A stretch of DNA of 64,000 bases from assembly GCA_964608265.1 (NCBI GenBank), contig CAZSNP010000010.1, forward strand, positions 13,959 through 77,958. Reading direction: 5' to 3'. How positions within the stretch are numbered: the first letter of the stretch is position 1; each line of letters starts with the position of its first letter. The notes under the pieces are model-generated. The model was not told the DNA's origin. It made no database searches and saw nothing but the letters and a program-made list of their open reading frames with translations. A program made the position numbers and the translations under genes. Below, piece by piece: positions 1-64,000 of the stretch. This DNA comes from an uncultured Anaerolineales bacterium. Lineage in GTDB: Bacteria > Chloroflexota > Anaerolineae > Anaerolineales > UBA6663.

Positions 1-1
1 G

Positions 2-400
2 AAAGTGTGGGATTTTCTGACCGATCCCGAAAAGGTGGCTTCGTGCGCGCCCGGCGTGGAGAAGGTGGAGGTGGTGGAGGCGGGCAGGAGATTCAAGGCG
101 ACCGCCGGCGTGGGCTTTGGCGCGGTCAAGGCCAGGTTCGCGGGCGACGCGGAGTTCGTGGAGCTCGATGCCCCGAACCGCGCCGTCATCAAGGCGCACG
201 GCAACGCGCCCGGCACGGCGGTGGATGTGAAGGCCGAGATGACCCTGGGCGACGCCGAGGGCGGCACGCAGATGAAGTGGTCGGCCGATATCGTCATCGT
301 CGGCCAGCTCGCCAGCCTGGCCGCGCGCATGATGGGCCCGGTGAGCCAGAAGCTCACCGAGCAGTTCTTCGAGGCGATGAAGAAGAGGATCGAACAGTAA
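2..400 (+). CDS. coxG: CoxG-like SRPBCC-fold accessory protein of CO dehydrogenase / molybdo-hydroxylase clusters, 5' end cut by the window edge
   Basis: Frame is open from the window edge to TAA at 398-400. Product VWDFLTDPEKVASCAPGVEKVE...AVIKAHGNAPG...QMKWSADIVIVGQLASLAARMMGPV fits the CoxG family as I remember it. A strong terminator follows, and coxD/coxE/xdhC-like genes lie nearby. Confidence 0.75.
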   Translation, partial: KVWDFLTDPEKVASCAPGVEKVEVVEAGRRFKATAGVGFGAVKARFAGDAEFVELDAPNRAVIKAHGNAPGTAVDVKAEMTLGDAEGGTQMKWSADIVIVGQLASLAARMMGPVSQKLTEQFFEAMKKRIEQ

Positions 401-420
401 CGGCCCTCGACCCCAAACGA

Positions 421-458
421 ACGCGGCGATGAGTTCGCTCATCGCCGCGTTTGTTTTT
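421..458. terminator. Bidirectional intrinsic terminator between convergent coxG and the S8 peptidase gene
   Basis: Perfect 13-bp stem acgcggcgatgag (421-433) / ctcatcgccgcgt (438-450) with loop ttcg. A T-tract ttgttttt lies at 451-458 and an A-rich stretch (ccccaaacga) on the other side. Confidence 0.75.
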
Positions 459-481
459 CCGCGCCGGCAGAGCCGTGCGCG

Positions 482-3400
482 CTATCGACTCAGTCGTGCG
501 AGCGCCGCCACCGCATCGCCGCTGCCCGCCTCGGCCTGCGCCATCACCTGCGCGAACGGCGTGTCGCCCAGGCCGTCCCCATCCGTATCCACCGCGTCGG
601 TGTAGCCAATCGCGCCGCTGGCGAAGTTGAGCCAGGCCGCGAGCAGCTCGCGCGGTGCGCCCTCGGCCGCGAGGATGCGCGTCGCGTCCGTCATCGTCAG
701 GGTGTCGAACGTCGCGCTCATGTGCCGCACCACGCCGAGCTCGCCGGCCAGCGACTCATCCGCCGCCCCGGCACGGAAGCGTTCGAGCCATTCCGCTGCG
801 CTCAGCGCGTGCGCGCTCGTTCCGGTGATGATCACATCGAGGCTGTCCGTGCCCTCGCCGGCGTCGTCATCGCTCACCCGCAGCGTGATGACGAAGTGAC
901 AAGGCGTGTACATTAACCGCGTCTGTTCGTCGCTCACCGCGCGCGGCTGGATGCTCGGGCTGAGGTAGGGATCGGGGCTGGGTGGGTTGACGAGCGACGT
1001 GCTGACCACATTCGGGAACAGCACGAACTCGTCGGCGATCCAGTCCCAGCTGAAGTGCAGGTCGTCGCTGCCGGGGTCGGTGGCGTCGGCGTGGAAGGTG
1101 ACGGTATCGCCGACGTTGGTGATGAGGGTGGGCACACCGCCAATGAGCACCGCGCCGCTCTTGTCGAGGTTGGCGTTCGGGTCAGCGTTGTGCACGAACA
1201 CCGCCGTGTTCTCGCACACGGTTACATCATCGTCCTGCCCGCACACGCGGATGCCGTACACGCCGTTGTCGCCGTACGTGTGCGAGACGTTGAAGGTCAG
1301 TGTCGCATCCGGTCGCACGTTTTCGAGCACACCCGCGATGGGTTGCACCGGCGAGCCGTCGCCCCAGTCAATGGTGGCCGCGAGCGGGTCGAGCCAGCCC
1401 GGGTCACTCACCACGCCGTTCACGGTCAGCGGCGAGTTCTCATCCGCCGGGAGGCTGCCGAGCGTGAGGTCGGGCGCGGCGTTGGCGACCGTGACGGTGG
1501 CGGTGTCGGTATCGAACGCGCCGTCGGGGTCGGTGACGCGCAGCCGCACGGTGAACGACCCATCCTGCCCCACACGGTCAAAGGCCGGCGCGCAGTTGTT
1601 GAGCACCTCGAACGTGCCGTTGTTATCCATATCCCAATCGCATACCAGTGGGTCGCCATCCGGGTCGCTCGAACCGGCGGCGCTCAGCGCCACGTTTGTG
1701 CCCTCGATGGTGGCGTACGGCCCGCCGGCCTCGGCCAGCGGCGGCCGGTTGTCCGGGGCGCCATCGGTCGGGGTGATGAGGGTGTAGGCCTGCGGCCCTG
1801 ACGGGACTGCATCGCCGATCACGCGCACCGTCCACGTGCCGGCCTTCGCCGCGCCGATCACCATCTCGACGACGTTGACGTTGTCATCACCATTCGTCGC
1901 CACGTTACCGGGCGCGGCGGGATTGAGGAGGAAGGGCTGAAAGACGATGCCATCCGGATCCGCGAGCCGCAGGTCGAGGTTGTTGATGAGGGTGGTCGCG
2001 GCCAGCCGGGTGGCGGGCGGGTCGCTCCAGGCCAGCGTCACGCGCACCGGCCCGCTGCCAGCGGAGTTGAAGGTGAAGAAATCGGTCGCGCCGTTGCCCA
2101 CATCCTCCACGTGAATGAGGTCGGCGGTGTCGTCGGCCCGCACCAAATCCACCGCCGCGCGCGCGTTGAACGCGCCCCATCCGAACTGATAATCCGGCCC
2201 GGCGTTGCCGAGGTCGGTGGCGGTGTGGGCGTAGAGGGCCTTGACGGTGTGCGGCAGCGGGCGTGAGCCGGCCCCGCGCGTGGTGCGCCATTGCTGGATG
2301 AGCAGCGCCGTGGCCCCGGCCACGATCGGCGTGGACATGCTCGTGCCGCACATGACGACGTACGAGTTGCGTGTCTCGCCGGCGTCAAGGTTGCCGTCGC
2401 CGTCCGCATCGTCGAAGGCGGGGGAGGTGATGCCGCCATCGCCGCCGTTCTGGCAGCCGGGCCCGACGATGTCGGGCTTGAGCCGGCCATCGTCGGTGGG
2501 GCCGAAGCTCGAGAAGCCGGTCATGCTGTTGTCGTTGGAATTGATCGCGCCGACGGCGATGGTGTTCTTGGCCGTGGCCGGCGAGCCGATAGTGCTGAAC
2601 TGGCCGCAGGGCGCGCCGCCCTGCCGCTCGTTGCCCGCCGACTCGAAGTAGATCAACTGCTGCCCGGCGATGCTGCCGCGCACGATCTGATCCAGCAGAA
2701 TCGCGGCGTTGGCGTAATCGCCCAGTTGGCCGCACGGGAAGCCGTTGAGCACGACGTTGTTGCCCAGCGACATGGTCGCCAGATCGGTCCCATTGCCGAG
2801 GGCGGTGGTGAAGTTGGCGTTGATGTCGCCCGTATCGTCGTAGAAGGGATTGGCGCTGCCGGGGCTGCCGAACGATCGGATGTTGGCCGCCGGCGCGCTG
2901 CCCATCCACTGATTGGGTGTGCCGCCGTTCGCGTTGCCGATGCTGTCGTTGCCGTTGCTGTTCGCGCCGCTGCCGGCCGCCGAGCCGGAGACGTGGGTCG
3001 AGTGCTGGCGCACGTTCTCACCGGCTTCGGTCTGCAGCACGCGCCCGGCGAAATCGGGGTGGCCGTTGTCGAGGATGCCCGAGTCGTACACCAGCACCGT
3101 GACGCCTGTGCCGTTCAAACTATACGGGGCGATGCGCAGCGGCGTGACGTTGGCCGCCGGGGCCGCGCCGTCATTCAGCTCGCTCAGGGCCGGCTCGCGC
3201 GCGGCGACGTACTGCACCTTGTCCTCCTGGGCGAGCCGCGAGGCCTGGCCGGGCTGGAAGGCGGCGAGGATGGAGGGCACGCCGGGCGTGACGCCGAGGA
3301 CTTCGCCGCCGAGCCGCCGCACTAACGCCTCGCCGTCGGCAAGGGTGATGTCGGCGTGCAGTTGCACCACGAGGGCTTCGCGGCCGTCCGGCAGGCGCGC

Positions 3401-3955
3401 CCATGCGCCCGCGTTACCCGCCGCCAGCGCCGGTTCGATCTTGTCGCCGGCCTGCAGCGGCCCGGCCCAGCGGATGGCTGTGATCGTCTGCAATTGCGGC
3501 ACTTGCGCCGCGCTGCCCGAGACGATGTAGGCGTTGCCGGTGGCATACGAGAGCAACTCGAAACCATAGCGGGCCAGTTCCCCTCTCACCGCCGCATCGG
3601 GCAATGTGTAGAACTGAACGAGGAGGTGGGTGAGGTCGGGTGGGGGGGCGCCCCGGCTTCGGAAGATGAGGGGGAGGTAGAGCGTGTGGTCGCCGACGGC
3701 GGCTTGCGGCGCGCCGGCCTGCGGGCTGGCGGCGGCCGTCATCAGACTCGCCAGTTCGGCGAAGCCCGGCTCGGGCGTAAACGTGCGTGATTTGAAGCGG
3801 ATGGTGTATGGGCTGGGGTCAGCGGCGGCCGGCGTGGCCTGCTGCGCCGCCGTTATCGGAGCCGGAGTGACGGCCGCCGCGAGCAACAGGCTCACGCTCA
3901 GCCAAATGCGCCCGGCCCGGCCAGCCCAACGAGTGAGAGTCAACGCCGTCATCAC
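482..3955 (-). CDS. Secreted subtilisin-like serine peptidase (S8 family) with PKD-like repeats and a C-terminal Asp/Gly-rich Ca-binding-like segment
   Basis: AGGAGG lies 6 nt upstream of the ATG at 3955. N-terminal signal peptide (RIWLSVSLLLAAAVTPAPITAAQQ). Catalytic triad motifs are VLVYDSGILDNGHPDF (Asp), HSTHVSGSAAG (His) and GTSMSTPIVAGATALL (Ser). PKD-like blocks include DPDGDPLVCDWDMDNNGTFE, ATIDWGDGSP and HFSWDW. A DTDGDGLGD segment sits near the C-terminus. Confidence 0.9.
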   Translation of the reverse strand: MMTALTLTRWAGRAGRIWLSVSLLLAAAVTPAPITAAQQATPAAADPSPYTIRFKSRTFTPEPGFAELASLMTAAASPQAGAPQAAVGDHTLYLPLIFRSRGAPPPDLTHLLVQFYTLPDAAVRGELARYGFELLSYATGNAYIVSGSAAQVPQLQTITAIRWAGPLQAGDKIEPALAAGNAGAWARLPDGREALVVQLHADITLADGEALVRRLGGEVLGVTPGVPSILAAFQPGQASRLAQEDKVQYVAAREPALSELNDGAAPAANVTPLRIAPYSLNGTGVTVLVYDSGILDNGHPDFAGRVLQTEAGENVRQHSTHVSGSAAGSGANSNGNDSIGNANGGTPNQWMGSAPAANIRSFGSPGSANPFYDDTGDINANFTTALGNGTDLATMSLGNNVVLNGFPCGQLGDYANAAILLDQIVRGSIAGQQLIYFESAGNERQGGAPCGQFSTIGSPATAKNTIAVGAINSNDNSMTGFSSFGPTDDGRLKPDIVGPGCQNGGDGGITSPAFDDADGDGNLDAGETRNSYVVMCGTSMSTPIVAGATALLIQQWRTTRGAGSRPLPHTVKALYAHTATDLGNAGPDYQFGWGAFNARAAVDLVRADDTADLIHVEDVGNGATDFFTFNSAGSGPVRVTLAWSDPPATRLAATTLINNLDLRLADPDGIVFQPFLLNPAAPGNVATNGDDNVNVVEMVIGAAKAGTWTVRVIGDAVPSGPQAYTLITPTDGAPDNRPPLAEAGGPYATIEGTNVALSAAGSSDPDGDPLVCDWDMDNNGTFEVLNNCAPAFDRVGQDGSFTVRLRVTDPDGAFDTDTATVTVANAAPDLTLGSLPADENSPLTVNGVVSDPGWLDPLAATIDWGDGSPVQPIAGVLENVRPDATLTFNVSHTYGDNGVYGIRVCGQDDDVTVCENTAVFVHNADPNANLDKSGAVLIGGVPTLITNVGDTVTFHADATDPGSDDLHFSWDWIADEFVLFPNVVSTSLVNPPSPDPYLSPSIQPRAVSDEQTRLMYTPCHFVITLRVSDDDAGEGTDSLDVIITGTSAHALSAAEWLERFRAGAADESLAGELGVVRHMSATFDTLTMTDATRILAAEGAPRELLAAWLNFASGAIGYTDAVDTDGDGLGDTPFAQVMAQAEAGSGDAVAALARLSR

Positions 3956-4159
3956 ACACCTCCTGCTGCTGACGTGTCAAGCAATGGGTTGATCAATTGA
4001 GACGTGCTGTATGGGAGCTTGCAACGCTCACCCCTGGTAGTGCCGCGTTGCCCGGCGCCATCATCCTATGACTTTCGCCCCTAACTTTCAAGAGGGAGTT
4101 TGTCGCGTTTCCGTCATCTCCGTAAACGCCAGGCCGGGCCGATTTTGGCCGACGGCTGA

Positions 4160-4168
4160 TGATAGAAT
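4160..4168 (+). promoter_or_regulatory. Extended -10-like promoter element TGaTAGAAT upstream of coxD
   Basis: tgatagaat at 4160-4168, about 31 nt upstream of the proposed TTG start at 4200. Sequence pattern only. Confidence 0.35.
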
Positions 4169-4199
4169 CCGGGCCGATCACCCTGCGCGGGAGCTTACC

Positions 4200-5090
4200 T
4201 TGACTTACCACACAATTGACGACCTGCAGGCCGCCTTGCGCGCCCACAATTACATCGCCGACCGCGGGCTGACGACGGCGATCTACCTCGCCCTCAAACT
4301 GGGCCGCCCGCTGTTCCTCGAGGGCGAGGCGGGCGTGGGCAAGACCGAAATCGCCAAGGTGCTGTCGGCCCTGCTGGAGACGGAATTGATCCGTCTGCAA
4401 TGTTACGAAGGTCTGGATGTGCACCACGCGGTGTACGAATGGAACTACACCCGGCAGATGTTGCACATGCGGCTGGCCGAGGCGCGTGGCGAGAAGGTGG
4501 CCGAGGCCGAGCTGTTCGGGCCGGAGTTTTTGCTCAAGCGCCCGCTGTTGCAGGCCATCGAGGACTCGCGTGAGAAAGCGCCGATCCTGCTGATCGATGA
4601 ACTCGACCGCAGCGACGACGAGTTCGAGGCCTTTCTGCTCGAGGTGCTCTCCGACTTTCAGATCACCATCCCCGAACTCGGCACGCTCTCGGCCAAACAC
4701 CGCCCGGTCGTCATCGTCACTTCCAACCGCACACGCGAGGTGCACGACGCGCTCAAACGCCGCTGCCTTTACCATTGGATCGAGTATCCGGCCTTTGAAA
4801 AAGAGCTGGCCATCATCTGCGCCAAGGTGCCGCAGGCCTCAGAGCAACTCGCGCGGCAGGTGACCAGGTTCGTGCAGGAACTGCGCCGCGCCGACCTGTA
4901 CAAGTTGCCGGGCGTGGCCGAGACGCTCGACTGGACGACGGCGCTGGTGGCGCTCGATCAAAAGCAACTTGACCTCAGCATCGTCAACGAAACGCTCGGC
5001 GTGATCTTGAAATACCAGGACGATGTCGAGAAAGTGCGCGGCCAACAGGCGCAGGCCATCCTCGACATGATCCGCGCCGGGGCGGTGTAG
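4200..5090 (+). CDS. coxD: MoxR/CoxD-type AAA+ ATPase
   Basis: Walker A LFLEGEAGVGKTEIAKVL, Walker B ILLIDELDRSDDEFEAFLLEVL, and PVVIVTSNRTREVHDALKRRC. The ORF-track frame opens at 4068. I prefer the TTG at 4200 because GGGAG (4189-4193) sits 6 nt upstream and it gives a typical 296-aa product starting (M)TYHTIDDLQAAL. The start is uncertain. Confidence 0.85.
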   Translation: MTYHTIDDLQAALRAHNYIADRGLTTAIYLALKLGRPLFLEGEAGVGKTEIAKVLSALLETELIRLQCYEGLDVHHAVYEWNYTRQMLHMRLAEARGEKVAEAELFGPEFLLKRPLLQAIEDSREKAPILLIDELDRSDDEFEAFLLEVLSDFQITIPELGTLSAKHRPVVIVTSNRTREVHDALKRRCLYHWIEYPAFEKELAIICAKVPQASEQLARQVTRFVQELRRADLYKLPGVAETLDWTTALVALDQKQLDLSIVNETLGVILKYQDDVEKVRGQQAQAILDMIRAGAV

Positions 5091-5104
5091 GGCGCCGGGC
5101 CGAG

Positions 5105-6268
5105 ATGGACGCGGCTCAACCGGCGGGTAACGGCAAGCTGCTCGCCAACCTGATCCTGTTTGGCCGTGTGCTCCGGGGCCTCGGCCTCGATGTGAACCCG
5201 GGACGGGTGATGGACGTGGCCCATGCGCTCGAGTTCGTCGAGATCGGGCGCAAGGCCGACTTTTACAACACCATCCGCAGCCTGCTCGTGCACCGGCGTG
5301 AGGACCTGGCCCTCTTCGATCAGGCCTTTCAACTTTTCTGGCGCGTGCCGCCCGAGGGTTACGAGATCAAGCTGCCGGCCAAGGCCCCGCCGCGCCGCAA
5401 GCCGTTGGTCAAACCGCCGGCGTTGCGCGAGCCGAAGGACGCCGACGGCGAGGCGCCGCCCAGCCGCGATCAGCCGCCCGTTATCGAGGTCACGCAAACC
5501 TACAGCGCCAACGAAGTCCTGCGGCACAAAGACTTCGCCGAGATGACGGCCGAGGAACTGGCCGAGGTCAAAGAAATGATGGCCCGCCTGTTTTGGCAAC
5601 TCGGCGAGCGCCGCACGCGCCGGCGTGAGCCGGGCAAGGGCCGCTGGCTCGACCTGCGCCGCACCCTGCGCCTCAACCTGCGGCACGGCGGCGAAATCCT
5701 GCGCTGGGCCGAGCGCGAGCCGAAAGTCAAACCGCGCCCGCTGGTCGTCATCGCCGACATCAGCGGCAGCATGGAGCGTTACACGCGCTTGTTACTGCAC
5801 TTCATCTACGGCCTCACCCAGGGATTGGATCAACCGGTCGAGTCGTTCGTGTTCAGCACCCGCCTCACGCGCATCACACGGCAGATTGGGCAGCGCAACA
5901 TCGATCGCGCGCTGCGCGACGTCGGGCGCACGGTGAACGACTGGGCCGGGGGCACCCGCATCGGTGACGCGGTCAAGGCCTTCAACTTCGATTGGGGCCG
6001 GCGCGTGCTGGGGCGCGGCGCGGTGGTGCTCCTCATCAGCGACGGCTGGGATCGCGGCGACCCGCTGCTGCTCAGCCGGGAGCTGGGCCGGCTGCATCGC
6101 AGTTGTCATCGCCTCGTGTGGCTTAACCCGCTGCTTGGCTCGCCCGAGTACGAACCGCTGACGCGCGGCATCCAGGCCGCCCTGCCGCACCTGGATGATT
6201 TTCTTCCCGTGCACAACCTCGCCAGCCTCGAAGACCTGGCGGCGCGGCTGGCAGCGTTGAAAGACTGA
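5105..6268 (+). CDS. coxE: VWA-domain CoxE-like protein
   Basis: MIDAS-type motif VVIADISGSMERY. The C-terminal LLISDGWDRGDP...LVWLNPLLG block is typical of the CoxE/VWA_CoxE family. It directly follows coxD with a 14-nt gap. Confidence 0.85.
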   Translation: MDAAQPAGNGKLLANLILFGRVLRGLGLDVNPGRVMDVAHALEFVEIGRKADFYNTIRSLLVHRREDLALFDQAFQLFWRVPPEGYEIKLPAKAPPRRKPLVKPPALREPKDADGEAPPSRDQPPVIEVTQTYSANEVLRHKDFAEMTAEELAEVKEMMARLFWQLGERRTRRREPGKGRWLDLRRTLRLNLRHGGEILRWAEREPKVKPRPLVVIADISGSMERYTRLLLHFIYGLTQGLDQPVESFVFSTRLTRITRQIGQRNIDRALRDVGRTVNDWAGGTRIGDAVKAFNFDWGRRVLGRGAVVLLISDGWDRGDPLLLSRELGRLHRSCHRLVWLNPLLGSPEYEPLTRGIQAALPHLDDFLPVHNLASLEDLAARLAALKD

Positions 6269-6316
6269 CGAAAGGAGAGAACCGGAGGCTACGCCGGTTC
6301 ACTGAGTCCCTTCTGT

Positions 6317-7363
6317 ATGCGCGATGTGATGGCTGATATTGATCAATGGCTGGAACACAATGAGTCGGTGGCGTTGGCGACCGTTGTGCAAACGTGGGGG
6401 AGTTCACCGAGGCAGGCCGGCGCGAAGATGGCGTTGACGCCGGGCGGCGGCATGACCGGCTCGGTGAGCGGCGGCTGTGTGGAGGGCGCCACGTTCGAGG
6501 AGGGCGTGGCCGTATTGAAATCGGGGCAGGCCAAACTCGTCCATTTCGGCGTAGCGGATGAAACGGCGTGGGAGGTTGGCCTGGCGTGCGGCGGCAGCAT
6601 CGAAGTGCTTGTGCAACCGCTGGATCGCGGGCTGTATGCGGCGACCCGCGCGTTGCTGTTGGCCGAGAAACCGTTTGCGGTGGCGACGCTGGTGCGGGGC
6701 GTGGAGGTCGGGCGCGGCTTTGTGATCAATGATGCGGAAGCCGTCGTCGCCCACAGCGGGCCGTCGCCCACCGAAGAGGAAACGGCTGCCGCGCGAGCCG
6801 CGCTTGCCGCCGGCCAATCCACCCGCAGCCCGCTCCCCTCGGGCGAGTGGTTCATCGAAGTCGTCTGGCCCTCCCCCACCCTCATCGTCGTCGGGGGCGT
6901 GCACACTTCCATTGCGTTGACGGCGTTGGCGAAGACGCTGGGATACCGCACCGTCGTCGTTGATCCGCGCCGGGCGTTCGGCAGCGAGGCCCGCTTCCCG
7001 CACGTGGACCGGCTGGTGCAACAGTGGCCCGACGAGGCGTTGAAGGCCATCGGGATTTCGCGCGCCACCGCGGTGGCGATGCTGACACACGATCCCAAAC
7101 TCGATGACCCCGGCCTGCTGGTGGCGCTGCGCAGCAATGCCTTTTACGTTGGCGCGCTCGGCAGCCGGGGCACACAGGCGAAGCGCCGCGCGCGCCTGAA
7201 AGCCGAAGGCCTCAGCGACGAACAGCTCGCCCGCCTGCGCGGCCCCATCGGGCTCGACCTCGGCGGGCGCACGCCCGAGGAAGTGGCGCTGGCTATCCTG
7301 GCCGAGATCGTGGCGGCGCGCAACGGGCGGCTGCGGGCAGGGGAGCGCTCGGCTGCGGTGTGA
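6317..7363 (+). CDS. xdhC: XdhC/CoxF(CoxI)-family molybdenum cofactor insertion chaperone
   Basis: N-terminal block ALATVVQTWGSSPRQAGAKMAL...GSVSGGCVE and C-terminal Rossmann block LIVVGGVHTSIALTALAKTLGYRTVVVDPR...THDPKLDDPGL...YVGALGSRGT. Confidence 0.85.
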   Translation: MRDVMADIDQWLEHNESVALATVVQTWGSSPRQAGAKMALTPGGGMTGSVSGGCVEGATFEEGVAVLKSGQAKLVHFGVADETAWEVGLACGGSIEVLVQPLDRGLYAATRALLLAEKPFAVATLVRGVEVGRGFVINDAEAVVAHSGPSPTEEETAAARAALAAGQSTRSPLPSGEWFIEVVWPSPTLIVVGGVHTSIALTALAKTLGYRTVVVDPRRAFGSEARFPHVDRLVQQWPDEALKAIGISRATAVAMLTHDPKLDDPGLLVALRSNAFYVGALGSRGTQAKRRARLKAEGLSDEQLARLRGPIGLDLGGRTPEEVALAILAEIVAARNGRLRAGERSAAV

Positions 7364-7380
7364 GCGTGCGGGCGGCCCTT

Positions 7381-7389
7381 TGGTAAAAT
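7381..7389 (+). promoter_or_regulatory. Extended -10-like element TGgTAAAAT, part of a 22-nt box repeated at 9729-9750
   Basis: tttggtaaaatt(cct)gctcgccgct at 7379-7403, located 3-17 nt upstream of the candidate starts of the Wzt-like gene. Confidence 0.4.
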
Positions 7390-7405
7390 TCCTGCTCGCC
7401 GCTGA

Positions 7406-8641
7406 ATGATGCGGCGCGGTATGACCCAGCCCATCATCGAGTTTCAATCTGTCAGCAAGCGCTATCGGAAGCGCCGGCACAGGGCGTTCCGCGATTTCTT
7501 CGTCCGCGCCGGCCAGCGCGCCGCGAGTGACGCCGAGTTTTGGGCGCTGCGGGAGGTGGACTTTGCCATTCAGCCGGGCGAGTCGGTCGGGCTGATCGGG
7601 CCAAACGGCGCTGGCAAGAGTACGGCGCTCAGGCTCATCAGCGGTGTGGCCGCGCCCAACGCCGGGCAAGTGGTGGTTCGCGGCCGGGTTGGCGCGCTGC
7701 TTGAACTGGGGGCCGGCTTCCACCCCGAGTTGAGCGGGCGCGACAATGTCTACCTCAACGCCGCCCTGCTGGGGTTGGGCCGGAGCGACATCGCGCGCAG
7801 GTTTGACTCCATCGTCGGGTTTTCCGAACTGGCCGAGTTCATCGACACCCCGGTGAAGCATTACTCGTCGGGCATGTTCATGCGGCTGGCCTTTGCGGTG
7901 AACATCCACGTCGAGCCGGAGATTCTGCTGGTGGATGAAGTCCTGGCCGTGGGCGACTACAACTTTCAGAAGAAGTGTCTTGATCGCATCAACGAGCTGA
8001 AGCGCAATGGCGTGACGATTTTTCTGGTCTCACACAGCCACGACATGATCCGCGAGCACTGCACGCGCGCCGTATGGCTCGATCACGGCCGGCTCATCGC
8101 GGATGGCGCCGCCGAGCCGGTGGTCGTGCAATACCTCGACCGGGCGCTGGCCGCCGAGGCGGCGCGGTTGAGCGCCGGGGCGAACAGCCCGCGGTCACGC
8201 TGGGGCTCGCGCAAAATCGAAATCACCGGCGTGCGCCTCACCGACGAGGCCGGGAACGACAAAGCAATCTTTGCAACGCATGATCCGCTCGTCGTGCACA
8301 TCGCCTATCGCGCGCACGAGGCGGTGCCGCCGCCCGTCTTCGGGGTTGGCATCCACCGGCAGGATGGCGTACACATCACCGGCCCGAACACGGATTTTGC
8401 GCGCTTCGATCTGCCAGCCCTCGCCGGCTCGGGCGCGATCACTTTTCATGTCCCGCAGTTGCCACTTCTGGAGGGGGCCTTTGCCGTTTCGGTCTCGGTT
8501 CACCCGCGCGACGATACCGAGATGTACGACTTCCATGATCGGCTGTATCTTTTTCGAGTGGTGAACCGGCAGGCGCAGGTCCACGAGAAGTACGGTCTCG
8601 TAACGCTCCGGGGAGACTGGGCGCATCGGCCGGCGGCGTGA
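7406..8641 (+). CDS. wzt: Polysaccharide-export ABC transporter ATP-binding protein (Wzt/TagH-like) with a C-terminal glycan-binding beta-sandwich extension
   Basis: Walker A GLIGPNGAGKST, signature YSSGMFMRLAF, Walker B ILLVDEVLAVGD. About 160 extra C-terminal residues (RKIEITGVRLTDEAGN...VFGVGIHRQDGVHITGPNT...) resemble the Wzt C-terminal domain. The start is either 7406 or the ATG at 7421 (MTQPIIEFQSVSKRY). Confidence 0.85.
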   Translation: MMRRGMTQPIIEFQSVSKRYRKRRHRAFRDFFVRAGQRAASDAEFWALREVDFAIQPGESVGLIGPNGAGKSTALRLISGVAAPNAGQVVVRGRVGALLELGAGFHPELSGRDNVYLNAALLGLGRSDIARRFDSIVGFSELAEFIDTPVKHYSSGMFMRLAFAVNIHVEPEILLVDEVLAVGDYNFQKKCLDRINELKRNGVTIFLVSHSHDMIREHCTRAVWLDHGRLIADGAAEPVVVQYLDRALAAEAARLSAGANSPRSRWGSRKIEITGVRLTDEAGNDKAIFATHDPLVVHIAYRAHEAVPPPVFGVGIHRQDGVHITGPNTDFARFDLPALAGSGAITFHVPQLPLLEGAFAVSVSVHPRDDTEMYDFHDRLYLFRVVNRQAQVHEKYGLVTLRGDWAHRPAA

Positions 8642-8696
8642 GACAAAACAGGCCGAGGCGTGTAGAACCCGGGACATCGCATTTGGAGCAATAGGA

Positions 8697-9716
8697 TTGA
8701 CACTTCTCATCACCGGCGGGGCCGGCTTCATCGGCTGCAACCTTGCCCACTACTACCTGCGGCAGAAGAGGCCCGTCGTCATCTTCGACAACCTGTCGCG
8801 GCGCGGCACGCCGCACAACGTCGCCTGGCTGCGCGAACAACACGGCGCGGCGCTTGAGTTTGTTCAGGGTGATGTGCGCGATTTCGCGGCGGTGCAACGG
8901 GCGGCCGCCGACGCCGAGGTGATCTTCAACCTGGCGTCACAGGTGGCCGTGACGACATCGGTGGCTGATCCGCGGTCGGATTTTGAGATCAACGCGCTGG
9001 GCGCTTTCAACGTGCTCGAAGCGGCGCGGCTTTCGGGCCGCAACCCGGCGGTGATCTTCACCTCGACCAACAAGGTGTATGGGGGGATGGAGGATGCCCG
9101 TATCGAAGAGACGCCCGATGGCTATCGCTTCGCCGATTATCCCTTCGGCATTTCCGAGGAACGGCCACTCGATTTCCATTCGCCCTATGGTTGTTCGAAA
9201 GGATCGGCCGATCAATACGTCCGCGATTACGCCCGCATCTACGGCCTGCCCACCGTGGTCTTTCGCATGAGTTGCATCTATGGCCTGCGTCAATTCGGCA
9301 ACGAGGATCAGGGCTGGGTGGCGCATTTCGCCATTGCCGCCACCAAGGGCCGCCCGATCACGATTTACGGCGACGGCAAGCAGGTCCGCGATGTGCTGTT
9401 TGTGGATGACCTCGTGCGCGCGTTTGATTCAGCCCTCACCAATATCCAGCGGGTGAAGGGCGAGGTGTACAACCTGGGCGGCGGCCCAGAGAATGCCCTC
9501 GCCATTTGGGCCGAGTTCGGGCCGATGCTTGAGCGCTTGCTGGGCCGGCCCATTGCCGTCAATCACGGCGACTGGCGCCCGGGCGATCAGCGCGTCTACG
9601 TCAGCGACATCCGCAAGGCCGAACGTGACCTCGGCTGGCGGCCTGCCATCAGTAAAACCGAAGGCATCCGCCGGCTGGTGGAGTGGGTGCAGGCGGACCC
9701 GGATCGCTTCGTCTAG
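8697..9716 (+). CDS. NAD-dependent sugar-nucleotide epimerase/dehydratase (SDR family, CDP-paratose 2-epimerase-like)
   Basis: (M)TLLITGGAGFIGCNLAHYY Rossmann motif and the SPYGCSKGSADQY catalytic YxxxK. TTG start with GGAG about 9 nt upstream. Confidence 0.8.
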   Translation: MTLLITGGAGFIGCNLAHYYLRQKRPVVIFDNLSRRGTPHNVAWLREQHGAALEFVQGDVRDFAAVQRAAADAEVIFNLASQVAVTTSVADPRSDFEINALGAFNVLEAARLSGRNPAVIFTSTNKVYGGMEDARIEETPDGYRFADYPFGISEERPLDFHSPYGCSKGSADQYVRDYARIYGLPTVVFRMSCIYGLRQFGNEDQGWVAHFAIAATKGRPITIYGDGKQVRDVLFVDDLVRAFDSALTNIQRVKGEVYNLGGGPENALAIWAEFGPMLERLLGRPIAVNHGDWRPGDQRVYVSDIRKAERDLGWRPAISKTEGIRRLVEWVQADPDRFV

Positions 9717-9730
9717 CGACACAGCCTGTT

Positions 9731-9739
9731 TGGTAAAAT
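9731..9739 (+). promoter_or_regulatory. Second copy of the extended -10-like element TGgTAAAAT
   Basis: tttggtaaaattgctcaccgct at 9729-9750. It lies in the 189-nt gap ahead of the 18-kb glycosyltransferase operon but upstream of the hairpin at 9754-9782, so its role is ambiguous. Confidence 0.3.
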
Positions 9740-9753
9740 TGCTCACCGCTTGC

Positions 9754-9782
9754 AACCGCCTTCATTGAAGGCGGTTACTTTT
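9754..9782 (+). terminator. Intrinsic terminator-like hairpin after the epimerase gene
   Basis: Perfect 10-bp stem aaccgccttc (9754-9763) / gaaggcggtt (9767-9776), 3-nt loop, then actttt. Confidence 0.55.
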
Positions 9783-9905
9783 GACGATAGCAATCTGCTC
9801 CTCCCTTGAGGCAAGGCATCCTGAGCGGAGCGCGGCTGTTTTTGCCGCGTAGTCGAAGGAGTCATACACGGACGAGCAAGTTGCCCTAAGGACACAAATC
9901 AACGG

Positions 9906-10907
9906 ATGCCCTCTGAGTTGGCTTCGGTCATCATCACGAATTGGAATGGCCGCGCCCACCTGGAACGCTGCCTGCCTGGCCTGGCCAGTCAAAGCTATCG
10001 TCCGCTGGAAGTCATCCTTGTTGATAACGGCTCGACCGATGGCAGCACCGAGTGGGTAGCGCGGAATTTCCCGGACGTCCGCATCATCAGGAATGCCGAA
10101 AACCTGGGCTTTGCCACGGCCAACAATCAAGGCATCAACGAAGCGAGAGGAGACTATGTCGTTCTGCTCAACAATGACACTTGGGCGGAACCGGACTGGT
10201 TGCTCCACCTGGTACAGGCGGTGAGAACCGACGCTGGTATTGGGATGGTGGCGTCCAAGATGCTATATGCCGATCAACCCGAGGTGATCAACTCAGCTGG
10301 GATATGTGTTGATCGGTGCGGCATTACGTGGGAGCGGCGCACCGGCGAACGCGATAACCCTCGGGAGGCCGAATTGCAGGAGGTCTTTGGCCCGTCGGCT
10401 GGGGCGGGGCTGTATCGCCGGACGATGCTGGATGAAGTGGGATTGTTCGATGACGACTTCTTCATCTATCTTGAAGATGTGGATCTGGCCTGGCGGGCGC
10501 GGTGGTTGGGCTGGCGGGCGGTATTCGCGCCGCAGGCTCGGGTCTTTCATGTTCACTCGGCCACGATGGAAGAAGGTTCGCCGCGCAAGACGCGGTTGCT
10601 GGCGCAGAACAAGATCAGCCTGTTGCTGCGCAATTATCCCTGGCCGTACGGGTTGTGGTACTTACCGTTGATTATGTTCTACGAACTCCTGTCATTGGGT
10701 CATGCCGTATGGAACGGGCGCGGTGTCAGCGCGGTGATGGGCCGGCTCGCCGGAGCGCGCCGGATTCCGCGCTCACTGGCCCAGCGCCGTCGAACTCAGC
10801 GTCAGGCGAGAGTCCCCGCCCGGTCGGCCCTGGACTGGCTTGAGCCGGTTCGCTGGCCGTGGCAAGTTGCGGGGCAGGTTCGCCACATCGGCGCGGGCAA
10901 ATCCTGA
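9906..10907 (+). CDS. Glycosyltransferase family 2
   Basis: SVIITNWNGRAHLERCLPGL...ILVDNGSTDGS...NLGFATANNQG...VVLLNNDT and the downstream YLEDVDLAWRARWLGW block typical of rhamnosyl-type GT2 enzymes. Confidence 0.85.
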   Translation: MPSELASVIITNWNGRAHLERCLPGLASQSYRPLEVILVDNGSTDGSTEWVARNFPDVRIIRNAENLGFATANNQGINEARGDYVVLLNNDTWAEPDWLLHLVQAVRTDAGIGMVASKMLYADQPEVINSAGICVDRCGITWERRTGERDNPREAELQEVFGPSAGAGLYRRTMLDEVGLFDDDFFIYLEDVDLAWRARWLGWRAVFAPQARVFHVHSATMEEGSPRKTRLLAQNKISLLLRNYPWPYGLWYLPLIMFYELLSLGHAVWNGRGVSAVMGRLAGARRIPRSLAQRRRTQRQARVPARSALDWLEPVRWPWQVAGQVRHIGAGKS

Positions 10908-10913
10908 ACGAAC

Positions 10914-12284
10914 GTGGCTCGCATACGCACCCTCGTCCTCTATACGGCCGATGTCTGGGGCAGCGCCTGCCCGATACTCAGGGTAGTCGGCCCCGCCCAA
11001 CAGTTGGGCTGGCAGGTGATCCAGGGAAATGAATGGCAGCCGCAGCCCCAACGGCTGGTGTGGCTTTCGCTGGAGGCAATAGCGGCCGCCGACGTTGTCG
11101 TCATCCAGCGTGATTTTCCGCGCTACGTCGAAGCCTACGCCCAGGTGATGGCAGCCGCCCGCGCTGCGGATAAGCCAGTCGTGTACGAGCTGGATGACAT
11201 CCTGTTGGAGACTCCCGCCGAGCATCCTTTCGCGTGGTATTACGACCCGGTCCGCCTTCGGTTATTGCGAGCGATGTTTGAAGCCGATGCCGTGACGGTC
11301 AGCACTCCCCAACTCCGCGACTATGTGCAACCAATCAACGGAAACGTTCACCTGTTGCCAAATTGCCTCAACGAGAGTCTGTGGTTGCGGAATGGCGTTC
11401 AGCCCGCGAATCGCAACCCAGCCGCCCCAGTCGTCATCGGCTATATGGGCGGGCACACGCATGCGCCCGATGTCGCCACGCTACTGCCGGTGTTCGGCCG
11501 GCTGCTGGATCGGTACGGTGACCGGTTGCAACTGACATTCTTCGGTAGCACGCCGCCACCACCCGAACTGCAGTCGCATGCACAGGTCCGCTGGGACCGT
11601 TTCGACCGGGTTGACTACGCCGAGTTTGCACGCTACTTCGCGCAGGTCGTCTGTGATATTTTTGTTGCGCCGCTGCTCGACCACGTTTTCAACCGTTTCA
11701 AAAGCGCGATCAAGTTCATCGAGTACAGCGCGCTCAGCGTGCCGGGCGTTTACAGCCGCGTCCCTGCGTACCAGGCTGTCATCCGCCACGGCGTGAACGG
11801 CTTTCTGGCTTCGGAGCCGGAGGAGTGGGAGTCCAGCTTGACCGTGTTGATCGAGCAACCGGAACTGCGGACGCAGATTGGGCGATGTGCGTTGCAGACC
11901 GCGCGCCAGGATTGGTCACTGGCGCGTTGGGCGCCCGAATGGCAACGGGTGTTTGAGTCGGTAAGGCCAGGTCAACCTGCTCTTCTGCCCGCTCCGGCGC
12001 AATCGGCCTGGGCCCGAGCCGAGGCGTGGTGGGATGATGAGATCGCGCGTCTCTACGGCACCCTTGAGCTACAGCGGGAGACCGAACGGCAGGCGCAACG
12101 ACACCTGGCGGACTTGCATCGGCGAGAACAGGATTTGGCGGCGCTGCGACAAAGCCCAGGCTGGCAGTTGATACAGATGTTGTGGCCGCTCCGATTGCAG
12201 CTGGTGCCCGTTGGAAGCCGGCGCGAACGCCTCGCGCTCAAAGTGATCGAGGCCCTGCGTCGCTTCGCTGCCCGGTCAGGTTGA
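10914..12284 (+). CDS. GT-B-fold glycosyltransferase (GT1/GT4-like) with a C-terminal coiled-coil segment
   Basis: C-terminal GT-B block FVAPLLDHVFNRFKSAIKFIEYSALSVPGVYSRVPAYQAVIRHGVNGFLA. The last ~90 aa (WWDDEIARLYGTLELQRETERQAQRHLADLHRREQDLAALRQ) look coiled-coil. GTG start 6 nt after the upstream stop. Confidence 0.65.
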   Translation: MARIRTLVLYTADVWGSACPILRVVGPAQQLGWQVIQGNEWQPQPQRLVWLSLEAIAAADVVVIQRDFPRYVEAYAQVMAAARAADKPVVYELDDILLETPAEHPFAWYYDPVRLRLLRAMFEADAVTVSTPQLRDYVQPINGNVHLLPNCLNESLWLRNGVQPANRNPAAPVVIGYMGGHTHAPDVATLLPVFGRLLDRYGDRLQLTFFGSTPPPPELQSHAQVRWDRFDRVDYAEFARYFAQVVCDIFVAPLLDHVFNRFKSAIKFIEYSALSVPGVYSRVPAYQAVIRHGVNGFLASEPEEWESSLTVLIEQPELRTQIGRCALQTARQDWSLARWAPEWQRVFESVRPGQPALLPAPAQSAWARAEAWWDDEIARLYGTLELQRETERQAQRHLADLHRREQDLAALRQSPGWQLIQMLWPLRLQLVPVGSRRERLALKVIEALRRFAARSG

Positions 12285-12302
12285 GCCGAGCCTGATAACC
12301 CC

Positions 12303-14702
12303 ATGCGCCCATTGCCGGTCGTAACCGTCATCGTTCTCAACTACAACGGTCTGCATCACTTGCAGGCTTGTTTCGCCTCGCTGGCCAGGTTGGAGTATCC
12401 GGCTGACAGATTGGAACTGATGCTGGTAGACAACGCCTCAACCGATGGGTCGGTGGACTACGTCCAGACGAACTACCCGCACGTCACGATCATACGCAAT
12501 GCGTCGAACCTCGGCTTTGCGCCGGCCAACAATCGCGGCGCTCGCGAAGCGCGCGGGCAGTTCGTTGTTTTTCTCAACAACGATATGGTCGTTGAGCCGG
12601 GATTTGTTGAGGGTATGGTTGAAGCCCTGCAGACACATCCACAGGCGGTCTGCGCCGGCGCGAAAATCCTGAACTGGGATGGCACTCAATTCGATTTCGC
12701 CGGCGCCGCCGCCCACTTCATCGGCTATGCCTATCAGGTCGACCTCGGCAAGCCCTTTGATGCGGCCAAACATGCCGAGGTCAAGCCGATCCTCTACGCC
12801 TGCGGCGGGGCGATGCTCATTGACCGGCAGGTATTTCTCGACGTCGGTGGCTTTGATGAAGACTACTTTATTTACTATGAGGATCTGGATCTGGGCTGGC
12901 GTTTATGGGTGTTGGGCCACGAGGTTGTGTTCGCGCCCAACGCCGTCGCGAAGCACCGCCACCACGGAACGATGGATGGCTTCTCCAACTATCGCAAGCG
13001 GGTGCTCTATCAACGCAACGTACTGAGCTCGGCCATGAAGAACTATGACGATGTGAACATGCCCCGCGTGATGGCGGCGGCCCTGCTCGGGACAGTCAAC
13101 GGAGTTGTCGGTCAGGCCTCGCAGCGCGGCCAGCTTGATTTTAGCGACTATGACATTCGCGGGCGAGGGAGTTCACAACCAGCCACAGCGCTGAACGCGC
13201 GTGAAATGGCCTCCCTGGTCGCCGTCCACGAGGTCGTCGAACGCCTGCCGCAACTGATGGAAAAGCGGCGGCGTATTCAAGCGGCGCGCCGGCGCAGCGA
13301 CGCTGAAGTCGCCGGTCGCTTCCGCTGGCCCTTCCGCGCCTGGCTGGACGTTGATCCGCAGACACAGTATCGTGTGGCCAATGCCTTCGGCGTCACCGAG
13401 ATTTTCCAGGGTTTGCCGCGCCGGGTGCTCGTCATCAGTTCAGATATCCTCCCGTACCCCGGGTTGCCAACGGTTGGCTCTGGGCTGCGGGCTTGGGGCT
13501 TAGGGCAGGGTCTGGCCAGCCGAGGCCACGAGGTTGTTTTCTCCATGCCGCGCGCGGCGCTGGCTGGCCGCGAACATTTGGTAGCCCGCGACGTGGCCGG
13601 CCGGGCCTGGGAACATCACACCCTGTTGACCATCGTGCGCGATGTTGATCCCGAAGCCGTGGTCGTGTGCAACTGGCCAATCCTCGACATGCTGCCATCT
13701 GAGGGCCTGAGCATACCGATCATTTTGGATCAGCACGGTCCGCACCTGTTGGAAAGGCAATATCAGAACTTCGGTGATGCGGACGACAACACCCGTGGCA
13801 AGCTGAATGCGTTGCGCAAAGCGGATTTTTTCACCTGTGCCGGTCACAAGCAGCTTGAGTATTTCAAGGGGTGGCTGGCTCGAGCTGGCTGGTCGGAAGC
13901 TGAGATCCGGGATCAGGCAGCCGCAATTCCCGTCTCGCTGTCGCCCGATCTGCCTGAGCGCCATCCGGCAGCGGAGTTGACCTTCGTCTACGGGGGTGTC
14001 TTCCTGCCGTGGCAGGATCCGTCAGCTGCCCTGACGGCCCTGGTGGATGAGTTGGATCTCCGGGGCACGGGCTTGCTCTATTTTTTCGGGGGCAAGCATC
14101 CCGTGTACCCAATTGATTCGGGCATCTTCCAGACACTGCATGACAAGTTGCAACGGAGTGATCGCGTCGTAGCGCCCGGGATGGTTGCGCACGATACGCT
14201 ATTGAGACACTACGCGACCGCCCATGTGGCCGTGGATGTGATGAAACGCAACCCGGAGCGCGAGTTGGCGTTCACGACTCGAACAGTAGAGTACCTATGG
14301 TGCGGCGTGCCCGTGATCTACCATGACTATGCCGAACTGTCGGCGTACCTACAGGAATACGAAGCTGGCTGGCTGGTCAATCCCGAGGATAAGGCCGCCC
14401 TCATCAATACCATCCGCCATATCATTGATCATCCGGATGAGGTGGCGGCCCGCAGTCGAAACGCCCAACGGCTGGTGCGCGATCGTTTGACCTGGGAAAA
14501 AACCATCACCCCCCTCGACGGCTTTGTTCGGCAACCGCGGATGCGTTTACATCCTCCAACTGGACGAAGCCTCATGGCCAGCACGGCAGAAGAAGCAAGA
14601 TATCTTCTGAGTGTGGCTTGGAAGCTCTATCGCCAAAAAGGCCCAACCACACTTTGGCGCGAAGGCTGGACGTATCTGCGCCGACGGTTTTCTGTTGGGT
14701 GA
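12303..14702 (+). CDS. Bifunctional glycosyltransferase: N-terminal GT2 domain fused to a C-terminal GT-B module
   Basis: N-terminal VTVIVLNYNGLHHLQACFASL...LVDNASTDGS...NLGFAPANN...FLNNDM...YYEDLDLGWRLW. From about aa 373 a second module, RVLVISSDILPYPGLPTVGSGLRAWGLGQGLASRGHEV...ELAFTTRTVEYLWCGVPVIYHDYAELS, is paralogous to the free-standing gene at 16750-18105. Confidence 0.8.
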   Translation: MRPLPVVTVIVLNYNGLHHLQACFASLARLEYPADRLELMLVDNASTDGSVDYVQTNYPHVTIIRNASNLGFAPANNRGAREARGQFVVFLNNDMVVEPGFVEGMVEALQTHPQAVCAGAKILNWDGTQFDFAGAAAHFIGYAYQVDLGKPFDAAKHAEVKPILYACGGAMLIDRQVFLDVGGFDEDYFIYYEDLDLGWRLWVLGHEVVFAPNAVAKHRHHGTMDGFSNYRKRVLYQRNVLSSAMKNYDDVNMPRVMAAALLGTVNGVVGQASQRGQLDFSDYDIRGRGSSQPATALNAREMASLVAVHEVVERLPQLMEKRRRIQAARRRSDAEVAGRFRWPFRAWLDVDPQTQYRVANAFGVTEIFQGLPRRVLVISSDILPYPGLPTVGSGLRAWGLGQGLASRGHEVVFSMPRAALAGREHLVARDVAGRAWEHHTLLTIVRDVDPEAVVVCNWPILDMLPSEGLSIPIILDQHGPHLLERQYQNFGDADDNTRGKLNALRKADFFTCAGHKQLEYFKGWLARAGWSEAEIRDQAAAIPVSLSPDLPERHPAAELTFVYGGVFLPWQDPSAALTALVDELDLRGTGLLYFFGGKHPVYPIDSGIFQTLHDKLQRSDRVVAPGMVAHDTLLRHYATAHVAVDVMKRNPERELAFTTRTVEYLWCGVPVIYHDYAELSAYLQEYEAGWLVNPEDKAALINTIRHIIDHPDEVAARSRNAQRLVRDRLTWEKTITPLDGFVRQPRMRLHPPTGRSLMASTAEEARYLLSVAWKLYRQKGPTTLWREGWTYLRRRFSVG

Positions 14703-14727
14703 GAGTGTCAATAGCAAGGAGACGAGT

Positions 14728-15714
14728 ATGGCCAAAGCCCTTGTGACCGGAGCTGCGGGCTTTATTGGTTCACATGTTACGGCGCACCTGCTCAAACTCG
14801 GCTTCGAGGTTACGGCCCTGGATGACCTGAGTGGTGGCTACCAAGAAAACGTGCCGCAATCCGCCCGCTGGGTGCAGGGCTCGGTCACGGACGTTTCTCT
14901 TCTGACTCGCCTGTTTCAGGAATCGCAATTCGACTACGTCTATCACTTGGCAGCCTACGCCGCCGAAGGCCTGAGCCACTTTATTCGCCGCTTCAATTAT
15001 GAGACAAACCTGATCGGCTCAATCAACCTGATTAACCTCAGTGTGCTTCACAATGTGAAGTGTTTTGTGTTCACCTCCTCGATTGCCGTTTACGGGGCCA
15101 ATCAGTTGCCGATGGTCGAGAGTCTGACCCCCCAACCCGAGGACCCGTACGGCGTTTCAAAATATGCCGTCGAGTTGGATCTGAAGGCCGCCCACCATCA
15201 GTTCGGGTTGAACTATATTGTCTTTCGCCCGCACAATGTCTACGGCGAACATCAGAACATTGGCGACAAATATCGCAATGTCATCGGCATCTTCATGAAC
15301 CAGATTCTCTCCGGCCAGGCGCTGACGGTGTTTGGCGACGGCGAGCAAACCCGGGCGTTTTCGTATATCGATGACGTGGCGCCGGTGATCGCCCGCTCGG
15401 TGCTCAACCCGACAGCCTATGGGGAGGTCTTCAATGTCGGAGGCGATACGCCCTACACCGTCAATCAACTGATCCGGGTGACGTCGGACGCGTTTGGCGT
15501 CACGCCGCAAGTCAACTATCTGCCCGCGCGCAACGAAGTGAAACACGCCTACTCGTCGCATGATAAAGTGCGTGAAATCCTGGATGTGCCGCCGCCCATC
15601 CCGCTGGAGGACGGCATCGCGCGGATGGCGACCTGGGTCAAACGTGTCGGCAGTCGCAAGACCCGGGACTTCGCCAATATCGAAATCGCGCGCGGCCTGC
15701 CGGCTGGATGGTGA
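14728..15714 (+). CDS. NAD-dependent sugar-nucleotide epimerase/dehydratase (SDR family)
   Basis: AAGGAG lies 7 nt upstream of the ATG at 14728. MAKALVTGAAGFIGSHV Rossmann motif and DPYGVSKYAVE (YxxxK). The longer track ORF (14611) overlaps the upstream gene and lacks an RBS. Confidence 0.85.
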   Translation: MAKALVTGAAGFIGSHVTAHLLKLGFEVTALDDLSGGYQENVPQSARWVQGSVTDVSLLTRLFQESQFDYVYHLAAYAAEGLSHFIRRFNYETNLIGSINLINLSVLHNVKCFVFTSSIAVYGANQLPMVESLTPQPEDPYGVSKYAVELDLKAAHHQFGLNYIVFRPHNVYGEHQNIGDKYRNVIGIFMNQILSGQALTVFGDGEQTRAFSYIDDVAPVIARSVLNPTAYGEVFNVGGDTPYTVNQLIRVTSDAFGVTPQVNYLPARNEVKHAYSSHDKVREILDVPPPIPLEDGIARMATWVKRVGSRKTRDFANIEIARGLPAGW

Positions 15715-16710
15715 GTGGATGATCGTATGAAGGAGTGGCACAAAGAGGCATTTGCCGAGCATGAAGTCGAGCGTTTGTCACACTGTGATCAATGCGGCGC
15801 TGCGACCAGCGCAGCGCACTACCTGTTCACGAAGTACGGTCTGCGCGTCGAGCGTTGCCATCAGTGCGGTCTCATGTATGTGAACCCACGGCTGCGCCGG
15901 GATATCCTTTGGCAGCGCTATGCTGACGAGTATTTTCAGAACGAGTATCTTCCCCAGCACGGGTTGTATGATGAGCAACGCAACTATGATCGATTTGCGC
16001 CGATACTCAAGTCGATCGAGAATTTCCGCCCCAAATCGGGACGGCTCTTTGAATTTGGCGCGGCGATTGGATTGTTTCTGGCCGCCGCTCGCAGGGCGGG
16101 CTGGGAGGTCGCTGGTAACGAGTTGAGTCAATTCGCAGCCGATTACGCCTGGCGCACTTTTGGAATCTCGATCGTGCCCGGGGCGGCAGAGACGCTTGAC
16201 CTGCCCGGCGCAGCCTATGATGCAGTTACTATGTTCGAGACGATTGAGCATGTTCGCTCGCCGCGCCTCGTTCTGCACCAGGCAGCCAAAATCCTGCGTC
16301 CAGGTGGACTCTTGGTGCTCTCAACGCCGAACATCGGCGGCTTGTCGTATTTCTTTTTGCGCAGCCGATGGTGGATTGTTGCGCCCAGGGAACATATCTT
16401 TTATTTCTCCCCGGGGACGGTACGCCATGCTCTGACGGAGGCCGGCTTTCGCGTTGCGCGTATTGACACCTCTGGCACTGACCTTTATTACTTCTACAAT
16501 ACTCTGATGGGTCGAAACGTCATGCCGAGGCATATTCGCGAGACAGGCGCAGCTGCCTCATCTGGCGATGATGGGCGTCACCTTGCGACGGCGGGCGCCG
16601 CCCGCTCGCTTTGGTCTCGGCTGGAGCCGCAGGTGATTCCTTTCCTTCAGAACATAGTCCATCAGCTCAAACTTGCGGACACCTTGTTTGTCTATGCGAT
16701 TCGATCGTAA
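15715..16710 (+). CDS. Class I SAM-dependent methyltransferase with an N-terminal CxxC...CxxC zinc-ribbon
   Basis: CDQCGAA...CHQCGLMYVNP zinc ribbon. Motif I LFEFGAAIGLFLAAARRAGW, plus DAVTMFETIEHVRSP and GGLLVLSTPN. The start is 15715 (GTG) or 15727 (ATG). Confidence 0.8.
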   Translation: MDDRMKEWHKEAFAEHEVERLSHCDQCGAATSAAHYLFTKYGLRVERCHQCGLMYVNPRLRRDILWQRYADEYFQNEYLPQHGLYDEQRNYDRFAPILKSIENFRPKSGRLFEFGAAIGLFLAAARRAGWEVAGNELSQFAADYAWRTFGISIVPGAAETLDLPGAAYDAVTMFETIEHVRSPRLVLHQAAKILRPGGLLVLSTPNIGGLSYFFLRSRWWIVAPREHIFYFSPGTVRHALTEAGFRVARIDTSGTDLYYFYNTLMGRNVMPRHIRETGAAASSGDDGRHLATAGAARSLWSRLEPQVIPFLQNIVHQLKLADTLFVYAIRS

Positions 16711-16749
16711 GCGCCTCCGCCGAATTGGTAGCGAGGCGATCGACCGTTC

Positions 16750-18105
16750 ATGACCCAGCGCGTACTGGTCATCTCTGGCGACGTGCTGCCTTTGCCCGGC
16801 TATCCGACCACGGGTGCCGGACTCCGGGCCTGGGGTTTGGGGCAGGGGTTGCGGGCGAATGGGTTTGAGGTGGCCTTCTCGATGCCCAGGCTCGCCTGGC
16901 GGGCGGAACTGACTGCGCCGTTGGATTTTGAGCTTGACTTGTGGGAACACCACGCCATGGCCGACATGATAGCCGGCCTGCGACCGGAGGCAGTGGTGTT
17001 TTGCCATTGGCCCGCAGTCCAGATTCCAGGCCGACTCGACGTGCCCACGGTGCTGGACTTCCACGGCCCGCATATGCTGGAGCGAATGTTTCAGAGCCAC
17101 GGCGAGGCCGGGGCCAATGCCATTGACAAGATTCGGGCATTGCGCAAAATCGACTATTTCATTTGCCCCGCGCACAAACAGCGACCCTATTTCTGGACCT
17201 GGCTCATGCTGAGCGGATTTGATCTCACCTCGGTGCAGCTGGACGTTGTGCCGGTCTGCCTGTCGCCTGAACTGCCCGCGCGGGTGGCGGAGCCTGTAGA
17301 GCCGGAGTTCGTCTTCGGCGGTGTCTATCTGCCGTGGCAGGACCCGACTCGAGCCTTGCGAGTCGTCGCCCGGACTCTGGCCGCCCGTGGGCGAGGCCGA
17401 TTGGAAATCTACGGTGGCCGTCACCCCAACTACCCGATTGCGGTGCCGCCCCAGTTCGAGGCGCTCGAGCGAGACCTCGCCACTAATCCACGGGTGAGTT
17501 TTCATGGCATGCGACCGCACCGTGAACTCGTCGAGCGTTATACTGGCGCTACCGTTGCGGTTGACCTCATGTCGCGCAACCCGGAGCGAGAACTGGCCTT
17601 CACCACACGCACGGTCGAATACTTGTGGTGCGGCTTGCCAGTGATTTACAATGACTATGCTGAACTGGCCGGCCCCATTCGCGACTACGATGCAGGCTGG
17701 GTCCTTGATCCGGAGGACGAGGCAGGGATGCAACGCACCGTGGACGAGATCTTCGATGCGCCGGAAACGGTCAGGGTGAAGGCCCGGAATGGGCAGCGGT
17801 TGGTGCGCGAAAAGCTGGCGTGGGACCGAGCCGTTGCGCCGCTCGTGAAGTACCTGCACGCACCGGCTCGGCAATTGCCGGCCGGCGATCTGCCGGCCTT
17901 TGTGGCCGGCGAGCTAGGCGTGATGAACTATTGGTCGCGAGCACCGTCGCGCTCTTTGCGTTCGATGTGGTCGACCGCGCGCCAGCTGTACGCGATAGGC
18001 GGCTGGCGACACTTAGCCGGCGAGAGCGTGAATTTCGTGAAACGGGGAATAGCGCGCACGCGTCACGGCCAGAGCCGCCGCGGCGTATATGCGTCAGAGG
18101 ATTGA
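16750..18105 (+). CDS. GT-B-fold glycosyltransferase, paralog of the C-terminal module of 12303-14702
   Basis: RVLVISGDVLPLPGYPTTGAGLRAWGLGQGLRANGFEV and ELAFTTRTVEYLWCGLPVIYNDYAELA are nearly identical at the protein level to blocks in 12303-14702. Confidence 0.75.
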   Translation: MTQRVLVISGDVLPLPGYPTTGAGLRAWGLGQGLRANGFEVAFSMPRLAWRAELTAPLDFELDLWEHHAMADMIAGLRPEAVVFCHWPAVQIPGRLDVPTVLDFHGPHMLERMFQSHGEAGANAIDKIRALRKIDYFICPAHKQRPYFWTWLMLSGFDLTSVQLDVVPVCLSPELPARVAEPVEPEFVFGGVYLPWQDPTRALRVVARTLAARGRGRLEIYGGRHPNYPIAVPPQFEALERDLATNPRVSFHGMRPHRELVERYTGATVAVDLMSRNPERELAFTTRTVEYLWCGLPVIYNDYAELAGPIRDYDAGWVLDPEDEAGMQRTVDEIFDAPETVRVKARNGQRLVREKLAWDRAVAPLVKYLHAPARQLPAGDLPAFVAGELGVMNYWSRAPSRSLRSMWSTARQLYAIGGWRHLAGESVNFVKRGIARTRHGQSRRGVYASED

Positions 18106-18133
18106 GTTGAGTCTTTGGAACAGATGAGGTTTG

Positions 18134-18721
18134 ATGGCAATCGAGATTGCTGATACGCCGCTGCCAGGCTTGAAATTGATACAGCCACAAGTGTTTCGCG
18201 ACGAGCGCGGTTTTTTTTTGGAAAGCTATCACCACCGCGTTTGGACAGAAGCCGGGCTAACTGGCGCATTCGTTCAGGACAACCACTCTCGCTCGGCCCG
18301 AGGTGTGCTGCGCGGCCTTCACTTTCAGGATATGACGGCGCCGATGGCGAAGCTTGTTCGATGCACCCGGGGCGTAATCTTTGATGTAGCGGTAGATTTG
18401 CGCGTGGGCTCACCCACCTTCGGTCGCTGGTTTGGCGTCGAACTGACTGAGGACAACCAAACCCAGATGTACATCCCGGTGGGATTCGCGCACGGATTTG
18501 TGGTGCTCTCCGATTTCGCCGATCTGCAATACAAATGCACCAACTACTACACCCCGCAGGCCGAAGGCGCCATCCGCTGGGACGACGGGGACATCGGCAT
18601 CGACTGGCCAGTGAGAGAGCCGGTCCTCTCGCGGCGTGATCAGACGGCGATGTCCCTTCAACAGTATCGCCGGGCACCCGCCTTCACGATGACGTCCTCG
18701 GCCTCGTTACACGACTCATGA
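18134..18721 (+). CDS. rmlC: dTDP-4-dehydrorhamnose 3,5-epimerase
   Basis: MAIEIADTPLPGLKLIQPQVFRDERGFFLESY...NHSRSARGVLRGLHFQ...KLVRCTRGVIFDVAVDLR...GFAHGF..LQYKCT.YY is the classic RmlC cupin signature. GAGG RBS precedes the ATG at 18134. Confidence 0.9.
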   Translation: MAIEIADTPLPGLKLIQPQVFRDERGFFLESYHHRVWTEAGLTGAFVQDNHSRSARGVLRGLHFQDMTAPMAKLVRCTRGVIFDVAVDLRVGSPTFGRWFGVELTEDNQTQMYIPVGFAHGFVVLSDFADLQYKCTNYYTPQAEGAIRWDDGDIGIDWPVREPVLSRRDQTAMSLQQYRRAPAFTMTSSASLHDS

Positions 18722-19698
18722 AGTTGATTGTGCAGATCCCGTGTTACAACGAAGCGGTCACATTGCCCGCTGTGCTGGCCGACATCCCGCGCAACATTCC
18801 CGGGGTGGACGTGACTGAAGTCCTCGTTGTCGATGACGGTAGCACTGACGACACTGTGGCAGTCGCTCAAACATGCGGTGCTCATCACGTTGTGTCACAT
18901 CCATTCCGGCGGGGTCTGGCGGCTGCCTTTCAGACCGGCCTTGACGCGGCTCTCGGCCTCGGCGCCGATATCATCGTCAATACCGATGGCGACAACCAAT
19001 ACCCTCAGACCGATATTCCGCGCCTCATCGAACCAATCATGCGACATCAAGCCGACATCGTCATCGGTGACAGGCAGACCGCGACAGTGGCCGAATTTTC
19101 CACCCTAAAGCGATTGCTACAGAATTGGGGGAGTTGGGCGGTGCGGGTTGCCTCGGGCACGACTGTGCCCGATGCAACCAGTGGCTTCCGCGCCTACTCG
19201 CGTGAGGCAGCGCTTCGGCTCAACATCTTCACTCGCTACACCTACACGCTCGAGACTATCATACAGGCCGGAAAGAAAGGTCTGCGTGTAGGTTACGTCA
19301 CAATCCACACGAATCCCACGCAGCGCCCCTCGCGCCTTATGCGCAATGAGTGGGAATACATCAAGCGTTCGTCCGCAACAATTGTACGCATCTATGCTCT
19401 GTATGAACCGCTGCGCACCTTCGGCCTCTTGAGCCTGCCGTTCTTCATCGTGGGCATGGGGCTGATCGGGCGCTTCCTTTTTTTCTACCTGACCGGCTCG
19501 TTGGAAGGGGTAGCTCGATACCTGCAATCAGTCGTCATCGGCGGAGTGTCGCTCGTTATCGCGTTTCTGATATTTCTCTTCGGCATCCTGGCTGATATCA
19601 GCGCCGCCAACCGGCTTCTGCTCGAAGAAACGCTCTATCGGATTAAACGGCTGGAGCTGGCCCAGGACCTCGAAGTGGGAGCGCTGGAACGCCAATGA
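18718..19698 (+). CDS. Polyprenyl-phosphate glycosyltransferase (GT2; DPM1/GtrB/ArnC-like) with C-terminal TM helices
   Basis: KLIVQIPCYNEAVTLPAVL...VLVVDDGSTDDT...NTDGDNQYP...DATSGFRAYSREA, then two hydrophobic helices. ATGA overlaps with both neighbours. Confidence 0.8.
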   Translation: MKLIVQIPCYNEAVTLPAVLADIPRNIPGVDVTEVLVVDDGSTDDTVAVAQTCGAHHVVSHPFRRGLAAAFQTGLDAALGLGADIIVNTDGDNQYPQTDIPRLIEPIMRHQADIVIGDRQTATVAEFSTLKRLLQNWGSWAVRVASGTTVPDATSGFRAYSREAALRLNIFTRYTYTLETIIQAGKKGLRVGYVTIHTNPTQRPSRLMRNEWEYIKRSSATIVRIYALYEPLRTFGLLSLPFFIVGMGLIGRFLFFYLTGSLEGVARYLQSVVIGGVSLVIAFLIFLFGILADISAANRLLLEETLYRIKRLELAQDLEVGALERQ

Positions 19699-22136
19699 CT
19701 CTGCGGTATTGGCGGACCATGGGGTGGCTGCCGCTCATCCTCTGCCTCACGGCCTGTTCGGGCATCGTCGCGCCCGATCAAACGACGAATGGCTTGCCGC
19801 CCGCCACGCTGAGAGTCGGTGAGACGGTTGGTCAGACCTTTGTCGCGCGGCAGATGGGGCTGGCAGGTGTGGAGGTTTACCTTGACCCGAACTTAGGGAC
19901 AGCGGCGGGTGACGTGCGCTTGAGCCTGCGCCCCGAATACAACTCGCCCGTGGAGTTGGCCTCGGCGACCCTTCCGGCGGCAGCCATCCAAGCGCCGAGC
20001 TACTATCGTTTCAACCTTCCACCGCAGTGGGAGTCGCGCCAAGTTTATTACGCCATCGAACTTGAGTTGCAGGGCGGCGGCGAATTGAGAGTCGGGCAAG
20101 GCTCGGCCGATAGCTACCTTGACGGCGCGATGTATCATAATGACGAGCCATCCGAAGCGCAGATGATGTTCCGGCTGGTCTATGACACACCGCTTGGGCT
20201 GCTGGGCCTGGCTCTAATGGTGGGCGAATGGGTAGTGTGGTCAGTGGCCGGGTTGGCATTGTTTGTGTTGCCCGGCTGGGCGACACTCAGCTGCTTCTGG
20301 CCCTCGGATGCCCCGCTCGATGGGATGGCAAAGTTTGGAATCGCAGTCAGCCTCAGTGTGGCAACCTACCCTGTGCTCATGCTGTGGACTCATCTCATTG
20401 GTCTGCAGTTGGGATGGGCTTATGCGTGGCTTCCGGTATTGATGGCCGCCGGTGCGATTGTTTGGCGGCGCCGCTCGTTACGCCCTGATGCGCTTGGGAT
20501 GACGCTCTTGCATTGGCGGCAATCAGAAACGTTCTGGGCGGACCTGACAATGATTGTTGTCGTTGCGCTGACGTTCGGCCTGCGCTACTGGCTGATCCGT
20601 TCCCAGGAAGCGCCGATGTGGGGTGACTCGGTGCATCACACGATGATTGCCCAACTCATGCTGGACAACGGCGGGCTGTTCGAGTCGTGGTTGCCGTATG
20701 CTGAGTTGAGCACCTTTACCTATCACTTTGGATTTCACACGGCGGTTGCGGTGTTTGCTTGGTTGACGGGCCTCGACTCGGTGCGAGCCGTGATGTGGGC
20801 GGGACAGATTTTGAATGGGCTGGCGGTTCTGGCTTTGTGGCCGCTGGTACTTCGGCTGAGCGGCAACCGTTGGGCAGCGGTCGCGGCGGTGATTGTGGCG
20901 GGCCTGCTTTCGCCAATGCCTAATTACTATGTGAACTGGGGCCGCTACACCCAGTTGGCAGGGCAGGTTATCCTGCCGGGTGCGATGGCGCTGGCGTGGT
21001 GGGTCATCGACCGGCGCAGTACAGTGCCCCGCGCGGTGTGGGTGCTCGGCGCGCTGATGTGGAGTGGGTTGGCGCTCACACATTATCGTGTGCTGATTTT
21101 TGGCATTCTTTTTATGATCGTGCTTATCCCGGCTGAAACACTGTCTCAACGTTGGCGCATGGCGCTAATACGTCCGGCTTTATTGGGCCTGAGTGCATTC
21201 GCGCTGTTTCTGCCGTGGTTCGTGCGCGTGTTTGGTGGGCGTCTAGTCGGTTATTTCGCCATCCGTATCACGACGCCGCCCACGGCGCTCAGTGACTTCG
21301 ACCGACAATACAATTCACTCGGTGATGTGACATTCTATCTGCCGGTATACTTGTGGGGCGTGTTGCTGGTGGTGTTGCTGGTCACGTTGGTACGCCGCCA
21401 TCGCGCCGGCAGCGTGATGGTTGGGTGGGGAGGGCTGGTCTTGTTGGCGGCCAACCCCCAGTGGGTCGGCTTGCCCGGCTCCGGCTTGATCAGCAGTCCA
21501 GCGGTAATGATGGGCGCTTACATGCTGGTAGCGGTGCTTATCGGAGCAGCGTGTGGGTGGCTGGTAGTTGGATTGGATGCTCGCGTACAACAAGTCGGCG
21601 TGCAGATGGCCCTGGCCAGCGCGGTCAGCTTGGCGGCGTTAGCGGGTTTGCGGCAACGGTTCGCAGACTATCGGCCCGACTTGCATGCGATGGTAACGCG
21701 CCCCGATACACGGGCGATGGAATGGATTCAAACGGATACTCCGGGTGAGGCGCGCTTCCTCGTGAATAGTTTCTTTGCCTATGGTGGCGGGCTGATCGTC
21801 GGGTCGGATGCAGGCTGGTGGCTGCCGCAGCTGGCTGGTCGTCTGACGACTCTGCCGCCGATGCTTTATGGATCCGAACAAGAACTTGATAATGGCAACG
21901 ATCTTCAGCACATCAACACGCGGGCGGCCAAGATCGAGCAGCTAGGCCCAGCAGCACCAGAGACTGGCGAACTACTGCGTACGACCGGCATTGCATTTGT
22001 GTTTGTGGCTCAACGTGGCGGCATGGTCGGCAACCCTCAACTACCCTGGCTCGATGTTGCAACGCTACGCACAAGCGACTTGTATCGCCAGGTGTATCAT
22101 GAAGATCACGTCTGGGTCTTCGCTCTCAATCCTTAA
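19695..22136 (+). CDS. Large polytopic membrane protein, GT-C-like glycosyltransferase candidate (paralog of 32984-35386)
   Basis: Lipoprotein-like N-terminus (LILCLTAC) and more than 10 hydrophobic segments. Blocks shared with the paralog: TVGQTFVARQMGLAGVEVYL / TVAQTFIARHNGLSAIELL; PMWGDSVHHTMIAQLM..FTYHFGFH / PMWVDSPHHALIARVL..FTYHFGFH; NWGRYTQLAGQ / AWGRYTQLLGL. Translationally coupled to the upstream polyprenyl-phosphate GT2. Confidence 0.6.
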   Translation: MTLRYWRTMGWLPLILCLTACSGIVAPDQTTNGLPPATLRVGETVGQTFVARQMGLAGVEVYLDPNLGTAAGDVRLSLRPEYNSPVELASATLPAAAIQAPSYYRFNLPPQWESRQVYYAIELELQGGGELRVGQGSADSYLDGAMYHNDEPSEAQMMFRLVYDTPLGLLGLALMVGEWVVWSVAGLALFVLPGWATLSCFWPSDAPLDGMAKFGIAVSLSVATYPVLMLWTHLIGLQLGWAYAWLPVLMAAGAIVWRRRSLRPDALGMTLLHWRQSETFWADLTMIVVVALTFGLRYWLIRSQEAPMWGDSVHHTMIAQLMLDNGGLFESWLPYAELSTFTYHFGFHTAVAVFAWLTGLDSVRAVMWAGQILNGLAVLALWPLVLRLSGNRWAAVAAVIVAGLLSPMPNYYVNWGRYTQLAGQVILPGAMALAWWVIDRRSTVPRAVWVLGALMWSGLALTHYRVLIFGILFMIVLIPAETLSQRWRMALIRPALLGLSAFALFLPWFVRVFGGRLVGYFAIRITTPPTALSDFDRQYNSLGDVTFYLPVYLWGVLLVVLLVTLVRRHRAGSVMVGWGGLVLLAANPQWVGLPGSGLISSPAVMMGAYMLVAVLIGAACGWLVVGLDARVQQVGVQMALASAVSLAALAGLRQRFADYRPDLHAMVTRPDTRAMEWIQTDTPGEARFLVNSFFAYGGGLIVGSDAGWWLPQLAGRLTTLPPMLYGSEQELDNGNDLQHINTRAAKIEQLGPAAPETGELLRTTGIAFVFVAQRGGMVGNPQLPWLDVATLRTSDLYRQVYHEDHVWVFALNP

Positions 22137-22141
22137 TCCAA

Positions 22142-23272
22142 ATGCGCATTGTATTGGTCGGACCTGTCTATCCTTATCGAGGTGGCATTGCTCAATATAC
22201 GGCGCGTCTGGCCCAGGCGTTGGGGCAGCGGCACTCGGTGGAAGTGGTCTCATTCTGCGAGCAATATCCAGCCTGGCTGTATCCGGGAACAAACGATCGT
22301 GATCCCAGCATGGCGCCTCTGCAAGTTGCGGCCCACTTCTGGCTGCATCCCTTCTATCCCTGGAATTGGGTTCGAAACGCGCGCTCAATCCACGCTCTAC
22401 GACCACAAGTAATCCTCATGCAGTGGTGGACGACGTTCTGGGGGCCGGCATTTGGGGTCACAGCTCGCCTGTTGCGTCAGGCTGGTTCTCCACTAATCTT
22501 CCTTGTTCATAATGCCTTACCTCATGAGCCGCGGTGGGGTGATCGGGCTATGACTCGTTGGGTGCTTGACGCGGCCACTGGCCTGCTCGCGCACTCGGCG
22601 CGCGAAGTGCAGCGGTTGCCGAACTGGACATCGCGTGCTCCCGTGGCAATGTGTCCGCTACCAGCCTTTGATCATTTCGTGGACTCCCCCCTCGACCGAG
22701 CTGACGCTCGCCGACGCCTAGGCCTGGAATTGGACACACCTTTGATTCTGTTCTTTGGTTTCGTGCGACCTTACAAAGGTCTGGAATTCTTAATTGAGTC
22801 TCTAGCCCGGGTCAACTATGCCGATCGGCGTGTGAACCTGGTCGTCGCGGGCGAGATTTGGGAGGACGAAGCGCGTTATCGAGCGCAGGTGACGAGACTG
22901 GGTTTGGAGCATGCGGTTCGATTTGACAACTGGTATATTGTCGATGAGGTCGTGCCTCTCTACTTCGCGGCCGCGGATGTTTTCGCCGCGCCGTACCTGA
23001 GCGGTTCTCAAAGTGCGGTGCTTACGACAGCGGCGTCCTTCGGCATGCCGCTAGTGGTGACCAATACGATGCCGCTCGAGTCACTTAACTTGCAGGCAAC
23101 GGTAGTATATACCTCGCCCTCCGCCGATGTGGAGGCTTTGGCGCAAGCGCTGCGTTTGGCACTTTCGCATCCCGGGTTGGCCCATCGTCGGAGCCGGCCG
23201 GAGGCTAATAATGAAAGTTGGTTGCGTGTCGTTGAGACCATTGAACGATTGGCCGGTGCTGTAAGCGTATGA
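22142..23272 (+). CDS. Glycosyltransferase family 4 (GT-B)
   Basis: MRIVLVGPVYPYRGGIAQYTARLAQAL at the N-terminus and C-terminal ...FAAPYLSGSQSAVLTTAASFGMPLVVT. Confidence 0.75.
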   Translation: MRIVLVGPVYPYRGGIAQYTARLAQALGQRHSVEVVSFCEQYPAWLYPGTNDRDPSMAPLQVAAHFWLHPFYPWNWVRNARSIHALRPQVILMQWWTTFWGPAFGVTARLLRQAGSPLIFLVHNALPHEPRWGDRAMTRWVLDAATGLLAHSAREVQRLPNWTSRAPVAMCPLPAFDHFVDSPLDRADARRRLGLELDTPLILFFGFVRPYKGLEFLIESLARVNYADRRVNLVVAGEIWEDEARYRAQVTRLGLEHAVRFDNWYIVDEVVPLYFAAADVFAAPYLSGSQSAVLTTAASFGMPLVVTNTMPLESLNLQATVVYTSPSADVEALAQALRLALSHPGLAHRRSRPEANNESWLRVVETIERLAGAVSV

Positions 23273-24456
23273 AAATCGCTTTCGTGATGGCGCAGAGTCT
23301 CGATAGCCCAAGCGGCCTAGGCCGCCACGGGCCGTTGGCGCGCGAACTGACGCGTCTCGGTCACACGGTGGAGGTCTACGCGCTGCATCCTGACTGGGGC
23401 AGCTTGACCCAGCACAGGTTTGACGAATCGGGCGTGCAGGTCCATTATCTCGCACAGATGCACGTGCGCAAGATCGATTCGCGCAAGTTCTACTTTGGCC
23501 CAGTACAGCTCATGTTGGTGGCGTTAAGAGCGGTTGTGCTGCTGGCTCGAGCGGTCGGGGCCTCTTCAGCAGATTGGCTGCAAGTGTGTAAGCCTTTACC
23601 GATCAACTTGCCGGCTGCCCTCCTCAGCCAACGGGGTAGGCGGCTGATCTGCGATTGTGATGACTATGAGGCAGCGACCAACCGCTTCGCCTTGCCAGGA
23701 CAACGCACAGTGGTCCGATATTTCGAAAATGGCGTGGCGCGTTGGGCGCGGGCACTGTCGGTGAACACCCAGTTTATGTACCGACATTACCAGCGTATGG
23801 GTTTTCCGGAATCGAGACTGATCTGGGTGCCCAATGGTGTCGAGCGTCATCGCTTCAGCCGACCCTTCGAGACCGCCAAACTTCGCCAACGACTGGGTTT
23901 GTCGGCGGATCAACCCGTTGTCATCTATGTGGGGACACTGAGCCGGCATAGCCACGCGATTGATTTGCTGTTGAGCGCCTTTCATCGGGTGGCGCGAGCC
24001 ATGCCGGATGTGCGCCTACTTCTGGTTGGGGGGGGTGAGGATTTCGACAACTTGCAGCACCAAGTGCACACCATTGGTCTGCAGGGCAGTGTCCGTTTTG
24101 TCGGGCGGGTGGCTCCGGACGAGGTCCCGGCGTATCTTGGGCTTGCGACCGTGTCCGTGGACCCAGTGCATGATGACCTAATCGCGCAAGCGCGATCGCC
24201 TCTCAAGATAGTCGAAAGTCTGGTTCTGGGGGTGCCCGTTATCACCGGCGACGTGGGCGATCGGCGGTGGATGTTGCACGAGGGAGCCAGCGGCGTATTG
24301 GTGGCACCCGGGGATGCGAACGCTCTGGCGGAGGGCTTATTGCTGCTGCTGGACAGCCCAGCGCGACGCGCCGAAATGGCGAGCTCGGCATTGGCGGGCC
24401 GCGATGCGTGGTTTTGGGATCGTTTGGTGGAGCACTACGTGGAGGCCTACCAGTGA
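23269..24456 (+). CDS. Glycosyltransferase family 4 (GT-B)
   Basis: MKIAFVMAQSLDSPSGLGRHGPLARELTRLGHTVEVY, LLLVGGGEDF, and SPLKIVESLVLGVPVITGDVGD...GVLVAPGDANALAEGL. ATGA overlap with the upstream gene. Confidence 0.8.
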   Translation: MKIAFVMAQSLDSPSGLGRHGPLARELTRLGHTVEVYALHPDWGSLTQHRFDESGVQVHYLAQMHVRKIDSRKFYFGPVQLMLVALRAVVLLARAVGASSADWLQVCKPLPINLPAALLSQRGRRLICDCDDYEAATNRFALPGQRTVVRYFENGVARWARALSVNTQFMYRHYQRMGFPESRLIWVPNGVERHRFSRPFETAKLRQRLGLSADQPVVIYVGTLSRHSHAIDLLLSAFHRVARAMPDVRLLLVGGGEDFDNLQHQVHTIGLQGSVRFVGRVAPDEVPAYLGLATVSVDPVHDDLIAQARSPLKIVESLVLGVPVITGDVGDRRWMLHEGASGVLVAPGDANALAEGLLLLLDSPARRAEMASSALAGRDAWFWDRLVEHYVEAYQ

Positions 24457-25754
24457 GGCCCAGTGAGTGGTTAGGGCAGTTGCGCAAGCGCCTGCGTGGG
24501 CGCATCATCCGCAATCTCTTCTATCTGCTCGGCGGCACGCTGGCAGCTCACATCGCCGTTACGATTAACTTCGCGATCCTGGCGCGCCAATTGGGCCTGG
24601 TCCAGTATGGACAATTTGCCGCCTCAGCGACGTTGTTGTCTGTACTTTCCATCGCCTTCAGTCTTGGCCTAGATACCTGGGTTTTGCGAGAAGGGGGGCG
24701 AAATCCTGCCGAGCTTCCGGCTCATCTCGGTAGCGTTGGCGCGCTCAAGGTTGCTCTGGGCGGTGTCTGGTTAGTGGCTTTACACGCATTGGTGCCGTGG
24801 TTGGATGCGAACACATTCCCGCCGCGCATTCTGAGCCTGATGGCCCTTGTGGTATGGATGGATAGCTTGCTGCTGACTGCCTTGAGCGGCTTCAAAGCGG
24901 CCTTACAGAACCAGACGACGGTCATGTTGGAGGCGGGTTCCGATTGGCTCACCCTGCTGGCCACCCTTGGACTGGCAGCGCTTGGGACAACTGATGCGAT
25001 TATGTATCTCGGGGCGCGCCTCATCGTCTTGGTAACCAGCCTGGCGGCGGCCGGTTGGTGTGTAGTGGTCGTACTGGGCGTGCCGCGACCCCAGCTACGT
25101 CGGGAGAGCGGGTTGCGGTGGCGGACGATCTTCAGTTTTTCGGTGTCCGACCTGCTGGCCTGGGCCACGATGCGGCTGGATGTATTGATCGTTGCTGTGA
25201 TCCTGGGCCCGACAGCCGTTGGGCTATATGCGCCGGCGGTTACGATCATCAACAGTTTCTTCATCTTTCCCAATGTGGGCTACACGGTAATGATCCCGGT
25301 CCTGAGTCGGCTATTTGCAGCCGATGCATCCCAAGCCTGGGCAATGTCCTGGCGGTCGGTTAGTGGCCAGGCCCTGACCGGATTGGTTTTGTCCGCGAGT
25401 CTGCTCGGCACGGCACCGATTGCCCATTGGGTGCTGGGCCTGGAATATGCGTCACTCGTGCTCTTATTGCAGTTGTTGAGCCCGCTGCTCTTTTTCAAGG
25501 CACTCAGTTTTGGCTGGGCTACCATACTCGTCGCGCTGGGCCGCCAGACCCGTCGGGCCATGGTGCAGTTTATCAACGTACTGTTGATTGTGGGATTGGA
25601 TCTGGCCGCGGCATACCTTTGGGGGATTGTGGGCGTCGCACTGGTATTTGTCATGATCGAAGTGTTTATCTGCGTCGGCTATGGCCTGGCAGTGTACTCA
25701 TCTAGTCGGCGATTTCTAGCTTTTCGGTCCGTGGAATCTGATGGCTTATGGTGA
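24453..25754 (+). CDS. Wzx-like polysaccharide flippase (MOP superfamily)
   Basis: About 12 hydrophobic segments. N-terminus IIRNLFYLLGGTLAAHIAVTINFAILARQLGLVQYGQFA is typical of polysaccharide biosynthesis (Wzx) proteins. I place the start at the GTG at 24453 (GTGA overlap with the upstream stop), not the track start at 24267, which overlaps the GT4 gene. Confidence 0.75.
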   Translation: MRPSEWLGQLRKRLRGRIIRNLFYLLGGTLAAHIAVTINFAILARQLGLVQYGQFAASATLLSVLSIAFSLGLDTWVLREGGRNPAELPAHLGSVGALKVALGGVWLVALHALVPWLDANTFPPRILSLMALVVWMDSLLLTALSGFKAALQNQTTVMLEAGSDWLTLLATLGLAALGTTDAIMYLGARLIVLVTSLAAAGWCVVVVLGVPRPQLRRESGLRWRTIFSFSVSDLLAWATMRLDVLIVAVILGPTAVGLYAPAVTIINSFFIFPNVGYTVMIPVLSRLFAADASQAWAMSWRSVSGQALTGLVLSASLLGTAPIAHWVLGLEYASLVLLLQLLSPLLFFKALSFGWATILVALGRQTRRAMVQFINVLLIVGLDLAAAYLWGIVGVALVFVMIEVFICVGYGLAVYSSSRRFLAFRSVESDGLW

Positions 25755-27040
25755 ATATTCTGCTGACCAATGTGCACTCGTTTCGCAACGCAGGCGATGC
25801 GGCCCTGACACAAGTGGCCGTGGAACTACTACGGAGGCAGTTCCCAGAGTGTCGTATCACCTTACTCGTCGACGACCCGGCGAGCTACGATGGTGGTGAT
25901 ACGGCCGTGCCGTCTTTCTATTATTTGTTCAAACGACCACAGAGTGATGGCACATACCGGTGGCGGGTCGGGCATCTGGCGTGGAGCCTAATATTGAGTT
26001 TGGGCCTGGCTCTGGGCTATCGGCTGACGGGTATGCGCCGATACTGGGCTGCGGATGATGAACTGGCACTGCTATTGCAGGCCTATTTTGATGCTGATCT
26101 CGTTGTGAGCACTGCCGGAGGGTTTCTCTACAGTTCCGGCGCTGTGGGCCTGGTGTATGGTGTCGCAGTTTTCACTATGCTGCTGGCCGGTGCCATGGGT
26201 AAGCCGCTGTATATGTTGCCGCAGTCGCTTGGACCATTCCATCGATCTTGGGAACGTTGGCTATTGCGCCGTTTGGCGGCCCGTATACGCCTGATGATGG
26301 TCAGAGAACAACATTCACTTGATCTGCTCGAGCGTATTGGTGTTCAACCGGCTCGCTGTCATTTGGTGCCCGATATGGCCTTTTGCCTAAATGTTGCGCC
26401 ACGCCCTCGGGCCACCGAGTGGTTGACAACGCTTGGCGTGCAGCTGGATCGTCGACAACCCAAGATCGGATTTACTGTTATCAACTGGGGAGCAGAAAAC
26501 CGGCGTTTTGCTGGTCAGGCGAATTATGAAGCGGCAGTGGCCGCGCTGGCCCGTCATTGTGTGCACCGCTATCAGACTCAAATCCTGTTGTTTGTCCAGG
26601 TGACCGGGCCCAGCCTAAGTCAGAACGACGCAATTGTTACATGCCGATTGGCCCACCAACTGAGTGATATCGCGGCCCACCTGGCCGTCGTTGCGCCAGT
26701 GCCCCAGCCAGAGCTTTTGGCGGCCAGCTACGGGTTGATGGACGTTTTTGTTGGGACACGGATGCACTCCAATATCTTTGCGATGGTCGCCGGCGTGCCC
26801 TTGCTCGCCATAGGGTATCAGCCTAAGACACAAGGGATCATGCAAATGGTAGGCTTGCATAAGTGGGTAGTGGGCATCGAACAAGTTAGGCCCGCGCAGC
26901 TCTGTGCCATGTTTGATCAGTTGTGGGCCGAACGTGTGGAAGTGCGTCAACAGTTGGCTCGGCGCCTGCCGGAATTGAGGGGCGAGGTCCACCGCGCTAT
27001 GCATCGTGTGGTGATGGATTTTAGGGCGTGTAGGCCCTAA
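25748..27040 (+). CDS. Polysaccharide pyruvyl transferase (CsaB/WcaK family)
   Basis: MVNILLTNVHSFRNAGDAALTQVAVELL N-terminal motif, later VGTRMHSNIFAMVAGVPLLAIGYQPK. The start overlaps the flippase stop by 7 nt. Confidence 0.75.
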   Translation: MVNILLTNVHSFRNAGDAALTQVAVELLRRQFPECRITLLVDDPASYDGGDTAVPSFYYLFKRPQSDGTYRWRVGHLAWSLILSLGLALGYRLTGMRRYWAADDELALLLQAYFDADLVVSTAGGFLYSSGAVGLVYGVAVFTMLLAGAMGKPLYMLPQSLGPFHRSWERWLLRRLAARIRLMMVREQHSLDLLERIGVQPARCHLVPDMAFCLNVAPRPRATEWLTTLGVQLDRRQPKIGFTVINWGAENRRFAGQANYEAAVAALARHCVHRYQTQILLFVQVTGPSLSQNDAIVTCRLAHQLSDIAAHLAVVAPVPQPELLAASYGLMDVFVGTRMHSNIFAMVAGVPLLAIGYQPKTQGIMQMVGLHKWVVGIEQVRPAQLCAMFDQLWAERVEVRQQLARRLPELRGEVHRAMHRVVMDFRACRP

Positions 27041-27046
27041 TCCGAA

Positions 27047-28234
27047 ATGCAGAGTCGCCTACGTGTACTGCAAATTGTGGCGGGCCTGCCGGTCGAGAAC
27101 CCAGCCGGCAGTGGTATCACCCGTTTTGTGATCAGTTTGTGTCAAGCCCTCGATCGGGCCCGCTTCATTCCAATGATTGGGGCGTTGTGGTCGTATGATG
27201 CCTTAAGCGAGAGTGCCATCATCGATTCGCTACGCGGCGATGGTATCCCGGCCTTTGCAGCGGCGGCTTGGGATGCCGCCTCGCCTTATGCAGCCCTGTG
27301 GAAATCACTCCGCGCCCTCGCTAGTTATGTTCGAACCCATCCCGTCGACATCGTGCACTCACATTCCGAATTTGGTGATATGGCAGCACTCTGGTTGAAG
27401 GCCAAGGGGGATGTCCGCTCAATCCTTCGCACTGTTCACTACGGTTATGGGTATGAGTGGCGCAATAGGCCCTGGCGCCGTTGGCTTCTCACGAACTTGC
27501 TGTATCCACTTTGTTTTGATCTGGAAGCCGGTGTAAATCGCCGTATCGCCCAACAGCTTAGTGATCGCCCGGTCGCGCAATGGCTGAGGCGTCAGGGGTT
27601 GTATCTGCCGAATGCCATTGACTTGGGTCGTTTTGCGCAAGGGCGAACTGACTCATATCAGGTGCGGCGCACTCTGAACGTGCTGGCTGCCTCGGCGGTC
27701 ATTGGCACAGTGGGGCGCTTGGCCGAACAAAAAGGTCACTGGCGCTTGATTGAAACCGCCGCAATTGTCCTGCGGCACCATCCGCAGGTACATTTTCTAG
27801 TCGTGGGCACTGGAGACCTTGAAACGAGTCTTAGGGCTCAAGCTTTTCATTTGGGTATCGATGCCAACGTTCATTTCTTGGGGGCGCGTGCTGATGTAGA
27901 ACTAATTCTGCAGGCAATCGACATCTTTGTCCTCCCGTCCCTTTGGGAGGGATTGTCAACCGTCATCATGGAAAGCATGGCAAGTGGCGTGCCGGTCATC
28001 TGCAGCGATTTGCCGGCCAATCGTGATCTCGTGCAGGCCGGTGTCAATGGGTGGTTGTTTCCCGCAAATTACTCGCCACAGTCTTGGGCAGGCGTCATTA
28101 TAGAGGCCCTCGAACGACCCGACCTGTGCCGGGCATATGCGTCGCGGGCCTTTGAAACCGTTGAGGCCCACTCCATCGAGAATGTTGCTCGCCAACAGAT
28201 GAAAGCCTATGAAACCTTGGCTGACCGACGCTGA
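27047..28234 (+). CDS. Glycosyltransferase family 4 (GT-B)
   Basis: LRVLQIVAGLP...GITRFV, GTVGRLAEQKG, FLVVGTGDLE, and PSLWEGLSTVIMESMASGVPVICSD (E-x7-E motif). Confidence 0.85.
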   Translation: MQSRLRVLQIVAGLPVENPAGSGITRFVISLCQALDRARFIPMIGALWSYDALSESAIIDSLRGDGIPAFAAAAWDAASPYAALWKSLRALASYVRTHPVDIVHSHSEFGDMAALWLKAKGDVRSILRTVHYGYGYEWRNRPWRRWLLTNLLYPLCFDLEAGVNRRIAQQLSDRPVAQWLRRQGLYLPNAIDLGRFAQGRTDSYQVRRTLNVLAASAVIGTVGRLAEQKGHWRLIETAAIVLRHHPQVHFLVVGTGDLETSLRAQAFHLGIDANVHFLGARADVELILQAIDIFVLPSLWEGLSTVIMESMASGVPVICSDLPANRDLVQAGVNGWLFPANYSPQSWAGVIIEALERPDLCRAYASRAFETVEAHSIENVARQQMKAYETLADRR

Positions 28235-28283
28235 AAACCCGTCTGTGTCAAGAACCGTCTATCACCGTGCCATCTGCGGGAGG

Positions 28284-28706
28284 CTATGGCAGATCCACCG
28301 CTAGATCGCCCACGTCGAGTTCTTGATCTGGATTGGTTATCCAGACCTTGGCCTGGCCTGAGGGTTCGGCGACAATTCGATGTTCGCCGTAAATGTCCCC
28401 GACGACGATTACGTATTCCGCGGCTGCAATATTCACAATCTCAAAATGCCCAACCTCATCGGTCAGCGCACCGGGACTCCTAGCACCATCCAGGAGGAAT
28501 GCCCCATCGTCGCTTTGACGATAAACTTGCGCCAGCCTGACGCTGACGCTCGCCAAGGGCAAGGATGTTGTGGAGGACAACACTCGCCCAGAAACTGAAG
28601 ATTTGCCTGATTCGATTGTTGCTGGCGATGTGGGAGTGCCGGTCTGGAGAGAATTGCACGCGCCCAACAAGAGACACATTATCAGAAAGAAAGGCTTGAA
28701 TTTCAT
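28284..28706 (-). CDS. Small lipoprotein with a carboxypeptidase-regulatory-like (CarboxypepD_reg) beta-sandwich
   Basis: MKFKPFFLIMCLLLGACNS carries a lipobox. SGRVLSSTTSLPLASVSVRL...GHFEIVNIAAAEYVIVV resembles the CarboxypepD_reg fold. Located in the lower-GC stretch. Confidence 0.6.
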   Translation of the reverse strand: MKFKPFFLIMCLLLGACNSLQTGTPTSPATIESGKSSVSGRVLSSTTSLPLASVSVRLAQVYRQSDDGAFLLDGARSPGALTDEVGHFEIVNIAAAEYVIVVGDIYGEHRIVAEPSGQAKVWITNPDQELDVGDLAVDLP

Positions 28707-28838
28707 GGAGCTGATGGTACCACTTCCCCGAGGATTGGCAATAACCCAAAATTACGGCCGGAGTTAATACAGGAGGATTATTGCTTTGGGGTTTGGTTTC
28801 GCTGATAGTTGAGCAAACAAGTCCAAGGAGCATAAACG

Positions 28839-30266
28839 ATGAAACACAAAGCATTTTCACTGGCAGTAATGCTAACGCTGATCCTATCAGCGATGCACAC
28901 GTCTTATGTAAGTGCCCAGGCGTATACGACAACCTTTTCCACTTCAATCACTATTCTGAACGTTTCCGGGTCTACCGCACAATATGTTGTGTCGCTATAT
29001 TCCTCCCCCACCACCACATCCCCCATTACGGTAAGTCAACCGGATTTACCCGCGGGCGCAGGCACCTCGTTGTTTGTGGGTAGCCTATCGTCGGTGCCGG
29101 CTGGGTTCCGAGGATCTGCCATTATTCAGGCCAACGCACGCCTGCTGGCCACAGCCGTCCAGGTCCCCCAAGGCTCCGCCACGGTTAAGAACCGCCCGAT
29201 GTCGAACGGTTTCGAGGCCGGATCGAGCAGCGCTGTGATTGCGACGTTCTTGAAGCAACGATTCGATCAAAATACGATCGTTGCCATCCAGAACACGGAC
29301 ACCGCAAACAACAACGTCACGGTAAGCATATACGATGCGACTAACCCGAGCGCTCCGCCGGTTCAGGTGACGCAGAATGACCTGGCCCCAGGCGCGGCCT
29401 TCTATTTGGATGCCGGTACTCTGTCTAGCGTGCCCAGCAACTTTAGCGGGTCAATGACGATCTCAGCAGTTCGCTCGAACGGCGGAGGCAATGGGAGTAT
29501 CGTGGCCTCAGCCATGGAACTCAATATTGCAGGAACGGGTGCGTCTGCCTTTGAAAGCGTGGGCACAGGTGCCAACACGGTCTATATGCCCTCTGCCATT
29601 TGCAATGCTTTCGGCGGACAGAATACCGCCTATGCGGTGCAGAATACCAGCCTCAGCACCGCCGCCTCTGTGACCGTGACCTACAGTAACGGCTCGGTCG
29701 AGGGACCGATCACGGTCAATCCTGGCGCCAAGTTCAGTTTTCAAGGTTGTACCGTTAATTCGGCGGGCTTTAGTGGCTCGGCACGTATCACCAGCACGGG
29801 CGCTCCGATCATTGCCGTGGGCAAGGTCATTGGCACTGGGCTTTCGACGGCATTCGTGGGTGCCACGACGGGTGGGCGTGAACTGGCCCTGCCCTATGTC
29901 CGCTGGTCGGAGACCCAATACTCAACAGGCGGCCGTCAGCGGACTTTTCTGGCCATACAAAATGTGGGTTCAACGGATCTCGCGGCTGGTGCCGTCACAG
30001 TGGAGTATCGTGACAAGACCGGCGCTGTTGTAGGGACTCACAGCCTGGCGGCTATTCCAGCGGGTGGTAAAGTCAATTCGAACCCCTCGAATGTCGGCTC
30101 AGCCGCTTCCGAACTCGGATATTACTCTGATGGCACATTTGGCGCCGGGGCCATTGTTCGTGGGCCATCGGGAAGCCAGTTGGTCGTAATCGCGCGCGTT
30201 CAGTCGGTCGTACCAGGGGTCAACACCGTGGGTGAAGACTACAATGGTCTCGTGATCACTCCATAG
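28839..30266 (+). CDS. Secreted protein built from four tandem ~110-aa repeats, function unknown
   Basis: AAGGAG lies 8 nt upstream of the ATG. Signal peptide ends SYVSAQA. Four repeat cores: SITILNVSGSTAQYVVSLY..PAGFRGSAIIQA; TIVAIQNTDTANNNVTVSIY..PSNFSGSMTISA; TAYAVQNTSLSTAASVTVTY..SAGFSGSARITS; TFLAIQNVGSTDLAAGAVTVEY..GTFGAGAIVRG. About 50% GC. Confidence 0.7.
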   Translation: MKHKAFSLAVMLTLILSAMHTSYVSAQAYTTTFSTSITILNVSGSTAQYVVSLYSSPTTTSPITVSQPDLPAGAGTSLFVGSLSSVPAGFRGSAIIQANARLLATAVQVPQGSATVKNRPMSNGFEAGSSSAVIATFLKQRFDQNTIVAIQNTDTANNNVTVSIYDATNPSAPPVQVTQNDLAPGAAFYLDAGTLSSVPSNFSGSMTISAVRSNGGGNGSIVASAMELNIAGTGASAFESVGTGANTVYMPSAICNAFGGQNTAYAVQNTSLSTAASVTVTYSNGSVEGPITVNPGAKFSFQGCTVNSAGFSGSARITSTGAPIIAVGKVIGTGLSTAFVGATTGGRELALPYVRWSETQYSTGGRQRTFLAIQNVGSTDLAAGAVTVEYRDKTGAVVGTHSLAAIPAGGKVNSNPSNVGSAASELGYYSDGTFGAGAIVRGPSGSQLVVIARVQSVVPGVNTVGEDYNGLVITP

Positions 30267-30304
30267 TTGCTCGATCCCTAGCTTTCGCCGGAATGCGCCT
30301 TAAT

Positions 30305-30340
30305 CGCGGGCCAGGACTTAGGTTCTGGTCCGCGTTTTGT
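30305..30340 (+). terminator. Intrinsic terminator-like hairpin after the repeat-protein gene
   Basis: Stem cgcgggccag (30305-30314) / ctggtccgcg (30325-30334) with one G-U pair, followed by ttttgt. Confidence 0.5.
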
Positions 30341-30404
30341 GCTAACTTCGGCTGAGCTGGGCCGGCCACAAAGTGGCTCTGGATCGGGGCGGTTGGATGA
30401 TCCG

Positions 30405-31754
30405 TCAGGGTTGCTGAAAAAATGGAATGGTCAGGGTGAAGAACGCCTGGTAGGCCCAGTTGTCGGATGAGAAACCATCGTTTACCCGCCCACCTAACGC
30501 GTAAACACGGGTTTCAACGACGGCTAGACTCAGCCCCGTAAGGTCGCCGACCTCGGATACCTCCACGGCAGTCCATAAGTCTTGATTGGGCACATATTGA
30601 AAGAGAGCCGAGGTTGGTTTCGGGCCTCCTCCGATGGCGATGATCAGGTCTGCTACGTTTGCGACCCCCAAACCTTGTCGAGCTTCTGGCAAAGACGCGC
30701 GCTTGAGCCACGCCTGGGGAGATGGTACCTTCACATCCCGACTCGGCTGATACTCAAGGTTGAGGGTGAGCGCCGTATCTCCGTTGGTGCCCCCGATAAC
30801 ATAGATCCCATTCCCGGTTGTGGTCGCTCCCGCCAGCCCCCTAGCGGAGGGCATGGGCGTTCGTTCAACCCACCGGTCCATTGCGGGGTCGTAGGCAAAT
30901 ACGGTCGCCGTTAGCGCCGCCCCGTCCCAACCCCCAAACACATAGAGTCTGCCCTCAAACGCCGCCAGGGCGTACTGGCTCAACCCTATCGGCATATCAG
31001 CGCCGGCGCTCCACTGATCCGCAACTGGATCGTACACCTCCAGTAGGCTGGTCGGCCGGCCAGAAGTGAGGCGTCCTCCCGGGACCAGGATCTTTCCGCC
31101 TATCACGGCGGCTTGCACATCCGCAACCGGAGTAGGCTTGGAGGTCAATGTTTGCCAGGTATTGGTATTCGAGTTGTATCGTTCCAGCACGCCACTCGGG
31201 CCCGCCCAGTCCTCACCGGCAATCGCATAAACGAAGTTGTCGACCACGGCCGTCGCCAAGCCGGCGCGAGCCGTAGGCATGTCGGCGCGCACCTGCCAAC
31301 GGGGCGGCGCAGTGACCGCAATCTGCGTGGGTGAGGGCAAAAAACTCGGGAGCCAAACCGGCCACGTCCATGCGAGAGCGCCGACCAGTGTCAGCGCCAA
31401 CACTGCACCGCCGAACCATTGCCAGCGTCGCTTGGGCTGGCGCACGGCTGTCGGGCCAGTGGAGGTATCCGTCATCGCTGCGGCCTCCCTCGCCTCTGGT
31501 GCGATATCCTCCTCAACGATCTGGCCATCACCGGGAACAGCCACCTGCACCAAACCCGAACGTATCGCGTACAGCGTCGCCTCCGTGCGCGACGCAACGC
31601 CGATCTTCGCAAAAATGTTGCGCAGATGGACCTTGACGGTGTTCGGACTGATGACGAGTTGCTGCGCGATCTCCTTGTTGCTGGCCCCGGTCGCTACCAG
31701 CTTCAGGATTTCCTTTTCACGCTCGCTCAACTCTGTGCCATTCTGTTCAAGCAT
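30405..31754 (-). CDS. Membrane-tethered one-component regulator: N-terminal LuxR/GerE HTH, single TM helix, extracytoplasmic six-blade Kelch propeller
   Basis: LSEREKEILKLVATGASNKEIAQQLVISPNTVKVHLRNIFAKIGVASRTEA is a LuxR HTH. KRRWQWFGGAVLALTLVGALAWTWPVWL is a TM helix with a positive-inside cluster. Six Kelch-like blades: FVYAIAGED, KILVPGGR, RLYVFGGWDG, GIYVIGGTNG, LIIAIGGG, RVYALGGRV. Confidence 0.8.
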   Translation of the reverse strand: MLEQNGTELSEREKEILKLVATGASNKEIAQQLVISPNTVKVHLRNIFAKIGVASRTEATLYAIRSGLVQVAVPGDGQIVEEDIAPEAREAAAMTDTSTGPTAVRQPKRRWQWFGGAVLALTLVGALAWTWPVWLPSFLPSPTQIAVTAPPRWQVRADMPTARAGLATAVVDNFVYAIAGEDWAGPSGVLERYNSNTNTWQTLTSKPTPVADVQAAVIGGKILVPGGRLTSGRPTSLLEVYDPVADQWSAGADMPIGLSQYALAAFEGRLYVFGGWDGAALTATVFAYDPAMDRWVERTPMPSARGLAGATTTGNGIYVIGGTNGDTALTLNLEYQPSRDVKVPSPQAWLKRASLPEARQGLGVANVADLIIAIGGGPKPTSALFQYVPNQDLWTAVEVSEVGDLTGLSLAVVETRVYALGGRVNDGFSSDNWAYQAFFTLTIPFFQQP

Positions 31755-31768
31755 GCTACCCTGAGACG

Positions 31769-32950
31769 CTATCGATGAACAATCGGAAGATAGTTCGTGA
31801 AACAGTGGGGCGAATTGCCGCCAGTCTGATATTGTAACGCGGCATCTGCCTGGATCAACCCAGCCCCATACTCGTTGTCCGGCCCCGGCGAACCAAGATC
31901 GAGCGCCGTATCCTCCAGGGCAGACCGGATTTCAGCGGGCGACGTAAACTGCGGCTGGCACGCCATTAGCGCAATCACTCCGGATACCAGGGGCGTCGCC
32001 ATCGAAGTGCCCGAGCGATACTCGTACCCCCCGCCGCGCGCGGTGGAGAAAACCCCCACCCCCGGCGCGGCCACATCCATCTCGGGGCCAACATTGGAAA
32101 AGGCGGCGCGCACATCGTTCCCGTCGGTCGCTGCCACGGCGATTACGGACGAGGCCGCGGCTGGACACAGCACCGGGCCGTTCTGATTGCCAGCCGCGGC
32201 GACGACGGTGACACCCATTGTATACGCATAGGTCGCGGCCAGTTCCATCACCGGCGAAGGGCAAGGGCCGCCCAGGCTCAAATTGATGACGGACGCCCCA
32301 TGTTCCGTTGCCCACACGATAGCGGAGGCCACATCGGCATCATCGCCGTTGCCGGCCGAATCGAGTACCTTGAGGGGCATGATGCGCGCGCCCCAGCTGG
32401 CGCCAGCGATTCCCAGGCCGTTGCTCGTGCTCGCCGCTGCGATGCCGGCCACATGCGTGCCGTGGCCGTGGTCATCGTCCGGAGGCAGTGAGGCATTGAT
32501 CCAATTCACGCCCGGCACCAGTTTGCCCTGGAGATCGGGATGATCGAGATCAACGCCTGTGTCGATTACGGCGATGATGACGTGGCTCGCGCCGGTAGTG
32601 AGCTGCCACGCTTGTGGAAGCCGGATGCGGTTTGGGCCGTATTGTTGTGCCCAAAAAGGATCGTTGGGAGCAGTCTGCTGCAAGCTGACGCGCTGCACGC
32701 GCTGGACGAACTCAATGTCCGAATGGCCCGCCATTTGCCCGATGACGTCACTGCGCGGAAGCTCGATCACGTTCAATCCGAGTCGCTCCAACTCGGGCGC
32801 GGCGATGGCTGGCCATGCCCTCGGTGTATCCGTCGAACGCAGACGAACGACAACCCGTTCAGTTTGCGTCCGGAGGCTGACGGCGGTTGTGGCCAGACTC
32901 GTCGCCACCATCGCCGCGATCCAAATCCAATGTCTCCGACGCTGACCCAT
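31769..32950 (-). CDS. Secreted thermitase-like subtilase (S8 family), ends in NYLPIVHR
   Basis: Start chosen at MGQRRRHWIWIAAMVATSLATTAVS (ATG at 32950) because the longer track ORF lacks a signal peptide. Triad motifs VIAVIDTGVDLDHPDL, HGHGTHVAGIAA and SGTSMATPLVSGVIALM. Confidence 0.9.
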   Translation of the reverse strand: MGQRRRHWIWIAAMVATSLATTAVSLRTQTERVVVRLRSTDTPRAWPAIAAPELERLGLNVIELPRSDVIGQMAGHSDIEFVQRVQRVSLQQTAPNDPFWAQQYGPNRIRLPQAWQLTTGASHVIIAVIDTGVDLDHPDLQGKLVPGVNWINASLPPDDDHGHGTHVAGIAAASTSNGLGIAGASWGARIMPLKVLDSAGNGDDADVASAIVWATEHGASVINLSLGGPCPSPVMELAATYAYTMGVTVVAAAGNQNGPVLCPAAASSVIAVAATDGNDVRAAFSNVGPEMDVAAPGVGVFSTARGGGYEYRSGTSMATPLVSGVIALMACQPQFTSPAEIRSALEDTALDLGSPGPDNEYGAGLIQADAALQYQTGGNSPHCFTNYLPIVHR

Positions 32951-32966
32951 AGTTACGCTTCCCGAA

Positions 32967-32974
32967 ATTATAAT
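32967..32974. promoter_or_regulatory. Overlapping face-to-face -10 hexamers in a 33-bp divergent gap
   Basis: aaattataata: TATAAT on the + strand at 32969-32974 and TATAAT on the - strand at 32967-32972. These lie 9 nt upstream of the GTG at 32984 and 16 nt upstream of the ATG at 32950. Confidence 0.4.
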
Positions 32975-32983
32975 AGCGGTGAC

Positions 32984-35386
32984 GTGAATCAATTGACACT
33001 CTCGTTGTGGAAATGGTTGGTACTTTTGTCTCGACCGGTGATGATCGGGTTCGTTTGGATTGGCCTTGTCAATGCCGGCCGCATCGAGCCGGTTGCGGCG
33101 GTAGACAGTGAGCAGCCGCGTCTGGACCGGGCGGCTGATGTGCCGCGGGACACCGTGACTGTAGCGCAAACGTTCATCGCTCGGCACAACGGTTTGTCGG
33201 CGATTGAACTCCTGGCCGTCACGTATCCCGGGCCACCCGGCGTATCGGCGTTGACGTTACGGCTGAAAGATGACGCGGGCGGCCCAGTCGCGGAGCAGAC
33301 CTTCAAGGATTTAGCGCACAACGCTCCGCTCCGCCTGGCTTTCGAGCCGGTAGCTACCAGCGCCGGGCGGCGATTTACTCTCGAATTGCTTGGTGGCCTG
33401 GGAAACAATTCAACCGTGTGGGCGTACAGCCTCGATGGTTACCCGGACGGCGAACAACGTGGCTCCGATGGAGATCTGAGGTTCTCGACCACCTATACCT
33501 ATCTGCCTACAGACCTTGTGACCGATATTGTGACGAGCGTGAGCGAGCTTGCTCAATGGGCGCCCGTTGCGTGGGTCGTTCTATTTGCGCCAGGCCTGCT
33601 GATGCTGGCGGTGCTCAGGATGACATTTGCCACTGTGTGGTCGCGTTGGGGTATGGCGCTGGCTCTGAGCGTCTCGGTCCTTGCCTTCCTGTGGCTGTGG
33701 GCGTCGGTATTCAAGTTCCGGTTGACTGGCGTCGCGATGCAGTCGGCGTACGGCATTGTTGGCTTTGTCGTGGTTGTGCAAACGCTCCGCGCCTGGCTAA
33801 GCGATGCGACCGCCCGACCCCGTCCTGGCCCACATGACATCGCCATGGGCGCGCTCTTGCTGGGGGCGGTCGTCGTCCGTTTTCTGGCTGCGCGTGATCT
33901 GGCGTTTCCGATGTGGGTCGATTCGCCGCACCACGCCCTTATCGCTCGCGTGCTGGCTGAGGCCGGTCATGTGCCTTCAGCTTATCAGCCAGTGTTGCCG
34001 GTGGATAAATTCACCTATCATTTTGGATTTCACGCCCTGGCCGTGACATTTGCCTCGCTGACCTCGCTTACTCTCGTGGCGACGTTCCTCTTTTTGGGCA
34101 ACTGCCTCAACGGCCTGATGGCCCTGGCGGCGTACACGCTTGCGATCGAGCTGACTGGCCGCCCACGTGCAGGCCTGATTGCGGCGCTGATTGTCGGCCT
34201 GGTCGCGCTGTTCCCGGGCTACTACCTGGCCTGGGGCAGATACACCCAGTTGCTTGGCCTGCTCATCTTCGCGCCGCTGCTGGGCGTCACATGGCGACTG
34301 ATTCGGCCAAGTGAGGCCACCCTCAACCCTGGTCAACTTGCCATTGTGGTCAGCCTGCTGGCGAGCGGGCTGTTGTTCGCCCACTATCGAGTCGCGTTCT
34401 TCTTCGCGACCTTTGTCTGGACGGCGCTGGCGGCGGGCCGCGTTCGAGGCTGGCGGAGTATGGCAACGGTCGTGTTGCTCACGACTCTGCTTTCTGCACC
34501 CTGGTTGAAGCAGTTGAGCGCAACCTGGTTGCGACCTTCGTTGGCAAACCCGGACTTCATCAGCGCGCCGGCTGGCTACAACGATTTTCCGTGGGGTTAC
34601 TTCGACAGTTCGCTCGAACGTGCGTGGGTCATCGCAGCGCTGATCGGGCTGGCGCTTATGCTCATTGCGCGCCAGCGTACCGGCTGGCTGCTGTTGGGCT
34701 GGTTGGCGCTTACGTCGGCCCTGCTCAACCTGGGGCCTGGATCGTGGGTCGTGAACAACAACTCGTGGGCCATCTCGCTGTTTCTGCCGGGTGCGGTTCT
34801 GGTTGGATTCGGGGGCGATGCGGTTTGGCATTGGAGCGCAAGACTCATGGATGCCGCCAACTGGTTGAGGCGCGGGACGGGGCTTCTTTTACAATGGCTC
34901 CTCCTCGCCGCGCTGACGGTTGTGGCCGCGACGGGAACTCGTGCGCAGCTAACGATGGCGAATCCGGCGACGACGCTGGCCCTTGCCGCCGACCAGCCGG
35001 CCCTGGACTGGGTAGCCGCGAATACATCATCCGATGCGATCTTTGCCGCCAACAGTTGGCTGTGGCAGAACAACACTTGGGCAGGATCAGATGGAGGAGC
35101 GTGGTTGACGCCGCTGACCAACCGGCGCAGCACTATCCCGCCGGTGGATTATGCGTATGATGCAAGGCTGTTTGAGTCCACTAATGCCTTCAACGAACGT
35201 CTCGCGGCAGTCACGGAGGCGGATGCGCCGGCAACCCTGGATTTGTGGCGTGAAGCCGGGGTGACCCACATCTTCATCGGGGCGCGGGGCGGGGTGCTCA
35301 AACCTGAGATGTTCGTTGACTCGCCCAACTATCGCTTGCTGTTCACGAATGGCGCGGCCTGGGTGTTCGAAGTTGTGGCACCGTGA
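32984..35386 (+). CDS. Large polytopic membrane protein, GT-C-like glycosyltransferase candidate (paralog of 19695-22136)
   Basis: See the shared blocks under 19695-22136. More than 10 hydrophobic segments and a soluble C-terminal domain. The start is uncertain: GTG at 32984 (preferred, no overlap with the divergent S8 gene), ATG at 32930, or ATG at 33041. The track start at 32540 is antisense to the S8 gene and rejected. Confidence 0.6.
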   Translation: MNQLTLSLWKWLVLLSRPVMIGFVWIGLVNAGRIEPVAAVDSEQPRLDRAADVPRDTVTVAQTFIARHNGLSAIELLAVTYPGPPGVSALTLRLKDDAGGPVAEQTFKDLAHNAPLRLAFEPVATSAGRRFTLELLGGLGNNSTVWAYSLDGYPDGEQRGSDGDLRFSTTYTYLPTDLVTDIVTSVSELAQWAPVAWVVLFAPGLLMLAVLRMTFATVWSRWGMALALSVSVLAFLWLWASVFKFRLTGVAMQSAYGIVGFVVVVQTLRAWLSDATARPRPGPHDIAMGALLLGAVVVRFLAARDLAFPMWVDSPHHALIARVLAEAGHVPSAYQPVLPVDKFTYHFGFHALAVTFASLTSLTLVATFLFLGNCLNGLMALAAYTLAIELTGRPRAGLIAALIVGLVALFPGYYLAWGRYTQLLGLLIFAPLLGVTWRLIRPSEATLNPGQLAIVVSLLASGLLFAHYRVAFFFATFVWTALAAGRVRGWRSMATVVLLTTLLSAPWLKQLSATWLRPSLANPDFISAPAGYNDFPWGYFDSSLERAWVIAALIGLALMLIARQRTGWLLLGWLALTSALLNLGPGSWVVNNNSWAISLFLPGAVLVGFGGDAVWHWSARLMDAANWLRRGTGLLLQWLLLAALTVVAATGTRAQLTMANPATTLALAADQPALDWVAANTSSDAIFAANSWLWQNNTWAGSDGGAWLTPLTNRRSTIPPVDYAYDARLFESTNAFNERLAAVTEADAPATLDLWREAGVTHIFIGARGGVLKPEMFVDSPNYRLLFTNGAAWVFEVVAP

Positions 35387-35390
35387 ACGC

Positions 35391-37595
35391 TCACCGCGGG
35401 CTGGAGAATGCCAACACCACCTCGCCGTTGGGCAGCAGCTGCCCTGGCCCATCCGTGATCGGCAGCCGGCTTCCATCCGCCGGGCGATACAGGCCAACAT
35501 ACAGTTTCAGGGCCGAAAGTCCGGTGCCGCGCGGCAATTCGAGGTCGCGCGAATCGACCACAACCTCCCCCGGCGCCCACACGTTGGTTGGATAACTGCC
35601 ATGGCGGGGCACACCATCACTTTGCGTGTAGTTCTGCGGATCGCTCGATCGCAGATGGGCGAATACCCGGTAGCTCTCCTCCAACGGCCGGCGTGTCGTC
35701 CAATGCAGGTCGAGTCGGACCCCGCGGCCGTTAGGCCAGACCGACACGTCGTAGCCGATCAGCTCAATTGAGTCGCCGAGTCGAAGGGCGCTGGAGTAGT
35801 GAGGCTGCGGTGGCGGTTGTTGGGAACGAACCACCAGCGGAACGCGCGCGCCGTGGGGTTGCGGTGTTCCGTTGCCAACGGTCACCGGGAGCGCATCTCC
35901 GGTTGGCGTCCGCAGAAAGCTGACCTCGACTATGCCGATGGCCGGCGCCGGGAACGCCTCCGGCACAATCAATTCAAACCAATCGCAAAAGGGTTGCCCC
36001 GGTGCCCAAAAGCTCGTCGGGAAGTTTCCATCACGGGGATAGGACACCAGCTTCCCGTAACCTTGCCCATCCGGCCCAATCAGTTCCAGCTGTAAGTAAT
36101 AGTTGTTTGTGACCGGCCTGCGGGCCTGCCAGCATAAATCCACTCGCGCGCGCTGCCCGGCCCGGGTGGGTGTCGGGGAAAGGTAGCCCAGCAATTCGAT
36201 CTCGTCACCATACATGGCGCCGGCGTCTCGCACCATCACCGCCGATTGTGCGCTGGAAATGGGCAGCGGTTTGGCGTAACTGTCGGCGATGATGGTGAAC
36301 GGCATGAGCCAACTCAACACTACGAGGCTCAGCGCCAGGACGACCAACACACTCCGTTGCCAGCGCGGCGGGCAGAGTTCTACCCAGCCAGCTACGAGCA
36401 GCAACACCCCACACGGCAACGCCGGCAATAAGTATCGCCCGACCAAAAGCAGATTGTCCTGTTGAGCGATTGCCAGCGCGGTTGCGAGGCCGACGAGGGC
36501 CGCTGGTTGCAACAGCAAGACACCGTACTGCGCGAGGGTGGACGCGCGGTGGCTGCGCCAGGTGAGCGCAGCGCGACCCAGCCCAACCAGCGCGATGGCC
36601 GCAGCTCCGTACCACACTGGGTAAACCCAAGGATGTGTCTCGAGGTTGCCCCAGCCATAAGAGGCAAAAAACGTTCTGAGCGCATATTCGCCTGAGCCGG
36701 CCGTGACGGGGTGCACGCCGGTTTGCAGCGCGGTGAGAAAGCGCCCGAGGGTTGCCCATTGAAAGACCTGTCCGGTCACAAAATCCAGGGAGGAGAGCGC
36801 ATACAAACCAAGGCAAGTCGCCAGGGTCAGCCCCAGCAACGTCAACGCCGACTTGGCGCGATGGCCCAGTAACAGATTGAACAGCAGCGCACTCACCGCG
36901 ACGGGCACGTAGGCTAACGCATTCAGTTTTGTGAGCAGCGCGGCCACCAGCAACAATGCCGTCGCCAACAAGAGCCGATAGCGACTGCCCGCCTGCAGGA
37001 TTCGCAATACACAGTAAAGAATCGGCGCAGCCAGACTGGTGACGAGCAAATCGTTCGTCACCATACTGCCGATGAAGACAAACTGGGGCCAAAAAGCATA
37101 CAGGAGGGTAGCTGCCCAAATACGCGCAGAGTGCGCCGGCCACATCAACCTCGCGCTCAGGAACACGAAGATCACGCTGAGGGTGCTGATGATGGCGCCC
37201 AGCGCGCGAGCGGCGCGGAGCGCCTCGACCTGTGCCCGCTCGAGGCCGGTGGGCGAGTCAGGCGTCACGGCGAAGTTGACGCCTGCATTTCCGTAGCTCA
37301 TCAGGGGATTGAGTTCAGGAAATAAGAAGGTCTGGCCCAAATCACGTGTCAGGAGCACCGGGGCGATGAGGAGGTAGTACAGCGGCGGTTGAAACTTCGA
37401 CCATATCTGGTCGGCTTCCGGGTCGCCGGGTTGCAGCAATTGGCGATACTTGGCGAGGTAGCGGGCATACTGGTAGTGCCCGGTTTCGTCGAAGGACTCC
37501 CACGGCGGCACGATAAAGCTATAGGTCAAACCCACGGCCAGCCGCGCCGCCAGCAGCAGCCCCAACGTCAGCCAGGTGCGGCGATTAGAGTTCAT
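35391..37595 (-). CDS. GT-C glycosyltransferase, family 39 / ArnT-PMT-like, with a soluble C-terminal domain
   Basis: RTWLTLGLLLAARLAVGLTYSFIVPPWESFDETGHYQYARYL has a DE motif in the first outside loop, as in ArnT/PMT enzymes. About 11 further hydrophobic segments and a ~250-aa C-terminal non-membrane region. Overlaps the Wzm stop by 11 nt. Confidence 0.65.
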   Translation of the reverse strand: MNSNRRTWLTLGLLLAARLAVGLTYSFIVPPWESFDETGHYQYARYLAKYRQLLQPGDPEADQIWSKFQPPLYYLLIAPVLLTRDLGQTFLFPELNPLMSYGNAGVNFAVTPDSPTGLERAQVEALRAARALGAIISTLSVIFVFLSARLMWPAHSARIWAATLLYAFWPQFVFIGSMVTNDLLVTSLAAPILYCVLRILQAGSRYRLLLATALLLVAALLTKLNALAYVPVAVSALLFNLLLGHRAKSALTLLGLTLATCLGLYALSSLDFVTGQVFQWATLGRFLTALQTGVHPVTAGSGEYALRTFFASYGWGNLETHPWVYPVWYGAAAIALVGLGRAALTWRSHRASTLAQYGVLLLQPAALVGLATALAIAQQDNLLLVGRYLLPALPCGVLLLVAGWVELCPPRWQRSVLVVLALSLVVLSWLMPFTIIADSYAKPLPISSAQSAVMVRDAGAMYGDEIELLGYLSPTPTRAGQRARVDLCWQARRPVTNNYYLQLELIGPDGQGYGKLVSYPRDGNFPTSFWAPGQPFCDWFELIVPEAFPAPAIGIVEVSFLRTPTGDALPVTVGNGTPQPHGARVPLVVRSQQPPPQPHYSSALRLGDSIELIGYDVSVWPNGRGVRLDLHWTTRRPLEESYRVFAHLRSSDPQNYTQSDGVPRHGSYPTNVWAPGEVVVDSRDLELPRGTGLSALKLYVGLYRPADGSRLPITDGPGQLLPNGEVVLAFSSPR

Positions 37596-38370
37596 CGGCG
37601 AACGAACGCTGCGCGCGGCGGAAGACCGTCAGGCCGATGACGAGGGCCAGCAGCGCCTCAGCCAGTGTGAGGGCCAACAGCGAGTAGTCGGGGGCGACGC
37701 CAGAGTACACAACCCGGCGATACTGAGTGACGAGGCCCGCCATCGGGTTGAGGACGAGCGCTAGTTGCGCCAGCCCGTTGGCCGCCCCTTGTGTCGAGTA
37801 GTCGTAGACGATCGGGGTGAGGAAGAAGCCGGGCAGCATCAACACTTCGACGATTTGCTGGATGTCGCGGAAGAAAACATTGAGGGCCGACAACGCCAGC
37901 ACCAGCCCGAGAATTAACGCGGACTGGGCGGCAAGCAATATCGGCAGCCAAAGCAACGCCGGGGTGAACGGTGTCCCGAACAACAGCATGATCAGACCCA
38001 GCGGCGCCAGCGCGATGACGAAGTTGACGGCGTTCGATAACACCACCGCCAGCGGCAAGATCTCGCGCGGAAAGCCCACCCGATTGATGAGGTGGCCATT
38101 GCTGGTGATCGAGGTCGTGCCGCTCACGACCGCCAGGCTGAAGAAATTCCACGGCAACAGCGCTGCCAGAAAGAAAACCGGGTAATTGGGGATGGGGTTG
38201 GGGACGATGAAGCCGAAGACCAGGCTGAAGAAGAACGTCAACAGCAGGGGATAGAGCAGGCTCCACACGACGCCGAGCACCGAGTTGCTATAGCGCACCT
38301 GCAGGTCGCGCCAGGCCAGCAACCCGGCGGCTTCGCGATATTTGAAGAGGGCCGAAACCTGGGCGATCAC
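37585..38370 (-). CDS. wzm: ABC-2 type polysaccharide export permease (Wzm/TagG-like)
   Basis: LFKYREAAGLLAWRDLQVRYSNSVLGVVWSLLYPLL is the hallmark N-terminal block of Wzm/TagG permeases. Six hydrophobic segments. Confidence 0.85.
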   Translation of the reverse strand: MIAQVSALFKYREAAGLLAWRDLQVRYSNSVLGVVWSLLYPLLLTFFFSLVFGFIVPNPIPNYPVFFLAALLPWNFFSLAVVSGTTSITSNGHLINRVGFPREILPLAVVLSNAVNFVIALAPLGLIMLLFGTPFTPALLWLPILLAAQSALILGLVLALSALNVFFRDIQQIVEVLMLPGFFLTPIVYDYSTQGAANGLAQLALVLNPMAGLVTQYRRVVYSGVAPDYSLLALTLAEALLALVIGLTVFRRAQRSFADEL

Positions 38371-38426
38371 GACAATCGGATGACGGGCAGGGCTTGAGTA
38401 AACAAGGGCATGGTCGGCGGGCGATG

Positions 38427-39461
38427 TTACCGGGTTGTGACGGCGGCTTTGTCGTTTTGTAATTGACCCAGCCGCTGATACTCACGCAGTGCAGTCAGGG
38501 CCGAGACGATCAGCCCGCGCTCGCGCAGAGTTGCATCCGAGAGTGTGCGAGTAGCTTGCAGGTGTCGCCGCTCGCGCAGCAGATGGGGAAGGCTGCGAGC
38601 AAATCCCCAGGTTCCGGACGCGAGTGCGCCCAACCCCGCCCACTGCGCACGAAAGCCGAATTCTAGCACGCGGTACAGATCGTACCCAAGGGAAGTGACG
38701 AGCCCCCGCAGCAGCGTCGGCCATTGCAGGTGCTTGACCATGTTGGCATAGCGATTGCGCTGCATCTGCCGGATGCGGAACGGCGCAGCCCGCCCGCCGA
38801 CCGACCCGCCGAAATGATGGTGAGCTTCGGCCTGTGGGATGTGCCAGACCTCGTGACCGGCCAGCCACGCCCGCCAGCACAAATCTACATCTTCGAGGTA
38901 GGCGAAGTAGCTGGCGTCGAAGCCGCCGAGCTTGAGGAAGACCTCCCGGCGCACGAGCATCGCCGCACCGGGCACCGCCGCCACCCAACGCGCGGTGTCG
39001 TGTTGGCCGCGATCCACCTCGCCCCAGCCGATCTCGAACGCGGTGCCCGCGTCGGTGTACGCCGCGCCCGCGCACTGGATCACGCGGCCATTCGCTTCGG
39101 CACCCGCCAACAAAAGCTTGCCGCCGAGCACGGCGGCCCGTGGATGTTGAGCTGCTGCCGCCAGCAGTGTCTCCAGCCAGCGCGGCGTGAGTGTGGCATC
39201 GTTGTTGAGCAGCACTGCCCACTCGCATTCGATCTGGGCGAGCGCGCGGTTGTAAGCCTCAGCAAAGCCATAGTTGTGGTCAAGGGCCAGCACTCGAACC
39301 TGTGGCCAATTCTGGCGCAGGTAGGCCAGCGACTCATCGGTCGAGGCGTTATCCACCAGGATCAGGTCGGCCGGAGTCGTGAGTTGCGCCAGACTGGTGA
39401 AGCACGCTTCCAGCCAACGCTGGCCGTTGTAGTTGAGGACGAGGATGGCAACGCCGGCCAC
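38427..39461 (-). CDS. Glycosyltransferase family 2
   Basis: VAILVLNYNGQRWLEACFTSL...ILVDNASTDES...NYGFAEAYN...LLNNDA...YLEDVDLCWRAWLAGHEV. Confidence 0.85.
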   Translation of the reverse strand: MAGVAILVLNYNGQRWLEACFTSLAQLTTPADLILVDNASTDESLAYLRQNWPQVRVLALDHNYGFAEAYNRALAQIECEWAVLLNNDATLTPRWLETLLAAAAQHPRAAVLGGKLLLAGAEANGRVIQCAGAAYTDAGTAFEIGWGEVDRGQHDTARWVAAVPGAAMLVRREVFLKLGGFDASYFAYLEDVDLCWRAWLAGHEVWHIPQAEAHHHFGGSVGGRAAPFRIRQMQRNRYANMVKHLQWPTLLRGLVTSLGYDLYRVLEFGFRAQWAGLGALASGTWGFARSLPHLLRERRHLQATRTLSDATLRERGLIVSALTALREYQRLGQLQNDKAAVTTR

Positions 39462-40511
39462 TCAATCCAACTCCACCGGCAGGCCGCCCACCGGCTGCCG
39501 GCGCGACGGGCCACGCTCGCGCCCGAGGCTGAGGAACTGATCCCAGGCGTAATTCCAACTCAACCCACGCAGCACCTGCCAATCGCTGCGGCGGCGCAAG
39601 GCTTCGATGCGCGCGCGGCGTTGGGCAAGCCGTTGCGACTGCGACCACACCCAGCGATACGACGCCGCCTTCGCCTGCAAAAATCCCGGCCCGCGTAAGA
39701 GGCAGTATCCCCACATCAACAGTTCGGTGACGAGCAGCATCGGCGCAAGAGCCAGCCGCGCCGGCGGGCCGAGGTGCGTCAACAGCAGCGCCAGGCGGTT
39801 CCGTTCGAGCAGAAACAGCTTTTCGGGATACATGCTGAGGTGATAGTGGTGATGGACCACGGAGCGCGGCACACAATACACGTCGTACCCCATCAACTGC
39901 AGCGACCACGACAGTTCGACATCTTCGTGATACAGAAATCCGGCCTCATCCCAGCCCTGCATATGCGTGAGCACGGCCCGGGGCATGACGAACGCGGCCC
40001 CGTGTAACCCTGAGACCCGTATCGGCTGCGACAGATCGGCGGGCCGCTCGCGCCACAGCCAGCGATTGAAGCCGAGGCCGGACACGTGCACCTCCTGTCC
40101 CGCCGAATTGATGCGGCCATCGCCGCGCAGGAGGATGAGGGGGCTGAGGCCGCCGGCCTGCGGATTGGCCTGCAGAAAGCTCACCGCCTCGGCCAGCCAG
40201 CCCGGCTCGACGACGCAGTCAGGGTTGAGGACGGCGACGTACTCGCCGCGCAAGTGGGGCAGGGCGCTGTTCACCCCTCCGGCGTAGCCGCGATTGGTCG
40301 GGTTGTGGAGCGCGTGCACATTCGACCATTGGGCCGCGAGCGTCGCGGCGAGGTCGCCGCTGCCATCGGGGGAGGCGTTATCCACCAGCCACACCTCGGA
40401 CGGCGGCGAGGCCGTGTCCGCCTTGAGCGCCGACACACATTCCGCCAAATGGTCACGTCCGTTGTAGATGACGACGACGACGGAGACGTCGGGCCGAATC
40501 GGCTCACTCAT
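39462..40511 (-). CDS. Glycosyltransferase family 2
   Basis: VSVVVVIYNGRDHLAECVSAL...WLVDNASPDGS...NRGYAGGVN...VLNPDC...YHEDVELSWSLQLMGYDV. Confidence 0.85.
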   Translation of the reverse strand: MSEPIRPDVSVVVVIYNGRDHLAECVSALKADTASPPSEVWLVDNASPDGSGDLAATLAAQWSNVHALHNPTNRGYAGGVNSALPHLRGEYVAVLNPDCVVEPGWLAEAVSFLQANPQAGGLSPLILLRGDGRINSAGQEVHVSGLGFNRWLWRERPADLSQPIRVSGLHGAAFVMPRAVLTHMQGWDEAGFLYHEDVELSWSLQLMGYDVYCVPRSVVHHHYHLSMYPEKLFLLERNRLALLLTHLGPPARLALAPMLLVTELLMWGYCLLRGPGFLQAKAASYRWVWSQSQRLAQRRARIEALRRRSDWQVLRGLSWNYAWDQFLSLGRERGPSRRQPVGGLPVELD

Positions 40512-41730
40512 CCAAATCGAGGGGGGTGATGATCTCCACCGGTGGGGCTTTTCGCAGCCGGGTCAGGCGCCCGGCGAAGATCGAGAGGAAGAGCGCGGCG
40601 GAGACAACTTGCATGCCAAAGACCAGCGCGGTGGCAGCCAGCACCACCTGCCGGGTGGCGAAGAAAAGCCCCTGCCCACTTGCAATCCACTGATTGAACA
40701 GCAGAATGATGTATACCGCTGCGATCGCGATGGTGATGACGCCCAGCAGCGCGCCGCCGAGCCGCACCGGCCGCGAACTAAGGCCGACCAACCAGCGCGC
40801 CGGACGGTAGCCGGCCTCCACCCCGTACAGCGCCGCGGCGATGCCGAAGACGATCAACTGAAACGAGGCGACGGCCCCGAGGGTGACGATGATGAAGGCA
40901 TGCACATCCAACCCAAGGAAGGCCCCTTGTCCGAGCACCCCCGCCCCGCCCAGCGCCAGCAGCATGATGATGAAGCCCGGGGTGACGAAGGTGAGCAACG
41001 GATTGTAGAGCAGGAACATGGCCAGGATACGCCCGAGGATGAGGACGCCATCCCTCCACGCATGCAGCTTCTTCGCGCCCAGCCGCGCCCCGTATTCGAT
41101 CGGAAACGTGGTGGCCCGCAGGCCGCGCACCCGGGCCTTGATGCCGATTTCGGCCTCGATGTCAAACCCCTCCGACTCGAGCCGCATCTTGAGCAACGCC
41201 TCGCGCCGCAGCCCGTACAGCCCGCTCAGATGGTCGGAGCCGTCGAGCCCATGTGAAAACGACAAGAGCAGATCAAAGATGCGATTGCCGATCCGGTTGA
41301 CGAGCGGCATGGCCTCGGTATCGCGCGGGCGACTGCAACGTACCAGGTCGTGATGGGCCAGCAATTCGACAATCGTGGGGATCGCGCTGGCCGGGTAAGT
41401 CGCGTCGGCATCCATCACGACGATGAGGTCACCCGTCGCGTGGGCGAGGCCGGTGCGGATGGCGGCCCCTTTGCCGCGGTTGCTCCGGTGGCGGATGAGG
41501 CGAATGGGGTAGCGGCGGGCGATGGCGGCCGACTCGTCGGTGGAGCCATCGTCCACGACGATGATTTCATAGCGGCCCTCGGCCTCACCGCGCACGGCGG
41601 CCAACACATCTTCGAGCACCGTCGGCAGGGCGGTGGCCTCGTTGAAGGATGGCAGGAGGATGCTGACGGTCATGGGCCGGGCAGGAGTGGCCAGCGCCAC
41701 AGCCGGGCGCAATGTCGAAAGTGCTGACAT
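40504..41730 (-). CDS. Polyprenyl-phosphate glycosyltransferase (GT2; DPM1/GtrB-like) with four C-terminal TM helices
   Basis: MTVSILLPSFNEATALPTVLEDV...IIVVDDGSTDESA...NRGKGAAIRTGL...VMDADATYP, then a hydrophobic C-terminal third. The start is 41730 or the ATG at 41673. Confidence 0.8.
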   Translation of the reverse strand: MSALSTLRPAVALATPARPMTVSILLPSFNEATALPTVLEDVLAAVRGEAEGRYEIIVVDDGSTDESAAIARRYPIRLIRHRSNRGKGAAIRTGLAHATGDLIVVMDADATYPASAIPTIVELLAHHDLVRCSRPRDTEAMPLVNRIGNRIFDLLLSFSHGLDGSDHLSGLYGLRREALLKMRLESEGFDIEAEIGIKARVRGLRATTFPIEYGARLGAKKLHAWRDGVLILGRILAMFLLYNPLLTFVTPGFIIMLLALGGAGVLGQGAFLGLDVHAFIIVTLGAVASFQLIVFGIAAALYGVEAGYRPARWLVGLSSRPVRLGGALLGVITIAIAAVYIILLFNQWIASGQGLFFATRQVVLAATALVFGMQVVSAALFLSIFAGRLTRLRKAPPVEIITPLDLDE

Positions 41731-41762
41731 GACAGATTAGTCAACGAACTGAATGCGGTGCG

Positions 41763-41768
41763 ATTATA
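41763..41768 (-). promoter_or_regulatory. Consensus -10 hexamer TATAAT (minus strand) ahead of the 41730-35391 operon
   Basis: attata at 41763-41768 on the plus strand equals TATAAT on the minus strand, 32 nt upstream of the ATG at 41730 and just downstream of the terminator of the preceding gene. Confidence 0.4.
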
Positions 41769-41782
41769 GCCCGGGCGGTGGC

Positions 41783-41823
41783 AAAACAAAAAGCGGGAGC
41801 GCCACCCGTGAGGTGACGCTCCC
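41783..41823 (-). terminator. Intrinsic terminator of the orphan ABC ATPase gene
   Basis: On the minus strand the sequence reads gggagcgtcacc-tcac-gggtggcgctccc followed by gctttttgtttt. The stem is about 12 bp with one mismatch. Confidence 0.65.
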
Positions 41824-41845
41824 ACTCCGTAAGCGAACCCGGCGC

Positions 41846-42946
41846 TCAGCGGATCGCGACCTCGGTATCCTTGTGGAACAGGTGCATGTTGTCGAGGTTC
41901 ATCGCCATCGGCACCTTGTCACCCACACGCGCCCGGCTGCGCGGATCAACCCGGGCCACATAGTTCTTGTCGCCCGACTTGAGGTAGAGGAAGACCTCGT
42001 TGCCCATCAACTCGGTCACTTCGACGTCGGCCTCCACCGGTGCGGAGTGCACGCCGGGCGGGGCGAAGTTCGGGTCGTGAATATCTTCGGGGCGGACGCC
42101 AAAGACCACCTGCTTGCCCGCATGCGCCAGGTACGCGCCGGCCTTACTCTCGGGCACCCGCACCGCAAACGCGCCGGCATCCACGACCACGGTGTTGTCG
42201 GCCTTCACCAGTTTGGCGTCGAAGAAGTTCATGGACGGCGAGCCGATAAAGCCGGCCACAAAGACGTTGTTGGGCCGGTCGTATAAATTCTGCGGCGAGT
42301 CGAGTTGCTGCAGGATGCCATCCTTCATCACCGCGATGCGGCTGGCCATCGTCATGGCTTCAACCTGGTCGTGCGTGACGTAGATGAAGGTGGTCTTGAG
42401 GCGCTGGTGCAGCTTGGAGATTTCGGCGCGGGTTTGCACGCGCAGCTTGGCGTCGAGGTTGGACAGCGGCTCATCGAACAGAAACACCGAAGGTTCGCGA
42501 ACGATGGCGCGCCCCACCGCCACGCGCTGGCGCTGGCCGCCGGAGAGTTGTTTGGGCTTGCGCTGGAGCAGGTGGCTGATGCTGAGGATCTCGGCTGCTT
42601 CCTTCACCCGCCGGTCGATCTCCGCTTTGGGCGTCTTGCGAAGCTTGAGGCCGAACGCCATGTTGTCGTACACGCTCATATGCGGATACAGCGCGTAGCT
42701 CTGGAAGACCATGGCGATGTCGCGATCCTTCGGCGCGACATTGGTGACGTCGCGGTTGCCGATGAGGACGCGCCCGCCGGTGATTTCTTCCAGCCCGGCC
42801 AGGCACCGCAGCGCCGTGGACTTGCCACACCCGGAAGGCCCCACGAGGACAAGAAACTCTTTGTCTTCAATGGCGATGTTCAAATCCTTCAGAACGTGGT
42901 TGTCATTGAACCGCTTATCAACGTGGTCGTAGGTTACGCTTGCCAT
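41846..42946 (-). CDS. Sugar ABC importer ATP-binding protein (UgpC/MalK/MsiK family), monocistronic
   Basis: AAAGGAGAAA RBS before the ATG at 42946. MASVTYDHVDKRF...VLVGPSGCGKSTALRCLAGLEEITGGRVLIG...IAMVFQSYALYPHMSVYDNMAFGL...LSGGQRQRVAVGRAIV...FLFDEPLSNLDAKLR. No permease or binding-protein gene is adjacent. Confidence 0.9.
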   Translation of the reverse strand: MASVTYDHVDKRFNDNHVLKDLNIAIEDKEFLVLVGPSGCGKSTALRCLAGLEEITGGRVLIGNRDVTNVAPKDRDIAMVFQSYALYPHMSVYDNMAFGLKLRKTPKAEIDRRVKEAAEILSISHLLQRKPKQLSGGQRQRVAVGRAIVREPSVFLFDEPLSNLDAKLRVQTRAEISKLHQRLKTTFIYVTHDQVEAMTMASRIAVMKDGILQQLDSPQNLYDRPNNVFVAGFIGSPSMNFFDAKLVKADNTVVVDAGAFAVRVPESKAGAYLAHAGKQVVFGVRPEDIHDPNFAPPGVHSAPVEADVEVTELMGNEVFLYLKSGDKNYVARVDPRSRARVGDKVPMAMNLDNMHLFHKDTEVAIR

Positions 42947-42983
42947 GTGAGGTTTCTCCTTTGGGTTTTCATATGGTGACGGC

Positions 42984-42989
42984 ATTATA
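42984..42989 (-). promoter_or_regulatory. Consensus -10 hexamer TATAAT (minus strand) for the ABC ATPase gene
   Basis: attata at 42984-42989 on the plus strand, 37 nt upstream of the ATG at 42946. Confidence 0.45.
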
Positions 42990-43042
42990 ACTGAGCGTGC
43001 GCCCGGCGCATAGATGAATTTGGCGCTGCCCGGCGTGGCGGG

Positions 43043-45613
43043 CTACCGGGGCCGGGCCAGCGCCGCCGCCTCCTCGCGCGCGTGGACGTTGAGTTTGGTG
43101 AGGATGGCCGTGACGTGATGGTCAACGGTCTTGGGGGAGAGGTGCAGGCGCGCGGCAATCTGCGCGTTGGTGAGGCCGTCGGCGAGCAGCGCGAGGATTT
43201 GCGATTGGCGCGCGGTCAGGCCGAAGGGATTCTCGCGGGTGGCGGCGCGCGGCCCGCGCGGGATGACGGCCCCGGCGGCCTGCATCTTCGCCCGCAACGC
43301 CTCAGCCGCCGGTCGCGCGCCGAGCCGCTCGAAGATAGTGAGGGCAACGGCCTGCGCTTCAGCGTCGCCATCAGCGAGCGCACGGGCCTGTTCATACGGG
43401 CAGCCCATCCGCTCCCATTCCGCTGCCGCGCCGCGCCAGTCGCCGGCGATGTGCAGCGCGTAGGGCTTCGCCGCCCACTCGGGCAAGGTCACTGTCTCCC
43501 CAGCGCGCCACATCCAAAACGCCAGCTCGCCTACGTACCACGGTTGCTTATGGGTCAGCGCCAGGTCGAACACCGCGCGCGCTTCGGCGAGCGTGCGCTC
43601 GCGGTCGCCGGCCCACCACGCCGCCTCCGCCCGCGCCGCGCGGATCAGGCCTTCGCGCTGGCGGAAGCCCTGCTTGAGCAACAGGTCGAGCGACTCATCG
43701 AGCGCGGCCATCGCCTCCGGCTCGCCACGCCGCGTGCGCAGACGACCGAGCGCAGTGAGGGCAGGGCCGCGACCCGGCGACATCGGCCCACGGTCAACCG
43801 CCTCCCTCGCAACTCGCTCGGCCTCGGCCCACTCGCCGCGATGAAGTTTGTGAATGGCCAGCCAGCCCTCCGTGAACGCCCACACCGAATCCAGCTCGCG
43901 TTCCTGCACGTACGGCGCGCCGACTGCAAACAATTCATCCGCGCGCGCGAACTCGTGAAAGTCCACGTAAATCGAGGTGAGGTTGGCGTACAGGTTGCCG
44001 GCGCGCACGGCATGGTCGAGTTCGAGCGCCAGCGCCAGCGCCCGTTCGAGATAGTTCATACCGCGTGCGTGGTCGAGGTAGAGCCAGCACAGCCCGGCGA
44101 CCTCGAGCAGGCGCGGCATCGGCTCATCGTCCTCGACCCGGTACGCCAGCGCCAAGCCCTTCTCAGCCATGGCCGCGCCGCGCGCGTTATCGGCGTTCGC
44201 CAGGCTGAGCCACGCTTCCATGTTGTAGGCGTAGAGCAGTTCGGCGTTGGGGGCCAGCGGTTCGAGAATCTCGAGCGCCGTACGATTGGCCGATTCGGCC
44301 TCGGCCTTGTGGCCGGTGATCTGCATGAGCAGCGCGAAGTGAGTCAGGCTGCGGCCATACTGCAACGGCTCGCCCGCCTGCGGCCACAACTGCAACGCGC
44401 GGCGGCGCGCCTCAATCGCCTCCGGGCGGCGGTCGGTGGTGTCGCACTCGGTCGCGAAGTCATCCAGTAATTGCGCGTGCTCGCCGGGCGGCAACCCTTC
44501 CGCGTGCCGCAACGCGAGTTCGAAAAGTTTGGCTGCGGCGCGGTGGGCTTTGGCCTCAACCGAGCGCCGTGCGGCGGCCGGGGCGAATTGCAGAATCGCT
44601 TCGCCGTCACCGGCCCCCTCGGCGTGGTGGGCGAGGCGGGTCAGGTCGGTGCGCGTGGCTGGATGAGCACGTAAGGCGTCGAGCGTCATGCGGTGCAGGG
44701 CCAACCGTTGCGGCGGGGCGATGGTTTCGAGGATGATCTGTCGAGCGAGTTCGTGCCGAAAGGCCAGGGCTTCGCCGTGCGCGACCAGCATCCCCGCGTG
44801 CAGACAATCATCGGCGGCGGAGGCCTCCGCGCCGGTGACCGCCGCCAGCGTCCACGGCTCGATGCGCGGGCCGATGATGGCCGCGGCCCGCAGCACGGCC
44901 TGGGCCGAGAGCGAGAGCCGGGCCGCGCGCGCCAGCACCGCATCGCGCACGGTGGTGGGGATGCCGCTATCCCCGCCTGCAATCGCCTCGGTGACGAAGA
45001 AGGGGTTGCCGGCGGTCTGCTGGTGCAGCCGGGCGGCATCCACTTTCACATCCCCGATGAGCGTGCGCACGGCCTCCGGCGAGAGCGGTGACAGCGCGAT
45101 ACGGGTTACGGCGTTCGAGGTCGCCAGGTCGCCGAGCAACGCGCGCAGCGGGTGGCGCGGCCCGACTTCGTCGTCACGATAGGTCAGCACCACCAGCGCC
45201 GTCGTGCGTTCGATGCGGCGCGCGAGGTACTTCAGCAGGTCGAGCGTGGCCTCATCCGCCCAGTGGATGTCTTCGACGATGACGAGGGCTGGGCGCTGCT
45301 GCAATTCAGCGAGGAAGGCGGCGGAGAGCGCAGCCGGTTGGCCGCCAGCGTTGAGGCGGGCCGGCCACTCGCCGCCGAGTTGCCCGGCCATATCGTGCAG
45401 CGGCCCGAGCGGGCGGGGGGTGAAGAGCGCGTCGCACGCGCCCCACAGCACGCGCACATCCGCCCGCTGCTCACGCGCGAAGCGTTCGACGAGCGCCGTC
45501 TTGCCGATGCCGGCCTCGCCGCTGACGAGCGCCAGGCGGCCCGCGCCGTTCACGGCGTCGTGCAGCGCGGCCTCGAGTTCGCGCAGCGGCCCCTCGCGTT
45601 CGAGCAATTCCAT
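43043..45613 (-). CDS. LAL-type regulator (N-terminal AAA/STAND ATPase, TPR-like middle, C-terminal LuxR HTH), copy 1
   Basis: Walker [18 protein letters not shown], Walker B ALVIVEDIHWADEATLDLL, and C-terminal LTARQSQILALLADGLTNAQIAARLHLSPKTVDHHVTAILTKLNV. Confidence 0.9.
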   Translation of the reverse strand: MELLEREGPLRELEAALHDAVNGAGRLALVSGEAGIGKTALVERFAREQRADVRVLWGACDALFTPRPLGPLHDMAGQLGGEWPARLNAGGQPAALSAAFLAELQQRPALVIVEDIHWADEATLDLLKYLARRIERTTALVVLTYRDDEVGPRHPLRALLGDLATSNAVTRIALSPLSPEAVRTLIGDVKVDAARLHQQTAGNPFFVTEAIAGGDSGIPTTVRDAVLARAARLSLSAQAVLRAAAIIGPRIEPWTLAAVTGAEASAADDCLHAGMLVAHGEALAFRHELARQIILETIAPPQRLALHRMTLDALRAHPATRTDLTRLAHHAEGAGDGEAILQFAPAAARRSVEAKAHRAAAKLFELALRHAEGLPPGEHAQLLDDFATECDTTDRRPEAIEARRRALQLWPQAGEPLQYGRSLTHFALLMQITGHKAEAESANRTALEILEPLAPNAELLYAYNMEAWLSLANADNARGAAMAEKGLALAYRVEDDEPMPRLLEVAGLCWLYLDHARGMNYLERALALALELDHAVRAGNLYANLTSIYVDFHEFARADELFAVGAPYVQERELDSVWAFTEGWLAIHKLHRGEWAEAERVAREAVDRGPMSPGRGPALTALGRLRTRRGEPEAMAALDESLDLLLKQGFRQREGLIRAARAEAAWWAGDRERTLAEARAVFDLALTHKQPWYVGELAFWMWRAGETVTLPEWAAKPYALHIAGDWRGAAAEWERMGCPYEQARALADGDAEAQAVALTIFERLGARPAAEALRAKMQAAGAVIPRGPRAATRENPFGLTARQSQILALLADGLTNAQIAARLHLSPKTVDHHVTAILTKLNVHAREEAAALARPR
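45411..45606. repeat. 196-bp segment identical to 51306-51501 (5' ends of the two LAL genes)
   Basis: Base-by-base reading of both stretches found no mismatch. Flanking bases differ (c45410 vs g51305; a45607 vs g51502). Confidence 0.9.
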
Positions 45614-45622
45614 GGATGCCCG

Positions 45623-45628
45623 ATTTTA
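45623..45628 (-). promoter_or_regulatory. -10-like TAAAAT (minus strand) 9 nt upstream of the LAL-1 ATG
   Basis: The minus strand reads gcggTAAAATcgggcatccATG inside the 24-nt gap 45614-45637. Confidence 0.3.
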
Positions 45629-45637
45629 CCGCGACGT

Positions 45638-46477
45638 TCAGCCGGAGGTGACCTGAAAGTAGTTGCCGAGCGCGTCCTTACCGCTAGCGTATGTGAATCC
45701 CTGCCCGTCACCGCCGACGGTCACGCCCTGGGCGGTGGTGCTCCTGGCACCGCCGCCCTGCTGTTGATACAGCAGCCACAAGTTGCCGAGCATTGGCCCG
45801 CCTTCCCAGCCGAAGTTACCGCTGGCATCCACCCAGTAGCGGCCGGGTAGCACCATCGGCACGAGACGGCGCAGCCCCAACACATCCATCAGGTGCAGTT
45901 CGCGGCCGTTGATGATGACGCCGGTGTTGCCGCCCGAGGCCTCGCGCGCCAGCGGGCCGCCCAGCGGCAGCCCGGCCGGGATGAAGCCGCGCGTCGGGCC
46001 GCCTCGCCAGCCCCACGCCCCACAGACTTTGTCGTACCAGAAATCGCCATCGCCGATGCGCAAACCCAACCGTCGTTCGACTGCCGCGAGCGCCTCATCA
46101 CTCACGCGCACGCCGTTGACGACGACCGAGCGCGTGAAAGTCTGCGGCGTGACCCCTTGCTGGAGCGCCGCTTCGATGTCACGCCGCAACGCCTGCGTGC
46201 GCGCCTTCACATGGTTGGATTGAATGGGGCCAAAGCCGAAATTCGAGCCGCGCAGGGTCATTTGCGTTGCGTTGGCCTGCGCGCTGGCGAGCGTGATCTC
46301 GACGGCGACCGGATTGCCGAACGACGACGGCTGTGGCACATCACGGCACGTGAGCCGGTCGTTCGCCTCCGCCGAGATCGTCCAACCTGACCCAGCACAC
46401 GCCGATTGGCAAGCCGCCCGCGCCTCGGCAATAGAGCCTGGGAGCGTAAAGGTTTCGTGATATGAAGGCATGGTCAA
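45638..46477 (-). CDS. Hypothetical protein with an internal duplicated NG...YW.D..G..GW.GGP module
   Basis: The start abuts the upstream stop (46477/46478). Residues 118-164 (VVVNGVRVSDEALAAVERRLGLRIGDGDFWYDKVCGAWGWRGGPTRG) repeat at 187-231 (VIINGRELHLMDVLGLRRLVPMVLPGRYWVDASGNFGWEGGPMLG). I see no signal peptide and recognise no family. Confidence 0.6.
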   Translation of the reverse strand: MTMPSYHETFTLPGSIAEARAACQSACAGSGWTISAEANDRLTCRDVPQPSSFGNPVAVEITLASAQANATQMTLRGSNFGFGPIQSNHVKARTQALRRDIEAALQQGVTPQTFTRSVVVNGVRVSDEALAAVERRLGLRIGDGDFWYDKVCGAWGWRGGPTRGFIPAGLPLGGPLAREASGGNTGVIINGRELHLMDVLGLRRLVPMVLPGRYWVDASGNFGWEGGPMLGNLWLLYQQQGGGARSTTAQGVTVGGDGQGFTYASGKDALGNYFQVTSG

Positions 46478-47833
46478 TCACCTTTCCGCTGGCTTGCGGA
46501 GCTCCAGCGCGTTGATGCGCTCGCCGATACACCGGCCCTGCGCCAGACCCGCCTCAATCGCAGGCCGGAAGTGGATGCCGCCATATAGCCGCGAGATAGC
46601 GGCTTCTTCCGCCGCCGTGAAGAAGGAGTCAAAGGTTCGCGCCTTCAAGCCACGCTCAACGTGGGTCGTGTCGGTGAACGCATAGCCCTCGCCGAACAGC
46701 GCGGTCAGCACGACGGCCACCGCCCCCGATTGCACTGAATGTCCGGAGGGATATTCCGGGAACGGCGGCGTTAGCACCGGGTCGGTGGGGTCGGGGTGGT
46801 TCCATGTCGGATCAATCACCGCTTGGATATAGCTGATCGGCCGGACGAGGTTATAGGTGTACTTGGCCTGCCAACAACCGATGAAGGCATCGGCGGCTGC
46901 CAGGCCAACCTTTAGGTAAGTTTCTGCCGCCAACGCAAGGCTGGCCGACTCCGTGCGTAACACTTGTGTGGCGATGGCGATGGAATGGCCGGACGGTGTG
47001 GCGGTCTGCCCGGGATCATCGGCCCAGAACAGCGCGATCTCTCGTTGTTCCGGCGTTAGGTGGCGGACGGTATCGTACACCTCCCGGGCCTCGGCATAGA
47101 ACTGCGAGCCGGCGTCTTCGGAGTATTCAGTCGGCGGCGGTGGCGCGCACGTTGCTCCGGATTTGAGGACGAATGGCCGATTGTCACCCCAGGTGGGCTG
47201 GAGTGGGATGGGCTGGTAACCGGGCAATGTGGGCACCCATTTCCCCGGCCCATTTGGCGGCGCAAACGATTCGGGGAAGTTGCGGGCGTAGCCTTCATGG
47301 CCGCCATCGAACTTTGACCACTCGAAAATCGCTTCGGCCAGCGCCCGTCCATATTCAGTTGAACGCGCGAAGACCGCCTGGCTCACCTCAGCTTGATAGA
47401 GCTGGTCGAACTTCTGCTCCAGCGCATCTACCGCTGCGCGGTTCTCGGGCGTCATAGTTGGGTAGAGGCGGCGGAGAATTGCCGCTTGCGCGCTGTTCAC
47501 AACAGCCGCCCAGTGGAAAGCCTGGCCCGCCTGCGGTGGGGGAAGGGATGTCAGCGCATTCAACCGACCGGACAATGATTGGTGTTCCGGCATCCCACCT
47601 ACAACGGACTCGTACAGGGCGACCCCTGAATAGGCCAAAGCGCGTGCGGCCACCGGCGGCGTGAAGCCGGGCGTTTCGGCGATGAGTCTGAGTTGCAGAT
47701 CGAACCACTGGAGGGCGATCTCGGCAGGATATTCAGCCGCCGGCTTCAGCGGTGTGTTCGTCGGCTGACAGGCCGGCAACCAGACAAGCAGGACGATCTG
47801 GATGAACAAATGCAGGCGTCGTAGGCGAAGCAT
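46478..47833 (-). CDS. PAP2-superfamily, vanadium-dependent haloperoxidase-like lipoprotein
   Basis: GAAGGAAGAAGGA RBS before the ATG at 47833. MLRLRRLHLFIQIVLLVWLPACQP is lipoprotein-like. Three active-site motifs are present: KYTYNLVRP (K-x6-RP), PEYPSGHS (PSGH) and SRLYGGIHFRP (SR-x5-H). The size and helical N-terminal half fit bacterial haloperoxidase-like PAP2 proteins. Confidence 0.7.
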   Translation of the reverse strand: MLRLRRLHLFIQIVLLVWLPACQPTNTPLKPAAEYPAEIALQWFDLQLRLIAETPGFTPPVAARALAYSGVALYESVVGGMPEHQSLSGRLNALTSLPPPQAGQAFHWAAVVNSAQAAILRRLYPTMTPENRAAVDALEQKFDQLYQAEVSQAVFARSTEYGRALAEAIFEWSKFDGGHEGYARNFPESFAPPNGPGKWVPTLPGYQPIPLQPTWGDNRPFVLKSGATCAPPPPTEYSEDAGSQFYAEAREVYDTVRHLTPEQREIALFWADDPGQTATPSGHSIAIATQVLRTESASLALAAETYLKVGLAAADAFIGCWQAKYTYNLVRPISYIQAVIDPTWNHPDPTDPVLTPPFPEYPSGHSVQSGAVAVVLTALFGEGYAFTDTTHVERGLKARTFDSFFTAAEEAAISRLYGGIHFRPAIEAGLAQGRCIGERINALELRKPAER

Positions 47834-47855
47834 GTCCTTCTTCCTTCTCGCCGCG

Positions 47856-48131
47856 TCACGCATGAGAGTACGGATCGAGTACGCGCACTTCGGTGATGCG
47901 ATCCACCGGCCAGTCGTTGCGCCGCGCGGCCCGGCGGATGGCCTCCGGGGACGGCGCTTCGTAGATACCAAACAGCCGGCGTTTGTCCGCGGACACATAC
48001 GTGTGCAACCACACCACCTGCTCGCGGGCGTTGTTGCCGATCACTTCCCGCAACGTCGTTCCAGTGTCGAAGGTCAGCGTGAATTCCTCTGGAAACGTTT
48101 GCTCAACAACGTAACGTGGCATGGTTGACAT
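47856..48131 (-). CDS. DUF4242-family small protein
   Basis: MPRYVVEQTFPEE...VVWLHTYVSADKRRLFGIYEAPSPEAIRRAARRNDWPVDRITEVRVLDP matches the DUF4242 pattern (W.HSYV..D...C.Y.AP..EAIR.HA...G.P...I..V). The start is one of ATG 48131, 48122 or 48170. Confidence 0.7.
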   Translation of the reverse strand: MSTMPRYVVEQTFPEEFTLTFDTGTTLREVIGNNAREQVVWLHTYVSADKRRLFGIYEAPSPEAIRRAARRNDWPVDRITEVRVLDPYSHA

Positions 48132-48181
48132 GACGTGCGACGCACGTTTGGAGTGCGTCGCACGGTGCACGGAGGGGAGGG

Positions 48182-48817
48182 TTACGGCCGCACCTTCAAC
48201 TCGACGCGCAGGGCCACGCCGAAAGTGGGCTGGTCGGCGTTGTTCAAACCGAGGAAGGTCTGAATCTGTTCGCCGCGCGCGGCGCGGTGCGGGCCGGTGC
48301 CGCCGACGATGGCGCGCCGGAACGGCACGTTCATGTCCACCAGTTCGTAGCCGTTGGTGACGATGGACTCCTCGCCATAGGACGAGCCGAAGTCATAGTA
48401 TTGGGTGGTGATCACCCACGGGCCGGTCTGCGTGGCCGCGCCCTCGCCAACATGGAAGCCCCAGCACGTCCACGTACCGAGCACTTTGTCGGGGAATTCG
48501 GGGCTGCCGTCGGGCAACACGCCGTTGCACGCGCCCTCGTGGCAGGTGAGGGTGCCCTCGGGGTAAAGGTAGCCCTGGGTGATGAACTCGCCGCCAAAAG
48601 CAGGCATCCCGGCGAAGTCACCCTCCGCGTACACCGGCGTTTCGTCGGGCGTGAACCGGGTGCCGTTCTCGGCGACTTCGAAGACAATGGTGCGGGTGCG
48701 GGAATGGGCGGCGACCTCCAGCATCGGGTCAAGCCCGCCCGAAGCAAAGGCCGCCCCGGCGGTGACGGCCAGCAACAGGACGACAACGCCGGCGATGATC
48801 CAGTTTTTGCGTGACAT
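48182..48817 (-). CDS. Secreted dirigent-like / allene-oxide-cyclase-barrel-like protein
   Basis: GAGGAGG RBS before the ATG at 48817. Signal/anchor WIIAGVVVLLLAVTAGAAFASG. The C-terminal RRAIVGGTGPHRAARGEQIQTF...FGVALRVELKV resembles the plant dirigent signature (VVGGTG.F...RG...(Y)FRLRV.IK). Confidence 0.55.
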   Translation of the reverse strand: MSRKNWIIAGVVVLLLAVTAGAAFASGGLDPMLEVAAHSRTRTIVFEVAENGTRFTPDETPVYAEGDFAGMPAFGGEFITQGYLYPEGTLTCHEGACNGVLPDGSPEFPDKVLGTWTCWGFHVGEGAATQTGPWVITTQYYDFGSSYGEESIVTNGYELVDMNVPFRRAIVGGTGPHRAARGEQIQTFLGLNNADQPTFGVALRVELKVRP

Positions 48818-48849
48818 GTGAGCCTCCTCAGTGAAAGGTTGATGATTTC

Positions 48850-48855
48850 ACTATA
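48850..48855 (-). promoter_or_regulatory. -10-like TATAGT (minus strand) ahead of the dirigent-like operon
   Basis: The minus strand reads cgcTATAGTgaaatcatcaacctttcactGAGGAGGctcacATG in the 102-bp gap after the LAL-2 stop. Confidence 0.3.
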
Positions 48856-48919
48856 GCGGAGGCCGGGGGCGGTGTCGTCGGGGGAAACCCTATGTTGGCA
48901 GTCAAGTAACCCGATATTT

Positions 48920-51511
48920 TCACAACGGGTCGCGATGTTGGGGGTCGGCCAGCCCGGCCTGCACCGCCCAGGTGGCGATCTGCACACGCGACTCCACACC
49001 GAGCTTGTTGAGGATGCGCGTGACGTGCGCCTCGACCGTTTTGGTCGTCAGCACCAACGCGTGGGCGATCTCACGATTGGAGCGGCCCTGCGCGATGAGG
49101 GCGGCGACCTCGCGTTCGCGTTCGGTCAGCCCGCGGTACTTGCCCTTCGCCAGTTGCCGCGCCGTCAACGCGCTCAGCTTTTGCTGCACCATCGCCGTCG
49201 CCGGCTTCGCGCCCAGACGTTCGAGGAGGTCGAGCGCGGCCGATTGCGCCGCCTCGTCACCGTCGGCCAGGGCCAGCGCCTGTTCGTAGGGGCAGCCGAT
49301 GTGCGCCCACTCCTCGGCGGCCTCGCGCCATTGCCCCGTAATCTGTAACGCGTGAGGCTTCGCTGCCTGAAGGGGAGGCGCAACCAGCGCACCGGCGCGC
49401 CACATCCACAGGCTCAACTCGCCAGTCTCCCATTTCTCCTCCAGCTTGATCAGCCGCTCGAAACAGGGGCGGACTTCGGTCACAATGCGCGACAGGTCAC
49501 CGGCCAGCCACGCGGCTTCGGCGCGGGCCGAGGCGACCGGGTCGAGGTGATACAGGTCGCCTAAAGATTGCGACAGTTGCAGGGCTTCATCAAGGATAGC
49601 TTCCACACCGGGTTCTCCCCGGCGCAGCAAGGCGTGACCCAGTACGGTGAGCGCCTCGCGGCGCAAGGGAACGGAGGCGCCAGGAATCACCAACAGTGCT
49701 CGAGCCTCGTCGACTGCTTCCTGCCAACGGCCCTGTCGAAAGCGAAGCCTGGCGCGATGTGCGCACGCCATGAACGTGTACCCATCCAGATCGCGCTCCG
49801 AGGCATATGCCATCCCTTCGGCCAGCCAGCGCTCGGCGCGCTCAAACTCGTGCACGACAAGGGCGTTGCTAGTGAGGTTGATGTAGGCCCGCGCCGTGTG
49901 ATCAGACAGTTTGTGCGCCAGCGCAAGCTGAAGGCTGCGTTCGAGTTTGAACCAGCCGGCGTGGTCGCCGCGATTGACCTCAAGACAGCCGAGGCTGTTG
50001 AGTGCGTGTGCCAGCGCTTCAACCGCATTGAGGCGCTCGGCCAGCGTGATCGCCCGGACCAGCCATTCAGTCGCCGCCTCGTATTCATCTGCGAGCGTGT
50101 GGCGCATCCCTTTGCGGGCATAGGCCAGGGCCAGCTCCGGGCTGGGCGGCAGCGTTTCGAGTAGCTGAATCGCTTCCTCGCCCCGTTCAATCCCCTCGGC
50201 TCGCCGCCCCACGCTGTAAGCCAGGCTGGAGAGCAGCGCCGCACACGCGCCTTCGCGGCTGCGCTGGCCCACGGCGCGCCAGAGTTCTTGCGCCTCGCGG
50301 CAGGTGCGGTAGGCCTCGTCCGCGCTACCGGTCAGCGCGCACACTTGGGCATAGCTCTCCAACAGCTCGGCGCGCAGTTTGGGATTGGAGTCTGGAACAT
50401 ACTTGAGCACCGAACCGTAGTGCGAGATGGCCTCGCGGTGCGCGCCCGAGGCGGCGGCCTGCCGGGCGGCCTGCGGTGCATACGCCATCACGGCTTCGAT
50501 ATTACCCGCAGCCTCGGCGTGATGGGCCAACCGTGCAAGATCATTGCGTGTGAGCGGCGATGCTTCGAGCGCCGCCAATACGAATTGATGGAGCGCGAGC
50601 CTGTGCTGAGGCGAAGTGGCATCGAGGATCGCCTGCCGGGCCAGTTCATGCCGAAAGGCGAAAGCCCCACCTTCAATCAGCAGCAGGCCAGCGGCGAGGC
50701 ATTCTTCGGCCCTCTCCGCTTCAGCGCCAGTCACTTCGGCCAACAGCCACGGCTCCACGCGCGCGCCGATGACGGCGGCCGCCTCCAGCACCGCCCGCGC
50801 CGAGAGCGACAAGCGGGCCGCACGCGCCAGCACCGCCTCGCGTACCGTGGCGGGTAAGCCGCGCACCTCGCTGGCGAGTACCTCTGTAATGAAGAAGGCA
50901 TTGCCATTTGTCTGGCGATGCACGGCCAATGGGTCAAGCGCCCGAGAGCCGATCAGAGCGCGTACCGCTGAAATGGAAAGCGGCGGCACGGCGATGTGTC
51001 GTGTCGCCGCCGAGGTCACCAGGTCACCCAGCACCGAGCGCAACGGGTGCTGCGGTCCCAGCTCGTCATCGCGATAAGTGACGATGAGCAGTGCACGGGT
51101 GCGCGCGATGCGCCGACCCAGATACTTCAGCAGATCAAGCGAGGCCTCGTCGGCCCAGTGCGCGTCCTCGATGACCACCAGAGCAGGGGTGTGCTGAAGC
51201 TCCGCGAGCACGGTGGCGAACAGGGCTATACGATCGGCGTCGGCGCTGAGCTGCGTCAGTACCTCACCCTGCAACTGGGCGGCGATGTCGCGTAGCGGGC
51301 CGAAGGGGCGGGGGGTGAAGAGCGCGTCGCACGCGCCCCACAGCACGCGCACATCCGCCCGCTGCTCACGCGCGAAGCGTTCGACGAGCGCCGTCTTGCC
51401 GATGCCGGCCTCGCCGCTGACGAGCGCCAGGCGGCCCGCGCCGTTCACGGCGTCGTGCAGCGCGGCCTCGAGTTCGCGCAGCGGCCCCTCGCGTTCGAGC
51501 AGTTCCACCAT
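48920..51511 (-). CDS. LAL-type regulator (AAA/STAND ATPase, TPR-like, LuxR HTH), copy 2
   Basis: The first ~67 aa are identical to copy 1 ([67 protein letters not shown]). C-terminal [45 protein letters not shown]. Confidence 0.9.
51306..51501. repeat. 196-bp segment identical to 45411-45606
   Basis: See the partner repeat at 45411-45606. Confidence 0.9.
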
Positions 51512-51517
51512 GGCCGA

Positions 51518-51523
51518 ATTCTA
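51518..51523 (-). promoter_or_regulatory. -10-like TAGAAT (minus strand) exactly 6 nt upstream of the LAL-2 ATG (leaderless candidate)
   Basis: The minus strand reads ggggTAGAATtcggccATG. Confidence 0.35.
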
Positions 51524-51531
51524 CCCCGCTG

Positions 51532-51537
51532 TATACT
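51532..51537 (+). promoter_or_regulatory. -10-like TATACT exactly 6 nt upstream of the SARP-regulator ATG (leaderless candidate)
   Basis: The plus strand reads gctgTATACTcgccgtATG. The whole divergent gap is only 32 bp. Confidence 0.35.
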
Positions 51538-51543
51538 CGCCGT

Positions 51544-54500
51544 ATGGCCGAATCCGCCCATCCGCACCGCATCCATCTGCTCGGCGGCCTGCGGGCCGAG
51601 GCGCCGGGCGGGGCGGTCGCGGTTCCCGGCGGCAAGCCGCAGGCGCTGCTGGCCTACCTCGCCCTCCATCCCCACACACCCCACACGCGCGAACAGTTGA
51701 TGGAGATTTTCTGGCCCGACGTGCCCGCCGAGCAGGCGGGGCGCTACCTCTCGAACGCCCTCTATCGGTTGCGCGCGTCGCTGGGCGGTGAGTGGCTTCA
51801 GGTTGAGGAGGGGCGCCTCGGCGTGCAACGCGACTCGGTGTGGGTGGATGTGTGGGAGTTCGAGCGGCTCGCCAAAAGCGCGCGGGCCGCGGATTGGGAG
51901 CAGGCGCTGGCGCTGTACGCCGGTGACCTGCTGCCCGAAATCTACGCCGATTGGATTCTGCTGCCGCGCCTGTCGTTGCGCGAGCGTTTCCTGGCCGTGC
52001 TCGGGCAGGCCGCGGATCAATGCGCGACCGATGGCCGCTGGCCCGAGGCCGCCAGCCACCTCCGCCGCCTCGTGGCCGCAGACCCGCTCAACGAAGACGC
52101 CCAACGCCACCTCATGCGCGCGCTGGCCCGTCTGGGGCGGCTGGCCGAGGCCTTGAGAACGTTCGACGAGCTGCAGGCGATGCTGCACAGCGAACTGGAA
52201 GTTGCGCCCGCGGAGGAGACCCGCGCGCTGGCCGAACAACTCCGCAGCGAGATGGTTGCGGCGCGCGCGGCCCCACGCCCGGCGCGGCCTGCCTTCGTCG
52301 GGCGGGCGGATGAACGGGCGCGTCTCATCGCGCGACTGGAGCAGGCGCAGGCCGGCCACGGCGGCTTCGCCGTGTTGCTCGGCGAGGCCGGCATGGGCAA
52401 GACGCGGCTGCTCGAAGAGTTGCAGCACGCCGCCGGCTGGCGCGGCTGGCAGGTGTGCTGGGGGCGCGGCGAGGAGTTTGGCGTGCCCGCGCCCTTCGCC
52501 CCGCTCTCCGCCGCGCTGCAAGCCGCGCTGCCCGCGATCCGCCTGCACCAGGTCGCGCGGATGGTGGAGCCGATGTGGCTGGGGTGGCTTTCGGGCCTCG
52601 TCCCCGACCTCGCCGCGCACTCGCCAGGCCGCGCCGCTTCCCCTCCGCCGGACGCGCAACAGTTGACGCGCGCGCTGGCCCGAGTCCTCGCAGCGCTGAG
52701 TCGCATCCATCCACACTTGTTTCTGCTCGATGACGTTCACTGGGCCGAGGCGGAGATGTGGCCCGTGCTGGCGGGCCTGGGCGATAAGGTGCGGCAGATT
52801 CCGGTGCTCGTGGTGTTGGGTGGCCGCCCCGACGAATGGCAGCGGCAACCCGAGGCCTGGCGGTCGGTGGGCGATTGGGATCGCGCGGGCGAGCCCGTCA
52901 TCACGCTCGGCGGCCTGCCGTCGGACGAATTGAGTCAATTACTGGCGCTCGGCGCGGAGCCCCTCGGCCCCGAACGGTTGCGGCAATTACACACGGCCAC
53001 CGCCGGCAATCCGTTGCTCGCGCTGGAGTTGGCGCAGGCCGGCGACCTCGAAGCGGCACTGCGCCACAAGCCCGGCCTCGCCGACCTGGCGTTGCGGCGT
53101 TTGGACTCGCTCTCGGGCAATGCGCGGCTGGCGTTGCAGGCCGCGAGCCTGCTGGGCTATCGCGTGAGATACCCGCTGTGGGAGTCGCTGCTCGACCGGC
53201 TGGCCGCGCCGGCGAGCGGCCTCCCCGAGTGGGCGGGCGAACTCGAACGAGCGCATCTGCTGCAACTGGCCGGCGGCGAGTACGTCTTCGCCCACGACAC
53301 CCTGCGCGCGGCGGTGTACGGCGCGCTCGCTCCGGCGCAAGTGAAAGCGTGGCACGCGCACGCGCTCGAGCTTCTGGAATCGCAGCCCGGCGGTGATGCC
53401 ACTGACCGGTTGTATCACGCGCGCCGGGCGGAGGATGCGCCAGCCATCGCGCGGCACGCCCGCGCCGCCGGTGAGCGCGCGCTGGCCGGGTTTGCCTACC
53501 GCACCGCGACCGGGTTTTTCGCTGAGGCGCTCGCGGCCACCCCGCTCGGTGCGCCTCGCGAACGATTCGAGTTGTTGCGCGGTCAGGCCGAAGCCCTGCG
53601 CATCCTCGGCGACCGCGAGCATTTGCCCGAAGCCTTGCACACTCTGGCAGCGCTCTCCGCCGAGTTGGGCGAGGCCGCACTGCAGGCCGAGGCCACCTTG
53701 CAGCGCGCGCGCTATGACTGGCAGACCGGCGACTTCGAGCACGCGCAGGCCGCCGCCGAGCGCGGCCTGGCGCTGGCGTCCGGCGACAAGCTGCGCGCCG
53801 ACCTGGGCCTCGAGTTAGGCCGCATCGCCCGCGACCGGGGCGATTACGCCGGCGCGCAGGGCTGGCTCGGCCAGTCGCTCGCCCACTACCAAGCCGCGCG
53901 CGATGAAGCCGGGCAGGCGACGGCGCAGGACTTGCTCGGCATCGTCGCGCAACGGCAAGGCCGCCTGCCCGAGGCCGTCGCCCATCACACCGCCGCGCAA
54001 CAGACTTTTCAACGCCTGGCCGACATCCGCGCCGAGACACACACCCTGGTCAACCTCGGGGTGGCGCTGTGGATGCAGGGGGATTTCGCAGCGGCGCGCG
54101 CGGCCTTCGAGCGCGTGCTGCCCATCAGCCGCGACCTGGGCGATGTGAACAGCGAGACCGCCGCACTGACCAACCTGGCCGCGCTGGCCGGGACCGCCGG
54201 CGACTTCGAGCGCGCGCTCGAATTGCAGAGCGCGGCCCTCTCCCTCGCGCGCGCAGCGGGCAATCGCCCGCGCCTCGCCAACCTGCTCGGCAACCTGGGC
54301 GATACCCTTCACCTTCTTGGCCGAGTCAGCGAAGCACGAGCAGCATTCGAGGAGGCGCTACAACTCGATCGCGAATTGGGCCGGCGGCGCGGCGAGGGCT
54401 ATGTGTTGCACGCGCTGGGCCAATTGCTGCTCGAAGCGAGCGAACCGGTCGAAGCGCAAATCAGTTTCGAAGCCGCGCTTCACATCCGCGTCGAGTTGGC

Positions 54501-55140
54501 GGAGCGCGTTAACGCCCTCATCACGCGCGCCTCGCTTGCCGCCGCGCACCTCGCGCAGGGCCGCCGGCCTGAGGCCGAAGCCGCATTGCAATCCGCGCTG
54601 GGTGAGCTCGATGACGTTTACGCCGGCCCGGAGATCCTGCGCGACGTACACTTCATCGCGTACCGGGCCTTCGCGGAATGGGGCCGGCGCGAGACCGCGC
54701 TCGAACACCTGCGCGCCGCCGAGGCCGCCATGCAGGCGCTGGCCGAGAAGCTCGCCCCCGAGGACAGCCGGCGATTTTTGGAGCGCGTGCCGGACAACCG
54801 CCGCATAGTCGAGGCTGTCGCACACAACTCCGAATTTGCAACTGTCCGCCTTGCCCGCGCCGCTGCCCCGCTGGGCCGCCCGCTCACCGAGGCGGATTTC
54901 GTCTCCGTGCGCTGGACGCTCTCCACGGTGAGCGACGCCGCCATCCCCGATGCGACCGAACGCCGCCGCCACATCCTCCGCCGGCTGCTGGCCGAGGCCG
55001 GGGCTCAAGGCGCGGCCCCCACCGACGACGACCTCGCCCGCGCGCTCGGCGTGGCGCGCCGCACCATCGAGCGCGACATGGCCGCCCTGCAAGCCGCCGG
55101 TCACCCCCTCCCCACCCGCCGCCGCAAAGCGAGCGCGTAA
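51544..55140 (+). CDS. SARP/AfsR-like regulator: OmpR-type winged helix + BTAD, NB-ARC-like ATPase, TPR repeats, plus an extra C-terminal HTH_11/DeoR-like motif
   Basis: N-terminus IHLLGGLRAEAPGG...KPQALLAYLALHP...REQLMEIFWPD, then BTAD (DPLNEDAQRHLMRALARLGRLAEALRTFDEL). Walker A VLLGEAGMGKTRLLEEL, Walker B LFLLDDVHWAE. Many TPR-like units follow. The last ~60 aa read RRHILRRLLAEA...DDDLARALGVARRTIERDMAALQAAGHPL. Confidence 0.85.
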   Translation: MAESAHPHRIHLLGGLRAEAPGGAVAVPGGKPQALLAYLALHPHTPHTREQLMEIFWPDVPAEQAGRYLSNALYRLRASLGGEWLQVEEGRLGVQRDSVWVDVWEFERLAKSARAADWEQALALYAGDLLPEIYADWILLPRLSLRERFLAVLGQAADQCATDGRWPEAASHLRRLVAADPLNEDAQRHLMRALARLGRLAEALRTFDELQAMLHSELEVAPAEETRALAEQLRSEMVAARAAPRPARPAFVGRADERARLIARLEQAQAGHGGFAVLLGEAGMGKTRLLEELQHAAGWRGWQVCWGRGEEFGVPAPFAPLSAALQAALPAIRLHQVARMVEPMWLGWLSGLVPDLAAHSPGRAASPPPDAQQLTRALARVLAALSRIHPHLFLLDDVHWAEAEMWPVLAGLGDKVRQIPVLVVLGGRPDEWQRQPEAWRSVGDWDRAGEPVITLGGLPSDELSQLLALGAEPLGPERLRQLHTATAGNPLLALELAQAGDLEAALRHKPGLADLALRRLDSLSGNARLALQAASLLGYRVRYPLWESLLDRLAAPASGLPEWAGELERAHLLQLAGGEYVFAHDTLRAAVYGALAPAQVKAWHAHALELLESQPGGDATDRLYHARRAEDAPAIARHARAAGERALAGFAYRTATGFFAEALAATPLGAPRERFELLRGQAEALRILGDREHLPEALHTLAALSAELGEAALQAEATLQRARYDWQTGDFEHAQAAAERGLALASGDKLRADLGLELGRIARDRGDYAGAQGWLGQSLAHYQAARDEAGQATAQDLLGIVAQRQGRLPEAVAHHTAAQQTFQRLADIRAETHTLVNLGVALWMQGDFAAARAAFERVLPISRDLGDVNSETAALTNLAALAGTAGDFERALELQSAALSLARAAGNRPRLANLLGNLGDTLHLLGRVSEARAAFEEALQLDRELGRRRGEGYVLHALGQLLLEASEPVEAQISFEAALHIRVELAERVNALITRASLAAAHLAQGRRPEAEAALQSALGELDDVYAGPEILRDVHFIAYRAFAEWGRRETALEHLRAAEAAMQALAEKLAPEDSRRFLERVPDNRRIVEAVAHNSEFATVRLARAAAPLGRPLTEADFVSVRWTLSTVSDAAIPDATERRRHILRRLLAEAGAQGAAPTDDDLARALGVARRTIERDMAALQAAGHPLPTRRRKASA

Positions 55141-55369
55141 CCAATCCCCAATCACAAATCTATCGTGATGGGTGTCGCGCTGAGCGCCGACGCCAAACCT
55201 ATGGCTTGCGTAAATCGTGTCCCGCGAAGGGCGTCCCCATCGCCGGCGAGACCCTTCGCGCGCCACAGCTCACGCCGGATTGAGGCTCGGCGTGCGCGCT
55301 CAAGGTGACACGGCTCCCGTTCGTGTCGGAATAGTCGGCGCGTTCTGCGCGCCGTGTGACAGCGGTGTG

Positions 55370-55612
55370 ATGGCGGTGCGCTATTACAGGGCTGTGCCCG
55401 ACGAACCGCACCACCCCGCCGCTCAGCGCTGGGCCTTCATCCTTACGCTGTGGGCCGAACGCGCGCCGGCCGGCGAGCCGCAATGGCGCGGGTCCTTGGA
55501 GTCGGTGGACGGGCAGCGCCGGTATTTCCATTCGCTGGCCGAATTGAATTGCTTGCTTCGGTCTGCCAGCGGCTGGGGCGAAACGCAGGGTTCCGTTGAA
55601 ACAGGAGGCTGA
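55370..55612 (+). CDS. Small (80 aa) hypothetical protein with a W.(E)R...WRGSLE...G.RRYF.SLAEL..LL motif
   Basis: ATG at 55370 within track ORF 55217-55612. The stop TGA (55610-55612) lies 2 nt before the GTG of the next gene. The N-terminal part of the track ORF looks like non-coding read-through. Confidence 0.45.
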   Translation: MAVRYYRAVPDEPHHPAAQRWAFILTLWAERAPAGEPQWRGSLESVDGQRRYFHSLAELNCLLRSASGWGETQGSVETGG

Positions 55613-55614
55613 CC

Positions 55615-56832
55615 GTGAAACCGATACGCAGATTGTTGACCCTCTTCACCGTGCTGGCTGTCATCGCCACGACGGGCGGCGCGGCCGCGCAGGAAGAACC
55701 GGCGGCAGGGGTGCAGGCCGCGCTGGGAACCGGCTTCACGTATCAGGGCCGACTCACCGAGAATGGCAACCCGGCCAGCGGCGCGTACGATTTTGAGTTC
55801 CGGCTGTACGACGCAGTGGCGGGGGGCAATCAAGTGGGAAGCACGATGACACACAACGATGTGCCCGTCACAAATGGAACGTTCACCGCACTGCTTGATT
55901 TCGGCGCGAACACCTTCACCGGCGAGGCGCGCTGGCTGGAGGTGGCCGTGCGGCCCGGCGCAAGCACCGGCAGCTACACTACCCTCAGCCCACGCCAGCC
56001 GATCACGCCCGCGCCGTATGCGCTGGCACTTCCGGGGCTGTACACCCAGCTTACGAGTGAAGCGCCCAATGTGATTGGGGGGTTTCAGAATAACAGCGTC
56101 TCCCCCGGAGTGATCGGCGCAACAATCAGCGGTGGCGGCGGGCTACTGGGCACGAACGATTTCTCGAATCGTGTCGTGCTGGACTACGGGACGGTTGGGG
56201 GTGGCTTCGGCAACGTCGTCAGCGGGACTTACGGCACAATCGCGGGCGGCTATTACGGCACGGTCACCTCCCCAATGGCGACCGTCGCGGGTGGAGGGGT
56301 CAACACCGCTGGCGGCTCATTTGCCACTGTCAGCGGCGGGCGGCACAACGTCGCCAGCGGCGACTATGCGACGGTGCCCGGCGGCGACTTCGGCCTCGCG
56401 TCGCACCACGGCGAAATGGCTTACGCCGCCGGCATGTTTTTCAATCGCGGCGATGCGCAGACCTCGCTCTATGTGATGCGCCGGGCGACCACGACTTCGG
56501 GCGTACACGAATTATTCCTCGATGGCGGCTCGGATCGGCTAACCATCGCCGGTGGTCGAACGCTCGTCTTTGACATTCACATCGTAGGTCGCAGCAACAC
56601 GGGGGCTTCTGCCGGCTGGCGAATTCAGGGCATGATCGAGAATGTGAACGGGGAGGTGGAATTTGTTGGCTCGCCGACTGAGACTCTGCTCGGCAGCAAC
56701 ATGAATGCATCTGTGACCGCGTCGGTCAGCGCGGACGGCGTTTTGGATGCGCTCAGGGTCAATGTGGTCGGCATTAACAACACCAGCATCCGCTGGGTGG
56801 CGACGGTGCGCACGGTCGAGGTGTCGTGGTGA
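55615..56832 (+). CDS. Secreted fibre-like protein (tail-fibre/adhesin-like N-terminal module followed by Gly-rich head-type repeats)
   Basis: Signal peptide LLTLFTVLAVIATTGGAAAQE. The FTYQGRLTENGNPASGAYDFEFRLYDAVAGGNQVGS...TNGTFTALLDFG...GEARWLEVAVRP...LSPRQPITPAPYAL module is one I recall from tail-fibre-domain proteins. Repeats follow, such as TISGGGG, TVGGGFGNVVSG, TIAGGYYG, TVAGGGVNTAGG, TVSGGRHNVASG and TVPGG. Confidence 0.65.
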   Translation: MKPIRRLLTLFTVLAVIATTGGAAAQEEPAAGVQAALGTGFTYQGRLTENGNPASGAYDFEFRLYDAVAGGNQVGSTMTHNDVPVTNGTFTALLDFGANTFTGEARWLEVAVRPGASTGSYTTLSPRQPITPAPYALALPGLYTQLTSEAPNVIGGFQNNSVSPGVIGATISGGGGLLGTNDFSNRVVLDYGTVGGGFGNVVSGTYGTIAGGYYGTVTSPMATVAGGGVNTAGGSFATVSGGRHNVASGDYATVPGGDFGLASHHGEMAYAAGMFFNRGDAQTSLYVMRRATTTSGVHELFLDGGSDRLTIAGGRTLVFDIHIVGRSNTGASAGWRIQGMIENVNGEVEFVGSPTETLLGSNMNASVTASVSADGVLDALRVNVVGINNTSIRWVATVRTVEVSW

Positions 56833-57113
56833 TGCACACGCGCTGCCTCACGCTCGTTGCGCTCGCCCTCGTCACGCTGGCCCTCGCGCTGGCGCTGCCC
56901 GCCCTCGCGCAGTCCGGCGACTACGCCATTGACTGGTATAGCGTGGACGGCGGCGGGGGGACGAGCAGCGGCGGGAGCTTCACGCTCAGCGGCGCTATCG
57001 GCCAGCCGGAGGCGGGTGTGATGGCGGGCGGGGCGTTCACCCTCACCGGCGGATTCTGGAGCGACCTTGCCGCTGGCAACGTGAAAGTCTATTTGCCCCT
57101 CATCCAACGGTAG
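56832..57113 (+). CDS. Small secreted protein consisting of a GGFW-type module and ending in VYLPLIQR
   Basis: The ATG at 56832 overlaps the upstream TGA (TGATG). Signal peptide LTLVALALVTLALALALPALAQSG. YAIDWYSVDGGGGTSSGGSFTLSGAIGQPEAGVMAGGAFTLTGGFW resembles a C-terminal module I recall from large surface proteins. Confidence 0.6.
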   Translation: MHTRCLTLVALALVTLALALALPALAQSGDYAIDWYSVDGGGGTSSGGSFTLSGAIGQPEAGVMAGGAFTLTGGFWSDLAAGNVKVYLPLIQR

Positions 57114-57144
57114 AGACACCCCGGTGGGACGTCTCGAACTTCAC

Positions 57145-60100
57145 ATGGAGACTGCGATGGCCCGACGACACGTCACACACGCCGTGCTTGCACTCTGCCT
57201 CATCATCCTCGGCGCGAGCCCCGTGCGCGCGCAGGACGGCCCAGCCCCGGTTGACGCCGCGCCGCCCCTCATCGCCGAGGGCCTGATGGCGATGGCGCAA
57301 TCGGACGGCAGCGTCGCCGTCATCGTTGGCGTGAGCGCGCCTGGCTTCGATGCTGCCTTGGCCGCAGAAGGGACTACGACCCAACAGGCCCTCATCGCGC
57401 AGGCGCAGGCCGGCCTGCTCAATCGCCTCGCCGGTCACGCTCTCGGCAGCGTCATCCAGTACGCACACATCCCCTTCATCGCCATGCGGGTGGATGCGAG
57501 TGCATTGGCCGCGCTGCAATCGGACCCGGCGGTGACGAGCATCGGCGAGGACATGGTCGTTCACCCGGCGCTCGATAAAAGCATCCCGCAGGTGCGCGCC
57601 GACCTGGCGGAGTACCTCGGCAAGCGCGGCGCCGGGCAGACCATCGCCATCCTCGATACGGGCGTGGACGCCAATCACGCCGACCTCGCCGGCAAGGTGG
57701 TCTCGGAAGCCTGTTACTCGACGACCGACCCGGCCGCCAACCGCAGCAGCGTGTGCCCCAACGGCAGCAACAGCCAGACCGGCGCGGGCGCAGCCGCCCC
57801 GCCCAGCCGCTTCATTGACGGCTTCGAACATGGCACACACGTAGCCGGCATCGCCGCGCGGGTCGCACCCGGCGCCAGCCTCATCGCCATTCAGGTGAAC
57901 GCGCGCGTCACCGGCAGCGCCTGCACCGACGCGGGTGATTCCAGCCCATGCCTGACCGCGCGCTACTCCGACATCCTGCTCGGGATGCAGCGGGTGTTCA
58001 ACCTGCGCACCACCTACAACATTGCGGCGGTGAACCTGAGCGCCGGCGCGGGCGGGTACAGCGGCAACTGTGACAACAACGCCTCGCAGGCTTCGATGAA
58101 GGCGCAGATCGAGTCGCTGCGCAGCGCCGGCATCGCCACGGTGATTGCGGCGGGCAACGGCGGCCACCGCAACGCCCTGGCCGCGCCCGCCTGCCTCGCC
58201 GCCGCCATCAGCGTCGGCAGCGTGAACACCTCGGCCGCCGGCGCAGGCCAGGCCGACCGGGTCGCGCCAAGCTCCAACGTCTCGAGCGTCATGACGCTGT
58301 TTGCGCCCGGCACGCCCATCCTCTCCGCCGTGCCCGGCACAACGGTGACGTGCGACCAGGGGCGGACGCCGGATGCGGACGGGCGCTGCTACCTCGGCGG
58401 CACCTCGATGGCCGCGCCGCACGTCGCCGGCGCTGTGGCCGTGATACGCGGCGCCGATCCCACCGCCACCGTGACCGAGATCGTGAGCGCGCTGAGCACC
58501 GGCGGCACGCTGCCGAAGATCACCGACGGGCGCAGCGGCGGCTCCATCACCAAACCTCGGCTGGATGTGTACTACTCGCTGTGCCGTTTCATCACCACTT
58601 GCGACCCGAATGACTTTCGTTTCGTGTTCGGCTCGTTGACCGGCACGCTCACCTCGGTGGATGTGGTTGACACATACTTTCACAACGGCACGGCCGGGCA
58701 GCGCATCACCGCCACGCTCAACCGCACCAGCGGCGACATCAACCCTTACCTCCTCATCTACGACCCGGACAGCAACCTCATCGCCCTCAACGACAACGGC
58801 GGGGGCGGCGTGAACGCGCGCGTCAACAACCTCATCCTGCCGGTGACGGGCCGCTATCGCCTCATCGCGATTGGCGCTATCTCGGTGGGCCATTATGAAA
58901 TCAGCGTGACGCCGGGCAACTACAGCCAGAACCCGGCGCCCTATGCGCGCAGCCTTACGCCCAGCACCGCCACCGTGGGCAGCAGCGAATTCTGGCTCGC
59001 CATTGACGGCGCGAACTTCCTGCCGACTTCCATCACGATGATAAATGGCAACGTGCGCCCCATGTACTTCACCAGCTCTGCTCGGGTGTGGATAAAGATT
59101 TACGCCACCGATATGCTGGCCCAGGGGAATCACCTCATCACGGTCACCAACGTCGCGCCGGGCGGCGGCACTTCGACGGCGCTGCCGTTCAGCGTGACGC
59201 CGGCCTTCAACGGCGAGGCCGCGCTGCTCGCGCCCGCCGTGCCCACCACCACCGTCGGCCTCACGACGACTTTCGCCATCAGTTGGACTCATCCCACCGC
59301 CTCGTGGCGCAACATGGAGAACCTTGATTTCATTCTGACGGGCGACGGCCTCGACTCGCCGTTCTGGCTGCGGATGACGGAGGGCAACCCGACCAGCACG
59401 GTGACGCTGATGAATTCGAGCGGCGAGGCTGTGGTCAGCGGCACGTTGACCAGCGGGCAGTTCGGCCCGAACATGGATCTGGTGGTGACGGATACGGTGA
59501 CGCTCCACCTGGGCCAGACGCGCTTCTTCGGCTCGGGGCAGACGGTGGTGATCACGCCGGTCGTCACCTTCGGCCCGGCGGCGGTCGGCAACTACGATAT
59601 GCGCTTTGCGGTGGACGACGACGCCGAGGTGAGCGAGGTGCAGAACGCCGACGTGTTCGGGCGCTTCACCGTGCTGCCGCCCGGCTGCGATGTCGCCGTC
59701 TCGGATGTCGCCCTCGCGGGGCCGGCCACCGGCGCGGTCAACATCCCGCATACGTTCGCCGCTATCGTTTCACCGCCGAACGCCAGCGCCCCCATCACCT
59801 ACACGTGGGCGCCCGAGCCGGCGAGCGGGCAGGGCACGGCGAACGCGATCTACAACTGGGCCGAGGCCGGGCAGCACGCCGTCAGCGTGCGCGCCGAGAA
59901 CTGCGCGGCCTTCGACTCTGATATCCGCCTCGTGAACGTGTACACGACCGTCGCGCCCGACCTCGCGCTGACGAAGACCGCGCCCGCGACCGCGCTCGCC
60001 GGGCAACCGATCACGTACACGCTCACCGTCGCCAATCGCGGCGCGAACCCGGCCGGCAACCTGCTCATTGTGGATGTGATCCCGCAAGGCGCGACGTACG

Positions 60101-60753
60101 TGTCGGGCGGGACGCGGGTGGGCAACAGCGTGCAGTGGACTCTGCCGAGCCTGGCGAGCTACGGCGCGACGGCGCAGGTGAGTTTCACCGTGGGCGCGAA
60201 CACGACGATCACGAACACGCTGTACTCGTTGACGGGCAGCGGCGGGGCCAGCGCCATCGGCGGGCCGGCGGTCACGACTCAAATCGTGGACGCGCAGGTT
60301 GCGCTCACGCCGCTGGCCGATGGCGCGCTCGATTACGCCAATCCGGCGGGTGGGACAGAGATCGAAATCCCGGGCGGCTCGGTGTTCGAGGACACGACGA
60401 TTGCGTATCGTGAATTGTTGTCGCCTTCGTGGATGTTGCCGGCGGGCTTCCGCTTTGCCGGTCGCGCGTTCTCGCTGGCAGGCTATCAATCGAATCAGCT
60501 TGTGCCGGGGCTGGCGCTGGGCGAGATCGTCACGCTCACCGTGACGTACGGCGACGCGGATGTGGCCGGGCTGGACGAGGGCAAACTGGCGCTCCATTAC
60601 TGGGGCGGCAACGGGTGGTCGGCCTCGGGCGTGGCGTGCCAGCCGGCGCCGGCGCTCAACTCCATCACTTGCACGGCGCAGGCGCCGCCGCTCGCCGAGT
60701 TCGTGCTGGCCGAGACGGAGTACCGCGTGTATCTGCCGCAGGTGATCCGGTGA
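57145..60753 (+). CDS. Large secreted S8 subtilase with PPC (pre-peptidase C-terminal), IPT/TIG-like, PKD-like and DUF11-like repeat domains, ending in VYLPQVIR
   Basis: Signal peptide HAVLALCLIILGASPVRAQDG. Triad motifs IAILDTGVDANHADL, HGTHVAGIAA and GGTSMAAPHVAGAVAVI. PPC-like block DTYFHNGTAGQRITATLN...NPYLLIYDPDSNLIALNDNGGG; DUF11-like block LALTKTAPATALAGQPITYTLTVANRGANPAGNLLIVDVIPQGATYVSGG. The start is 57124 (GTG), 57145 or 57157 (ATG). Confidence 0.9.
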   Translation: METAMARRHVTHAVLALCLIILGASPVRAQDGPAPVDAAPPLIAEGLMAMAQSDGSVAVIVGVSAPGFDAALAAEGTTTQQALIAQAQAGLLNRLAGHALGSVIQYAHIPFIAMRVDASALAALQSDPAVTSIGEDMVVHPALDKSIPQVRADLAEYLGKRGAGQTIAILDTGVDANHADLAGKVVSEACYSTTDPAANRSSVCPNGSNSQTGAGAAAPPSRFIDGFEHGTHVAGIAARVAPGASLIAIQVNARVTGSACTDAGDSSPCLTARYSDILLGMQRVFNLRTTYNIAAVNLSAGAGGYSGNCDNNASQASMKAQIESLRSAGIATVIAAGNGGHRNALAAPACLAAAISVGSVNTSAAGAGQADRVAPSSNVSSVMTLFAPGTPILSAVPGTTVTCDQGRTPDADGRCYLGGTSMAAPHVAGAVAVIRGADPTATVTEIVSALSTGGTLPKITDGRSGGSITKPRLDVYYSLCRFITTCDPNDFRFVFGSLTGTLTSVDVVDTYFHNGTAGQRITATLNRTSGDINPYLLIYDPDSNLIALNDNGGGGVNARVNNLILPVTGRYRLIAIGAISVGHYEISVTPGNYSQNPAPYARSLTPSTATVGSSEFWLAIDGANFLPTSITMINGNVRPMYFTSSARVWIKIYATDMLAQGNHLITVTNVAPGGGTSTALPFSVTPAFNGEAALLAPAVPTTTVGLTTTFAISWTHPTASWRNMENLDFILTGDGLDSPFWLRMTEGNPTSTVTLMNSSGEAVVSGTLTSGQFGPNMDLVVTDTVTLHLGQTRFFGSGQTVVITPVVTFGPAAVGNYDMRFAVDDDAEVSEVQNADVFGRFTVLPPGCDVAVSDVALAGPATGAVNIPHTFAAIVSPPNASAPITYTWAPEPASGQGTANAIYNWAEAGQHAVSVRAENCAAFDSDIRLVNVYTTVAPDLALTKTAPATALAGQPITYTLTVANRGANPAGNLLIVDVIPQGATYVSGGTRVGNSVQWTLPSLASYGATAQVSFTVGANTTITNTLYSLTGSGGASAIGGPAVTTQIVDAQVALTPLADGALDYANPAGGTEIEIPGGSVFEDTTIAYRELLSPSWMLPAGFRFAGRAFSLAGYQSNQLVPGLALGEIVTLTVTYGDADVAGLDEGKLALHYWGGNGWSASGVACQPAPALNSITCTAQAPPLAEFVLAETEYRVYLPQVIR

Positions 60754-60811
60754 CTCGTGCGCTCCCGATGCTCCCATGGTGCGGTGTTACCGGGCCAGGA
60801 CCGCGCCGGTC

Positions 60812-60817
60812 TATAAT
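60812..60817 (+). promoter_or_regulatory. Consensus -10 hexamer TATAAT upstream of panE
   Basis: gtcTATAATtccggcgctcAGGAGcatttgtaaATG. The -10 lies 24 nt upstream of the ATG, with AGGAG in between. Confidence 0.45.
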
Positions 60818-60841
60818 TCCGGCGCTCAGGAGCATTTGTAA

Positions 60842-61774
60842 ATGCGCATCGCGGTCTTTGGCACGGGCGGGGTGGGCGGCTACTTCGGCGGGCGGCTGGC
60901 GCAGGCGGGCGAGGCGGTGACCTTCATCGCGCGCGGCGACCACCTGCGCGCCATCCGCGAGCACGGCCTGCGCGTGGACAGCCTGCAGGGCGATTTCGTC
61001 ATTCAACCGGCGCAGGCCACCGCTGACCCGGCGCGGCTCGGCCCGGTGGATGTGGTGATACTGGGCGTGAAGGCCTGGCAGGTGCGCGAGGCCGCCGAGG
61101 CCATGCGCCCGCTCGTCGGGCCGGAGACCTTCGTCGTGCCGTTGCAAAACGGCGTGGAGGCGCCGGATGAACTGGCGAGCGTGCTGGGTCGCGAACACGT
61201 GCTCGGCGGGTTCTGCCGCATCATCGCCCTCATCGCCGGGCCGGGGCACATCCGCCACGCGGGCGGCCAGCCGTACGTCGCCTTTGGCGAACTGGACAAC
61301 CGCCGCACCGAGCGCGTGGAGCGACTGCGCGCCGCGTTCTCCCGCGCCGCCGGCCTGACGGTCGAAGTGCCCGCCGACATCCGCGCCGCCATGTGGGAGA
61401 AGTTCCTGACTATCACCTCGTTCAGCGGCGTGGGCGCGGTGACGCGCGCGCCCATCGGCGTCATCCGCAGCGTGCCGCAGACGCGCGAGATGATGGTGGG
61501 GGTGATGCGCGAGATCATCGCGGTGGCGAATGCGCGCGGCATCCCGCTGGGCGAGGACGCCGTGCAGCGCGTGCTGGCCTTCCGCGACAGCCTGCCGCCG
61601 GCCTCCACCGCCTCGATGCAGCGCGACATCATGGACGGACGGCCCTCGGAATTGGAGTGGCAAAGCGGGGCGGTGGTGCGGCTGGGCCGCGAGGTCGGAG
61701 TCGAGTCTCCGTTGAACGCCTTCATCTACCATAGCCTGCTGCCGCAGGAGTTGAAGGCGAGAGGGAAACTCTGA
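60842..61774 (+). CDS. panE: 2-dehydropantoate 2-reductase (ketopantoate reductase, ApbA/PanE family)
   Basis: MRIAVFGTGGVGGYFGGRLAQAGEAVTFIARG Rossmann motif, ...VILGVKAWQ..., MWEKF, ASMQRDIMDGRPSELEWQSGAVVRLGRE. Confidence 0.85.
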   Translation: MRIAVFGTGGVGGYFGGRLAQAGEAVTFIARGDHLRAIREHGLRVDSLQGDFVIQPAQATADPARLGPVDVVILGVKAWQVREAAEAMRPLVGPETFVVPLQNGVEAPDELASVLGREHVLGGFCRIIALIAGPGHIRHAGGQPYVAFGELDNRRTERVERLRAAFSRAAGLTVEVPADIRAAMWEKFLTITSFSGVGAVTRAPIGVIRSVPQTREMMVGVMREIIAVANARGIPLGEDAVQRVLAFRDSLPPASTASMQRDIMDGRPSELEWQSGAVVRLGREVGVESPLNAFIYHSLLPQELKARGKL

Positions 61775-61825
61775 GCGCAGCGGATCACGCGTTACGTGTC
61801 ACGCGCCCGGTAACCCCTCTGCTCG

Positions 61826-63460
61826 TTAGGGCTTGTAACTCACCTTCGGCCTGCGCTTGAGGACGATGGCGTCGGTGCTGAGGGCGAGGAGCGCGCCGCT
61901 GGCCGCCGTCTCCAGCGCCACGCGCAGCACTTTGGCTGAGTCGAGGAAAGAGGCGGAGCGGGCGGTGACCAACTCGGCGCGCAGCACGTCGAAGGCTGCC
62001 GCGCGACCGTTCTGCTGAGCGGCAGTCGAAGGACGCAATGCGGCCAGCACCGGGCCAGGCTCGCCGGCGCGCGCGTTCGCCAGGATGCGGCGCAGGGGCG
62101 CTTCGAGTGCAAACGTCACCGCCGCCAGGCCAAGCTTCTCTTCTTCATCGGCCGTGTTGCGCCGCAATGCTTCGACGGCGGGAACGCAGCGCGCGTAAGC
62201 CGCGCCGCCGCCCGGTAGCACGCCCTCTTCCAGCGCCGCCGCCAGCGCCTTGGTCGCCTGCTCCGATTTCTGATACAGCCAGTCGCGCTCGGCCTGGGTG
62301 TAAGCGCCGATTTTGAGAACCCCCGCGCTGCCCGCCAGCCGCCCGATCCGCATCTGCAATTCGGGCTGTTCGGCATCCCCGAAGGGCAGGGCGCGCAGCC
62401 GCTGCTCCAGCGTCCGCATCTCAGCCCTCACCTTGCGCTCCGTTCCGGGGCCGGCTTTCACGCCGAGCGTTTCCGGGCCGGCCTCTGCCTCACTCGCGAA
62501 ACCGAGCGCCTGCGCCGTGACGGCGCGCAATGACTCACCCGACTCTGCCGACAGCACCTGCGCGCCAGTGAACGCGGCGAGGTCGGCGTAGTCGGCGCGC
62601 TGCTTGTCGCCGAGCCGCTTCAGGGCGGCCGCCACGATGCGGACTCCGCCGCGCCGGTGTGTGGCGACCAGCGTGTTCAGCGCCTCGCCGGAGATTTGAT
62701 TGGCGACCAGCAACAGGTGAGGGGGGTCGAGCGGCGCAGCCAATTCGAGCAAAGGCAGCACCTCTTCCACCGTGCCGAGGTTGCCGTGAAAGAGCGCGAC
62801 ACGGCAGCCGGCGAGCCGCGCGGATTGCGTGGCGGCCTCCGTGATGAGGTAGGGCGACGCCAGCCGCGCCGACCAGCGCCCGCCCTCCAGATACTCGCAC
62901 TCCAAATACGGCGCAACATACTTTTCAATCAGGATATGCGCCCGCGGCCCGAGCCGGGCGTACATCTCGCCCAGGCCGGCGCTGAGGGCCGGGTGGCCGG
63001 TGGCTGCTAGCGCGACGGCGACCAGGTCGGAGGGATTGCGAACAGGCCGCGCTTGCTTTTGTAACGCCTCGACCGCCGCTTTCGCGCCGCGCCGCAAACC
63101 GCCCTGCACGGTGACGGCGTTGGCCCCGGCCCGCACGCCGCGTGCTGCGTGGCTCAGCATGGCCTGAGCCAGCACCGCCGTCGTCGCCGCGCCGTCGCCG
63201 ACGCGCTCATGGACGCGCCACACCAGGTTGCGCAGCAGCATCGCGCCCACGTCCTCGGCCCGGTCGGGCAGGGCGACGAGGCGCCGGGCGACGGTGGCGG
63301 CGTCGGTGAGCAACTCCGGTCCTGGCTTATCCGTGCTGGTGGAGACGACATGCCCGGCCACCGGGCCGAGCGTCAGGGCCAGCAGCTCGGCCAGCCTGGC
63401 GAAGCCGCGCTGCAATTGGGCTGGGGCGTGGGGCGGCGCAAGGACGGTGGGCTTTGGCAT
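61826..63460 (-). CDS. Divergent Cpn60/GroEL-family paralog (no GroES partner, no GGM tail)
   Basis: 544 aa counted from the ATG at 63460. GroEL-like blocks: LTLGPVAGHVV (GroEL VTLGPKGRNVV), VGDGAATTAVLAQAM (GDGTTTATVLA), AGSAGVLKIGAYTQAE (AGGVAVIKVGAATEVE), EEGVLPGGGAAY ([12 protein letters not shown]), LDSAKVLRVALETAAS (IDPTKVTRSALQ.AAS). Confidence 0.75.
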   Translation of the reverse strand: MPKPTVLAPPHAPAQLQRGFARLAELLALTLGPVAGHVVSTSTDKPGPELLTDAATVARRLVALPDRAEDVGAMLLRNLVWRVHERVGDGAATTAVLAQAMLSHAARGVRAGANAVTVQGGLRRGAKAAVEALQKQARPVRNPSDLVAVALAATGHPALSAGLGEMYARLGPRAHILIEKYVAPYLECEYLEGGRWSARLASPYLITEAATQSARLAGCRVALFHGNLGTVEEVLPLLELAAPLDPPHLLLVANQISGEALNTLVATHRRGGVRIVAAALKRLGDKQRADYADLAAFTGAQVLSAESGESLRAVTAQALGFASEAEAGPETLGVKAGPGTERKVRAEMRTLEQRLRALPFGDAEQPELQMRIGRLAGSAGVLKIGAYTQAERDWLYQKSEQATKALAAALEEGVLPGGGAAYARCVPAVEALRRNTADEEEKLGLAAVTFALEAPLRRILANARAGEPGPVLAALRPSTAAQQNGRAAAFDVLRAELVTARSASFLDSAKVLRVALETAASGALLALSTDAIVLKRRPKVSYKP

Positions 63461-63505
63461 GTTTGGCAGTTGACTCGCTGGCAAGGGCATTATACAATGC
63501 CTGAG

Positions 63506-63530
63506 AATTATTTTATCAAATTGAATAATT
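63506..63530. promoter_or_regulatory. AT-rich inverted repeat AATTATT-N11-AATAATT in the divergent GroEL-like / ROK gap (operator candidate)
   Basis: aattatt at 63506-63512 and aataatt at 63524-63530, inside the only strongly AT-rich stretch of this gap. Confidence 0.3.
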
Positions 63531-63584
63531 AACCTGTCGCCGTCCAGGCCTTTTGGGTCGGCAAGACCCATTGGGCCTCAGGAT

Positions 63585-64000
63585 ATGACTCGACCCAAAC
63601 TTGCCGGGAGCAACGCCGCCCTCGTCAAAGCCCACAACCTGCGGGCAGTATTGCTGCACCTGCTGCACAGCGGCCAGGTTTCGCGCGTGCAACTCGCCGA
63701 ACAGACCGCCCTCTCGAACGCTGCCATCACCAACCTCGTGGCCGAACTATTGGAGCAGGGCATCATCCTCGAGGAAGGCGCGGAAGACCAGGCCAACGGC
63801 CAACGCCAGGTGGGCCGCCCGCGCACCGCGCTCCGCCTCGCGCCGGAGGCCCGTTTCGCCATCGGCGTCCACATCGGCATCGGCACCCTGCGCGTCGCGG
63901 TCACCAACCTGCATGCCGAAATCACTCACAACCACATCGCCGATTACGACGTGCGCGCGCCGGCGACCGACATCCTCGAGCAGGCAGCGCAGTTGGTGGA
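63585..64000 (+). CDS. ROK-family transcriptional regulator, 3' end cut by the window edge
   Basis: My own translation from the ATG at 63585 gives MTRPKLAGSNAALVKAHNLRAVLLHLLHSGQVSRVQLAEQTALSNAAITNLVAELLEQGIILEEG...VGRPRTALRLAPEARFAIGVHIGIGTLRVAVTNL, a typical ROK repressor wHTH plus the start of the sugar-kinase fold. It is absent from the ORF track because there is no stop inside the window. Confidence 0.8.
   Translation, partial: MTRPKLAGSNAALVKAHNLRAVLLHLLHSGQVSRVQLAEQTALSNAAITNLVAELLEQGIILEEGAEDQANGQRQVGRPRTALRLAPEARFAIGVHIGIGTLRVAVTNLHAEITHNHIADYDVRAPATDILEQAAQLV

Follow-up and report, generated by a model that had tools for sequence, protein, structure and literature searches.

The window, a 64,000-nt stretch of DNA from an uncultured Anaerolineales bacterium, includes six genes that follow one another on the minus strand. 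A STAND/LuxR-type regulator, LAL2, is followed by a 102-bp gap and then by genes for a dirigent-like protein (DIRL), an SCO4226-like protein, a homologue of vanadium haloperoxidases (VHPO) and a 277-aa protein; a second regulator, LAL1, is separated from the last cistron by 24 bp (45614-45637) (Table 1). The same six-gene order is found on four independent metagenome contigs. In the 102-bp gap, direct reading places TATAGT at 48855-48850 and GAGGAGG at 48829-48823, 5 nt ahead of the DIRL ATG. Hence, the order, sequence elements and gap sizes of the original prediction are borne out by sequence reading and gene calls. Its genes also stand, but gene callers shift the start codons of the SCO4226-like and VHPO genes: the VHPO start is placed at 47863, 47833 being the second Met, and overlaps the SCO4226-like stop by 8 nt. 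The SCO4226-like gene has an alternative GTG start at 48170.

Table 1. Features of the operon and its two regulators, in window coordinates
Feature	Position	Strand	Evidence
LAL2, regulator of the STAND/LuxR type, 863 aa, immediately preceding the cassette	48920-51511	-	AAA_16, AAA_22, weak TPR_12, GerE
Intergenic gap with promoter-like site and RBS	48818-48919	-	Direct sequence reading
DIRL, 211 aa: signal peptide, linker, eight-stranded beta-barrel (residues 42-210)	48182-48817	-	AF2, Foldseek, Pfam, motif
SCO4226-like (DUF4242), 91 aa, without export signal	47856-48131	-	PF14026; ATG start by gene callers on identical contigs
VHPO-type PAP2 enzyme, 461 aa, signal peptide and lipobox-like LPAC	46478-47863	-	4CIT homology, gene calls on identical contigs
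277-aa protein, without export signal	45638-46471	-	237 homologues, AF2 model, weak Foldseek, repeat
LAL1, second STAND/LuxR regulator, 856 aa	43043-45613	-	AAA_16, GerE
LAL1 5ʹ tract, near-identical to LAL2 5ʹ tract (51306-51508)	45411-45613	-	Nucleotide comparison

The sequence ACGACA-17-TATAGT (48878-48850) is the sole σ70-like match within 42800-51800; one match observed against 0.8 expected is not significant alone, but its placement is good. No terminator-like sites were found between the operon genes, and LAL1 is probably co-transcribed with the cistrons that precede it. The operon encodes no H2O2-generating enzyme, and neither the operon nor its flanks encode a PKS, NRPS, terpene synthase or prenyltransferase. 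Flanking genes encode glycosyltransferases, an ABC ATPase and regulators. Matches of the operon proteins to PADLOC anti-phage defence models are confined to the HTH segments of the regulators.

The N-terminus of DIRL, MSRKNWIIAGVVVLLLAVTAGAAFASGG, reads as a signal peptide: the n-region is charged, 15 residues make up the hydrophobic core, and the sequence AFA-SG is present. Equivalent N-terminal segments are present in nearly all of 39 aligned relatives; in two, the sequence starts inside the mature domain or immediately ahead of it. The AF2 model (pLDDT 89.4) places eight strands in the segment from residue 42 to residue 210, and Foldseek searches of the PDB match it to the small-molecule-handling barrels PodA, AOC, PloI4, PTS and AtDIR6 at E-values of 3e-6 to 6e-4, with a probability of 1.0 for AOC, PTS, AtDIR6, DRR206 and PodA. 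The PloI4, PyrI4 and Tsn15 cyclases also resemble the barrel. The match to the Pfam Dirigent profile (PF03018) is below the gathering cut-off (E = 0.0039; 17.3 bits versus 29.1), and 34 of the 39 family members match this profile at E < 0.1, the best at 1e-6. Between strands β6 and β7, DIRL has the stretch GGTGxF/YxxARG, as RAIVGGTGPHRAARGEQ, in which G172, G173 and G175 are invariant in the family alignment; this motif aligns with the same motif of PsPTS1, GePTS1 and PodA. Together, profile searches and structure prediction support the suggestion that the 211-aa protein belongs to the dirigent/allene-oxide-cyclase-type barrel fold (IPR044859, PF03018). This compact family comprises 659 representative clusters at E ≤ 1e-3, and extends across Chloroflexota, Actinomycetota, Acidobacteriota, Cyanobacteria and other phyla.

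The PAP2 protein is, on alignment, a true homologue of the solved bacterial vanadium iodoperoxidase 4CIT (E = 2.6e-77), with query residues 31-439 aligning to chain residues 28-442 and both helical bundles covered. A 217-aa acid phosphatase matches only at E = 0.27. As predicted, the KYTYNLVRP, PSGH and SRLYGGIH motifs are all present. The vanadate-site residues K334, R341, S373-G374-H375, R425 and H431, together with W331 (461-aa numbering), are the same in 4CIT and invariant in nine DIRL-linked homologues. The Pfam PAP2 profile matches above threshold (50.1 versus 27.2 bits), VCPO_N (22.4 versus 29.3) and VCPO_2nd (19.1 versus 27) match below it, and precomputed PF22778 matches are recorded for the protein. 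Relatives are named vanadium-dependent haloperoxidase by NCBI. The protein is probably exported via its signal peptide, as a lipoprotein: the lipobox position reads L-P-A-C, in which Pro at -2 is atypical, and the homologue at locus L011 has a canonical L-A-G-C there. Every VHPO linked to DIRL retains the vanadate site and carries a Sec, lipoprotein or Tat signal. Since the K/R/SGH/R/H site is common to VHPOs and PAP2 acid phosphatases, the sequence cannot decide between haloperoxidase and phosphatase activity.

Neither of the other two cistrons has an export signal; in this operon, only the barrel and the VHPO have one. The SCO4226-like protein matches PF14026 (E = 2.2e-16; 60.2 bits versus a threshold of 28.5), but its score for the nickel-binding equivalog NF033706 is below the cut-off (18.6 versus 125 bits), so nickel binding cannot be assumed. 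The 277-aa protein has 237 homologues and gave no match in Pfam and NCBIfam searches. In its AF2 model (pLDDT 84.6), the N-terminal part (~105 aa) is similar to a START/Bet v 1 fold, with weak Foldseek matches to PR-10 and aromatase/cyclase proteins. The C-terminal domain is β-rich and carries the internal duplication that had been noted in this cistron, confirmed at 34% identity over 47 aa (E = 3e-5).

That two STAND/LuxR regulators bracket the operon is confirmed by their domain matches and their 51% protein identity. LAL1 and LAL2 both match AAA_16 (E = 6.7e-22 and 1.9e-21, respectively) and GerE (E = 4.1e-18 and 1.2e-18) above threshold, and TPR_12 below it. Their 5ʹ tracts are identical at ~201 of 203 nt, versus ~65–70% elsewhere in both genes, which indicates recent exchange between them. 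Known LAL/MalT-type regulators similarly combine an N-terminal P-loop NTPase and a C-terminal LuxR HTH with a helical/TPR sensor region, and lie beside their presumed targets. In contrast to those systems, two paralogues here surround one short operon and share a near-identical 5ʹ tract.

Is the DIRL-VHPO pair conserved? We surveyed gene neighbours in 80 species with a DIRL homologue, using simple ORF calling in high-GC DNA. A VHPO gene lies just downstream of DIRL, on the same strand, in 11 of these species; the other 69 loci lack one. In ~1.2 Mb of flanking DNA, all 11 VHPO matches share the strand of DIRL and fall no more than 1.8 kb downstream of it, and the adjacency appears at six or more separate places on a neighbor-joining DIRL tree without support values, in both Chloroflexota and Actinomycetota. 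The adjacency is not due to chance. No DIRL gene was found near the nearest VHPO relatives (0/80 loci) or at four further close VHPO relatives, which implies that the VHPO does not need the barrel. DIRL and VHPO are non-obligate partners: the adjacency described from this one locus recurs, but neither gene requires the other. The closest VHPO homologue (75% identity), at locus L173, is followed by a LAL1-like gene, with no DIRL gene; it also adjoins a gene for a phosphonate-binding-type protein with a sensor kinase. Locus L091 has neither DIRL nor VHPO; there, SCO4226-like and P279-like genes come after a LAL1-like gene.

The constant partner of DIRL is instead an upstream STAND regulator, found at 45 of the 80 loci. 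STAND genes occupy offset -1 from DIRL in 23 of 77 cases, -2 in 15 of 69 and -3 in 7 of 63, with ~0–10% at other offsets, and their domains vary, combining AAA_16, NB-ARC or nSTAND1 with GerE, BTAD or HTH_3 and with TPR or WD40. Downstream of DIRL, the 80 loci have Rv2258c-like methyltransferases (23 loci; E = 5e-123), EncM-like flavoenzymes (17; E = 5e-118), esterase-like α/β-hydrolases (13) and VHPOs (11). At least one of these four enzyme kinds lies within 4 kb of DIRL at 51 of the 80 loci, and three loci (L059, L060 and L069) combine DIRL with both an EncM-like enzyme and a VHPO. No export signals were found in the EncM-like, methyltransferase and hydrolase partners, although the barrel is secreted; direct cooperation between enzyme and barrel therefore cannot be the general rule. 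No core biosynthetic genes were found in this operon or in the related cassettes. Hence, the cassette more likely modifies or neutralizes an existing compound than builds one.

Bacterial dirigent-like proteins have been described before, and a catalogue by Dabravolski from 2020 is reportedly among the sources. A survey of 49 genomes, mostly Streptomyces and with a few proteins from Chloroflexi, describes the adjacent genes no further than “a hydrolase or an oxidoreductase”, and makes no mention of haloperoxidase, LuxR, FAD or methyltransferase (Bardin et al. 2022, PMC9344732). The catalogued proteins resemble that of the window in being single-domain proteins of ~200 aa with an N-terminal secretion signal, a predicted eight-stranded barrel, a GGTG-Y/F-xx-RG stretch and a cysteine in strand β3; they differ in that the window family scores below the PF03018 gathering threshold. 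New relative to this catalogue are the STAND-DIRL-enzyme cassette and the pairing with a VHPO. The literature that we searched includes no paper linking dirigent proteins with vanadium haloperoxidases, so the claim that the pairing itself is undescribed stands, with the qualification that its dirigent-like component is already catalogued.

The best structural match to DIRL is PodA, the pyocyanin demethylase of Mycobacterium fortuitum (PDB 5K21; E = 3e-6), a bacterial barrel that transforms an exogenous aromatic toxin by itself. The likeness is one of fold and of motif (GGTGEY); PodA is shorter (~120–140 residues in the crystal), with a TM-score relative to the query of 0.37–0.47. The plant proteins AtDIR6, DRR206, PsPTS1 and GePTS1 share the fold, secretion and a GGTGxFRxARG motif with DIRL, but sequence similarity to plant dirigent/PTS proteins is marginal (profile E = 0.03). 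Plant dirigent proteins work beside a separate extracellular oxidase. Those plant partners are radical-making laccases or peroxidases, whereas the partner of DIRL is here a putative two-electron halide oxidiser and in other species a cytoplasmic enzyme. For the VHPO, the Zobellia galactanivorans iodoperoxidase (4CIT/4USZ) is homologous end to end with identical vanadate-site residues, and no dirigent-like partner of that enzyme is reported in the literature searched.

The original prediction was of an extracytoplasmic oxidant-plus-template pair. VHPO chemistry is two-electron halide oxidation and, to our knowledge, VHPOs do not make the one-electron phenoxy radicals used by classical dirigent proteins. 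Moreover, the downstream enzyme is interchangeable and three of its four kinds are cytoplasmic, a poor fit to a dedicated machine of this kind. The prediction thus finds partial support. We propose instead, tentatively and at a little less than even confidence, that the locus represents a widespread but undescribed kind of cassette, in which a sensor controls the transformation of a small aromatic compound; in this case, the barrel and VHPO would act extracellularly. The plan of the cassette would be a STAND transcription factor directly upstream of a secreted DIRL, then at least one small-molecule-tailoring enzyme from an interchangeable set (EncM-like flavoenzyme, Rv2258c-like methyltransferase, α/β-hydrolase or VHPO), here an exported Zobellia-type VHPO. 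By analogy with MalT-type STAND regulators, a LAL regulator would bind a small-molecule ligand, be switched on via its ATPase, and activate a promoter in the 102-bp gap. The barrel and VHPO, in which signal peptides are apparent, would then be exported and, outside the membrane, the VHPO would use H2O2 and halide to generate oxidised halogen species. The ligand of the barrel may be a reactive intermediate or an electron-rich aromatic (phenolic, quinone-like or phenazine-like), and the barrel would either decide the product or destroy the compound, as PodA does pyocyanin. The SCO4226-like and START-like 277-aa proteins, both cytoplasmic, would probably serve as intracellular binders of the compound or of a metal.

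An alternative explanation, which we consider somewhat unlikely, is that DIRL and VHPO are co-regulated yet independent, having in common only a stress- or xenobiotic-responsive STAND regulon. The barrel would then be secreted to work by itself as an enzyme or binding protein, for instance by destroying a redox-active compound of a competitor in the manner of PodA, and the VHPO would act alone, for example in peroxide consumption, iodide oxidation or production of antimicrobial hypohalite. The many loci with one gene and not the other, the interchangeable and mostly cytoplasmic partner enzymes, and the rank of PodA as top structural match are all consistent with independence. However, where a VHPO is present it is always directly downstream on the same strand, an arrangement that arose at six or more places in two phyla; such recurrent placement suggests more than common regulation. 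Furthermore, the export signals of both proteins direct them to the same compartment. A different form of independence, recombinational fusion of two LAL-controlled modules (LAL2-DIRL and VHPO-277-aa gene-LAL1) that leaves barrel and VHPO functionally unlinked here, would account for the near-identical starts of LAL1 and LAL2 and for the DIRL-less arrangements at L173 and L091. We regard it as quite unlikely: DIRL-to-VHPO adjacency occurs in 11 other species with different regulators, and the operon has short intergenic distances, the 8-nt overlap and no internal terminator.

Streptomyces VHPOs perform directed halogenation and cyclisation, and the barrel resembles the PloI4, PyrI4 and Tsn15 cyclases. 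These similarities raise the possibility that the locus is a small cluster for the biosynthesis of a natural product that is halogenated or oxidatively coupled, with the barrel as cyclase/dirigent and the VHPO as halogenase, as in the napyradiomycin or merochlorin pathways. Such a cluster is very unlikely, given that core biosynthetic genes are missing from the operon, its flanks and the related cassettes alike, and that both proteins carry export signals. Slightly less probable still is that the PAP2 protein, instead of being a haloperoxidase, works outside the cytoplasm as an acid phosphatase or as a lipoprotein that scavenges phosphate. The shared active site, the contrast between the PAP2 and VCPO_N scores, and the phosphonate-binding-type neighbour at L173 fit a phosphatase; the end-to-end alignment with the two-bundle Zobellia enzyme, the very weak match to the acid phosphatase and the NCBI naming of relatives argue against it.

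What is the broader significance of a sensor-controlled cassette of this kind? A bolder version of our proposal, and an unlikely one at present, is that many filamentous or soil bacteria have an inducible chemical-defence module at the cell surface that resembles plant apoplastic defence. In it, a STAND sensor resembling NLRs would induce a secreted dirigent-family barrel and an oxidising enzyme (VHPO or EncM/BBE-type flavoenzyme). Under the guidance of the barrel, the oxidant would then halogenate, couple or destroy a phenolic or quinone-like compound at the surface. If so, oxidative chemistry guided by dirigent proteins would have its ancestral form in bacteria, instead of being an invention of land plants.

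All of the genes named in the original prediction are present on the minus strand of the window, at the predicted coordinates or a few codons from them (see table). LAL1 and LAL2, the STAND/LuxR-type regulators on either side of the operon, are 51% identical, and both have weak TPR matches between their AAA_16 and GerE domains. The 102 bp that separate LAL2 from the first cistron include a candidate promoter, the sole σ70-like match in the 9 kb scanned, which by itself is not significant (1 match vs 0.8 expected), and a GAGGAGG sequence 5 nt upstream of the ATG. The SCO4226-like gene, whose product has no match in a PDB sequence search, has a stop overlapping the ATG of the next gene by 8 nt; this next gene encodes the vanadium haloperoxidase-type PAP2 protein (VHPO). 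The gene for the 277-aa protein ends 24 bp from LAL1, and a sequence scan found no terminator-like sites between the operon genes. The same gene arrangement is carried by four separate metagenome contigs, and hence is not an assembly artefact. A role in anti-phage defence was considered and rejected: PADLOC matches are limited to the HTH segments of the regulators.

Features of the window operon, its surroundings and selected loci from other genomes and metagenomes (L-numbers)
Feature	Coordinates	Strand	Description
LAL2	48920-51511	-	863 aa; N-terminal AAA_16 P-loop domain, C-terminal GerE/LuxR HTH
Candidate promoter	48878-48850	-	ACGACA-17-TATAGT, in gap between LAL2 and dirigent-like gene
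GAGGAGG	48829-48823	-	Upstream of dirigent-like gene
Dirigent-like protein	48182-48817	-	211 aa, signal peptide
SCO4226-like/DUF4242 protein	47856-48131	-	PF14026, E=2.2e-16
PAP2/VHPO-type protein	46478-47863	-	461 aa
Fourth cistron	45638-46471	-	277 aa, no family match
LAL1	43043-45613	-	856 aa; N-terminal AAA_16 P-loop domain, C-terminal GerE/LuxR HTH
LAL1 5ʹ tract	45411-45613	-	Near-identical to LAL2 tract
LAL2 5ʹ tract	51306-51508	-	Near-identical to LAL1 tract
Third STAND regulator	51544-55140	+	1198 aa; Trans_reg_C/BTAD, AAA_16, many TPRs, C-terminal HTH_11
Glycosyltransferase run	~10000-42000		Includes DUF2142 membrane protein and ABC-transporter genes
EncM-like flavoenzyme locus	L022:10545-11966		Adjoins dirigent-like gene
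Duplicated dirigent-like gene	L006:8001-10290		Identical to L007 copy
Duplicated dirigent-like gene	L007:4031-6320		Identical to L006 copy
LAL1-like locus	L091:1327-6852		Includes 277-aa-protein homologue
Closest VHPO homologue	L173:4233-7493		Followed by LAL1-like gene

Several features of the surrounding DNA were observed in addition. Direct comparison of LAL1 and LAL2 detected near-identical 5ʹ tracts (about 201/203 nt) missed by the repeat finder, whereas the rest of the two genes has ~65–70% DNA identity. This suggests a recent gene-conversion tract, and the 5.9-kb direct repeat formed by the two tracts could permit deletion or exchange of the cassette. A third STAND regulator is divergent from LAL2, with 32 bp between the start codons (51511–51544), so three such regulators lie within 12 kb. 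The extended series of glycosyltransferase genes directly downstream of LAL1 has the appearance of a surface-polysaccharide locus; its G+C content is 55–62%, compared with 65–70% in the flanks.

The 211-aa protein does not formally belong to the Pfam Dirigent family, its match being weak and under threshold (E=0.0039). Neither a PDB sequence search at E≤10 nor NCBIfam returned any match, and a fold prediction was therefore required. An AlphaFold2 model built with a 39-member alignment is confident (pLDDT 89.4) and places eight strands at residues 42–210, after a signal peptide modelled as a helix and a linker of low confidence. All Foldseek matches in the PDB belong to the AOC/dirigent barrel superfamily (E from 3e-6 to 1e-3): the pyocyanin demethylase PodA, moss and Arabidopsis allene oxide cyclases, the cyclase PloI4, the pterocarpan-synthase dirigent proteins, AtDIR6 and DRR206, and the Tsn15, PyrI4 and AbmU cyclases. 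A profile search of PDB sequences with the family found PsPTS1 (E=0.03), GePTS1 and PodA, all of which have the family's motif, aivGGTGxYxxarG. Together, the model, the Foldseek matches and the shared motif support the dirigent/AOC-type barrel that had been predicted from sequence. The family is tight (426 clusters by word search; 659 at E≤1e-3 when a profile was run exhaustively against 1.84 billion representatives) and forms a distinct branch; at E<0.1, PF03018 is matched by 34 of the 39 aligned members, the best at E=1e-6. In the window protein, whose mature barrel covers residues ~27–211, E50, Y85, W116, C118, Q139, E158, R168 and Q186 are invariant positions. A published catalogue covering 49 genomes already includes bacterial dirigent-like proteins with matching features, and the window barrel resembles them in its signal peptide, GGTG stretch and β3 cysteine (PMC9344732).

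The VHPO aligns end to end with the vanadium iodoperoxidase of Zobellia galactanivorans (4CIT; E=2.6e-77), and matches to Curvularia chloroperoxidase and algal bromoperoxidases are far weaker. It retains the vanadate-site residues W331, K334, R341, S373-G374-H375, R425 and H431, which are invariant across nine homologues adjoining dirigent-like genes. Its N-terminus is a signal peptide with an LPAC end; among its homologues, the L011 protein carries a canonical LAGC lipobox, and the signals of others are of the Sec or Tat type. With >7,500 clusters at E≤1e-20, this is a very large family, and NCBI already names its members “vanadium-dependent haloperoxidase”. For both the barrel and the VHPO, the nearest relatives are in Chloroflexota MAGs.

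Is the pairing of these two proteins conserved? We surveyed the neighbourhoods of barrel relatives, using one genome per species, which gave 80 loci from Chloroflexota, Actinomycetota, Acidobacteriota, Cyanobacteria, Deinococcota, Pseudomonadota, Myxococcota and Bacillota. A VHPO homologue, of either ~450 aa or ~365–420 aa, is encoded in 11 of them, in every case 100–1,800 nt downstream of the barrel gene and on the same strand; none occurs elsewhere in ~1.2 Mb of flanking sequence. These 11 loci fall at no fewer than six separate places in a neighbour-joining barrel tree (built without support values). The constant position and the scatter across the tree exclude chance adjacency. However, among 80 metagenome loci of the nearest VHPO relatives, none has a dirigent-like, LAL, EncM-like or methyltransferase neighbour, and four further relatives (62–75% identity) are in heterogeneous, unrelated gene contexts. 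Hence, the predicted synteny is recurrent, but it is not obligate.

Neighbour clustering and a table of gene offsets identified a STAND regulator just upstream as the dominant neighbour of the barrel. Such genes occupy offset −1 in 23/77 cases (18 of these share the barrel's strand), offset −2 in 15/69 and offset −3 in 7/63, compared with roughly 0–10% at every other offset. Their architectures are diverse, including AAA_16-TPR-GerE, GerE-NB-ARC-TPR, HTH_3-NB-ARC-TPR, BTAD/Trans_reg_C-AAA_16 and Pkinase-nSTAND1-WD40 giants of 1,800–2,000 aa. Downstream are one or more of four kinds of enzyme: a methyltransferase very near M. tuberculosis Rv2258c (E=5e-123; 23 loci), a BBE/FAD enzyme very near EncM (E=5e-118; 17 loci), an esterase-like alpha/beta-hydrolase (13 loci) or a VHPO (11 loci). 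At least one lies within 4 kb of the barrel in 51/80 loci. The barrel, EncM-like enzyme and VHPO occur together in three loci (L059, L060 and L069), and the order methyltransferase-barrel-VHPO occurs in four, from Actinomycetota and Thermomicrobiales (L025, L033, L042 and L044). Among these proteins, export signals are confined to the barrel and the VHPO, the remaining three kinds of enzyme having none. The idea that the alpha/beta-hydrolases are cofactor-free “haloperoxidases” (perhydrolases) is unsupported, since it is esterases and haloalkane dehalogenases that match them best.

EncM is the enterocin flavin-N5-oxide oxygenase. Flavoenzymes close to it adjoin dirigent-like genes in 17 species (L022 is an example), and no polyketide synthase was noted in the flanks inspected, which were not systematically annotated. 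Two identical copies of one dirigent-like gene (L006 and L007) are on a single 314-kb contig, each preceded by a giant STAND protein and followed by an IS605-type OrfB/TnpB and Y1 transposase pair. Leptolyngbya-type cyanobacteria have a context unlike the enzyme cassettes of other loci: a conserved ~100-aa protein, unmatched in Pfam, is encoded after the dirigent-like gene (L067, L071, L075, L080, L081 and L085), and in 5/6 loci a conserved 500–690-aa protein, of which the sole member scanned (L075) is RTX calcium-binding, is encoded before it.

Parts of the window operon are also found apart from one another, in association with LAL1-like regulators. In L091, such a regulator (52% identity) is followed, in order, by genes for an SCO4226-like protein, a 276-aa lipoprotein, a methyltransferase and a 277-aa-protein homologue; thus, two of the four window cistrons recur with a LAL and without a barrel or VHPO. 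In L173, a LAL1-like gene comes directly after the closest VHPO homologue (75% identity), which has no dirigent-like neighbour and is preceded divergently by genes for a phosphonate-binding-type protein, a sensor kinase and a response regulator. Homologues of the 277-aa protein number 237 and are mostly unnamed; they come from Acidobacteriota, Gemmatimonadota and other groups, and some contain a SHOCT domain (PF09851) as an insertion. The 277-aa protein itself lacks an export signal, and its PDB sequence matches are at chance level. Its model (pLDDT 84.6) has an N-terminal helix-grip domain, the N-terminal third showing weak likeness to START/PR-10 and polyketide aromatase/cyclase folds, and a beta-rich, duplicated C-terminal domain with no structural match in a fold search.

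What might the barrel and the VHPO do together? Our preferred reading, which is tentative, is that an exported, LAL-controlled barrel and VHPO modify or neutralise an existing aromatic compound. A LAL regulator would sense a small ligand and then activate the promoter in the gap. Both proteins would be exported; the VHPO would oxidise halide with peroxide, and the barrel would fix the outcome by binding either a reactive intermediate or an aromatic compound that is electron-rich. Alternatively, the barrel may destroy the compound, as PodA does. The “oxidant plus template” pair originally proposed is partly supported: the pairing recurs in 11/80 loci and both proteins have export signals, but the partnership is not obligate. 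The main rival, which we consider rather unlikely, is that the two proteins are merely co-regulated and act independently; the constant gene order speaks against it, and the VHPO relatives lacking a barrel speak for it.

It is improbable that the operon is a recombinational fusion of two LAL modules; its pieces do occur apart beside LAL1-like genes, but the barrel and VHPO genes are adjacent in 11 of the 80 loci surveyed. Less probable again is a small biosynthetic cluster. There are no core biosynthetic genes in the window operon or related cassettes, and this makes it more likely that a compound already present is modified or neutralised than that one is synthesised. Least probable is that the VHPO is a plain phosphatase. 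Haloperoxidases and phosphatases have this active site in common, and sequence therefore cannot decide between the two activities; a 217-aa acid phosphatase matches the VHPO only at E=0.27.

The superfamilies of the parts, and bacterial dirigent-like genes, were already known. The plant literature views dirigent proteins as a land-plant innovation, and they have been described as absent from algae and cyanobacteria (PMC7450108). Our literature searches for dirigent proteins with haloperoxidases, and for horizontal transfer of dirigent genes, returned nothing relevant, and the literature searched holds no description of the STAND-barrel-enzyme cassette or its VHPO version. To our knowledge, no member of the bacterial dirigent family has an assigned partner or substrate. 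The family now gains a reproducible genomic context, between an upstream sensor regulator and a downstream tailoring enzyme of one of four kinds, and this makes an orphan family a testable system. Concrete pairs for joint study are the barrel with the VHPO and the barrel with the EncM-like flavoenzyme. A barrel that steers haloperoxidase chemistry would open a way to halogenate selectively with VHPOs, which are otherwise unselective; if instead it destroys competitor metabolites in the manner of PodA, these cassettes would represent a widespread, inducible defence against redox-active toxins.
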